A model generated the notes under the pieces. It ran no database searches, was not told where the DNA came from, and was given only the letters and a program-made list of their open reading frames with translations. Of a DNA stretch of 64,000 nt, positions 1 through 64,000 are shown one piece after another; the first letter of the stretch is position 1; each line of letters opens with the position of its first letter. The DNA is taken from contig CM120640.1 in NCBI GenBank assembly GCA_051362555.1, forward strand, positions 14,384,001-14,448,000, written 5' to 3'. Source of the stretch: Lingula anatina. Its lineage: Eukaryota > Animalia > Brachiopoda. The position numbers and the translations under genes were made by a program.

Positions 1-174
1 ATCAATAGTAAATAATAGTGTGTGCTTGTATATTTCATTTGCCATATATTTAAAGCATGTAATATACCAAACTTGGGCCAGTTTTGGGCCTTGCTTTTTC
101 TTGGGCTTGCATTCTGCTTGGTATAATAAAAGGAATATAAAATAAAAAGTGTTAGTTTTCTTGTAAAGAATATT

Positions 175-1006
175 ATTACCTCTGCCAAGGAGGCTATGTT
201 TTCACCCCTGTTTGTTTGTTTGTTTGTTTGTCATCACCATAACTAAAAAGTTATGGATAAATTTCAATGGCATTTTCAGGGTAGGTCAGAAATGGGTTAA
301 CTTAGAAGTGATTAGTTTTTGGTAGTGATCTGGATCAATAATCAGTCAATAATAAAAAACTAAATCATTATAGAATGAAAATTTAGGAGTGAAATGGCAT
401 TGGATGGACACTCTGCTGCCTTAGAGCGCATTCTCAACGAAGTAAGCCAGGCTTTACAAAGCCGGTGACCTAAAAATGGCGGACGTACATGAAAGAAAAA
501 CCGCCTAATCTTTTAATAGTCTCTCCGCCTCTCACACGCCTCCCCACACGTCGTCCCTGTGGGGTACAGTAATTAATTCTCGGCTCCGAACATTTATATT
601 TCCGTGAATATCTCTGGTGATATTATCTCCGTAGATAGTCGATTCATTGCTGCTCTACGGGCCAAATTATTCCTTTTCGTCTCTGTTTTCAAAGATAATA
701 GAACAGAAGAGCTTTTTTCCTTCGATCGCCCTCAGCCGCAATGCTTTCTTCACCACGAGTTTAACTGATGAGCATGCGCACTTAATATTTCTCAGGTAGC
801 TTCCGCATGGCGAACGGAGACGCGATTTAATTACTGTACCCCGCAGGGACGACGTGTGGGGAGGCGGAGAGACTATTAAAAGATTAGGCGGTTTTTCTTT
901 CATGTACGTCCGCCATTTTTAGGTCACTGGCTTTGTAAAGCCTGGCTTACTTCATTGAGAATGCGCTCTTAGTGGAGGTCTGCGGTCTCTTAGTGCTTTT
1001 CTAGTT
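175..1006 (+). mobile_element. Non-autonomous Helentron/HINE-like short element, interrupted by a nested MITE
   Basis: 5' 'ttacctctgccaaggagg' sub-terminal motif, (GTTT)n microsatellite, 3' 'gcctt..ggaggtctgc..ctc..agtgc..ctagtt' end. A second copy lies on the - strand at ~40687-40915. Classification is from architecture only. Confidence 0.6.
424..968. mobile_element. MITE, PIF/Harbinger (Tourist)-like, with ~160-bp TIRs
   Basis: Long terminal inverted repeats (gagcgcattctcaa... / ...ttgagaatgcgctc) with TTA on both sides (421-423, 969-971). Related copy at 61638-61939. Confidence 0.8.
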
Positions 1007-2393
1007 GCCATTATAAATAAACTATTGTGTACACTTTGTACTTTAAAAGTATTATAAGTTCTCAACCAATGCATTTCTCAATGGTGTATAATATATTGGG
1101 AAAGGAAGGTAACATTTTTGAAACAGATCATTAGTCCACTATTCTGAATGTGGCCTATATTTGTAAAATTGTCAGCTCTCTACCGTATTAATTCTCCTCT
1201 AAAACTTTATTCCTTTAAATATCTGGCCAAATAAGAATTATGCTTTGGCAATAGCATATAGCTCCAATATGATTTGAACTACTTTTGAAAGGGGACATTA
1301 TTCTAGGTCAAAAACAAATGTTGCTTTAGTTCTAAATGCTTTAGCCATCATAAATGGGTTAAAACCCTGATAAAATTATAATCAATACTTAGACAAATTA
1401 TGAATCTACATATTTAAGGTCATAGATTGTGTTGCGCTTTACAGAGCAGCCATACGTATTCATATGTAACATGTTCTAAGGCCAAAATAAAAAACTTCAG
1501 ACAAATGCATTGAACGATTTGGATGTGTTTATTCTCAGAACTCGCTAGTCCGAAATGCAGACTGCATACACAGCACAAATTGCATTTTCTTAAAAGAATT
1601 TTTGTATCTTTCTGATTACCATTGGGATTTACTACCTACTGCATTCATGTCATTGTTTATATGTTATGATTGGATCAGTCCAATAAGTATTGTGGTTAGG
1701 AGGGTTAAGTTGACAATGGCTAACTGTTATCCGCAGGTGTAAAAGAAATGACTGAAATGCATATATTAAATTTGGTGTAAAATGGTTCAAATTTTTTGAA
1801 GACCTGGGATTTCTTTCACACAAACAAGTTAACAAGTTAACAAGCTAACAAACAGAAAAGCATTTTTTGAGACACACGTTATAAATACTTATTTCATCAA
1901 GTTAAAGATGCATCTAAAAATGCATATTCATCATATATTCTAATATCATAAAACAGCCAGAAGGCCAAGCACACAGTTGGGTAGAATTCTTATAGGAAAA
2001 AAACATACAGTCTGTGTATTCTGAAAATTCAACACAATGGGATCTTTAATTAACTGATGGTCATTATGATTGCATACTTTTCACAAACAAATGCACCCTT
2101 GGATTCTAATTAAAATCAATTAATTAGATTCTGTTAATTTTAAGTGCTCTCTGACCTTTTTTTTTAATGAATTAACACAATCTATATACATCCATTTGAA
2201 AGAAACAGAAAATTGAAAAATTGAAAAATTAAGTGATATACAACATAATCCCCATCAATTTTTATTTATCTACTTTAAATAATACTGTTTATTGTAACTG
2301 CTCTCTGACTTTTTTTAACGAATTAACACAATATTAAATATATACATCCATTTGAAATTCCACCCTAAACTGCATAACTTTCAGACAAAAAAT

Positions 2394-2395
2394 AA

Positions 2396-2443
<48 letters not shown>
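2394..2443. repeat. (TAAA)n microsatellite
   Basis: About 12 tandem TAAA units visible. Confidence 0.9.
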
Positions 2444-3340
2444 AATGAGGTACAAGATAGAAAATATCAATGCTGATGCAATAATACATTTTTCTCGACA
2501 GCAGAGTCAGCAACAAATATCACATGGCTTCAGGCCCATTAATTCAAATTCTCAGCTCTGTTTGAAAATGACAAAATGTGTAAAAAATTCACCAAGAAAT
2601 TGCAAAAATTCATGGAAAATAAGTAGCAGTGAACTTAAATTTGTTGACACTGACAGCTAGATGGACTTAATTAGTGACAGCTAAGACTGCAGCTGTAACT
2701 AGTTAAGTCTTGATCATTTCTTGATCATTATTGATTTAGCACTTACCTGAGGGCACAGAGCCACAGAAGCATACCATTAATGACAACCAGATCCTAATGA
2801 CTCAAATGAGTGTAATGTCAAATGAACCTACAAGTTCTTTGATAAAACTGTTATTAATATAAAATATAATACAATCCATGCATTAAAAATAAAAAGCACG
2901 CAAGTCCACGGGTCAGTATTCCACCCTACACTGTGGTTGTCTCAGAATAAGTCTTTAGTCCCTTTTCTTAAAAAATAAATTGCCAGTGCACAAATTGACT
3001 AAATATGTATTGATAACTGCTTTGGTAAAATGGAATTTGGTATATAGAGAGCCTTTATTTTAGCATGATTTGAACAAACAAAAACAACTATGATGAAAAA
3101 CATTTAATGATTCAATATTTCATTTATAAAGTTTAATGCAAATACAAAGTTCTTACAACTTCATGTACAGTTAGAAGGAATTTTTCTCATGCACAAATAA
3201 CATATTTACAAATAAAGCATTAATTAACTTAAAGTTGGTACAATGTTGTAAATGTTACTTGATAAATGTTTGTTAGTTTCTTATATGTATGTGTTAAGTA
3301 AGCAGAAAATATTGTGCTGTTATCCACATTCATATGCCAG

Positions 3341-3400
3341 AGAGAGCATTACTGGCATGAGAGGGCAATACTGGCCTGAGATGGCAATACTTGCCTGAGG
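3341..3400. repeat. Three ~20-bp tandem repeats
   Basis: ag(a/g)gca(t/a)tact(g/t)gc(a/c)tgag repeated three times. Confidence 0.6.
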
Positions 3401-4032
3401 GGACACTGCTGTTTATATATGCCAATTGTAAACCAAACATGGCTCCCACGCACTAATAGTTGCCGATCTAGAAAACTCAGCTGTTACATACTCAATTCAT
3501 TACAACATCGTTATCAAAGGTCATGATGTATGTAATATGGTCCAAGTTATCCAAATATTACAGCAACTTGTGGAGAACATCGAGAATTGGCAAGTTATAG
3601 TGAGGTTTTCGCCTAGCAACTTCTGGTTTTCGCGGTTTTCGTATTTTCGTAGGACCGTCAACCAGTGGCCGGTGGCAGTGGCGATGCCTTAATGATTTGG
3701 GAAGTTCTCAATTTAGCGAGTGGTATCATGAAAACAAAAGGCATCAAAAAACTGATAGAGTTGGCCGAAATGACAAGTGTTTTCTTCAAACCATTGATCA
3801 CTTACCTGCAATGGACCATCATAGAAAAACAGATTAATTTGCACTTGTTTGCACGTGTTGTAGTAACTTGACCTAGATAGCATGCGCACCGGCGTTTTAT
3901 TTCGTAGAATCTTTTTCGCACGAAGGAAGGAAAAGAAAATTTGCCTTCCTGTTGTTAGTCAGTGAGGTATGTCTTTTCAACAGGAGTGTCTTTCCTCTCC
4001 ATGACTGAGTTTGTCAAGTGAAGTCACTTGTT

Positions 4033-5079
4033 ATGGAAGGTTTCAGGGCTGCTAGAACCATTCTTTCATTGACACGATCTTCTTATGTTGTTTGGCGACA
4101 GGTGCTAAGGAAAGAATCGACGATTTCTCCTCAGACTAATTTGATTCAGGATTTATCATATTTGAAACAGGAACCAAAATTAGCAACAGCGTCAGAGATA
4201 GTGAAACGATATGACACTTTTTTATTCGATGTTGATGGAGTTTTGTGGAACACAGATGAGTCACCCATACCTGGAATAACAGACTCTCTGGAAAAACTTA
4301 AAGAACTGGACAAGACGGTGATACTTGTAACCAACAACAGCATAAACAGTAGAAAATATTTGCAGAAAGTTATTAAAAGACGACTTGGATATGACTTTCC
4401 GAAAGAAAATATATTCACTGTGGCATATACAGCAGCTTTGTTCGTGAAGGAAATTGCAAATGTACAGGGAACGGTGTACTTGATGGGCAGTCCCGGCATG
4501 GCATCAGAAATGGATGATTTGGAGATAAACCATGTTGGTTTTGGTCCCGACCCAGATCCACCTTCTATGGACCCCCAAGAAATTCTTCAAAGACCCCTCC
4601 ATGAAAATATTGGTGCTGTTGTCGTAGGGATGGACCCATATATCGGTTTCAATAAGTTCTCCAAGGCTGCTAGTTATCTGTATAACCCCAATTGTTATTA
4701 CGTAGCTACAAACTGTTTTGAAGGAGGGTTGCATGTAGGTCAAGGAAAAGTGATGCCAATAACAGGCACTTTTGTTACTGCTCTCAACTTTCTATCAAAA
4801 AGAGAACCTGTTGTTATAGGAAAGCCACACAAATATATGCTAGAGTGCATAGAAACCAAGCACTTTATCCAGAGGGGTCGGACCATCATGATAGGAGACA
4901 ATTTGAGAGCTGATATAGGTTTTGCCAAGACAGTAGGAATTGATTCTTTATTAGTTCTTAGTGGAGCTAATAATCTGCAAGATGTGCAGGAAAATCTAGA
5001 AAGTGATTGCCCCTCCAAAAAAAATCTTATTCCTGATTATTATGCCATTTCTCTTGCTGATTTATGCAAATCATTGTAA
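4033..5079 (+). CDS. HAD-IIA phosphatase, phosphoglycolate/glycerol-3-phosphate/pyridoxal phosphatase (PGP/PDXP)-like; single coding exon
   Basis: Motif I FDVDGVLW, motif II VTNNS, GKP, motif IV MIGDNLRADIGFA and LVLSG. First in-frame ATG is at 4033 (ORF track starts at GTG 4018). Confidence 0.92.
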   Translation: MEGFRAARTILSLTRSSYVVWRQVLRKESTISPQTNLIQDLSYLKQEPKLATASEIVKRYDTFLFDVDGVLWNTDESPIPGITDSLEKLKELDKTVILVTNNSINSRKYLQKVIKRRLGYDFPKENIFTVAYTAALFVKEIANVQGTVYLMGSPGMASEMDDLEINHVGFGPDPDPPSMDPQEILQRPLHENIGAVVVGMDPYIGFNKFSKAASYLYNPNCYYVATNCFEGGLHVGQGKVMPITGTFVTALNFLSKREPVVIGKPHKYMLECIETKHFIQRGRTIMIGDNLRADIGFAKTVGIDSLLVLSGANNLQDVQENLESDCPSKKNLIPDYYAISLADLCKSL

Positions 5080-6055
5080 AGTATATATTCATGTGATACA
5101 TGTCAGTTTAGGTACTTATATGTATACAGTTTACATATATAATTTAAGTCATGCAGTCAATATTCCCAAATTTTTTTGTTGTAAACTTCGTGAAAAATCA
5201 TTTTTGATGATGATCAGTGTTGCAGATTTTTATCATTTTTAGAGTGTTATTTTTAGAGTGTTACATGTAGTTACACTGGAAATTATCAAAATGCAATTAT
5301 ATGAGATTTTGGTCAAAACACTTTAAGATGGTTTCTAAGGACAGTTAACCATGTTAAGCTCAAACTAACCAAGTAAAAGAAAGATAGTTCAAGTAAAATA
5401 GGCTAACTGCTTTTTAAAAACTTGCATTTATGTAAATAGACTTGATTTTTTAAATTTACTCTTCCACTTAAAAAGGATATATGGCAGGCCATAGACTAAG
5501 TGAGCAAATATAGGAAAAATTGAGGCCACAAAATTTCCATGAACAGTCACTGAAACTGGATTTTCAGAAGTGATTTTATATGTGAGCCAATCAATACTAG
5601 AAATGTCAATTTTCCAAAAGAAAGAGAAGTAAGATATAAATTTCTAATGCAAACCATGGAAATATCTTAACAAAGCTTGAAAAAGTAAATTACAGAGGCT
5701 AATTTAAGCCATCCTGGTCACAACCCAACTTGTTTATAAAATTAAATGGAGAATTTATTAGGTATTTTGGCGTGGATTGATACAAAACACAGAAAATTCC
5801 AGGAATAAACAATATTTTTGTCTCTGAGTGCTCAAGAAAAAAGCCAAATGTGTATGCTTGACTGTTATAACTTAAAATGCCAAAGCTTTATATGTGACAT
5901 TACACGTACATACGATATTGTACAATCATTGAATTAGGCTGAGACTAATATATGTTTTAGCAGACCTCAGAAAAGTGATTTTGACTGAGGCAAAACTGGA
6001 TATCAGGCCTTGAATTGCTGGATATAACGTCGAATTCTATGGTATTTATAGAATA

Positions 6056-6198
6056 AGATATTTATTTTGTTACCGTTTCCCACCTATCTCAAATATTTAT
6101 TGGTTATATTGTGATTGTCCTTATATTCCAGATATTTATTTTGTTACCATTTCCCACCTATCTCAAAATATTTATTGGTTATATTGTGATTGTCCTTA
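6056..6198. repeat. Tandem direct duplication, ~70-bp unit
   Basis: agatatttattttgttacc.tttcccacctatctcaaa..tatttattggttatattgtgattgtcctta occurs twice. Confidence 0.85.
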
Positions 6199-7490
6199 CC
6201 TTCCAATGCATAATCAATGTTTGAAAATTTTATCATTATGAAGGGTTTAGTTGTAGGCCATGGTAGCGTCGAAATTTTGGATTGTTTTTTAGTAGAGTTT
6301 AATGCACAGAAAAGTGTTACCTTTCATGGTTTGTAGTATATATTGATCCACAAGTTATTTATCGCCTGCAGCTGACTGACACAGATCAATTTTGAGTAAA
6401 GAATCTCAGATTAATAAGATACTGAAATAAAAGATGTGCTTGAATCCAATCCAAATGTTGCAGATTTTTTTATTTTCCCCTTTGTTTTACTGTACGCAAA
6501 ACATCACTGCAAACAATTTTGAGAATAGTACTAATTTTAATATTTTAAAAATATACGTATAGCGAAATTGTGGACCGTCAGTGATGGATACCGTCCATAA
6601 TAATCTCTTAAGGGATTTTTACAAAGACTGTACTCTTTAAAAAAAACAATTGACTAACTTTGAAACGGTTTCATTAATCACTGGTATGCATGGGGAAATT
6701 GTCGTTTATCCTCAAGAAATCGTTTTCCCGTACTTTTCCCGCCAAAATGAGGGGTCAAGTTTAAGCGAGTTTTGTATTAATAAAATTTGACATGAGCTTG
6801 CTTTGAAAATTCAAAATTGGAGATAACATACGAAGGCACCCGGAGTTTAAGGGGACACTGGATACAGCAGAGACATGCTAATAGCACAGAGGTGAGGTTT
6901 CAGTGTCCTTTGAAACTCAGCGTGTATAAAGGCAAATGTTTGTAATGTGTTGGAAAATGTAGAAAACGTGATTGGTTACTATTAATGTTTGAATGATGAA
7001 TGAGTGAATAACGTGAAGTAAGGATAAGACATAATATAAAAGGCATCTCACCTTACACGTTTAAGCAAGAACTAGGTAAAAAGACCTGAAACATTAAAAC
7101 TTTCATTCGATCTGAGTTGGCGTGCGCCATGGCGCGAATTCCAAGATGAATTTTTTTATATCACAACTTACTTAATTCAATAAGTACGCATTAATGTAAG
7201 TTATATTTATTGAACAAATAAATATTCCCAACTACCTTTTCTAGAAGTGCGCCCTTTTGACTTCAGTTCAATCGTTATAAAAATTATCTGAATAGCTCAA
7301 AATATTCTATACGAATTTCCAGATAGACAGTACGTGAGTAGGAAACAGAATTTAACAATGAGAGTATTTTACATAGGGAGAGGATACGTTAGCTGTAAAG
7401 AAGTGGATTGGGCCCATGACCTACCCCTCCTGCGTTAAGCACTGTCGTGGTTGAAAAAAGCGAGAGGGGGGAGATGTTTAGCCTCCCTAG

Positions 7491-7524
<34 letters not shown>

Positions 7525-7713
7525 TCTTCCGCGCCTATGGACATGAACCATTCCACTCACGGTAATCAAAAAATTAGATACCGATAATAATCAATAGTAG
7601 AACAAAGACCCATAAAACACTGCTTTTGCGGGTTTTTTTTTTTTTTTCGTATTAACGACATTATTTAAGTTTGTTAATAGTTTATTTACACCCAGCATAT
7701 ATATATATATAGG

Positions 7714-7757
<44 letters not shown>

Positions 7758-7770
7758 GATAAAAAAACAC

Positions 7771-8825
7771 TTATGTACCAAATACATACTCTAAGTAGAA
7801 TATGTACTCTACATTGGTTTGCATAAATCGGCAAAGGATAGCATAATAATTAGGAACAAGATTTCTTTTGATGGGACAATCACTTTTTATGTTTTCCTGC
7901 ACATCTCTCAGATTATTGGCCCCACTTAGAACTAATAAAGAATCAATTCCCACTGTCTTGGCAAAACCTATATCAGCTCTCAAGTTATCCCCTACCATCA
8001 AGGTGCGCTCTTTTTGGATACAGTGCTTGGTTTCTATACACTCTAGCATATATTTGTGTGGCTTTCCTACAACAACAGGTTCTCTCTTAGATAGAAAGTT
8101 GAGAGCAGTAACAAATGTTTCTGTTATTGGCATGACTCTGCCTTTACCTAAATGCAACCCTCCTTCTAAACAGTTTGTAGCCACGTAATAACAGTCTGGG
8201 TTGGTCAGATAACTTGCGGCTTTGAATAATTTGTTGAAATCGAAATGCGGATCCATCCCTACAACAACCGCGCCAACATTTTCGCGAAGGGGTCTTTGTA
8301 CATGTAGAAGTTGGTTTGGGTCTGTGCAAATAACATCAGGGTCGGGTCCTAAACAGGCATGATCAATACTCATTTCATCCATTTCTGCTGCCATGCCCGG
8401 ACTGCCCATCAAGTACACCGTCCCTTTCAAATTTCCGATTTCTTTTATGTACTTTGCCGCCGCGTGCCACTCGGAGTGAATATGTTTTCTTTCGGAAAGT
8501 CAAACCCAATTCGCCTTATAATAGTTTTTCACAGGTGATCTCTGTCGTTTCTACTGTTATGTGTCACAAGTATCACCGTCTTGTTTAGTTGTTTTAGTTT
8601 TTCTAGGAACTCCATTATTCCAAAGAGGGCTGACTGGTTCGTTTTCCACAAAACTCCATTCATGTCAAGCAAGAAAGTGTTATACTGCTTCACAATGTCT
8701 GTCGGAATCGCCAACTTTGGGTCTGATTTTGACAAACTCGACACGACTGAGATGTTTTTCTTGCATTGTCGAAAAACGCTCAAGAGTCGTGTGATCAGGG
8801 AATTATATCGTGATCGAGCTAACAT
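7771..8825 (-). pseudogene. Decayed paralog of the PGP/PDXP-like phosphatase
   Basis: Colinear with 4033-5079. In-frame TGA at 8529-8531, frameshift near 8465, probable C-terminal frameshift near 7835, motif I changed DVDG>DMNG. Confidence 0.85.
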
Positions 8826-11800
8826 TTCTTATGCGGTTGAACCTCATCTGATCCAAAAGTTAAGCTTGGGGATGAGGTAGTCCTAGCTTCTTGTCTCAAA
8901 CAGATGTAATTCACGTGTATATAACATTCAAAAGTTTTCAAAGCATGAAATCTCACCCTTACGTCAGGTTGACTGGTCACAACTGTCATTGGGCCATGGT
9001 TTTGCATCCAAATTGAAAGAAAAAGATTTTTATGGCGCTATTAGCACTGACGCCAATCATTACAACCTGCAGTAAAGTTACCCTTTACTACGGTCGCAGA
9101 TAATTACGTGGACATTTCTCTGACTCGAAAAGTACCATCATTTATCTAGAAATGTATCTTTGAATATCTAGTGAAAATTCAAACTGCGGCCCTGGTAAAG
9201 GGTACAGTAAAGTAGCTTTTCGTGTGCCCGGTTGACATCATTTGAAGAGAGTGAGGTCAGATGCTAGAAAGGGTGAACTCCTATGGCCTAAATTCTATGT
9301 CTGAGCAACATCAAAACGAAATCTGCTAGCAAAGGGTCACGCGAACCATCAGGACTAGTAGACACATCGAGCTTTTTAGTCCCAGATATCATGACAGACA
9401 ATCTCAGAAACACATGCTTCTGGGACTACTTTTAAAATCTTCTGTCTTCTGTCCTCTATATAAGCTGTGTAATTTTATATATATTTCATTTTATTCCATC
9501 TCATTTTAATTTATTTATTTTATTCGTTTTTTCATTCATCTTTTAAAGGTGATTATATAAATAATAAATAAATGAATAATTAAATAAATATATAAACAGT
9601 AATACCTTGGAAAAGGTTATCAACACCGTGTTTTATATTAAAAAATGTTACCCTATAGGCCAGACAAAACATACATTGGTTAAGGAGTGCGACAAGCACT
9701 ATGATTGAGGAAATCGACCTATTTTTTTAAATGTAAAAATGCATTAAGTATTGGTCTGAAAAGAGGGGGAAAACTATACAATTCTCACCAGAAAAAAACT
9801 TTTATGACATTTTTTTTGTTCTAAAATGACACATACCGTGGGCTTGACAAAAATAATAAAAATAAAATGAAAAATAAAAAATCAAATAAATAAATATATA
9901 AATTGATTTATCAAAGGAAATAAATCAAAATGTCTTACCCTAATTTTTAGTTGCTATGCTCGTTAATTATCACATTTAAAGAGAAAAATAAATTTGTCTA
10001 CCGACCCTGTTTACCGAGTCACCGCTCGTTATCACTTATCGCTTCCACACAATCTGATACTATCCTTCCCCTAGCCATGTAAAAATTCTTTAAAAACAAA
10101 AGCAATTATTCGAACTTTAAATTTTGAAAGTCGGGTTTTCCTGAGTGTTGTTTTAATTAAAAACAAATGCAATTTTAGGCATACTATAAATAACCTAAGA
10201 TTTCGGATTTTTTCCCAAACAATAAGCATGATCAAACTATTGTTCATCTTTTCGATTTTTTCTGTAACATTGGCCTTGTGAGCACCGTAACATCCAAATG
10301 GTGACTTACTTTAGGCTGAACTCCGATTGGGTTATTGGTGGCATTGAAATGCAGGTCAGGTTCATTTTAACTTTGTAGGCACTTTATCTTTCAAGTTATA
10401 GGTCCGATTAAAATTACACCTTCTAAAATCATATCTGGCCCAACACGATCATTTCTAACTTTTTTGTCAATAATTTTGACCATGTGAACTCTGCATCATC
10501 CAGATACTATATCTGTTCGAGTTGACCGGGAATTAACATTTTTCAATTATTTTGGCATTTTATTATTTTTCCCTTGTGAACACTTTATTTAAATGATGGG
10601 TGGTTTGTATCTGCACATTTGATAGCTTTAGATAGTTTGTTTTATATTTCACAAATATATCTTTAAACAATCTATTTTTAATACATTGACAAAACTGCTA
10701 TATGTAAATCAACAAAGTTTTATTTCAAACTTTTTTTGCAATATTTTTCCACTATGAATGATATCTGCAGACACAGCTATAAGCTGAACATAGCTGCAAG
10801 CAAAGTCATCCAACTCTGCAAGTGTTCTGGAGGATTCAATTAATCTTGGGGAATTATACCAAAATACAAATAAAGCAAAATATCCTATAAAATATGATTA
10901 AATGCTCAATGTTCATTAACACTGAAACTGTTGTTTGCTCTTAGTACACTGTACATTGTGAAAATAATTTGAAGTCTTTGCAAAGAACACTATGTTACAT
11001 GTACCAAGTTACATGCAGAGTTGAAATTCTACTATGGCTTACTAGGATATCAGACTCATGCAGTTAATTACAAAAACACAGGTATATATTTTGTCCTTGT
11101 TGTTCATCTGGCAGAAGCTCTATGTTACAGCAAGCCACCATAGAGACCACATTTCAGCACCAATTTCTCAAGAAGAAATAAAAATGTACAAGGTCATAAT
11201 GCAAATGTGTTTTAAAGAAGTCAAATAACCTGGCAGTTATTACGCAATAAAATAACTAAATAAGTAATTAATATATTTAACAATCACTGACACCAGCTCT
11301 GACACTCATTTACAATAAAGACCCAAAAGCTGATGGGACATTACCAAGGACAACTGACACAATTCACTACTGAATGTTTTAGTAGAAATACACCAGTCAT
11401 TGATAAGGGACGTACCAAAAATTATCCTCACCACAAATATATAAATAAGATTTTAAAAATAACATATCCCAGTCTTAAAAAAAAAAAAGAACCAGGCCTA
11501 TGACTGAAATGACTAAATAATACTTACATAGTCAAAATATACAAATATAATTATACTTTAAGATTGTGATACATTCAGGGTTTCTTGGAATACATTGCTG
11601 ATATAATTGGTTAGTTTCTAAATATGGGCTTTGATCAGTCAACTGGGTTTATCTGCCATTAAAAATATTGTAATATAATACTTAAGTTAAATTTTACAGT
11701 TTTATTCCAGTCTTGCCCTATTGACAGCAGGAAGACCATACTACTCTAAAATATTGCATAAGTGATGCAGAGTGCATATGATGAGCAAGAGAAATATACA

Positions 11801-12405
11801 AAATTTTAACTCAATTCTATATAAGATTAAAGAATAAGACATATAAACATTCAAAAGTTCTATCATTTGCATTTTAAAATTCTTACAGTCTCTGAAGTCA
11901 CGTGTAAAAATGGAATGCAATAGTTCTAGCACTGAATGTCTGGGCCAAACACATGCTACAGCCAACCAGGGGACCTCTCTCAGATGAATAATAATGCAAA
12001 GAGAGCAGTGGATACAACATTGGCATGTTATGAGGCAATGTACATTACATTTTGAACATCATTTCTGCAGGATTCATATGTTACAAGTGGCTTCCTTTTG
12101 TTCACTCATGTAATAGGAATGCAGCAGTATCAACTTCATATGTTACATCATGTGCTATCTCTCTTACTGTAACATACTTTTTTGCCAATCAAAAATAGGA
12201 TGATTATAAAGTATCATGGCCTACACAATGCATATTTTTTTAACTCTGGAGAAAAACCTCATAGAGAAAGATTTTTCATTTTGCAATTTGCAAAATAAAA
12301 GAAATTGAAAAACAACTTCCTGATAGCATGACAAAGCAAAAGTAATTTTTCTACATTGTTGAGGTATTCATCTACAGTACAACTGACATGCCTCCTGCAT
12401 TTTCA

Positions 12406-15400
12406 TCATGTTACCAGCTTTTTAATTCTTTCTATCTCCACCTGAGTATTGAGTCTGATTTTCTTTTCTTCATCTACTTCATTCATAAGATCTAGGATCC
12501 TCTTATTGGAAGTGTTACGGAATTCCATGAATTGAGCTTTCAGTTCATTTAAATCTTTCTTTAAATCATTGTACTTTTCAATACTGACAGTGGATTCTTT
12601 CATTTCTTTCATCTCTTGGCGCAGTTCCTGAATTAACTTGGCATCGTCTGTGCTGCTCCTCGGACTGGTCACTTCTGAAACAGATCAAATCCACAATAGT
12701 GACAATCAGTGACAACTATATACACATTTTTTAAATAAAGTAAAATCATGCTAACATTATATACTGTGACTTCTTAAAAAATCAATTAAAATCCCATGAT
12801 TTTATTCGTAGCTGGACATATTCTTTATATTTTCTCTAAGATATAATAAGAGAGGGTTTTGTTACCTTTTTCTTTCTCTTCGTCTTGATGTTTTACTGTT
12901 GGTGGTGGTGGTCTCTTTACATGGGGCAGTGCTTTTTCAGGCAACTTTTCAGGCTCCTGCAGAACAAGGAGACCAATGCATCAGAGTTGGGCTCTACCTA
13001 CAGCCTTTTTAAAGTGTTATTTCATTTTTGTCAATAGCTTAGACAGCCATCAAAAGTAACAGGATGAAAAAATGTTAATATTCTAATATCTACTAGTTTG
13101 CAGACTGTAAAAATATAATAACCCCATGGACTAGAAAGTGCTGCCCAGTTTTAGTGCAAATGTTAATAAAAGTCTACTTCTAGTACATACAGAAGGCTAC
13201 AACAAATGCTACTAACACATTTTCAATCTGAGTACAATAAACCATAACAATGTCTTTGCAATAACACTGCATTCCAGCCACAAAGCTACACTTCACATTA
13301 CAAACACAATAGCCGTTCAGCCTCTGGAATCCTGACTGCCATGCCCAAAGTTAGCACACTATCAGTTACCTTATGATGGTGATGTAGTTTACGGTGTGAT
13401 TCATGTTGTACGTGTGTGGTGCCGTCACTAGTGTCCCTGATGGAGGCACGCTTCACCTCCTTCACCCACGAGGGTTCAAGAGGCTCCACCAACTCCTGCC
13501 ACAGAGAGAGAAACAAAGCCGACATGCATCAGTGCCCTAACAGTGCGTTTAGACAGAGTGGTCGGAAACTGTATGGACCAAGGGAGAACACAATTTTGGT
13601 GGTTGAAAACTGTATGGACTAAGGTAGAACCCAATTCTGATGGTTGGAAATGTTAGACCACGGTAGAACACAATTTTGAAGGTTGAAAAATGTCGACCAA
13701 GAAAAACATGATTTTGGTGATTTTATCCAGTTCTTGAAATGGCTGGGACAACAAAATTTTTCAACTCTTAGAAAATGACCTGTACAAAGCAATGGGATTC
13801 AAAGCATTTGTATTATTGGCAAAAAAGCACTATTGTTGAGATTTGATAAGGTACTGCAGTCAAGTTATGACAAGCAGACAGCAGTAGCTACACCAAATCC
13901 ACTGCACAGATTGTTTCAAAATTGGAATGGGCTCAGTTCAAACTACTCTGTATAACTATGCAGTAAGAATATCACTGAGACTTGCTACAAAAGCCACCAT
14001 TCTAGAACTGCACTGACTTAAGCATGTGCACATGCTGGATAGGTCTTTTCATGACATTAAGTTTAGTATTACAAGTGTATATATATATATCATAGCATGC
14101 AATTTAACTTTTGTGGTTAAAACTAGTGTTACACTCATATCATAAATAATAAATTGTATAGGAAAAGCTACATATAGGCCTACCCAATAAACCATTACAA
14201 TACATTTTATTAATATAACAGTGGTTGTTGTGTCTAAGATAAAAGAATATTCTTAAATAAATGTTAAGTGTGCGATGAATGTTTCATTGAACTTAATGTT
14301 ACTGCATCAATTCAAACCGTTTTAGTTGCCTGCAAACATGTATTAATATGCCAAGCATATATTATAAGGTAAGCAAAGCCTTCTCACATGTACAGATGGT
14401 TAATATTGTGCATATATAAGAACTGGCTTTACCATGGCATCTCAAGTGCAATGCAGAAATCCAACTCCACACAGACACACATTTATTTTAAAGAAATCAC
14501 TTACTGTGTCTTTATGAAGAATTGCAGAAGATGGTGGCCTTTTGCTGGCATTCTTTGGCCGATTCACAGTCAGGTGAGACAAAGTTTCTGTGGTTTCTAT
14601 GGTATCAAGATGATTGACATCTGAAAAAGAACATGTAGTTTCACAAAGATGATCCATTTTTTAATATGTGTATAAAAGAATGCTACAAACATGACTCTAT
14701 GAATAAAAAAAAATGCAGAAATCAACAGATGCCTTTAACTCTGGTTACATCAATTTATCTATTGCCTACCTGGTTTATTGTTGACAGAGGTCTTACTGTC
14801 AACAGTATCCTTGCCCTCATTGACTTTAGTCTCTACTGGTTTTGGCTTGGGTAGGTCTGTAGGCTTGGCAGGCACTGGTTTCTTACCAATAGGGGGAGGA
14901 AGAGGCTTCTTGGCAGGCAGAGCTGGGGCTGGTTTCTCATTATCTGCTATGAAATATATGAGAGGCTGTCAAAGCATTTTTTAATGATTCAATAACACAA
15001 GGATATAAAAAGGAATTCATGCACACCCAAATGACATTTCAACCAGGCTAATGGTGCATGTCATTGAGTTCAAAGCTTCCTTCTTTTTTCTAGCAGCATG
15101 TATGTGGTATTCAACTAAAATGTCCAGAAATAAAATAACATGAAGAGTAATGCATGCTTTAATATACATAACATGTTGAGTCAAATGAATATAATACATA
15201 TGCATGTATTCAAACACCTAGAACTTAGAGACAATATCACGGTTCCCTAAATTTGTGAAGAAAAAATCCCTCGTCACAAGTAGCTATAGGTAGAACATAG
15301 GTTACATACCCTTTTTAAATTTGGTTTCTGGCTTGGTAACTTCGGGTGGTGGTGGTTTTTCTGGAGGTTTAATATGATGGTGATGATGTTGGTTGACTTC

Positions 15401-18400
15401 TTTCAAAGGTTTTGTTTGTGGAGCAGGCACGGCTGGGACAGCTGGCATAGGCGGAGGCGGCTTTCTGGGTTTAGGCTGAAATGTGAATAAGACAATTAAA
15501 ATGTAGGTTTAAAATTTCTCAATAAGGGTCTCTGCCAAAAGGATTTCAAGATCATTCAATCTGTACCTCAATTAAAGGCATATAGCAAAATTATTACCTT
15601 ACTTTATGATACTGCAAAAGGTATTTTCAACATGAAAAGCTTTTAGCGATTACTCTTTCTGAAAATCATTATTACACATTAGAAATTGCATGTTGAAAAT
15701 TTAACAGTCAAATGGAAAACTGACTACTATCTACAATATCTGTTCTTTCAAAATATAACAATTTTTTCATTAAAAATCAGCTTTCAACATGCAAAACTGC
15801 ATAGTGAACAACTGATCATTAACACTCAAAACTACGTTAAGTCAGGTTCTATCTACCGCAGAGTGTGGTTCAGCATTGCGTGCAGCAACTTTTGGTTGAG
15901 ACAGTACCTCTTCTGGCGGTAATAGTTCAACAAAGTTGTCAGGAAACACCCCTATCTTTCCATCTAATTCCCCCTTCCACCAGCCACCATCTTCCAGTTC
16001 CTTGTCCAATATGGTGATCACATCTCCCTCTGCCAAGTTCAGCTCATCATCGTTCTCTGCGGAGTACGAGTAGAGGACACGGGCACGTTCAACTGAAAGG
16101 GAAAAGTGCTTGTAAATATAACTATGTCTGTGTTTCAATATTGGCTTGTAAACTTGTTATTTGTTGTTGTTAGTCAATAACATTTTCTGTCACTTAACAT
16201 ATTCATTCTTTTGGAGATTATTTCATAACAAACTTCTGAAACAAAAAGTCACTTGGCTTATTCATTAAGAGGCACTGCCACCCTATTCTATAGTCCTTCA
16301 TTAGCATTGTTTGCATATGGTTAAACAATACTGCAAAATATATATTGTCAAGCTCCATTCCATTCACATACTGCGCTATGTAATATAATATTTCTAATAT
16401 ATCTTAATAGTTTCAGACTAAAAAGAAAGCTTTAGTATAGCAAAACAGAGGGCTTACTTTCAAGGAAAACAAAAATAAAGAACATTTTTTGGAAAATATA
16501 TACATATATTCATTCAGCATGCAACAAAATTCATTTTCAACATAAACAACATCAGACTGGTTACATAAAAACAAGTTGCAACATGTAAAATGAGAGCAAT
16601 TAGTAAAAAAAGACTTCTGTCAACTTTGTGATGTGACTCACCATGCTGCATTGTGAATAGTAAATCCAATCCTTGATATTCTTTAGTGTCAACTGTTCTT
16701 ACTTCACCAAGATTCTTTATATGGTACAATATTATCTAACATATCTAACATCTGACACATAGTATTAAATGGTACATGAATCCTCTCTGTGGTAAAGTTC
16801 AAAACAAGAATAAGTGGTAAATTGTCTTTGCAACAAAGTTCAAAACAAGACCAAAGTTCTCAAAAACAAGTCTCTCAATAATACGTCAACACCAATTCTT
16901 GAAAAGCTAAAAACATCAGTTCACAAAACTTGGAACAAAACCTTGAACAGCAAAGTCAATTAATAAACAAACAAGGTCAGAGTTGTGTATTAAAGCTCAA
17001 TGATTGAGCTGTCAGTCCTTGGGACAACAAATGTAGGAAGTCTTTCCTCGCACTCCTCTCTGCTGCTTGGAAACAACACAACCTCATTTGCCAAAGGGCT
17101 GGGAGGTAATACTGGTGCTGATAGTTCATAAGCACTTTCCTCATGACTCTTGGCCTGATTACAATGGGGATCAAGCTCATGATGATGCAATCCATGTTTT
17201 GGGAGAAATGGGGTCTTACTTTTGTTTCTTACTTCATCCTGACACTTGGACAGATTTTCCCAATGTTGGAATAATTCTTGAAATTCTAATGACTTTGTTA
17301 AAACTACAGAAGGACTGCAGATTTCACCGGGCTCCAGAGATCTGTCGTCTTCACTGCCATCCCCTCCAGCACTGCCATCATCTGGGAAATCATCCTCTTC
17401 CTCCTTAGTCCAAGACTCTTGGCATACCTCATTCCTTGTAGGTTCAGCAGAACACGCATCTGTCTTGGTAGAACCATCTCTTGATATAACATCTTTACCA
17501 TTTCCCAAAAATGTACTGTTCTTCTGAGGTCCATCCACAGTCAAGTGCAGGCTACTGTCCTCTGAGTAATAACTTGGACAGAGACTGATGGAAGGTTCGA
17601 CAGATTCACTCAAGATAGCATTGACTACCTGGGTTTGGCGTCTTGCCCACGGAGCTGGTTCAATCATTCTTGGGCCTAATGGTTCAGGGCTTTGAAATCT
17701 GGCAACATGTAAAGACTCTTTGGTGAAAGGGGCAGCTTCATTTCTAGGTTGATCACAATGACCAAAATTATAGAAATGAGTTTCAACTGTTGCTCTATCA
17801 TCTTTGCCTTTCACATCTTTGAAATCTTCTTTGTGTGAGAAAGCATCAAAACTGCCATTCAGGACATCTATTGAAGCCACTGATAGGTCGCTTGGTTTGG
17901 GCTGCTTATTATCTGGAAAGGCCTGAGACACTGGTATCTGTTTTAGGTGGGTAATCTTTGGGGATATGTGACATGAATCAGTTTGTTCTGTATTACTAGG
18001 CTTGAGAGAAGTGATTGTCAAGTCTTGGGAATGCAGAGAACTGTGATCAGACAACATTTCTTCACTCTGAAGATCATCACTTTTGTACTCACTGGCATCT
18101 GGTAATTTGGAATAGTGTGGCATCTCTGTATCAATGGCTGACCTGTTCCCTAAGTTGTCATGCTTGAAACACATTCCTAGCCTAATCTTTCCATGTTTAG
18201 AGACATCTCGTTCTGAAACATCATACTTCCTCCTGTGTGTTGCTGACATACTAACCTTGGTTTCTCTAAAGCTCGCTCTCAGTCTCTTGAATATATTCTT
18301 TTTCTTTTTTTCTTTTTGTTCCATGAAGGGATCAAGAGGATTATAAAAGACCTGCTGGCTTCTACTTCTGTAGCTCTGCACACTAGTCGTAGGACATGGG

Positions 18401-21400
18401 TTTTGATGATTAGGGTCTTCAGTGCTGGTAGCATATGTAGCTGGTGTGGGCAACCTGGTTTCAATTGGTTTATGTATCAGAAAAGGTTCAGGATAGCTCT
18501 TTCTGCAGACTGGTTTTCCATCTTGATATATTTTGTACTTGTTGAGAGTGTTTTTCAGGAACGGTGAGATTCTTCCACTCCTCTGAAGGGTCTCAATATA
18601 AGTTGGTACATACGGCTCTTCTTCACTTTCTTCTTTCCTCGACACATGTGCAGGACCAGATACGGGTTTGTTCAGAGTAATATCCTGATCAGGAGAATCC
18701 TTGGGACTTTTTTCCTGGTCATTGTGCAAGTGTCTGGCCACACCATGCTGTTCAGAAGGGACCATCTCATTGTGGTTGACCCCAGACAATGGCAAAGTTA
18801 TAATGGGATTTAAGCTGGGTTTCTTCCTCTCAATAGCCTCCTGTTTGTTTATGGTATCCAAATTGTTGCCAGGGAAATTAGAATCATGCTCCCTTTTCTC
18901 TAGATTTTTTATTTTTTTGTCAGGTGATGAGAAAAAAGATCTAATTTTACTTCCAATGCCAAGGGTCACTGACCTGCCTATTGAGGCATTACTGTTGTTG
19001 TTGCTGTTGCTGCCAGGATCTTCAGCTTTGTCAAGACTGCTAATAATATTTTCATCTCCCCTACACCCAATACCCACATTTCTGTAACTCTCGACTTTGT
19101 CCCTTGTCATCATTCCAAACTTCTGTTCCCTTAACAATTCAAGACTATCTGTAATATTTTCTGCTTTGATGGGACCCGCTTCTTTCTTATGGTTGGTAAT
19201 TGGCTGCAGAGTTTCTTGAAAATCACAGTTTATGGGATCACTGTTAATGTATTCATCTTTAACAGAAATACTGACCGGTCTGTGCCAGTCTGGTCCCATC
19301 CACTCCTCAATGTCACTTTCCTGGTGTACATGTTCACAACCCAAGGTAGTCTCATAGTGATGATCCAGGTTCCCTGGTTCAAGGCTCCTAAATACATGAG
19401 CCTGGGTTGAAAGGACAAAACACGCTCCCTGCTGATAATAAGGAAGGGACTGAGAGGTGTTTCTATGTTTGCGATCATGGTTCTCTCTACCATAATGCTG
19501 CGATGAACTGTCTTGCCTGGGAGAAAGGTGTTGTGGTGAAGGACATCTTCCATGCCGGCATAAATCAGTCTTGGGCAAGCTACTAGCTGGAACAATCACA
19601 TCCCCAATGCGATACCTCATCTCGGGGCTGTGTTTGCTGTCGACATCATTCTCAGAGTTACTTCCAGCATTTCTGTCTTTCTTTCTGTTGCCACTATTAG
19701 GTGTGCTGTGAGAAAATACATGCTTTGCAGATCCTTTAGAAAGGAGTCTGGATCTTCGTCTTCTGAAAGTAAGTTTAGGGGGTGGTGTTTCTCTTGCATG
19801 AGCCAATGCACTTTCATCTAAATGGTCTTCAGTATGATCTTCCTCAGTATGGGAAAGGTTTAAATTGTCTGCCAGCTTAGACAGTACAGATGACAAAGAG
19901 AAACCATGCTTTGTTTGACTTGATTCATCAAAACTGATACTCTCCTGAACTTCTTGACCTTGACTCTGATGTAATAAGTTTCGCGTGTCAGAATTTGATA
20001 TTGACCTGCGGGGTGGTTTTGGTGGTGCGGGAGATTTTCTTTTCTCAACATCATTACTTTCAGTCACAGAGTCTAAAACTGCTGGGCTGTAATTAGACTT
20101 GAATTTTGATATTGCTTCAACACTCAAGTAACTATCATTTTCTTCCGCTGCATTTAAAGCTGAGCTACTACTGGGAATACTACAGTCATGCTTCAAGTCT
20201 ACCTCTGTTGCTGTTCTAGTTTCTTGACAGCAGGTTGGAGATAGAGGGTGAGTGTCTATACGAAGCAGAGAGACAAAGGAAAGATGTAGAAGAATAAGAC
20301 CATGCTGAATTAATACATGCCAGAAAATAAACATTTGCTACAGGGTCTCCTGGTTTGTAGTGCAGGAAAGTAGAACAAGTTTGTGGCAGCTTTATAAGAT
20401 ACTTTCAATCAAAAGACTGAATGCAGAATAGTGGTCAATATTATACTATGAGTAAAGCTACACAAATAAGAAAACATACAAATGTGAACACAATATGCCA
20501 TGTCATCTATGAGTCATTCTATCCTTCTATGAAGATTCTGACAGAGTGAAATCCTATCCTCATTTCTTTGTTATCATTATCATAAGATGAGATCAGCCAC
20601 ACTAGGTTATGCTTCCTTGTAAACTTACTTGGCTTAACATCCCGTGGGGGCAGCGAGGGCGGTCTCTCGTGAGGCACAGGAGGTGGTGCCTTGTTACGTA
20701 TTGAGCTCTGGAAAGCAACAGACTTAAAAATAAGAATTTCTTCTTTTAAATCACAAATCTGATATCAGATGAAAATTGGGATTTTGTAGAATGTACAGTC
20801 CTACTTCATCTGTCAGACATTCATTGTTTTCATCCAATGTTCACCTCAAATACTAAAACTGTGCTCTAAACTACTTGGTTTCAATCACATTTTGTCTTTG
20901 ATAACAGTATATAACCGGACAGTGCTCTGACAGTGTGGACCTCTTCCAAGACAAAATGTATATTATAGATTTTTTTAATTATCTGAAAGTAGACTGGTAT
21001 TCAGCTGAAATTGTCACTTGGCAGCAGAAATAAAAAAATCATACAATTACATAAGATTCAGACTGTTGCAGTCATAGCCTTACCCTGTGATCATCATTGT
21101 GACTATTCTTCTTAGAAACTGCATGGTGCTCTTTAAGAGGTTCCATGGGGATTTCTTTGGCTGGTTCTTTAGGGAGTTCTGCAGGCTTCTTCCCCAGAGC
21201 CCCCGTAGACCGCAATTTAATGGGACCACCACTGAATATGTTCCCAAGACCTACACCTTTCACCTTCTTGCCTGTGATCTCTGGAGGGGGCTCCTCAGCA
21301 GGCTTGTCTTCTGACATAGCTATGGTATCATTTGCTGCAAAAAACATAGTAATATCACCTAAAAGTGCAAGGAAGGCAGTTCCCAATCAGGATTTCTCAC

Positions 21401-24400
21401 AACAGCACTTTGGCCCAAAAAATTTGTCTAAACTTTAAGGCCCTAATTTTGGACTGCTTGGAACCAAAATAAATCAGTAGCAAGACAAATGAATGAAACA
21501 CTTTACGCGTTTTATAACAGAAAGACACAGATAAAACTTGAAGAAACTACTATGGGTTCATCTTAGACTAAAGCGCATCAAATGATGCTCTGACCAAAAT
21601 TTTTAAACAATTTTAGGCCAATTTTCATTTCAATTTTCATTCTTTGATTTTTTTCTTGCTTTAATTAATGTTTGGTTAATACCTGATTCACCAGATTTTT
21701 CATCTTCATGATCTGCAGCTGCCTTAAGATCCTCGATCTTGCCACCATCTAAAAGTTCTACAAAGTTGGAGGGAAATACTCCATTTTTGCCATTTACAGT
21801 TCCCTGCCACCAGCCTTCCTCTTCCTGAAATAAAATAATGGGACATTTTATACATCTTTTTTTTTTTTGTTAACTAAATATATGAACACACCTTTACAAG
21901 CAAGTGAAGGTGATAACTAAAATTCCTTGATTGTGAAGTCGTCATCCTTCCTTATGACTGGCATATATGTAAATATACCATAATGTCTAAATTAAAACTC
22001 ATGCAAATCAGATTTTATGCCGTGAGTGGCTAACTAAAAGATCCTTTTAAAATGTGCTATCGAATCTTACTAGTACTTCCTTATCATCATTTGTACCTCT
22101 TTAACTGTTTCCATGATACTTCCTGTTAAAAGCTTTATATTTGCAATTTGTGAAGTTATGACAAGCTATTTTATAACTGTTAAAACTGCCTCTTACAACT
22201 GTGAAATAAAAAACAACTTCTTCTTATTAAATTATTAACCTCTTTTAAAACTTCTACGATGTCCCCTGCCTCTAGCTTGAGTTCATCATCATTCTCAGGG
22301 GTATAACTGAATGTTGCTTTAGCACGGAGTTTTCTATTATTGGTGCCTAAAAAAAAAAAGACATCATTCAAATATCTTATCAGATAAATTTTTACTGCAG
22401 CTTTGATACTTTATTTGAACAATACAATTTTATTGATATATTAGATCTAAAGATATCTTACACAATATGGGTCACATTCAAACAATGCATTTGATAACAT
22501 GAAAATAAAAAGGTCATATAAATCATATAAACCCCACACTTCAAATTTAACAAAGCTTGACTATTCACCAAAAAATGTCTCCATTTCAAAGCTTTTTAAG
22601 TTAAATCAAAAAAAAAAAAAAATCCACAACTTCCATGGGGACCATCTCTTTGTTACTAGTTTCTACCAACATCTTTAATTTCTAACATATCCACTAAAAT
22701 TTTAAACCCAAAATCTTGCACAGAAATAATAAAAACATTTCATACATGCAAGTCATTTCTGATCTGGCAATATTTCATGTGCTACATTGTGCTATGTATC
22801 TCATTCAACATTCATCACTCATGCTAAAAATAACTTTTCTCTTCTGAGCCTGACCTCATCACAAGCCACAGACACCTGGCAGCCTCAGGCAGAGGATATC
22901 ATGATCTAATGCCAAAGATGACAATATGGATGTGTGGCCCATGCCATCCTCATTACACCACCATTCCCCCCCAAGACAAAAGTGATCCTTAGCATTAATA
23001 AGTGCCTTGCTCTGTAGCTTGTACAAGAATTGCCCAAAGTCACTGTCTACATGATTAATCATACATAACATAAGAAGTCCCTCTTACAGGCAATATATCA
23101 CTGAATATATCAGAATTTGGTTGTGGACTAACCTAAAACGGGTTTAATGCTTTCTTATCAGTTCAGAAATGTTGACTGAAATCTATCCTGCTGGGTTTAT
23201 GAATGGGTTAAGCAATTACCTTTTGCTTTAAGTCAGATTGTAATTGACACAGTGTGAACACATGAAACTGGTTCTCAAGTAATTCAAGAATATCAAAATT
23301 ATACATCAAGCAACACAACCAATGTCAATGACAGTCCTTGAGTGGATATTAATGTTGATAAAAAGATGCAAGTCACTTACTTTTCCTCCTCATTTCTGCA
23401 AAGGCCTTTGGCTGTGGTGCTCCTGCATGTATTGCATGGTCTCCCAGTCTGTCTTTTAATGCTGCAATATGGTGTCCTTTTCCATGAGATTCATCCTTCC
23501 TTTTCTCTACTTCTTTATGGGATTCTGACTTTATATGTTCCTTCATTGGTTCTTTTTGGGGTTCTTTATGTTTAACTACTTCCTAGGGTGACAAAGCAAT
23601 ACAATGAGTTGTTGGTTTGAGAACATTTTAAAGGAAATATTTAATCCCATGAGCCTGATAAAATCTCCTGAAAATCTGTCTCATGGTAACTGACTTCTGT
23701 ATACAAATAAGTACTAGTAAGTAATTTTTATGGCAGCCTAGCTGTCATTAAAGTCATTACCTTTAACAGAACTCTTGTTAAAATTGAGTAATGCTAAATA
23801 TTGTGTGGTACTCCTTGGCCTTCAAAAGAATTCTGACTATTACACTACCCAATTGTACAAACACAAAAGGCATAACTGAATTCCAGAATTTTAATTTTAT
23901 ATTTACATTGTAGATGTTGATGCCCTTAATATATGTTCACATCAACCACGCATTGTATTTGCATCACTCACAGCTGTCAAAATGCCATACTGTTGAATAT
24001 TCAGTACCAAACTTTATCTTTAACTTTATGGGTGCTTCTAATCTAGTTGTAAATGTGGTCCTTCATGTTTTATTAATTTGCTAAAGTCCTTTAAATTAAA
24101 TCTTGTTGGAAACAACCACATACTTCAAGATATCCTACAGTATCCATTTTTAAAAAGAAATCTTATTTACTTGCAAAAATCATTAAAAAGAAAGTGAAAT
24201 CAAACACATACTTCAAGATCAAGTCTACAAGATCTTTTATGTAAAATAGCCTCCAGATCTTTTATCTAGAAAAGCCTATCAACTATTCACAAGTAATATT
24301 GTGACGTCTACAAGATTTTTTTTATCTAGAAAAGCCTATCAACTATTTAAAGTAATTTGTGACAACTGCTTTTGTTACATAAGGGCAGTGTGAGACATTG

Positions 24401-26760
24401 CAGAACATGGTCAAGACTGTTACTGCTAACAGAGTGACATCCATTTCCACCAAAGTGAGCCAAAGATAACCCTAGTAGAATGACCCAGTTATCATTATAC
24501 ACAAACCTACCTTTAAGTTAATGGATGGCATGGCAATTTACCTATCATCCCTTGAATCTATGACCTTCTGCTTATATCTTGAAATCACCATTCACTGGAG
24601 CTACTACTATAGTACTGTTAACGTGGAAGTGTGAATTCCCAAAGAAAAGAGTGCCTGTACTACATCCCAGCCACTCTTCAATAAATTCCATATGCATCTA
24701 AATTATCAGCACCCGCCCCACAATAAAAGTAGTCCCTTAAACAAATAATAACATCAGTTTCCAGTTTGGGTACATTTGCTACCCACACTGAAGGCACATG
24801 CCACTACCTATAAACATTTCTAACAGCACAATGAGAAGCTTTCAAAATACAATGACCATATGGAAAGGCAACTGAAAGCATCAAGACTCATATTCCTATC
24901 TATAGTGTAACCATATATACCTTGACAAAATTATCAGGAAACATCCCTTTCTTTCCATTGAGCTCTCCTTCCCACCATCCACCTTCTTGTTTCACAACAT
25001 TTGTAATCACTTCTCCGACTTTCAGTGTTAATTCATCATCTTGCTCTGCAGTGTATTCAAATTCTACTATACACTCCACTGAAAGAGAAAAAATTGACAA
25101 TCTATTTGACAAATCACCATTACAAGAATTTTCCCTTTAAAAAAGAAAAAAAATCCATAAAAAATAGAAATAACTCATCACATTACTACATTCAGTCACT
25201 ATTTTAATATAAATCTTGAAAACCATGCTGTGCACTGAAAATGAATATCCACTAATACGAAGTAAATTCTCATTAGCAATAGAACTAACTGATCAATGCA
25301 ATTTTTCAATCTTCTAAAAGAAAAAAGGGGGGAAGAAAGTAAATGTAAACAGTTTTATATTATATAACTTATGTTAAAACATATCCCATATAACGACTGA
25401 AGACATGCAACCACAAAAGAATGACTCATCAATCACGATATGATAGAGTATGGTGGGGCAAAAAATAGGGAAGACACGAAGACTCTGACCAGGGTATTTT
25501 AGAATACCACAGACAAAGCTGGAAAAACTGCTAGCTACACTGACTTGTTAAAACTATGTAAAATATGATCTAGATCTAAAAAAAAAAAAATTGAATACAT
25601 TTTATCTGTATCTTGATTTTCATTTACATACCAACATTTCAGATCAGCAAGGGCCTTTTTTCTTTGAACAGCCAAATATACTAAAAACTTTTAATATATC
25701 TAATTTCTCATTACAACTTACATGCAGATTATAACACATTATATCTAATCAAAGTATTTTAAATAAATCTAATCTATACAGGCATATTACAGTTACTAAG
25801 AAAGGTAAAACAATGATAATGTATTTAATAATTTAACATATATATGTAATAATTCATAACCTTCCTAAAACTGTTGGTTAACACATATGTGCAAAAATAG
25901 TTTAACCAAAATATGTTAAAAATGGGACATTTTTTCTAGATTATAACTGTAAATCAATGAAATTTGCTCTCTTAATTTTAAAATGACCATACTGCTCTAA
26001 AAGCATATGCATCCTATTTATAAGTGAATAATTTTTATTTAATTACCTAAATAAGATATTAGGAATCCATTTAGATACTCAGGTTTATATTTTGTATTAA
26101 AAAATTGTCTAAACAATGTATCCATATTAAAGCAGAATTTCCACAAATATAAAATGATTTCATGCCATATCTAGAGGTCTGCAATCAATAACAACATACT
26201 TCTTTGCAGGCAAATATACAGCAAATATACAGGCAATTTAATTTTTAAAAATTGCCTATTGGTAACTTAGTCAACAGTTTTGCAGGCCATAATAAGCATT
26301 CAAATACAATATTTCATGAGTTTAGTTTGTGAAAACAAAAAAGAAAAGACTATCACTAACTGTGCAACATGCTGACCAGCATTAAACCAATCACTAAAAA
26401 TACTTTACAAATCATTAAATATTGTGGCTGCTTTTCTAAAAAAGCCCCCCCAATCTTAATGACTTTAATTTTAAATCTTGTACTATGGAACTTAGTAAAT
26501 TGGGGTATAACGTGCTATTGTCACAATACAACTCATCTGTCAAGGTGACACGTGGTTTATACTATAACAAACATCAACAGTATGTATCTGTAAACCGATA
26601 TTAGAATTATAGTAATTTACTATCACTAAACGTATCTTCAACCACTTTGATAAGTCTCAAAACAATTTAAACAAATTAAACATTATTTCACACAAGCTTG
26701 CGTATATTCCATACAATAAAGTGTTAACATTTACAGTATTAACATTTACTACTCACCCAT
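12406..26760 (-). CDS. SH3KBP1: CIN85/CD2AP family adaptor (three SH3 domains, proline-rich region, CPI motif, C-terminal coiled coil), ~689 aa
   Basis: Exons 26757-26760, 24921-25078 (SH3A), 23381-23582, 22240-22346 + 21683-21824 (SH3B), 21084-21334, 20629-20707, 15908-16092 (SH3C), 15310-15475, 14770-14943, 14505-14620 ([10 protein letters not shown]), 13370-13495, 12866-12956, 12406-12674 (coiled coil). All GT-AG and phase-consistent, total 2070 nt. Probably co-ortholog of SH3KBP1 and CD2AP. Confidence 0.9.
16990..20255 (-). CDS. Giant (~1088-codon) probable alternative terminal exon of the CIN85/CD2AP gene; low-complexity, probably disordered Ser/His/Pro/Glu-rich protein
   Basis: 3.3-kb ORF on the host strand. 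Polypyrimidine tract + TAG acceptor (tctctctgcttcgtatag|AC) at 20255 is phase 1, matching the phase-1 donor at 20629. Confidence 0.72.
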
Positions 26761-27103
26761 GATGCTTTATTGGCCCTATATGGACCTGTCGCATTGAAAT
26801 TATCTTTAGTTTCTGCCCTTCCGTCTTCTAGTGACTCAATATGGCGGAAGTGATCACGTGACATGTGACTAGCACCGACACATTTTTCTGTGACATTATG
26901 GCAAACGATACACTTATAATAATAAATTGCTTCAAATTAATAATTTTTGTAATTTTACAAATACAAAACGCAATTTCAGGATGAGGGTACAAAATAGGAC
27001 AATATTGAGTATATTTTGTGCGAGTCTATTATCATATCCAACTTCCTGTTCGATTTTACATACGCATGTACGAGAAAGTTCTGAAGTTATTTCTCAGTTG
27101 ATC
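26761..27103. promoter_or_regulatory. Bidirectional promoter between CIN85/CD2AP and CHORDC1
   Basis: Divergent ATGs ~343 bp apart. Clustered TGACTCA (26832), AATATGGCGG YY1-like overlapping CGGAAGTG ETS-like (~26838-26852) and TCACGTGAC E-box (~26854-26862). Locally CpG-richer. Confidence 0.65.
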
Positions 27104-30100
27104 ATGGTTTTATTAACGTGTTACAACAAGGGTTGTGGACAGAAATTCGACCCTGCGACCAACAGCGATGGTAAGACTCGGTGATGTATTTATTTATATT
27201 TTTATTGAGGAATGTTTTGGCTGTCGGCTTTTCCTATGCTTGTTTTGCTTTCATCAACAAAGCGTGTGGTGTGTTTGGTTCTAGTTTGGGGGTTTGATGT
27301 TGGTTTTTGACATTTATTGAACTGGCATGAATATCCCTTTAAATTATTAATGATCCAGTAAATGTTCTGAGTATGTAGATTGCCGTTATTCACACCTGCG
27401 GGATTAAAAGAACTCATATTCGTTTATTTGGTATAAACAACTCAGTGCTTTAAAATTAATCTTACCTAGGCCATTATGCACCAACGTCACTTATATTCTT
27501 TTCATGACGCCACAGAATCAGAAAAATTGGGGATATGAGGCAATCATCACTTTTTATAGAGGTTTAACAAGTGATATTTTATAGTTTTTAAGCATACATT
27601 TTCACCTCTCCATCTTCACTTAGATTTTATGTAATTAATTTAATGAAGACCAGTTCTAGCGCGATGGTTTCTGTCACGCTCGGCTGTCACCTTGATTGGA
27701 AAGTAAACGATTGTCGTAAAATCGCTAAATGATATTAAAACCGGGTGCATAAACTTGAAAACCACCTACAACAACCTTGGACTACCACATTAATCCAATA
27801 CAATGCAAAAATAAACTATAACAAGTGGTTAAAGCCTTCAAACCGAATGTCGTAAAGTCCCCATATACCTCCATAGAGACAATAAAATAGAATGAGCTTC
27901 TGAAACAAACCTGATCCAGTTCCAACAGAATAATCGAAATAAAATACTGCTGGGCATCGGAGCGGCCTAAAACTTGGCACGCTCACCGCTAATACTGCAG
28001 GCTACATCATCCAGTCGCTCGTTTGTAAATTCCGTGCATGGCATACGCACAATCAAACCGTAAAAAACAAATTCTCGGGGTGTCGTTGGCTAGGTCCACG
28101 CAACAATCCAATTCAGGAAATGACGTAACCGCAGAGGTCGCATTGTCCAAAGGCATGGCTTCTTTTTCGTAATGGTAGGTTAGAGTGGACCTGGCCAACG
28201 ACACCCCGAGAATTTGTTTTTTACGGTTTGATTGTGCGTATGCCATGCACGGAATTTACAAACGAGCGACGGAATGATGTAGCCTGCAGTATTAGCGGTA
28301 AGCGTGCCAAGTTTTAGGCCGCTCCGATGCCCGGCAGTATTTTATTTCGATTATTCTGTTGGAACTGGATCAGGTTTGTTTCAGAAGCTCATTCTATTTT
28401 ATTGTCTCTATGGAGGTATATGGGGACTTTACGACATTCGGTTTGAAGGCTTTAACCACTTGTTATAGTTTATTTTTGCATTGTATTGGATTAATGTGGT
28501 AGTCCAAGGTTGTTGTAGGTGGTTTTCAAGTTTATGCACCCGGTTTTAATATCATTTAGCGATTTTACGACAATCGTTTACTATCCAATCAAGGTGACAG
28601 CCGAGCGTGGTTTCTGTAAGTTTTTAAAGCATTGTTAAATTAGGTGATGTAAGGAATAGATCAACTTTTATATTTCATCAATGTCAGTCTAGGCAGCCAT
28701 TGATACAGGAGGCAGGCAGGTGGTGTCACATTCAAAGAATCAAATTCATTCAGTTTCTATTTAGAAAATATTTTGGATATTTTAACTGAGGTCTGTAGAT
28801 GGCATCTATAAAATGATTGGTAGTACACAAACTTATCCCCAAATTACACAGAAAACCTCTAAGGTTTTAAAGGAAAGTGTTTATTACACATGCATATGGA
28901 TGGTTCCCACTGAGCAGGTATGCCATATATGGTGTGTGTAATATAACATCTAAGGTCATAGGCATTAGGAAAATGGATTACAATGTTATCATGTTCCTAT
29001 TAATGATAAGAAATGTATGACTCAGAATTTTTATTGCCTTATCCCATTGACAGAGGAGGACGGTTTTGTAAACTATGTAGTGAAGTTGACTAGATTTATT
29101 TATTTATTTTACTTGAGATGTGTACTTATGATGCTTCCAGAGGCTTGTGTCCACCACCCAGGGGTGCCAGTGTTCCATGATGCCCTGAAAGGCTGGTCTT
29201 GCTGCAGGAAAAGAAGTACAGACTTTACAGAGTTTCTCAACATCCCAGTAAGTGATAAATGCCTATGATTAAAATAACTAATATTGTATGTGTTGAAAAC
29301 GGTTTTAATATTTTTTAAAGGTCATAACAGAAGGGCTTTTTTTACTATTATTATGTTTTTTTCTTTTAACATTTAACATTTATAAATCAAAACTATAAAA
29401 CATTGTCTTACATTGATTGGTTTTATTTGCAATTAGGGGTGTTCAAAAGGTCCACACAGTAATGAAAAACCCCCTGAGCCAGAAAAGAACACAGAAGAAG
29501 ATCCAGCATATAAAGAGGAGGTAAGTGTTTTCAAAATACTCAGACATTACATAATAAAACTCAATGTATTGTATATTCAAAAATCCAAATATTGCAGGCA
29601 CAGACATTTTCTTATACATACAGTAATTAATCTATGATATTGGAGCCAAATAAAGGTATTCCAACTGCTTTTCCTAACTACTGCATTAAATTTTGGGGAA
29701 AAAACTTTTATGGAAGCATAACATGAGATGAAATATTACTTTTACCTCAGAGGGCGGAGTTTGAAATTATAGTGTGTCCATTTAGGCTGTTAATGCTCAA
29801 ATTTTTATCAAATTACTGGGGTTGACTACACTACTGATTGATGTTAGTCCAAAAGTCAAAAAGTTTATAGGAATGAATACCCAAGAAATTTTTTGCTCAA
29901 ATAATAGCTATAACCAAAAAAAAAAATGAATATTAAGTTAGAATAAAAAACCTTAAAAAAGAGAAGCTATTAGTGGTATGTAGATTGAATCGGTGTTTAA
30001 TACCTACGCTGGCCTGTCTTAACCACAAGCAATCCCTTTTTTAAATGACTGTGACAATATCTAACATTTTGATGTTCATGGACAGACAGGAGTAATTTTA

Positions 30101-32075
30101 CTTTGAATAATGTTGCCCTAGGTCATAGTTGTGCAACCTCCAAAAATAGCTGCTCCTTTAGAACGTCCACCTGCTGATGAGCTGATGGTCAATCTACCAG
30201 TCACAGTTTCACCCAGTCTCAAGCAAGCTTTAGAGAAAAAATTACAAGAATTATCACTGAAATCAGAAATAGTAGAAAATGGTGGGTTGAATATATATGA
30301 CTATTGTATCTGATGTAAATGTAATTTGTTGTAAGCGTATGATTTTTGTGAAGACAAAAGTTGAAGATGGTAAGATTTTACTAAAAATGTTATGTCTTTT
30401 ATATTAAGGATAGAGATGAAATTATTTGTGTAAATATAACAAGGTCATTTCGATTTCAGGACTTAAGACAGGATATGTTATTTTGTACTAATTGCATTCT
30501 TTTCAGATTCAGCAGAGACCCAAGGAGTGCCAGTAGGAACATGTTGCAAAAATAATGCCTGTAAAAAGGTAGGAGTTGGTGAAAAACACTGCCCTCATGT
30601 AGATTAAAGAAAATTTGCATTATTAGAAATATTCATACTTAAAGACCATTTTACATGTTGTAGAATGTGATGTATGTCAAGAAAAGTGATGGTGGTGTCA
30701 GAAACTGTTATTTTTCATTTTCCAGAGATATGAAGATGAGAGCAGCAACTCAGATACATGTGTATTTCATCCTGGTGTCCCTATATTTCATGAAGGGTAG
30801 GCACTGAAAGATTTCGTATTTTATTTCATTTCCCATTAAAACAGCAAATTTGATTTTAAGTTCTGCCCCCACACCCCATGTTTGAAAAGTTATTTAGTGG
30901 AAAAGCTAAAGCAAAAAATTGAAAGCATATTATGCAGAAAAAAGTTTTTTTAAGTTTTTCAAAACTATTTTTTCAGGTTAAAATATTGGTCTTGCTGCAG
31001 AAGAAAAACAACAGAGTTTGACAACTTTTTAGAACAAGAAGGGTGTGCACGGGGAAGTCATAATTGGTTTAAAAAGGAGGTATGAATCTCTGGTGTTAAT
31101 TGCAAGAAGTAGCCGCTTAATGGTATCGCCTTTCTGTTATTCCTTCCAGTGTTCTTGTGTTAACCGCTATGCTCAAGGACAACAGAAAATCTCCAGGCTA
31201 TGTTTACTTCGTGATTTTTAAAATATGTATATGTTTCTGTTAAAATTGTCTAAACGTGTTTTAATACTTCTCAATTGTAGTTTGACTTACGTTTGTCTTC
31301 TGAATTTTTTCAGGATTCTGCACAGAAGGTGGTGTGTCGGTATGACTGGCATCAGACACCATCAGCTGTCTCAGTAGCAGTCTACTCCAAGGTCCCAGTC
31401 CCAGAAAAGTCATTTGTACAAGCCAATGCTGTCAAGCTGAATATTCATATAGAATTTGAGGGAGGAGAGAAGATTTATGATAATGATTTTATATTACACG
31501 GGGTGAGTTAAAGTTTGAAAAGTGATGGATCCAAATTGGGTACAGAAGATAAACTACCATGTTCTTGGTATTGAACTGAAATTTAAATAATAACAATAAT
31601 AATAAAGTATTCAATAAAACTACTCTCCACATTGTCTCAGAACTGTGCACACTATGAAAATATCTTCTTTGTATCAATTTAATTTGTGATTTATTATTTT
31701 TTTTTTTTTGCTGGTAAACTATGTTTTATAAATATCTTGATAAACAGAAATTATGGCAGTTAACAACCCCCTTTTAATTAAAGAACATCTTATTGGAATA
31801 ATGATAGGAAAATGTTATTCTTATATCCACACTATGGTAATGCTAATTTGATAATAAATAAATATGTATTCAAACAAGTTAATGGTATCTTTTTTTCTCT
31901 GCAGGTTATAGATCCTCAAAAGAGTAATGTTAAAATGATGGGAACAAAAGTAGAGATAAACTTGAAGAAAGCTGAGCCTGGCAGTTGGGCCAAGTTAGAA
32001 CTTCCTCCTGAACTTGTTCAAAGTAATGAACTAGAGGTGGTCACAGATGATATGAAAGTGGTGCAGGATGAATAA
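27104..32075 (+). CDS. CHORDC1: Cysteine and histidine-rich domain-containing protein 1 (morgana/CHP-1): CHORD-CHORD-CS
   Basis: [17 protein letters not shown]; [20 protein letters not shown]; second [23 protein letters not shown]; CS domain CRYDWHQT...[14 protein letters not shown]. Exons ~27104-27170, 29141-29247, 29437-29520, 30122-30281, 30507-30568, 30726-30796, 30977-31079, 31314-31502, 31905-32075. Confidence 0.95.
27675..28609. mobile_element. Foldback-type non-autonomous DNA transposon with ~425-bp inverted arms
   Basis: Arms 27675-28099 and 28185-28609 are near-perfect reverse complements (a handful of mismatches) around an 85-bp spacer. 8-bp direct repeat GTTTCTGT flanks both ends (27667-27674, 28610-28617). 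Confidence 0.9.
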
Positions 32076-35000
32076 ACAATATATGGGCACTGCTCCTGGA
32101 AAACTTGGAAGAAATCTTTGAAAGGCTGACTGTATCCCCCAATAAAAATCTTTTTAGCCAAAGCCCTTTATCCTAAACATTTTTGTATGTCATATTATCA
32201 TAAATGTGTAATTTAAAATAGTCCTTGTTTGTAGAAAGATGTGTGAGCATATATATTTTTTGTGGTGTGGTAGTCTTCTGTTTTCAAACCCTCGAAAATA
32301 CTTATTCTCTTTTTTATAACTCTTTTAATTTTATCTGTGCTTAGGAGTGTCAAGTCAAACATCTGTGTCATAATTTTTCTACTTAAAATAAAACTGCAGT
32401 GAAATCGGGGGAGAAGAGAAGACTGGTGCTGTTAGTAAAATGAAGTCTTATATAGAAACAAAGTAAATGATACATTCTGCTTATTTCGTAAGGTAGATAT
32501 TTTGTCCTGAAACCCATGATTGCCCATTTTCCTGCAAAGTATTACCTAAGTCATTGGCTCGTTTCATGTTTACGTGGAATGTCTAAATCTATGTGAAATG
32601 TAGTAGTTATCAGGAGGGTCATTGCTGATGAGTTGTCAGTGGACAAGCATCGAAAAACCCTGATGTTATCGACAGTGTAGAAGCAGTACTCAAAAATATT
32701 CCATGAAGAAATGGTGGACCCTACTTCTTTGCATGGCTTAATTGAAGTGTATGGTCACAGACATTGATTGTATATTTTTGTCAGAGCTATTTCTAACTTT
32801 TAATCCGGAATTATTTTTTGGGCTGAAAGTGAGTAACTTGTCTTTGAAAAGTGCAATTTAAAAAAATGTTAAGGACAAAAAACTACAGAATGCCACCTTT
32901 GTAAAGTTTGAAATCAAATGTCAAGTTTTTGTTTAAACATTTCAAATAAGCTATTGCATCGTTATTATTTATGACAAGTGGAACAAATAAAAATCTCATA
33001 GTGTTTTAACTGTTATCTTTGTTTTCTCTTCTTTTGCTGAATATTGAGTTTTCTACTTCTTGCACCTTGAGCTACAAACTTCTTCAAGAAAGTGGCAAGC
33101 TCCCCTTTCCTAACCACGTTGCCTTTACAACGCCCTGACATAAGAACGAATCTTCATTCATGGAGTTCAATCATTTGTAAATAAAAAAACTAAATAATAA
33201 ACGAGTTCTAATTCTTGATTATTGCTAAAGTACAATTATATGTTTTCTCTTCTCCAAATACACCGTGAGAAAGATGATTACTTATAAAAGTGTTTGTTTC
33301 ATCAAACGATTGAGAATAACCCCCAGCCTTGAAATTAATAATCTGCTGCAAGCTGTGCTTCTCTGCTTTATCTTGCGAAACTTGAAAGTAATACAATGTG
33401 TGTGAACATAGCTCTCTCGCTTTTGTGACCAAATATGCCATAAAAATATGGAGCAGGGGCTCTGTCTACTTTTAAAAACGTCATTGAAATGTTACGTCGC
33501 GGATTAGATCCACTGTTCACCGATGTCCGACGTAACTAAATATTTTGCCATTATCTGGATCCCCCAACGTCTCCTTCAGCTAAGATTAAAATATGTTATC
33601 GACTTTCAGATTTGTCAAAAGGTATACTTTTCTTGTAGCAACTTAATTTGATGACGGGAGACAAGCTTTAAAAGACAAAAGTCGAATTTTGGAAGAGACC
33701 GTTAAAAACATTTTTGGTTGTTTCGTCGGCCTTATGTCTGGTAAAATATCGAAATTGAAAGTGAAGTCTAAAAAGGATAAAAATCCGTGTAATCAAATCA
33801 AAATTTGCAAAATGTTCGCAAATGCCCTACTCGCGTGGAAAAGGGTGTGTTATTTAAGCCTAAAACAGTCTCGACTCAAGGCTGAAAACGAATTCGAAAT
33901 CTTCAACTGTAGTGTCCCGCTTTATGATATCTTCCCCGTTCCAGAGACGATCACTTGACACTTCAGATTCCCGACTCCATATGGTGTCATCCTCTACGGC
34001 TTTAGGCGAGACCGCTGTCGGCCGAAATGTATATTTTCTGAATAACCCTGTCAGGCGTTTCGATTTTTGGATAAACTGACTTCTTTCGCCGTCAATGAGT
34101 GACGTTAGATGTTAGGAGACAATACGCATTCTGCATTAAACCTGGACAACGTTGGACACATTACTCTTCTTGTCGATGGTGAATGCTTGTTGGAACTTGT
34201 TCTTCAGTGTTAAAGATTGGGTTGCTGTATTTGTACCGTGATATTAAGGTCTGCTCTTTCCTTCCACGGAAAAAGGGTAGAAAACCTTGAAAAGTGCGAA
34301 ATTATCATAGGTTTGAAACAAATTCATTAAATGAGTAGGCTAATATAAGGTAATAATTTTGGTCAAAATAATCCCACTTGTTTTTTAGACAATTTCAGTG
34401 GACATTGACTGGTCTCCTTCACGGTTTATTTAGCAACTGTTATAAGAATTTGCCCAAAACTTTCTGAAACTAGGCTATTCGAATTTCCGTAAACCGTTCT
34501 TAATTTAGTATCATCTTCCGGCTCATTGCTTGAGATACAGACAATGCTTCAAATAACTGAAAGTGAGAGCTGATAAATTTTTAACATCAGAAATATACCT
34601 GAAATCCTTTTTTGTCCACATTCGAGGAACTTCCAAGAAGCACATACCAGAATGATGATAAGTAACCCTAGGCCTAGTAGCCCCAGTAACGTCCACAATG
34701 CTACAGCAGAGTTGTTATCCATTGAGATAAATATAGTATCTGCACGGTCTATTGGTCGTTAGAGGGGAAAACACGGCGAGACGATCCCAGCATCAAGATT
34801 CATTATAAACTTTATATTTTATCCCGAAAAATCGCGCCCTCCCTGACGGTTTGATAGTTTTAGGTGCGACTTAACCAAAATTTTGCTTAATAATATAACT
34901 TCAGTGAAATTGGTATCCTGTCGACCTCATATTTGTGTTTTATCCTGAAATTACCGACAGACTCGTACAACGAAGGTCTTTAGAGGAAAACTCATTTGTG

Positions 35001-36358
35001 TAAAACCTTATATAAGAGCTTATCAAGCGTACAAATCACAAATTTGAGCTAATAACATAAACAGGCTTACATTCACCATGCCAAAACTAACAAAGCGAAT
35101 ACAATGGGTTGCAGCATGAGTCTGTGTTTGGCAAGAACAAGCGCTTTGAATAACAGCTAACAGAAGTTTTCGTACGTGTATGGATAATTTTAACAAAACC
35201 ACCTGGCAGTTTTTTAATATGGTGTTGTGTTAATACACACGCCTGGGCAACTGTCGGTTATTCTTACTCTCCATTAATTGTTTACAATCATATCGAGGAA
35301 GGTTTTCAAAAGGGGCAATTTGGAATGTGCTTTTTAAAACCCAAAATTTATTTTTATGTTAGTGAAGTTTAGTGAAATGCAGTTTAATCAAGTGTTAATA
35401 ATTTTGCATTGACCTTAATCAAATTTTTTTAAATTTCTAAACCGTGGTAAAAATTATAAAATACTGACGTTAAAGCCGGCACCATTCGCTGCACTTTCAT
35501 CAATGAGACAAGTTAGCTGTAGTAAGCACGCTAGGCGGTAACCTTAAAATTGTTTAAAATACTTTATCGATTTTGATGTTTTTTACATTATGGTAGAGAA
35601 GTGTGATATCATAATAATCAATGTATGTTAACTTGTTTTAGGATTCATTTACCAAGTGAGATGATGACCAAGCGCGCTACTAAACGATTCAACAAAATAC
35701 GCATTACAGTATGCTACTTCAAAATAATTCAAACGTTTTAATAAAGTTTTGATGTTTTTGTAATGATCTCTTTCTGCAAAATCCAGTATTGGCCACACAC
35801 TTAGATCAACTCAGATGTTTTCTGATATAAAGTTCTCCGGACTTATTAATTGTATCTACGATTTTTTTAGTCTTTGGTTAGTTCCTTTTGAAAATAAAAC
35901 ATTTATTAGTGTTCTTTACTTAAGTCTCTTCTAAAATTTTCTGTCCCAAGCCCAAAGATGTCTCAAAAGGTGCACTTCGTATGTAATTGAAAGTTTATTT
36001 GATAGAGATGACTGGCAGAGAACTTCAGCATGCTCCAACGAGACAGCCATTTGAAAATTTAGTAGCTGACACACGTTGTATGTACATGAAGGTCAAAATA
36101 CAGTTTATTTGGTTAAGATGTAAAAAAACTATGCAGACAATGACATTCTTTATTCAACTATGACTCCTAAGAAACAATATATTTCAAACAATATATTTCA
36201 TCATTCAAATAAATTCAAAATCTTTTCTTTTGAATTTATTCCTTAAAATGTCTATTGAAACATCCACCAAGAATAGCTTTCCATATTTGTTGCATTATCC
36301 TTTATCAAAAAACTTCAGTACACTGCACATAAAAATACTGCATCTCTGGCTACATATT

Positions 36359-39300
36359 TTACTCTGCATTTTGTCTTGCTAGTTTTCTAGCTAAGTATCT
36401 GGCCTTCGCATCACTTACAGCCTGTTCATCATTTCTACGTGCATATTTATTTTTCTTTTCATCCTGTTTATCACCTTCCCTTTCAAGGGCTTTCTTACTG
36501 CCGCTATGCTTATTTTTATCTTTTCTCTTATTTTTAATATCGTCTTCTTCTTCTGAACTTGTCTGATCTCTGTCAAGATCTTCATCTGGGTTTTCAGGTG
36601 CTTTGTCCATGGCTGTGTCTCTCAGGGTTTCCCTTCTGGATAAATAATAAATAACATATAAATAATGAATGTGGCTAAATGGACTGGACTGAAAATAAAT
36701 AAAAATTCCCAAGATTTTTAAAATTTATTAAAATTTAATTTAACATATCCCCAACAAATAAATGTTTTGACTGGATATCTTTTCTGACAGCTATATCAGG
36801 ATCTTTGAGTATTAATACATAAGTATGAACATATCTGGCAATTTTTAAATGAATTTCTTATGACAATACCTTTCTCTATCTTTCTTTACTTCATCCTGGG
36901 AAAGCCTCCTGTTTACTTCCATTTTCTCAGTTTCCATTTTTCTGCCAGTGTCTTTGCTTTTATTCCTTTCTCCGCTTTTGCTATCATACTTTCTATCTCT
37001 TTCCCTATCTTTCTCCTTATCTCTCCTATCTCTGTGTTTATCTCTGTCTTTTCTATCTCTGTCTCTATTTCTGTCTTTCTTTCCATCTCTTGAATGTCTA
37101 TCATCATGTCTGTCCCTCCTGTCACGAGACAGCCTGCGTTCATCAGGTGAACTGTCCCTGCTATGATCTCTTTGTTCCGAGTCCTTGTCCACTCTCTCTT
37201 TGGAAGAGTGCTCTCTTTGAGAGTGCCTAACATCTTCCTCTTTATCCATTCGCTCAGGTGTACTGTCTCTGCTGGAACTCTGGTTTCTCTGACGATAACT
37301 CCTTTGCTTTCCTTGATCCCTAAATTCCAAAAAGAAACATATGAATCATTAACATTATACTGTCAAAATAACTGTCTACAAGTGAAATAAAATCTTAAAC
37401 TGTATGTCAAGGGAAAGGGGAGAGATACATGAAACATATTCTGTGTGTTATACTTTGTAGCTTAGTCAACCAGTCCTATTTTACATGGATAAAGTTTTAA
37501 AAATCTATTACTGGAGGATAGTTCCACTTGGACTTGTTTATCAGAAGACGAGCTGATATCTCCACGAGGGAGATGCTTTGTCATCAAATGTAATAAATTG
37601 CAAGTTCAGAAATATATGGGCTTTGGAGAATGTCTTTTCTTACCACCAGGAGAGTTAAAAGCAGAATGCTTCAGAAAGTGGGCTACCTGGGTTTGCATAT
37701 GTAATGTAATGACCTGTTCATGTTTGCAAAACTTTTAATATTGCTGGGTATCAATATACTTGCCGATGTTTAACTTTGGAATTCAAGCCATCACTTTCTT
37801 CTTTTGGATCCTCCACTTTAACTTCAGTCTCTTCACTGAAAAATCAATGGTATATGACATGCAAGGAGTGAATGATCCCAATTAAAACATTTAGATGTAC
37901 TGAAAAATAAAAATAAATAAAAAACAAATAAATCAAATATGAACTATAAAAATTATCCACCAATAGTTCCATTTTTTGCCAAAAAATAAACTATCAGCAT
38001 CATAATCCAGCAAATACAAGACAAAACAAGTCCATAATGGCAACCATACACTGTCTATGTAATACTAATACCTTTCAGCTTTCACTTTTTCTTCAGGTTT
38101 GGTGACCTCTCCTGTAGTTTGGTTCAGCAGGTGTCTGTAGAACCCGCTCAGATCTTTCTGCTTGGTCACATCCATCATGGCTGAAAAAGTGAGGATATGC
38201 CACAAGATTTAGACAGCAATGACAGAAATTAGTAATACTTTGCTCCTTTACTGTTTTGCACAATCAGTGCTTGTTGTTACATGATAAAGCATGTATTTAT
38301 CTTAGGCCAAAGTGACTATCTAGTCTGTTAGTATTGCAAATAGTTTTCAACACAATAAGAATTGAAGAAAGAAAATAAACCTTGGGATTACAAGAAGTAG
38401 TGCGTACTCTCTTTAAGTGTTTGGCAATAATTACTGATGTAGCAAACTTGGTCCAATCAATGGAAATTTTCCCACTGATATTTTCCTACTTTACATAAAA
38501 CATAAATTTATACTGTTACAGTCTTTGTTCCTTTTCTTGTACCATAAATTTTGTAAAAGATGCAAAGCTCAGAGAGCTACAAACCACAATTACTGAATAA
38601 TATGTATTACAACTTGGAATATTTTTCTATAAACATCGTCATCCAACCAGGGTACTATTGCACATATTGCTACAAAATTAATGTACAAGAAGAAATAATA
38701 CCATCCATTTCTTCCTGTCTTTTTAGTTTTTCCTCTTCTTCTTGCAACTCTAACATTTTCTTTTTATATGCTGATGTCACAAAAGCATCCTTGTCTGCAA
38801 ATTCTTCTCCTTCCTTTTCACGCTCCTTCTGGACTTGTCTCTCAACTCTTCTCTCTTGTTCCCTTTTACGCAGTTCTGCTTGCTTCAGCAGATTGGCGAT
38901 GTACTTAGGCTGTTAATAAAACAATGCATAGGCTGTTTATAAGAACATACGACAAAACTGTAAATAGAATAATGCTTTGGCTGTAAAAAAATATGATGGT
39001 TGTGTTAAAACACATGCTCTGTTTGTACTAAAAGACATTAAAAATCAGTTCTTCCTGTGGAGTAAAAGAAAATGTAGCCCCTAGTCATTAGACCAGTTCT
39101 AAAAACAAGAGTAGAAGTTAAACATCTTCTCTTAAAGATGATATCTGTTACAAACAATGACAATGATAAATCATATTTTTAAAGAGATAACTGTTAAATT
39201 TCTCTAAGTTAACTTGAATAGGTGCATTTACAGTCAAATACTTTCACCGCTTATTCATTTCATTAAGAAAAAAAGTTCCTATCACATACAAACTAAATGT

Positions 39301-40968
39301 GCACAGGTTATTCATACAATGGGTATTGACCTTTTTATCAGTTTCTTTCTGAACAGCAGGAATTTTTGCTGCTTTCTCCTTCTGCATGTCTTCATAGATT
39401 GCATCATATTCATACACTGTGGGGTCATCAGCCAAAGCCTGGTCTATTTCAAGCTGAGTCTGAAAAAAAAAAAAAAAAAACGGTATTTTCTATTCATTTA
39501 TTGATACCTCTGATGCTGAAAATTCAACAGTGTAAAAACTTTTCATATGTATTCGACTTAAAAAAAGAAAAGAAAAACAAGAAGCTGTACTGAAATGTCC
39601 TCAGTACAAAATTTGAAACACATTCTGTGTCAAATTACAACATAAGCTCCAAGTCATTAGTTTAAGCAGTATAATTTGGGAATTTCTAAAATAAAGCAAT
39701 ACATCTCAGAAACAGTAAGAAATACAAATATTTTCCATGTTTATTCTAACCTGTCTTTTAACTTTGGATTTGTGTGCCTCTTTCTTAAGAGTCTTCTCCA
39801 GTGTTGCTTGTGGGGTCTATTAGCATAAAAACAGAGACAGGGATATGATACATTTTTTTTATTAAAGTAAAAACTCATGATGTGCCAGATTGCAATCTAT
39901 ACAGTAAAACCAATTAATACATTTAAAATCACCAAATCCTCATCAAATTAATAATATTTCATACATCATCATGTAGAGCAATTGACTAAATTCACTTGGT
40001 TTTTCACATCTTTTTTTTTTTTTTTTGGTCAATTATCTTCAGATATTGATTAAGTTATATCATATAAGCACATAACAAAACATATAATTTTATAATTCAA
40101 CCTGTACCTGTATATAACTTCAAAGTAAAAAACAAGGCAGCAAAGCTGTCAAATGTACAGACAAAAAACAGAAAATAAAGATGCAAAAAAGGTCATTTTG
40201 TCAATTTTGATGCAATAATAAATAATGCTTATAATAGCACTGTCAGTCAACACTGAATTTTAATCTTGCACAACAGGTAACATGGTCAATAACAGGAGCA
40301 GACCCAGAGATATTTTCTGACAGTATTACAAAGTATCTATGTTGATCCATCCTCCATTTTGATGGTCTTCCAACAGAAAAAAATAGATACCAGTCAATAT
40401 AAACTTAATAATCTGACTGTCTTCCGGAAGACCCAGAAGATGGTCTCAATCCACCCCTACAATAAGATTACAGTTTCAGGACCATGAGAGTTCAAATTCA
40501 CATTATGAAAGTGTCAATATTTGAAAAATGATGACAGTGCATAAAATAATATTACATAATGTTTAAAGACATAAAAAACAATACAACTTATGTAGAAATA
40601 CAGAAAATGTGCAGAGCCCCAGGCAGATGAGAGTTAAAAGTCACAAATGCAAGTGTTTGAGAAAAAATAATAAAGGAAAACAACAAAACTTGAAAAGCAC
40701 TTTGAGAGTGCAGACCTCTGCCAAGGCAGCAATTGTTGATTATTATTGATAATTGATTGATTATTGATCCGGACCACCACCAAAAATTAATCATTGTCCT
40801 CTTTGGCCCACTTCCGACAGTTCCTGAAAATTTCTGCAAAATCGGTCCATAACTTTTTGTGTTATGTGGATGACAGACAAACAGGGGTGAAAATATAACC
40901 CTCTTGGCAGAGCTTGAGGTAAATATAATTCCAATGAAGATGCTATTCAAACTTTTAATCTTCCAGTT

Positions 40969-41062
<94 letters not shown>

Positions 41063-43742
41063 AACTGGAAGATTAAAAGTTTGCAGTAGCAGCGCAAAAA
41101 GATTGTTGTCAATTTTGATGTAACATTACATAATAAATTAGAGAATAATTATCACCAATTTTTGTTTATTGACTATAAATAGGATGGACATGTAGAAAAT
41201 ATGATTACCATTTGGCTTCATGTCCTTGGGAGCTCCGAGTCCCACAATGAATATGCCAAAAAGATAATGAATATTACACTAAAATGTATAACTTCCAGAA
41301 AAAGAAGCCAATTAGACTGCCTTTCTAACTCAGGCTGCATTTTAGTCCTGTGTTTCTTTTTTGAAAGTTTGACAGTCATAAGTAACACGGTTTTCCCATA
41401 ATGGTCATCAAGGCAGCAGTGTTTTCTTCTATTTTGATGCAACATTACATAATGCTTAACAGCATAATGACCATCGATTTTTAATAATAAAATATAAGTG
41501 TCATGGATTTTCACAAAATGTGACTAGCATGGGTCTTCAAGCCCGTGGAGGTTCTAAGTCACACCTTGGAAATGCCAATATGTGAAAAATTAAATTTTCA
41601 CAAAAAACTGTTTAATTGCCAGAAAAATTTACCAAACAGACTGCATTGCCTACTGAAGCTGTATTTTAGTCCCATGTTTCTTTCCTGTAAGTGTGAGAAC
41701 AGTAAGTGACATGATTTTCCTTAAATGGTCATCATGGGAGCAGTGCCCAAAATAGGGGTTTCTTCAAATTTTGATGCAATATTACATAATGTTTTACAGC
41801 ATAATGACCATCAATTTTTAATTATAAAATATTAGTATCATGGTTATTCAGAAAATGTAACTAGCAAAAGTCTTCAGGCCCATGGAACTTCAAAGTCACA
41901 TCTTGAAAATGCCAAAATGTAAACAAGACAGCACTGTTCTGAAATGGGTTTATTTCCATTTTTAACACTTTTTTAACATAAAACAAAATAAACAGTTTAC
42001 TGCCATTTTTATATGACCAACTAAGAAAATTGATGAGATGGGAAAAGTATCAATAGAACAGTGTTAAATGTCCAACTTCCTCCATTCTGAGATTCTGAAC
42101 ATAGTGGATGAATGCATCTGACAAACTGCAATGATATGAGTTTATTTCCATTTTTGACACTTTATTACACAATACATGATAACAAGTTTACCATCATTTT
42201 TACAAAATCAACTAACAATGTTGTAAAGTTGCAGGAAATGTCAAACAAACACTTTTATGTATCTTATTAGTTCAATAATGAGACTGTTAACATGCCTAAG
42301 AATTGAATGTAAGGAAATGTGAAAAAAACAGCATAACTTCTAAAATAATGGACTGATTATGCTGATTTTCAAACTCAACCTGCGTTTTAGTAAGATTGGC
42401 CCCTCCTGTGAGTATAATGACAATTGGCCAATCTGTCTTTCTTATATTGTGTTATCAGTGTTGCATATATACTGAAAAAAGTGAAAAAACAGCATAAATT
42501 CCCTATAAGTGACCCGATCGTGCTGATTTTCGAACTTGACCTGCGTATTATGAATATTCATCAGTTCTGTAAGTTTCAAGCCAAAAGGTAAAATGGTTTT
42601 CCACTTATCGTGTTATCGGTGCTGTATTTATGCTGAAAATAGAGAAAAAATAGCCTAAATTCACTAAAAATGACCCAATCACGCTGATTTTCGAACTTGA
42701 CCTGCGTATTATGTATATTCATCAGTTCTGTAAGTTTCAAGCCAAAAGGTAAAATGGTTTTCCACTTATTGTGTTATCGGTGCTGCATATATGCTGAAAA
42801 AAGTGAAAAAACAGCATAAATTCCCTATAAGTGACCCGATCATGCTGATTTTCGAACTTGACCTGCGTATTATGAATATTCATCAGTTCTGTAAGTTTCA
42901 AACAAAAAGAAAAAACAGTTTTCCACTTATCATGTTATCGGTAAAAGTGCACGGCGACGGCGACGACAGCAACGACGGCGGCGACAGACGCAGATGACGG
43001 CTATATGTACAGACACATCTGTGTCTGTACATAATAACCAGTTTATTTGTTACCTCTTCATCACTGTCATCTCCAAATATTGATGGCTTTGGTTGGAAGG
43101 AGGTGGTCACTTTGTGTGTCTTCTTTGGCAAAAGCAACCCATAGCTGAAAGGCAGATTATCAGTGAACATTTCACCAATGATGTCAAGAAATGGTTCTAG
43201 TTCTTATTTTCAAGTTAAAATGTTAAAGTTAATTTTTAGTTTTACAGACACCTCCTCACATTATTGTACCTAGATCCTACCTCTGTAATTTACAGATTGA
43301 TCTAAAATATAAAATAACGATAATAATAAAAGTGGGGGCAATGAGCTCGGATTTTCGTGATGCAAATATCTGCCTCAAATTTTTTAAAGCTGAAGTCTGA
43401 ACAATTTCATCTTATACATGTATGAAACTGTTAACCACCTCCATGGCAGTTGAACATTATTATACCTTATCTCAGTTTTCGGCCACACATATCAGGTACT
43501 TTACGCAGTAGGTACGTTATAAGTATCAAGTATGATTTAAGGCTATAACTGAGGCAAGATGGTACTACAACCTTCAACAGTAGTACAAGCCTATAAGTTA
43601 TATGTTCTACCGTGTACTTTCACCAGCTTACTATTAAAACTACATAAATTCACATGTGAAGAGAATCACACAACGGTGTCGTTTTAAAGAAGAACATTCA
43701 CACGCAGAGAGGTGAAACTTACTGCTTTTTGGGGGCCTCCAT
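36359..43742 (-). CDS. NSRP1: Nuclear speckle splicing regulatory protein 1 (CCDC55)
   Basis: MEAPKK(H)YGLLLPKK, IFGDDSDEE, DPTVYEYD, PKYIANLL, FVTSAYKKK, DLSGFYRHLLNQ, RD/RE-rich tail, AKARYLARK. Exons ~43723-43742, 43054-43144, 39751-39816, 39331-39459, 38702-38909, 38072-38180, 37764-37835, 36870-37319, 36359-36635. Confidence 0.9.
40687..40915 (-). mobile_element. Second copy of the Helentron/HINE-like short element
   Basis: Reverse complement matches 175-1006 with the MITE removed (ctctgccaag..ttttcacccctgtttgt..aaaagttatgga..gccttggcagaggtctgcactctc.aagtgctttt). Confidence 0.65.
40948..41083. repeat. Perfect palindrome: 23-bp inverted arms around (AT)45
   Basis: caaacttttaatcttccagtttg-(AT)45-caaactggaagattaaaagtttg. 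Confidence 0.9.
41200..41920. repeat. Diverged ~330-bp tandem duplication (2+ units)
   Basis: ttttagtcc..tgtttc and ttttgatgcaa.attacataatg..cagcataatgaccatc recur at ~41340/41664 and ~41432/41769. Confidence 0.7.
42310..43033. repeat. 161-bp satellite-like tandem array (4 units) with GAC/CGG microsatellite and terminal hairpin (Helentron-like end)
   Basis: gctgattttc at 42361, 42522, 42683, 42844. Hairpin tatgtacagacaca-tc-tgtgtctgtacata at 43004-43033. Confidence 0.75.
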
Positions 43743-43954
43743 GGTGTAAGTACTGTAACTCGTTTTTCGTTGTACATACGATTTTGTGTTGCACGCATAA
43801 TAGTTTGGCGGATGATCGACAGGTGGTGTTTAGTAACGAAAGCGAGACTTGTCAAGACAGGACGGCCGCTTTCTTTTACTCATTTTTCCAGAACGCGGTA
43901 CAGATACATCTACGGGCATAGGATCAAATTTCAAGAAAACAGTGGATGAATTCT

Positions 43955-44280
43955 GACTTAACATTAAAATTCAAGGATATTGGCAAAGGGATTGCTTCAT
44001 TTTATGCGGTATGGCAAATGTTGTTTTCTCAACGTAAACGTTAAATGACGAACGTTGAATGATAACGATTCGCAGATGCATGTGAAGTGTTACGTAACAA
44101 AAATAAATACATGTACATGTATGTCTAATACTTTTAGCTTTTCAGGCTTAACATTATAATCTAAGGATATTGAGAAAGGGATTGCTTCGTTTTGTGCGGT
44201 GTGGCAAATATTGTTTTCTCAACGTTAAATGGCAAATAACCTTGACAAGCATAAGCAAATGCATGTGAAGTGTTACGTGA
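43955..44280. repeat. ~190-bp direct duplication
   Basis: cttaacatta..aaggatattg..aaagggattgcttc..ttgttttctcaacgt..gcatgtgaagtgttacgt occurs twice. Confidence 0.8.
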
Positions 44281-44953
44281 CAAAATTATAAAATATTTTT
44301 GCTAATATGCTGACACATGTTGAGATGACTTTACCACAGCACAAATAAGTTCTGATAACGGTGAGTGTTGTACATATATATACGTATTGTGTCCTCCTGA
44401 GGTCAGCTAAGCCCTAGTTTGTTTGTTTACCCTAGTTTTGGGGTTCTGTGCATGAATTGAAAGGCCATCAAGGCATCGTGCATGGCCTTTCATTGTAAAC
44501 TACAGTTAACATGTAGTGTAAGATGTCTTTGAAGTAAGTCATAGAGCAGAATTAATTTCTCTTTTTACTTTTTTGTACACACATCATGTTATGTTCTCAA
44601 GTGTGGTCTCAACAGTAAAATTAATGCTATCTGTATGACTTTTAATAAAATATACCTGTACATGTACATGCAACAGTAATTCCGTAGAACATATTGCTCA
44701 CATGGGTTTGTTTTATTTCATCCAAATGTTTTATTTTGCCAAACTCTCCTTTGTTTAAAAGAAAAACAGGTTGGGAAATTGTAAAATAATGTTAACAAAT
44801 CTTAGCGTAAAACCCAAATATATTGTAGTTGCATGTCATGTGTTGGAATGTTTAAGTTCAAACTTGTAGATTTTGGTTTAATTTATTTATATTTAACAAA
44901 TAGATAATGAACTATTTTTTATTTACCTAATTCAAAGTGTATGTAGACATTTA

Positions 44954-45351
44954 GGCACCGTTCACATGAAAAATCTAAATTCTAAAAATGCAAAAATCCT
45001 TGATGCATGCACAGTAATAAGTTAGAGAGAAAGAAATGGTGGTCGTGGTTGCTTTGAAAAATGTGTTTGTCGATTTTGTGCAACAAGATGAAGAAGATTA
45101 GGTCCATATACACACGACAGATATGAGTGTAATCTGATGAACTCCACAGTTTAGAGATACTACTATGCATGCGTCAAGGTGCCAGAATCTCCTCCATGTG
45201 GAGCCGAGAATTAATTACAGCTTTGGAAGTAACTCGCTTGCTCTGCTAGTTAATTACGCTGTGGGTTATTCAGGGCACAGACCGTGATCACTAGATACCG
45301 CCAATGGATTTTTGGATTTTTAGAATTTAGATTTTTCATGTGAACAGTGCG
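44954..45351. mobile_element. MITE, Harbinger-like, ~45-bp TIRs
   Basis: ggcaccgttcacatgaaaaatctaaattctaaaaat... versus ...atttttagaatttagatttttcatgtgaacagtgcg; TTA on both flanks. Confidence 0.75.
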
Positions 45352-45578
45352 TTATATGCATCACATATTAGATATCCTGGCTTTAAGCAGTTTGATTCTA
45401 AATTGACTTTCACAATTTCTCTTCTTTACTTTTGCTTTTTTAATTTAATCTTTTCAATCCTCCCCCCCCCCTCATCAAAAGTTCTCTTTCTGTACAAGTA
45501 GAGAGTGTTCTAGTTAATTTAGCTGTTTTCAATATATTTCAAGGCGCTTCTTGTGGTTTCTGAAGATATAGTGGACAA

Positions 45579-45940
45579 CTGTGCTGCTGACAAGGTCCAG
45601 GGTTGCACTTTTAATGATGTTGAGGGCTGTGCTGTTGAGGATGTTGAGGGCTGTGCTCTTGACAAAGTTAAACCTTGGGCTGTGCTGTTGATGTTGAGGG
45701 CTGTGCTGTTTACAATGTCCAGGGTTGTATTGTTGATGATGTTAAGGACTGCGCTAATAAGGATAACGAGGACTGTGCTGTTGAAGATTTCAAGGGTTTT
45801 ATCTTCAGTGGTGTTGAGTACTGTAATGTTGATGATGTTGAGGACTGCAATGTTAACAGTGTTGAGGGCTGTGGTATTAGCAATGCCGACGCCTGTTGAC
45901 AAGTTCATAGGTCATCCTGTTGATGTGGTGCTGATGTGTC
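45579..45940. repeat. Degenerate ~21-24-bp minisatellite
   Basis: Recurrent ctgtgctgttga(g/t)gatgttgaggg units. Confidence 0.7.
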
Positions 45941-46787
45941 CAACACTAGTAATGCAGCTACACTTCTTTCTAATGACAATTTGATGTATGAAAGGAGAGA
46001 TTATGATAGTTATTGTAACATATTTTAGGATTTTATGTAGCATATTGTATTTTAATCCATTTATAAGCTTTTTAAAACCAACAATTTGTTTTCACAGATT
46101 AGGATTATACATAAATAACAGTTCTGAATGAAAATAAGATAAATTACAGCTGCCATCTGCCTGTACATAAATAAAACGTGCATTATCTGTAACTAGTTAT
46201 TGATGTGTATCAGACATAGTTATGCACTTCTCTCTCTCCTCCCCTGACGATGCCCGTGAATGAAGGGGAATATTGTCCCACAATATCCAAAACAATGTCT
46301 GTATAAAGCCCCTCCACTAGTTGTGTGCCTCCTCCTGTCTTAGGTTGCTTTATATTAGAAGTGTTCTTCTTTGCCTTGGAGTACAAATATTTCCATTAAT
46401 TGTGTTTCAACTTCTCCAGAATGAACTTTGGCTGCAATATTCTGCCAAACTCTCCTTTTCCTCTGGGTTGTACTAGAGTTTATAAACCTGCTGTTCAAAA
46501 GTATTTTTTGCCTAGTATTTCAAAAACATCTGGATCTCTCCATCACTGTGATTTTTCTTTCAAGGTTTTTTTCATTGCCATTCCCCTATGACTACAAACT
46601 TAGTATTTTCTCAATAATACCATGCAGTGCTGCAAAGAAGCATTACATGTGTACAACAGGTAGGACAGTCTTGATCTGTCTTATGCAAAGAGGCTAAACA
46701 TGGAGAGTCATCCTGTAGCACAAATAACCTATGACATAATGGTTATTATTATTATTATTGTTATAATTTATTTTATTTTTTCTAGTA

Positions 46788-49700
46788 ATGGCAGAAGGAG
46801 GCAAAAAGAGCACGTCAGATGTGCGAGTGGTGATCTGTGGGGGAGGCATTATTGGAGTTTCCATTGCCTACTATCTGGCTGAGAAGGGAGTAGCAGCCAC
46901 CATCATTGAGAGGAGATCAGTAGCATGTGCGGCCTCTGGAAGAGCTGGAGGATTTTTGGCAAAGAATTGGTGTGATCATAATGAGGTAGGAAACTATTTG
47001 AATGAAGAGTTCTTTTTCAGTCATTTTCAGCTTTGGATTGGCAATAAGTTACTAAACACAGTTTAAATATATATAAAATATCAGTCTAAATCATATGCAG
47101 TAAAATAATTTATTTTTCTCATTGATTCATCATTTTATTGTGATTGTGTAGTTTTTACCTGCATACTGTTAAAAAATTTCTTCTACTTAAAAAGCTCAGT
47201 TCAAAAATTGGTTGGCACGTTTCTGTTGTGCATTCTTTAGCTGTTTCCAGGTTAAAGTCCAGTTTAAATTTAGAAAATTGACTTGGGACTAAAGCATTGT
47301 AAAATTATGTGGATGGTTATCAATCAATAAAATCTCAAACATTAGGATTTTTTAAAAAAAATTTTCGCAAAATGAGTTCTCCTAGTTTATTCTGTGCATA
47401 TAGATTTTTATTTACATTTAGAGAAAGAAGAAATGCATTCCAAATAAATTTGTAGTTGTGGTCTGAAAATTGACACACACTTTGAGGCTGCAGGTAATTT
47501 GTGACCAGGGGTGTATCTCAGGCCACTTCTATATAAGTTCTTTGGAGTGGAACTTTTATAAAAGTAGGAAGGGGTGATACGGCGGTCACTATTTATCATT
47601 TTCTGATTTATGTTTAAGCAATGTACAAGTGTTTATGTTTGTTGTGGCTAAAGTTCAGTAAAGGAAAAAATGGGAAATGGGAAATTTTACAAACTTTGTT
47701 TACAAAATTCACTAAATCTAGTTGGTAAGATGAAATGCTACAGTCACAGATCGAATCTTGGTGTATTTGCAAGCAGAAATGGGTTGATCACCAGTCTCCA
47801 GCTAAAAACTCACAGTAGAGACAGAGCTTTGACAAGAAATAACAAAGACAGCAAATTTCACTGCACTGAAAAAAAATAGTTAACGAAAATAGAATGCACT
47901 GCACTCACTGTCTGGAATAAATTTCATCAAAGTTTTTTATTTTTGCGGGGGAGGGGGGATCTGTTTTTTCTTATTGTCTAAAAGAGAAGGGTTCACTTAC
48001 TGTATTTTCATCCTACCCAATGAAGATTGAAGGAGCATAATTCATTGGTGCATTTCATTTATATTTACAAAAAGGTCATTTACAAAGATGAAGAGAGAAC
48101 TACCCATTATAATATGTAGTTTTCCACATGTGCAGTGCATATGATGACAGAAAAATAATATTGTAAATTAAGACTTTTTTAAATTCAGATATCTTGTTAG
48201 ATAATAACTCACTTTATTTCCTCAAATGAAAGAGAACACAGGCAGTGCGTTGAAAACTTCGATAAACTGATAAATTGCATGAATTTGTGTAAAAAAAGAC
48301 TTTGTTCTCTAGCATTGTCTGAGTATACATATACATGTATGTGTAGCATGATAGTCCATGTCTTGATTGATCACACATTCTGTGGGGAATGAGTATTGAT
48401 TGTAATCTCTGTTCTTCCCCCCAAGAGACATTTATTAAGTTAACATTGGTGAAGATCAACAACTCTGACCAAATGCGTATTATGTATACTACTTAAATGA
48501 GTCCAAGATGTTAATATAATACTGATGAACAGATAATTGGATCTTTTCCTGACATAGAAATTACTTCAATATGTATTGTTATGTATGCACTACCAGACAA
48601 ACGCATCAAAATCATAGCATTTGCTGTGGTACTCATTGACCACTATCTATCTTAGTTTGTTCTGAATTCAGTTTTGTAAATTTTTGTCTTTCATTTCTTA
48701 AACTACTATGTTGTTGGCTTAAGACAAGTCTAAAAAGTACTAAGAAAAATTGAGATATGTAGAAAATAACTTTAAAATAATATTTTCCTGAATAAAGTAT
48801 TTTTTTCTCAGTTTTCAAAATAACTTTTGACTCCCATTTCCAGCTCGGCCATTTGGCAAGAAAAAGCTTTGAGATGCACAAGGAGCTGGCAGAGAAGTTT
48901 GGTGCTAGTAAGATAGACTACAGGCTGCTGGACACCTTTCAAGTGGACTCCCTGGAGGGATTCCATAGTGACTCGGATAGTGGCAAGCCAGACTGGATAG
49001 ATGGGTGTGTCACCAGTGTGGCCACGTTGGGGAATACCTCCACTACAGCACAGGTGAATATATGTGCGTGCATGTGTGTATGCATGGGTGGTTGCTGACA
49101 GGCTGGTAGTTGTGATTTTACACTGAACTACTTGTATATAATCATGATCCAAACTACTTTTAATGGGTTCAAGATCCAAATGATGCTCCCTTGAGTTGAG
49201 AGTTGATCATGCCATGTCACCTTTAATTAGCAATATCATATCCACTTATGTCTAATTGCAATGAACATATGATTGATTCTTTTCTGTCTGCATAAAGATT
49301 TAATGTTAAAGTATATTTATTGAAAATTCCCCTTACATCCCTGATGATCTTGGTTCATGTTACATGCAGCATGGGGCATTCTCACCATAGGCAAACTTTA
49401 TTTTCTTATTATAATGAAACATGCTACATTATTTACACAATTCTCTTCAATTTCCATGGAAACTGATAAAAGCTACTAGACTGAATTTGCTACTGACATG
49501 GGATCGAACTTTATGCAGAAATGTTTTCATCTTATATCTGTGATAGATATTTCTTTACTCCCTAGGTTCATCCCTACAAATTAACACATGCTATGTTAGA
49601 AGAGGCCCAAAAGAAGGGAGTAAAATTGATCAAGGGAGTTGTTGAAGGAATCAAGTCAACACATGATAAACGCCCTAAAGTCCAGGGGGTAAAAATTGCT

Positions 49701-50294
49701 GACCAAGAAGAGCCTATCCCATGTGACATTGTTGTCATAGCGATGGGACCATGGTCCCATATGGCCAGTCAGTGGTTTGCTCGGTTGCCAAAGGTGAAAG
49801 GCCATAGAGCCCACAGCATAATGGTGAAACCTCCTACCCCCTTCCCAGCACACGCCTGCTTCATAGAGCATCGCTTGAAAAACGGGATCACTAGATCACC
49901 CGAGATTTATTGTCGTCCTGATGGGGAAGTGTACATCTGTGGTTTAGGCGATGACCCTGAGCTTCCTGATAACCCAGAAGATGTTAAACCAGACCCGGAG
50001 ACTGGAGAAAAACTGCTAGGGATAGTGGGTGAGATTTCGACGAAACTGGGCCAAGCTGATATCCAGAGGAAGTCTGCATGCTTCTATCCAGTGTCACCAG
50101 ATGGCACCCCACTCATTGGGAAGATTACGACTGCTGAGGGAGCATACATTGCTACTGGACATAGTTGCTGGGGTATACTAAATGCTCCTGTTACTGGTGC
50201 TGCCATGGCAGAGTTGATTGTTGATGGGCAGGCATCAATTGTTGATCTAAAAGAGTTTAGCCCAAAGAGGTTTTGGGAAATGGGATGGTATTAG
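46788..50294 (+). CDS. FAD-dependent oxidoreductase, DAO family (yeast TDA3/BTN3-like), ~378 aa
   Basis: GGGIIG Rossmann motif, ACAASGRAGGFLA, TAQVHP, PEIYCRPDGEVYICG, ATGHSCWGILNAP. Exons 46788-46985, 48844-49053, 49566-50294, all phase 0. Confidence 0.88.
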
Positions 50295-50903
50295 TTTATA
50301 GCTTATAGTATAGAACACATCTACTGTGTATCCTCTTGCATTTGTTAACTGAGCTTTCTTAGTAAACAGGACTGCAAATGCCATTTATTAATGGTCTTTG
50401 GTGGTGCCATGGGGATAGAAGCCCCCGGGCCTATTCTGGAGACCAGCACTATGGCATTTTATTCACTGGGTTGGTATTTGTTTATTTATGTTTATTTTCA
50501 TTAATTATGCATATGGTGTTCTATGCAGAAAGTTTCAAGTTTGTTTATTTATAGGTAATAGTTTTGTATTATTATTATTATTTATATTGTTTTTTATTAT
50601 TTGTTAGATATTAATTTTATACTTATTTGCTGAACACTGCTCATTTCTCTGGAATGTTACTTTAATTGTGTAACTTAGAGCACTCTGCATTTGGTGGGAT
50701 TCCCTCATTATAAGCTAGTGCTGTGGACATGGCATTAATTCCATCAGATCATATTTCTCATGAGGAGAAAGGAGTGGACTGTCTAACATCACCAAAATTC
50801 AGTCACAGGTGCCTCTTTTGAAGTCTCTGTTAATGGCTGCTCAAGGTTACAGAGGGTGTAAAAAAGAAAAAAAGAAAACAAAAAATACTGATGAATGCCT
50901 TAA

Positions 50904-51250
50904 AGGGATAACAACTACATTTTAGCTGGTAAAGTGCTATAAAAAGGATTTTTCTTGGGTAAACGACCATTTTCCCATACTTTCAAATGGTTAACAAATC
51001 TTTTCTGACATTTAAAGTGAGTTGATTTTTTTTTTTTTTTTTTTTTTGCGATTATCTCTTGAGAGATTATTATGGAGTGAAGCTATCTATGAAGGTCCAG
51101 GTTGTCCGATGGCAAGCACAGATTTCAGAATAATTAAAATAACTGCCGTTTTGGTTGTTAAATGGAATTTATGATATTTCTACTAGCATGTGTTCTTTAC
51201 AATGTATTTATTGTGGGATTTTGAATCTCATGTTAGGAGTCGTTATCCCT
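50904..51250. mobile_element. Non-autonomous TTAA-targeting DNA element (Kolobok-like)
   Basis: TTAA-agggataacaact ... agtcgttatccct-TTAA; AG...CT termini. Confidence 0.6.
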
Positions 51251-52833
51251 TTAACTTCAAAATGGTAGAGCAACGTTCACCTTAATTAAAATTTAATTTA
51301 TTTTTATCATCTATAAAAAATTATATTGGTTTTTTTTTTTTTTAAGGGAAGAGTCATTATTTAATGTTTTTGAAGAAGGAAGTCGTGTTTCTTGAATTCT
51401 GGGCTGTTTCAAATCATTGTTTATTCAGGTGTATTGCTTTGTATTAGTTGATCCTGTGGGATCACAGGACTTCACTGTTTTGGGGTGTTCTTTTCAGCTG
51501 TGATATATTAGATAAATAAAAAGTAGTCCTGCAGAAACAACCACAAAAAAATTTAAAACTCGAAGAAAAAAATTAATAAGCCTTTGCAAAATGGATTGTT
51601 ACTGCTGTTGTTATCATTTAGACTAAAGCTGATATGTAATTTAATAAAAGAGAACTATCAGTTTTACACATCAGTAGCAATATTTTTTTAAAATGTGAAA
51701 ATAATCTTTATGTAATTGACGATATCCATTTTGTGTCTGTTTCTATTTGCTGTTCTATCATGGTGCTCCCCTGCCCCCTCTAGCAGAATTTTGTACTGAA
51801 ATACATTACCACCTCAATCACAGGTCACTGAATTTTCTCACTTTGCCTACTGTTGATTTATTTTAACACTATGGTACTTTAAAAGCCCTTTAGTATGTTA
51901 AAGTTGTGAAATGTGAAAGATGAGTAATGATTTTCTACATAAATTTTAAAAGCATAATTAGTTCTAAGAATATTTAAAGAATATATGTGATTTTTTAAAA
52001 GACAATGAGATTATGAACCCTGCATTTTGTATTTCAAGTGTTCCATTGCAGTGTTATAAGGTGTTCATTTTATGAGATTTTGGCTGTTTTCCTTTTGAGA
52101 TGGCTAGTTCCATTCTCTCATTTGTGAGAGTTGATACATTTTTTTCTAGTAACTAAGTTGATCTTCCTGCTAAAAATTATCTGTTGGAAATGATGGTGCA
52201 GGGAATATCTCTGCCATGAAGTGCTATGAATGGTGCATGAAACATGTAAAATATGCTTTAACTAAAAGTACATGTCAAGAAAAATGACAGAAATGAGCTG
52301 ATCAAACTACGTGTGCCACCTAAATGTGCTATTTGAGATGGAAAGTTACTGTATTGGAATGTCGTCTTCTTTATATCAAGAATGGACAATTGTCTTGTGA
52401 ATATTAGATGTACTTTTATTATCTGTGTTTTGAATTGGTGCTATAGTTGAAAATGTAAAACATTCAGCTAAGGAATATTGCAGTCTCGATATCACGATAT
52501 GGCGGTATTAGAGCAATAAGAAATGGGAAATGTATCAGAGTGCTAGGAACTAATTTACACCTGGGTTGCCTGAGGCATGCATGTTGATCTTTTTAGCAGC
52601 TGAGGTACCTGTTATTAACGTAACCTTAATATACATATGACAAAATATCTTCACAATGGCAAGGCACATTCAGTTCTTTTATAAATGATATATATATTCA
52701 TGGGCAGGTGATTTTAGTGACCTCGCTGTCATCACTTCCGCAGCAGGTTTTTGCAGAGCTGCAGCACATTTGTCCTACAGAGCGTTTGCCATCATGTCCT
52801 TGAGAATACACCTTTTGCTGCCTTAGTCTATAA

Positions 52834-53082
52834 GTGCAGAATGAGAGACCATTCCCACAGATATTTAGATCGATCTATCCCCCTGGGGAGTCTCACTAGG
52901 TTGCTGTCAGCTTAATCCGCTTAAATGTCTGTCCCGCCTCCTAAAAGTTGTAAGGGGGTAATTAACTTTTGTGCGCGCTCTTCTCCCGGAAGCTGACAGC
53001 AATTAAGCGTGAACCCTCAGGGAGTTAGGTCGATCCAGATGGATTGATCTAAATCTGTGGGAACCCAGTCTGCGTCGAATGC
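52834..53082. mobile_element. Degenerate inverted-repeat element (old MITE)
   Basis: ttcccacagat..ttagatc / gatctaaatctgtgggaa and ttgctgtcagctt / aagctgacagcaa. Confidence 0.5.
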
Positions 53083-55483
53083 AGCACATAGGGGAAATAT
53101 ATAACAGTATTAAGAATATAGCATTAATTTTACTAATAAGCATTATTACCTTGGCATATTCAGTCAATGCTTCATTATTTTAATCAAATAAGGTTGAGAT
53201 TCATGAGATACTGCATCAGCATTGTTCTTTGTATATAATATATTGATTTAAAATCTTCTGCTTGTCACAGGATATATTCATACATGTTCTTAAGTTGTAT
53301 TGTTTACTATTAGTTTTACTTATGGAGTGTTGTTTTATCCCATTTCTTACATGTAGATGTATGAGTCTTTTTTCGATCCATCACAGACAGTGATATATAT
53401 GCTACACTGTATATGTCAAGAATGGAATTCTGATATCTGTGCATCTACTAGTATGTATAAACAGTGTATAAATGTCACAATGAACTGCATGGCCAGTTGT
53501 ATGTATACAAGCAGCAGCTATAATGGCTTATTTTGTTTTGTTTTGATCACTTTTTTTCTTTGAGCGTGAAGAAAAAATTCATTTTTCTGTACAAGTGAAA
53601 TGTTAATAAATATTTGACACTGATGTATATATTGAGCAGTTTTTCTTTTTCATGTTACATTCATGACGTGACTTTGTCAGATGTAATGGAGGGTTGTACG
53701 GTACACATCCATATTGAAAGTTGATTACTGTGATTATATGGTTGGGCACTGTGATTATGGTATGAATGCTTGGTTACTATTGTTCAGATATAAACCATAA
53801 CAATCTTCTCTGTCACCCTGTCATTATTCTAAAGGGTATTTTAGAGCACCAATTTTAAGTTGAATATGGGGGAAATTGTGCACAAACATGAACAACATCT
53901 ACAACTGCTGCCCACGGTTTCTCTCATATAATGATTTATAAACAGAGGAACTGGATACATGCACCAGTATGTATACTGTTGACACATTCATTTATCAACC
54001 TGGTGACATATTTGAAAGAAAATCTCAGAACACATCAAGTCTTGTCAAACTTATCAAGTTTTACTTGGCCTTCCCTGTGAATGGCGGAAAAGCTTCTGAT
54101 TAAAACAGATATAGATGAATTTTCAACTTTGTTTGGATTAAAATGTTTGAAGGCATACAGACAAATATTGATATCAAAATAAAGCAAGTTTTTAAATGCA
54201 TATGAACCATAATATACATATATTGTGTTTGCAGCATTCTAACTTCGTAATTAGTAAATTCAAAATCTCATGTGGAAATTTCGAGTGATGGCCGAGAGAT
54301 GGCCGTATATAAAACGCACTTGGATGGAAGTTTGAGTTGAAATTGGACATCATGGTAAACTTATCAAAAGTACGATCAAAATTGTTTTGTGTCATGCCAG
54401 TAATTCACCTATTACCTATGACATACAGATATTTATCAAGATTGTAGACAAAAATAAGTACATGCACATCCACAACAACCATTGAAGAACCCATGCAGGC
54501 ATGCAGGCTAACCAAGGCCGTAGGATGAAAAGACCCCCCCCCTTTTTTTCAATTTGGGGGGGGGGGTTGCTGATGCTGAAGGCCTGCAATATGTGCGGGC
54601 AGGTGATTTGTACCGCCTGTGGAACTCTTCTAGGCGCTGACTGAAGGAAAAGTAAGAGGTCCCTGATCGATTGGAAGAAAAATAGGATTACACTTTACAC
54701 ACGGATATATATTTTGGCCAAAATAACATTTTCTTTACTTCCGAGTGCACTGTAATTAATAAACGAATACCTTAGACGAAAAATGATTCGCGAGAGAAGG
54801 ATATGCTTTTAATTCATGGCGATTTCGCCTTAGAGTACTATCATCGGAAGGCGCATCTAAAGAATAATGCGAACCCAAAAAAACTTTAATTCCATCACCT
54901 TTATAATTTACATTAGATTTAAGCACACTCCAAAACAAGGGAATAATCAGAAGTAAAAAATATATATAAAAATACGTCTCACAAGAAGTGATGATATGTC
55001 CCCGAGTTTCAAACTTGTGAAAGAAGTCACTCTCCTACAGTGTCAAATCAGCGCCTAAATATGATGGTGTGCATGCTTTGTTTGCTTTTGGATTTTGAAG
55101 ACACAATTGCACACCCATTGTCCGAGTTTTAAACTCCAATTTTCAAATAATGCAGGGCAGCTACTTCATAATAGCCACAGCATATTTCACTTTTCCGTGT
55201 GCTCGGTAAAAGAGGCATGTGTACATATATGTACATGCATGTGTATATTTGTGAATGTATGCTCATTTGTGCATGTTTTGTGCATCAATCCATGTGTGTG
55301 TGTACATTTATAAGCTTGTGTGCGGGATTATCTTCTTTTATACAGATTCAAATGACACTGTTAACCAGTATACCCTCTGGACTAAAATAAACAGTTTACA
55401 TAATATATATATTTGTGAAAATCTTTTGTGGTAGGAATGGTGTGATTCTCTTCCTTTTATTTTTCCTCCTGTATTCATACTGT

Positions 55484-57724
55484 TCAGAATCCTTTAGTTG
55501 TTATCTTGTGCACTGGACTCACATGATTCTTTTTACTGTTTTTCTTGCGGTTTCGAAGAGCCAGCTGTATCACGTCCAATATCAGATTAAATAGCTCACA
55601 GGCTGTTAGAACAGACACCCCAAGCCACAGGCCCAAGTTTCCGCCAAGGTCCGACCCAAGGTCCGTTAGCTGAAATGGAATAAAAAGTGTATGGTATTTT
55701 GGGGGAATTTTGGCGTATTTGATTATAACATGGACCTAACTAGAGACTCTCTAGTTAGGTCCATGTTCATAATGTCTGAAATGCTTCGACCTGTTGACAT
55801 TTGATGAAAATATATTTTAAATAGCACACTCAATACTCAAAGAATAAAAAGTTGTTGTTGTTGTTGTTGTGTGTGTTTAAATAAGAAAAAGAAAGAATTA
55901 TTCTTTCAAAGTTAAAAAATCCCGCCCTTGCCAATCTTTTCCAAGCCCCGCTGATTAACTTCATTCAGCTTAGAAAGTTAAGAAGACAACCATCAATGGA
56001 AATTCAACTGTGCAGCAGTGTAAAGATATAATGTTGTTGATATTTACTGGGATTTATAGTATAATTTCTTTGGATGAGACCGAAAGCTCTGCAGAAGGCT
56101 ATAGAAAAGTTTGAACTTATAAATAATAACAATGAACAGAATGTGATTATTTCGATAGAAACGCACCGAATACGCAATGTTCGTGGTGACGGTTTCGAGG
56201 TTCATGTCACGATAGAAGATTTCCACCTTCATCACGTTTCTCCTGAAATATGCAACAGAAAAAGAAGAAAAAGGTTGAAATGAATGTCATTCTGCGTGTT
56301 CTTTGTTCAATGTTCAAAGATAGAAATATGTAAATAATAAGGGTTGAACCATTAAGTTTGTAAAGCAACACTTTCTCATTTTGAATTTTCTCCTAGAATT
56401 TTAATTTTATTTCTGTAAAAACCGCGCTTTAGTTGCGTCTCATTTTGAGTCATATTAGGACCTCCGTCACGTAGATAGTTTGTGCTAATGTCCCTTCTAA
56501 TACAGTATCGTATTTAGAAAATCGAATTGCTACCTCTGCTCAAATGTTTATTTTATCAAAATATATTTTTATATTATTTCATTGGAGCTATAGGAATGCA
56601 ATCAACTGCTCTGCTTCCGTCCAATGAAAAAATGAAGTTAAAATAATAAAGATAACATGGAAATAATACCTATTTCCTATAAACTGCAAAAATTAAACAA
56701 AATTTTAATAATTGAAAACAAGGGAAATGCGGTTTACCTCATTTCAAGTAAGTCTGTATTCACGTATGCACTCAAAGTCTGCAGCATCTCCATCTGAAAA
56801 TGATAAATAAATGAGCGGTCTATCATTTTTTATATTAAGATTACCAGCCTTTTGCTTTGCAATTAAAGATATTGTAAAACTTATTGAATTTCTGTCCGTT
56901 TGAAGGAAAACCTTCTAACAAGCTACACTTGAGAAGAATATTACCTGATACACGTCGGAAGGCCAGCGCATCGATGAAACACTTGCCTCAAATGTATCTT
57001 CCCTGAAATTTGAAGTAGACAGAAGGGCTTAGAAAATAAAGTTCTTAAACCAATTTCACTCTGATAAAAGCATTTGTCAAAACCAAAAGTCAGCAAGACC
57101 AAGGTTCACCGATAGTGGCGGGACGTTTCTGCTATTTAAAAATCCGGGATCAAAATTTGCTAAAAATTAACATATATTTCATCGCATATAATTTGATCGA
57201 AATCAGTTTGGCTTAATCATTATTCCTCTCAACAACCATCTTATTTAGTGTTTTTATAAAGTTAAGACAGATCATCAAGTTACGAAGTAAAATATTGAAA
57301 TACTTACACACATTTCGGAGGGCAGTCGCATGTAATCTGTCCTTTTTTGTACATATCCACAATGTTGTCAACACATACAACTAAATGGTGAAAATAAGTA
57401 AGATAATAATAATATATCATTTAAGAATATACATATGTCACGTTATCACTTGTGCGATGTAAATATGTCTGTAATTCGTTATTTAATTCAATCATAAAAC
57501 ATTCTGTTAATGGTAATATTGTTAAAGCTTCTAACGAAACAATCTAAGGGACTCTTTACGAGGTATTTGCTGTCATACATTTCCACATTTTGTCATAAGA
57601 TTTCGCTATGGTCAGTTAGGCGTAAAATCATGGAAGTTCTTTTTTTATTTCGCAGCAAATTCCATTGAACGATTTAACTTTTTACGTATTTGACTCAGTA
57701 AAATGAAGGTGAATGACACACATG

Positions 57725-57759
<35 letters not shown>

Positions 57760-60700
57760 TTACTGTGTGTGGTACTGTTGGCAATGTTGCAAAGCACTGG
57801 ATCGTCACGACTGTTAGTAAGATTTTTATTGTAGGCTATATTCCAAGAAGCCTGGAGAGCAGTTGCATTAGCCGGGTAACTGGGGTGTGCACATCCACAA
57901 TCTCTTATAATTTGTCTCTGTAAGCATGTTTTAAAACATGCCTGAAAGAAATTGAGTAGAAATAAGTAAAAAAAAAAAAAAAAGTCGCGGTTCGCGTTTT
58001 GTGATATACAGTCAAAATGGAATATATCTGTAAAGCATTTTCTATTTTATATTTTTACCAAATGTTTAACGTGTACAATAGAAAGATTTTAAAATTATTT
58101 GGTTTTGGAATCAAATTCAATTTATGAGATTTTTGAAATGTTGAATGTTAGCATGAATGTTCTCTCTGTAAAAAGTTTATTGACCTACCTCTCTACTGTA
58201 ATTCACAATTAAATTATAGTATTCAGAATAAGCATTGAGTTCATAGTTTTCTTCCTCGGTGTAGTTTTTACAATCTCCGTACGGTGAGTCAATACGGACA
58301 AAGCGTTTCTAAAACAAAATTGATATATAAACCATGCATATCAAAGTTATAGAATCTACATTATTAAGCGTGATATATTCCCAATAAAAATGCAATACCA
58401 GTCTTATGGCTCTCTTTATTTGCCATTCGCAGAACCATATTCTTTACACCTTAAATACGGCCTTTTCTATTTGTGTTAATACCCACTGGATTTTGTCTTT
58501 AAAAACTACACCAGAGTCGTGTGCTGAAACAATTTAAACAGCTACATCTTAAAAACAAATTCATCTCCGTCGTGCTGGCAGTTGGTCCAAACCTACAATC
58601 CACCAGGGCGACAGATTTTTCTCAAGATATTCACAGATATGTCTTTAGATAAATAGACAGTCATTTGATTCTCTGCCCCTTATGAATAGCTTGTTATTTC
58701 AGATTGAAGTTAATAGAGGAATCTTCGGTAGTAGCTCCCTACCGAACGGGTACAATGCCATCTACGCGCGTGCAGATTTAATTGCTTCCATCTGGCCAAA
58801 AGTCACAGGGTAGTTTTTTTTTAAATTTGCCTATAATATCTGCCACCCTGGTAGAGGATAGTCCAAACACACCTTTGATATTCCAATGGAGGTATGCTTC
58901 CCAGGCGCTACCACAATACTGTGTTCCTCCGCGAATGGCATCGAGTTCTGCTCGTGAATTGTGACGCGAACCCCGGCAGATTCTGTCGTCATTATGTATT
59001 CATCTTGTTCTATGTACAGCTCAAGACTGAGACCTTGGATGAAATAATACGAAGCCATGTGATAAATCGATAACAAGAAACCCCCACCACCATCCCCTAT
59101 GGGCAGCTCTGGTGATCGTTTATATACGAAGAAAAAGAAGCTGTGCGGATAACTAATACATTTGTAATCTTTTACAATGCACGTTTAAATGGATGGAGGG
59201 CGTGGGGGGTAAAAGATTTTTGCCTGACCCTGTGACTTCACAGTGCACAAATACATGTACGCCACTACAGCTATTTTACTAGTGCGCTTGTAATTATCAA
59301 CACTAAATATGAGGGGTGATTGAGTTTTTCAGTTTGACCCAGAAAAAATCAGGGAGTGGTTTTCTCACAAATATGAAATTTTGACTCACAGCGCACATGG
59401 TTGCAGGCACAGTATGTCAGTGACGTGAGCAAATTGGACATAATTGTGCATCGCGCTAATCTGACAGCAACTTTCCTATTAGACTTGCCGGCGCCTTTAT
59501 ACAAGCGTTTTTTGTCCAGAATATTGTTCTCTTTCATGCTCTTCTTTTAATTTGCATCCATTTTGTCTTGTGACATGTACTTTCATTATAAAATCCAGAA
59601 TAAACCATTCGATTTCCTTAGAGAAATGCTTCAAGATTGGTTTGTACAGATTTCACCCACGACATATTATTTCTGAATTCCTCTGGACTCGGTAAATATA
59701 AATTTTATGATAACTACAGCTACTTTTAAATAGAAGAAAATTATTAAAAAGGGATATAGTGTCAGTGATTACTGTAGTGACATATTTTACACAGTAATGG
59801 CGACGCATAACCTTTGATTTATTTCCTAAACTTAGATAAAAAAATTCCATTTTTTTTCAACATACCATAAGTGTGACCGCCGCGGGCGGCGGACCTGACG
59901 GTCTTGTTCATGCCCGAGTTGAAGATGAAACAGTTCCCATACTTGTAATCACTAAACTCCGTGAAATTGCTGAAAACCATAAGAATAGCGGCCTTAAATG
60001 TCATCAAGTGCACTTAATGAAACGTAGGAATATCTTCATATTTAAGTTTACAATTGACACATTGATGTTGTGTCTTGATGAAGATAGACCTAATTTGTTC
60101 ATTGACTTTATCGAATGCCAATTGAAATAAAATCAATACAAACTCCAGATTTACTCAATTTTTCATCTTCGTGCCAAACCTTCAACCTTAGTTATCAATA
60201 AGGGAAATCGCACGTAAAGAGTTATCAATATGGTAAATGGTACATAAAGACGGACCATTTTGTTTCCATTTAATCGTAAAACAGTTCAAACTGACCGTCA
60301 CCAAAGTTGTGCAGTGTGTTGTCATGTAGGATGGACCGACCATTAAGGGAGACGTGAAACTTACAGGAGGCTTGGATAGATCATACCTATATGTACATAA
60401 CAAAATATATATTACATCTATAGTTTATTCCACAACCCTCATACCTTTTATCACACGGATATCCCTGCCAGGAACAGTCCACCAAAAATGTTGTCATATT
60501 GTGTCCGATAGCCATTCGTTCTGTGTCGTTCAATTTGGCAAACTGATACTGAAACTGATCCAGTGACTGCGTCCTAGATGACTTGGAGAGGTAATCGTGC
60601 CCCGAAGAAGACGTTCCGGTTGACGATAAGCCCAACGCTGAACCCGTACCCAAACCCGTGGCCGAAATTAAGGCCGCACTCAAGCCTGAAAGGGAATTCA

Positions 60701-62573
60701 TACTCATATTCGAAGAAGTGCCAGGTTTTGAGCTCAATGTTCGCACTCAAAACTATTTAAAAAAAACACGAACTCGCATCTAAAAAGGCAGCTGAACTTT
60801 GATTCAAATCAGATCCCGAAACTCTACCCGAAGTTGGTCCCCAACCTTGGACTTAAAATAGAGCCCTCCTACCTTTACGAAACTTAAAGTCCAAAGCAGG
60901 ACTCGTGCACGCTCGACCCTGAACTCAGAGCTGAATACGGCCCTGACGTAGTGACCGAAACTCGATCCACACCTGAACCCAATATTCTACTCTAAAATGG
61001 ACCCGAATTCGAGTTCCAAAAAGAGTTCGAACTTTGATTCGAATTCAGCCTAGGCACTGAAATCGAAGTTGACCCCAATTGGTCGGTTATCGGTACCCAA
61101 AATCGAACTCAGATTGGAACTCGAACCCAAACTCAATTTTGCGAAATTATGTGACTTTAAATCCCAAGCAGGTTCCACAGTCGAACCCGAAATTAAACTT
61201 GAAGCGGACCCCAATGATGAACCCAAATAATTGCCCGAATTCGAGCTTGAAAGAGGATCCGATGGCGTACCAGAAATCGAGGCCACGCTGGAACTTGTGC
61301 CCAAATTAGTAGATGTACTGGAGCCAAGGGCAGAGGTACTCGCTCTACGATTCCGTGTAACTTCCACCTGAATGAAAATATGTATTCATTTTTAAAACGT
61401 GTAATTTACACTAAATCCAGATTTTTCCTCAACAATTTTTCAATTCAGCAATCTAGATTTTTTTTATTTTATTTATTTTATCTTGATATTTTACCAAAAA
61501 TGTCTACATAATGCCAACCAGGAGAGTGCGTCATTAGTTTAAAGATAAAATTGTCTGAAACGATTGTATATGAGTTCTGGGTAAACAAATAGGCTAGATT
61601 TTAATGATAGAATTGGGCTTATTTTGGGTCATGTTATGATCGTATTCACAACGAGTTGAGCCAGGCTTTACAAATCCTGGTTACTAAATATGGCGGTCGT
61701 ACACGAAAGTAAAACCGCCTAATCTTTTAATAGTCTCTCCGCCTCTCACACGCCTCCCCACACGTCGTCCCTGCGGGGGGACAGTCATTAAATCTCGGTT
61801 CCATTGGGACGACACATGGGGAGGCGTGTGATAGGCGGAGAGACTATTAAAAGATTAGGCGGTTTTTCTTTCATGTACGTCCGCCATATTTAGTCCCCAG
61901 GATTTGTAAAGCCTGGCTCAATTCGTTGAGAATGCGGCCTTATATATAAACACATTTTGCGCAAACTACAGTTACGCTTATTTGAATTGCTGTTTCAACC
62001 ACAATCAATACATATACTTGAAAGAAAAAAAAAAGAATCAAGGCATTATTACATCTTTGTTAGCGATACTGCGTCGCCTTCTAGACACTTTTGCAGCTTC
62101 GTTCTGGGCCTGTAAAAGAAAAAAAATGTTTTACTTTTTGTTGTTCCTATGATGCCATTATAATGTTTGTTAATCATATATGAGAATTAATGTAAACTAT
62201 TCATACGAAAACAGTGCCACAAGGAATTTCGTCGATGAGGATCGATTTCGTTGTGACTTTATAATTCGAATAAAAAATATAATGCCCATTAATTTGATTG
62301 CATTCAGCTAGAGTCCCCGTAAAGTAAGTGAGCATAAGCTAGGTCTACAAAATTCATTGTGAACGGTCCTTTATTTAGATCAAGGGCGTACCAACAAATT
62401 GTTCAAACTTGAACTAGAGGACGCTGCTATTTGGGACCGTTTTACTGGGTTCTCGTTGCAGATGGTCACGGCTGGGAAGTCCAGTCTGGGCTCTAGTTCC
62501 ACCGTGACATCTGTCTCTGTCGGCCACTCGAAGTACTTGACCGCTAACTGGCTGACGAAATAGATGAGCGCAC
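55484..62573 (-). CDS. DEG/ENaC (amiloride-sensitive sodium channel/degenerin) family subunit, 5'-partial
   Basis: TM1 then FPAVTICNEN, YGNCFIFN, GLSLELYIEQDEY..GVRVTIH, SPYGDC, Cys-rich thumb, WPS, SDLGGNLGLWLGVS TM2. Exons ~62392-62573, 62053-62109, 61367-(61271 or 61097), 60445-60685, 59866-59969, 58873-59033, 58189-58308, ~57763-57941, ~57308-57380, ~56945-57002, ~56738-56793, ~56167-56242, 55484-55669. First exon not found in the window. Confidence 0.88.
55727..55767. repeat. Perfect 41-bp palindrome
   Basis: aacatggacctaactagaga-c-tctctagttaggtccatgtt. Confidence 0.9.
61638..61939. mobile_element. Internally deleted copy of the 424-968 MITE family
   Basis: Same TIRs (gccaggctttacaaa..aaccgcctaatcttttaatagtctctccgcc) with almost no spacer. 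Confidence 0.8.
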
Positions 62574-64000
62574 CTGTAACAAATAAGAAGAACGCAAAAA
62601 GGGAAGTTTGCCGTAGATGAACGATGTTTTATGGCGACGGTTAACTCGGTTCATTTCAAAGACCGTTGCAAACTTTCATTAGTTTGGGAAACGGCATCTG
62701 GTAAAAGTTTTCACTGGATTCGGACACTTCTCTAGATCTATCAATGGTTACTGAACAGAGACAGTCTCCCCGAGAAACGGAGGGAAGGATATCTGATCAC
62801 GAGTATTTCACAAGCGATGGTCGTTGTTATTTCTTGTGTACAATATCAAATTCTGACCAAAATTTCTCACCGTGTATAATCACAAGAAAAAGGATACAAA
62901 TGGCCAAACTAATGAAACCGTACCGTGAAATTAGTACATGGGTGTTATTTTTGTTTGTATATTGTGCTAAGCAATACTCGGAATATTGTGTTTACCCAGC
63001 TTTTTCGCTAATCAGGCTCGTTAAGCCATGTACGTGGATATGTCAATATCTAAGTTCTATGATACATAAACCAAAATATTGATTGCCACCTCGAGAAAGC
63101 ACTATGATTTAGCCTCTGTGAAGCAAATTAATCATTGGAGCTATTGAATTGCGCCAAAAATCGACAGCGAGAAGAATGATCAAAACATGGGAATGACTAT
63201 GAAAGATGAATGAAATGATAGTCAGCCTTTTTTTCACCTTACCTGGCGGTCAACCCCATGAATAATAAGTTTACGACTGCTTTACTGCGTTTACCTTTTT
63301 TGTAACTGTCCGATCACTGGTTTTATATAATATGGGATACAAATCTGTCATCTGGCTACATGAAATTCAAACTTATTTCCTTTCAATTTTTTTTTCAATT
63401 CCCGAAACTTGAAATTTGTGAATTAGTCTGTGATGTTATCCTTTTTAAATAACATCAAATTTACAGTTGCAGCATGGAAATGAACAATACCACAACAACA
63501 GATGCGTTATTACAAAACGTGGCGTTTATACATGTGTAAGCAGTTATGGACTTACAAGTGATAGTAACAAAAAATTCTAATCCTAATTTTACTCCAAGAA
63601 AATGCATGTTTTAAGGTCACCACTCGAGGCGTATACATGTATAAGTGCAATTGCTACCTCTCAAACTACGCATCAGACAGAGGAAGTGCACAAGTAATAG
63701 AACCAGAATTAGTGTATGCAATGTGTCCATTAATGAAAACCAGAGAGAGGGAGAAATCATAAACGTTTGTTACAAATGAAACAACAGGAAAAACTCGTTT
63801 TCCAGTTGTCTTTTCAAATTATTTTTTGTACTGCAACAGCTGGTCTTAAACAACCGAAAGTACTTCATGTGCATGTATCTTTTTAAAACGTTTCTTAATT
63901 CCATGCTTAAATAACGAAAAGAAGATTTTCCACTTCAACAATAAAGACAATTTTACAAGCAGTTCTAAGTTATTAAGTTCTTCTTTGTTTTTTTTTCTGA

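What the first reader, a model, noticed from the sequence alone, without database searches (positions are those of the whole stretch)
16990..20255. Giant ~3.3-kb alternative terminal exon hidden in the CIN85/CD2AP gene would rewire the adaptor
Seen: a 1114-codon ORF on the host strand, inside the intron between the exon ending ...PPRDVKP (donor at 20629, phase 1) and the SH3C exon (acceptor at 16092, phase 1). The ORF has no ATG at its annotated start and begins in a pyrimidine-rich intron-like stretch, but has a polypyrimidine+TAG acceptor at 20255 that is also phase 1. Splicing there gives 943+3266 nt, a ~1402-aa isoform: SH3A, SH3B and ~1088 aa of low-complexity tail ending at its own stop. 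It would lack SH3C, the proline-rich region, the CPI motif and the oligomerising coiled coil. Established: those modules define CIN85/CD2AP function. Inference: an isoform switch from an oligomeric actin/endocytic adaptor to a monomeric long-tailed scaffold. I know of no such isoform in the family.
Basis: partly seen in the sequence, partly recalled or inferred. Interest (0 to 1): 0.85.

Follow-up and report, generated by a model that had tools for sequence, protein, structure and literature searches.

The report
Hidden giant exon splits CIN85 adaptor
An intron of the lamp-shell (Lingula) CIN85 adaptor gene holds an unannotated, weakly transcribed 1,100-codon reading frame, and RNA from just behind its stop codon is spliced onward to the next exon; it likely lets the gene make a front half with a long, probably disordered tail and a separate back half, but the join to the front half was not seen and no relative was found.

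Summary
The ORF is real: 1,115 open codons (minus strand, 20337-16990) in intron 7 of Lingula SH3KBP1/CIN85, and splicing 20629->20255 would give 1,402 aa in frame. Three details are wrong or unsupported: the ORF has an ATG (20334), the tail is predicted disordered but not low-complexity, and 'terminal exon' is not supported. RNA reads show sense coverage at about 3% of the main mRNA in three runs. One run shows a new GT-AG joint, 16642->16092 (6 reads, 2 starts), 348 nt behind the stop, which puts Met-Gln-His in frame with SH3C. No AATAAA/ATTAAA lies downstream. The 20629->20255 joint was not listed in 6 runs, but under one read per run was expected, so this is undecided; a few unspliced reads lie upstream of 20255. 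No homologue, domain or transposon similarity was found, and conservation could not be tested. Best reading: a minor 3.6-kb stop-containing exon that likely yields an SH3A-SH3B-tail protein and whose 3' end doubles as the start of an SH3C-first isoform (Rukm-like). A nested transcript from its own promoter is the main rival. New variant of a known kind; moderate interest.

The parts
26757..26760 (-). exon 1, coding part (ATG + G, donor GTGAGT)
   Evidence: joint 26757->25078 in RNA
24921..25078 (-). exon 2, SH3A
23381..23582 (-). exon 3, A-B linker
22240..22346 (-). exon 4, SH3B first part
21683..21824 (-). exon 5, SH3B second part
21084..21334 (-). exon 6, B-C linker; 99% identical to Lingula anatina SH3KBP1
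20629..20707 (-). exon 7 (ends PPRDVKP, phase-1 donor at 20629)
20269..20450 (-). intron stretch upstream of the proposed acceptor that carries a few unspliced reads (X3 sense, X7); none seen in 20451-20628
20332..20334 (-). in-frame ATG of the ORF; pyrimidine at -3 in the window and in the read allele
20256..20290 (-). pyrimidine tract + TAG, candidate acceptor (first exon base 20255, phase 1); use not seen
16990..20255 (-). giant ORF after the acceptor: 1,088 aa, predicted disordered, Ser/Glu/Pro-rich, one PxxxPR motif (PPKPPR), one predicted helix near the C-terminus; GC 42% against 32% in introns
16652..16989 (-). non-coding stretch between the ORF stop and the second ATG; covered by sense reads in X1 and X3; no AATAAA/ATTAAA
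16642..16651 (-). ATG-CAG-CAT-G then donor GTGAGT: Met-Gln-His leader in frame with SH3C; predicted 378-aa SH3C-first protein
   Evidence: joint 16642->16092, 6 reads, 2 starts, run X3
15857..16092 (-). exon 8, SH3C (two donors, 15908 and 15857)
12406..15475 (-). exons 9-14: proline-rich region, CPI-like motif, coiled coil, stop at 12406

Best explanation
Intron 7 of the Lingula CIN85 gene holds a weakly transcribed 1,088-codon frame, and RNA from 348 nt behind its stop is spliced to the SH3C exon; this is likely one 3.6-kb exon (20255-16642) that is likely entered from exon 7 and would give a 1,402-aa SH3A-SH3B protein with a predicted disordered tail. Steps: (1) shown - open frame, sense RNA at about 3% of the main mRNA, joint 16642->16092 in one run; (2) inferred - entry at the phase-1 acceptor 20255; (3) inferred - translation stops at 16990, so the product keeps the two N-terminal SH3 domains, loses SH3C, the proline-rich region, CPI motif and coiled coil, and would act as a non-oligomerising, actin-uncoupled SH3 adaptor whose tail offers short motifs (a PxxxPR site that could bind its own SH3s, basic kinase sites, one helix); (4) inferred - the early stop and long 3' UTR make the mRNA prone to nonsense-mediated decay, which would explain its low level; (5) inferred - the ATG at 16651 makes the exon's 3' end double as a first exon for a 378-aa SH3C-first protein, so the intron can yield the two halves of the adaptor separately.
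For: ORF far beyond chance and GC 42% vs 32%, falling at the stop. Sense depth over 16629-20268 of 0.85 (X1) and 0.88 (X3), and 0.80 over 16627-20525 (X2), against 0.17 and 0.08 in five intron-only bins of X1 and X2 (about 22 vs 3 fragments, P about 0.001). Depth is zero in 16265-16628 in X1 and X3, just past the donor. Joint share by starts (2 of 49, 4%) matches the ORF's depth share (3.3%). The 16642 donor is the only 1 of 12 GTRAG sites in 13 intron stretches with an in-frame ATG within four codons and a purine at -3, and has the same form as exon 1. The 27 codons upstream of 20255 are pyrimidine-rich like an acceptor; 6 of 39 frames upstream of real acceptors stay open that long, so the upstream ATG is not unusual, and it has a pyrimidine at -3. 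Fourteen oyster proteins from 5 species start with a short Met leader at the same point before SH3C.
Against: Joint 20629->20255 not listed in 6 of 6 runs laid; in X3 all 20 and in X9 all 12 reads at the end of exon 7 are accounted for by the canonical joint, though only 0.6-0.8 reads per run were expected. Unspliced reads upstream of 20255 in X3 (3 reads, 2 starts) and X7 (3 reads, 1 start). The acceptor scores low. The 16642 joint rests on 2 starts in 1 of 6 runs, and no read links it to the ORF. X4, X7 and X9 show no enrichment over intron background. No homologue among 1.84 billion representatives and no database isoform with the tail. No protein-level evidence. The intron control used a 95% likeness cut-off and may be under-counted.
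Confidence: 0.4

Rival explanations
1. Nested or alternative-promoter transcript: RNA starts near 20400-20450, uses ATG 20334 and makes a 1,114-aa protein with no SH3 domain and a hydrophobic leader, then ends near the stop or splices on through 16642.
For: Reads upstream of 20255 in X3 (sense) and X7, none in 20451-20628 in four runs; in-frame ATG; low acceptor score; leader hydropathy 1.67 over 19 aa, the highest in the protein.
Against: Pyrimidine at -3 of the ATG and allele differences right beside it; the hydrophobic leader is what a pyrimidine tract encodes and has three His; a phase-matched pyrimidine tract + TAG sits 27 codons in; only about 3 molecules support the 5' edge.
Confidence: 0.25
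2. One reading: a true alternative last exon (20255 to a poly(A) site between 16990 and about 16680), with the 16642 joint belonging to a separate short first exon for the SH3C-first isoform.
For: Same frame and phase evidence; the shorter side of the 16642 joint is at most 34 nt, which fits a short first exon; five ATGs lie between the stop and 16651, which would hinder use of 16651 on a long RNA; TATAAA variant at 16721.
Against: No AATAAA/ATTAAA; no pile-up of molecule ends listed (table 6); coverage in X3 runs through consecutive bins from 17356 to the donor; entry joint unseen.
Confidence: 0.17
3. Non-functional relic: a recent insertion (decayed element or orphan retrocopy) still open by youth; the reads are pre-mRNA, and only the small ATG exon at 16642 is functional.
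For: No homologue; very low RNA; in X7, 2 of 4 reads in two ORF stretches fell under 95% likeness (vs 15); the one listed coding change is non-synonymous (I432D).
Against: No Pfam, PHROG or PDB match; no terminal repeats; no second copy in the window; host-strand orientation, phase match, codon-position bias and CpG depletion like the host (0.21 vs 0.18-0.31); flanks empty of reads in X1 and X3 (4.4 fragments expected, P 0.012).
Confidence: 0.13

Closest known systems
Giant ankyrin long exons of bilaterians (PMC5135030, passages read)
   Same: One multi-kb ORF exon in a scaffold gene, no detectable homology between distant species, Ser/Glu-rich composition.
   Different: Shorter (3.3 kb vs mean 8.1 kb); S+E 21% and SETDKP 47% against about 25% and >55%; carries a stop 348 nt before its donor; inclusion and conserved position not shown.
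Rukm, the short mammalian Ruk/CIN85 isoform (PMC2196191, passages read)
   Same: [quoted passage not shown] That the lost domains are A and B and that it has its own promoter is recalled (Buchman et al. 2002 seen only as a reference-list entry).
   Different: Here the start exon sits at the tail end of a 3.3-kb ORF; no such ORF is known to me in the mammalian locus.
Drosophila cindr isoforms PA-PD (PMC2290846, passages read)
   Same: Long, medium and short N-terminally truncated isoforms of the invertebrate orthologue.
   Different: The passages describe forms that keep the C-terminal half; none replaces it with a new tail. Fig. S1 with the isoform maps was not seen.
Hybrid first/internal exons (bioRxiv 10.1101/2021.05.27.446076, abstract read)
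   Same: One donor used by an exon that is internal in one transcript and first in another.
   Different: Described in human transcriptomes; here inferred from 6 reads, and the internal form would be 3.6 kb with its own stop.

Membership tests
CIN85/CD2AP (host gene) | three SH3 domains, proline-rich region, C-terminal coiled coil | tested here: met
   RNA-verified 14-exon model, 689 aa; 99% match to Lingula SH3KBP1; family features as in PMC12135550 and PMC6703184 passages
CIN85/CD2AP (host gene) | capping-protein-interaction motif | tested here: met
   recalled pattern L.H.T..RP found at residue 503 of the canonical model, absent from the 1,402-aa model
Alternative last exon | spliced to an upstream exon | tested here: inconclusive
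   20629->20255 not listed in 6 runs; chance that any of X1-X3 would reach the 3-read threshold was 0.11
Alternative last exon | own poly(A) site, no onward splicing | tested here: not met
   no AATAAA/ATTAAA; joint 16642->16092. A non-canonical site is not excluded
Giant-ankyrin-type long exon | single ORF of thousands of bases inside a scaffold gene | tested here: met
Giant-ankyrin-type long exon | S+E about 25%, S/E/T/D/K/P > 55% | tested here: not met
   21.0% and 47.4%; above the 32.8% codon share given in PMC5135030
Giant-ankyrin-type long exon | long exon at the same position in other species | not testable with these tools
Rukm-type SH3C-first isoform | Met-containing exon spliced in frame to the SH3C exon | tested here: met
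   (6 reads, 2 starts, 1 of 6 runs)
Rukm-type SH3C-first isoform | own promoter / capped 5' end | not testable with these tools
   needs CAGE or 5'-RACE
Transposon or endogenous virus | transposase, RT, integrase or capsid similarity | tested here: not met
Transposon or endogenous virus | terminal repeats, multiple copies | tested here: inconclusive
   no long repeat at the ends, single copy in the window; genome-wide copy number not testable

The most novel reading that the evidence does not exclude
One mRNA (exons 1-7, the 3.6-kb exon, exons 8-14) is bicistronic and splits CIN85 into two complementary proteins, an SH3A-SH3B head with a 1,088-aa disordered tail and an SH3C-proline-CPI-coiled-coil back half started at ATG 16651; the same intron is a conserved split point in lophotrochozoans, which would explain the SH3C-first gene models in oysters.
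Probability: 0.1. Interest if true: 0.75.

Novelty: new variant of a known kind. Interest (0 to 1): 0.42.

Why it matters
N-terminally shortened CIN85 isoforms are known; a form that keeps SH3A-B and swaps the whole actin-binding, oligomerising half for a 1,100-aa tail did not turn up in the five CIN85/cindr paper searches or in the database isoforms seen. If real it gives a natural uncoupling of cargo binding from actin and oligomerisation and a second case, beside ankyrin, of a giant exon that annotation misses. As it stands it is a minor RNA in one brachiopod with no shown conservation, so the reach is limited.

Tried and rejected
Homologue searches for the tail found nothing: word-based search, 613-1,952 aa; phmmer on 1.84 billion representatives; exact look-up; Pfam, PHROGs, PDB; metagenome and viral contigs. 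The ESM Atlas gave no answer. Stop read-through from the ORF into the Met-Gln-His leader was rejected: different frame, stops between. An in-frame cassette reading (tail followed by SH3C in one protein) was considered: GT sites in phase 1 exist at 19662 and 17220 but no joint from them was listed. The strict CIN85 ligand Px[PA]xPR is absent from the tail; only PxxxPR and the looser recalled Px[PA]xxR match. Single-sequence AlphaFold2 gave mean pLDDT 34, so no fold search was run; low confidence without an alignment is not proof of disorder. dN/dS from reads was not possible: one coding difference listed. Three look-ups of earlier scan notes gave nothing on this locus.
Full report
Host gene. 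Exon 6 matches Lingula anatina SH3KBP1 at 99%; the cluster holds six database isoforms of 660-707 aa, none with the ORF. RNA joints define a 14-exon minus-strand gene that translates to 689 aa with three SH3 domains, a proline-rich region, a CPI-like motif (pattern recalled) and a C-terminal coiled-coil region.

The ORF. It runs stop to stop from 20337 to 16990, 1,115 codons, the longest of 7 ORFs of 150 aa or more in the window. Shuffles of the same bases gave at most 223 codons in 2,000 trials; the other five frames have 41-121 stops. GC is 42% against 32% in 12 other introns and drops at the stop. Exons 1-7 (943 nt) plus 20255-16990 give 1,402 aa with one stop. The tail has negative FoldIndex in 11 of 11 windows and 1,032 of 1,087 residues under pLDDT 50 in a single-sequence model, with one helix of pLDDT 60-75 at model residues 991-1012. 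It is less low-complexity than canonical CIN85. It carries PPKPPR (PxxxPR) 78 residues after the junction but not the strict Px[PAV]xPR given in PMC12730246 (passages).

RNA. Six of nine listed raw-read runs were laid; 6-30% of each was read. The canonical 20629->16092 joint has 22, 28, 16, 3, 9 and 12 reads in X1, X2, X3, X4, X7, X9. In the three stranded poly(A) runs of one study, sense depth over the ORF is 0.85, 0.80 and 0.88 (about 11 fragments each), 3.3% of exon-7 depth, and above five intron-only bins (0.17, 0.08; P about 0.001, with the caveat that the control used the 95% cut-off). X4 has none; X7 (0.28) and X9 (0.08) are not above their own intron background. The joint 20629->20255 was not listed. 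In one search two joints were not shown, but X2 and X4 have zero depth in 19969-20525, and one search showed all joints for the other four runs. Only 0.6-0.8 reads per run were expected against a listing threshold of 3, so this is undecided. Against it, X3 has 3 sense reads (2 starts) and X7 3 reads (1 start) upstream of 20255, none of them beyond 20450.

The new joint. X3 shows 16642->16092, GT-AG, 6 reads from 2 starts, shorter side up to 34 nt, flagged 'between: not known'. X1 and X3 have reads in 16629-16992 and none in 16265-16628. The exon ends ATG CAG CAT G, giving MQH-VERARV in frame with SH3C and a 378-aa product. Of 12 GTRAG sites in 13 intron stretches only this one has an in-frame ATG within four codons, with A at -3. 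By read starts the joint is 2 of 49 entries into SH3C in X1-X3, close to the ORF's depth share. No AATAAA or ATTAAA lies between the stop and SH3C. So the one boundary that RNA shows is a donor 348 nt behind the stop, not a poly(A) site. No read links this joint to the ORF itself.

Relatives. The tail has no match in any library tried. The exon-6 search (147-2,000 aa, 110 candidates) found no long isoform. Among 221 fetched family proteins of 300 aa or more, 176 have three SH3 cores with a B-C spacing of 78-197 aa, and 16 have one; 14 of these 16 come from 5 oyster species and start with a short Met leader just before SH3C, with look-alike leaders in four species. They are automated models filed as genes of their own, so they may be split or partial duplicate genes, not isoforms.

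Mechanism. I read the region as one minor 3,614-nt exon, 20255-16642 (0.40). Exit at 16642 is seen; entry at 20255 is inferred from the phase-matched pyrimidine tract + TAG, from the finding that 6 of 39 frames upstream of real acceptors stay open for 27 codons or more, and from the poor context of ATG 20334. The product would keep SH3A-B and lose the parts that bind capping protein and oligomerise (roles from PMC12135550 and PMC12019163 passages), so it would bind cargo without clustering it or tying it to actin (inference). The early stop and long 3' UTR would expose the mRNA to nonsense-mediated decay (recalled knowledge; the rules in brachiopods are not known to me). The ATG at 16651 would start the back half, most simply from a promoter just upstream, since five ATGs lie between the stop and it. 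The two spliced readings give the same 1,402-aa protein (about 0.55 together).

Comparison. It works like the long exons of giant ankyrins (PMC5135030, passages) in size class, rapid divergence and Ser/Glu bias, but fails the composition figures and has a stop before its donor. The SH3C-first form resembles Rukm (PMC2196191, passages) and the shorter cindr forms (PMC2290846, passages; its supplement figure of isoforms was not seen). Shared use of one donor by a first and an internal exon is described in human (10.1101/2021.05.27.446076, abstract). Searches listed no CIN85/CD2AP isoform with a giant replacement tail; the library lacks most subscription papers. PMC2702278 and PMC13398906 (passages) added nothing on isoform structure beyond a 56-kDa form.

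Verdict. Observation partly confirmed; interpretation partly supported; new variant of a known kind; interest 0.42.

Noticed in passing
window 27675-28609: Near-perfect inverted repeat: 449-nt arms, 96% complementary, 37-nt spacer, probably a fold-back element in an intron of the plus-strand neighbour.
   Followed up: partly
window 4009-5079 (+) and 7828-8777 (-): Two intronless HAD-family hydrolase copies facing each other; the plus copy is open (356 aa), the minus copy changes frame near 8475-8490 (54-72% identity): pseudogene or assembly error.
   Followed up: partly
window 13370-13495 (-): Exon 12 is included in X1/X2 and almost wholly skipped in X4/X7; database isoform X7 lacks it.
   Followed up: partly
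window 15857/15908 and 14943/14946 (-): Alternative donor adding 17 aa after SH3C, and a 3-nt alternative acceptor, both in RNA.
   Followed up: partly
window 26760-27170: A plus-strand gene starts near 27050, head to head with the CIN85 gene within about 300 nt: likely a bidirectional promoter.
   Followed up: no
proteins P0006, P0150, P0214, P0237, P0106: Several database isoforms lack SH3A only (Lingula X8, Lineus, Haliotis, ticks), so N-terminal truncation is common in the family.
   Followed up: no
window 49566-50294 (+): ORF with an FAD-dependent oxidoreductase (DAO) match.
   Followed up: no
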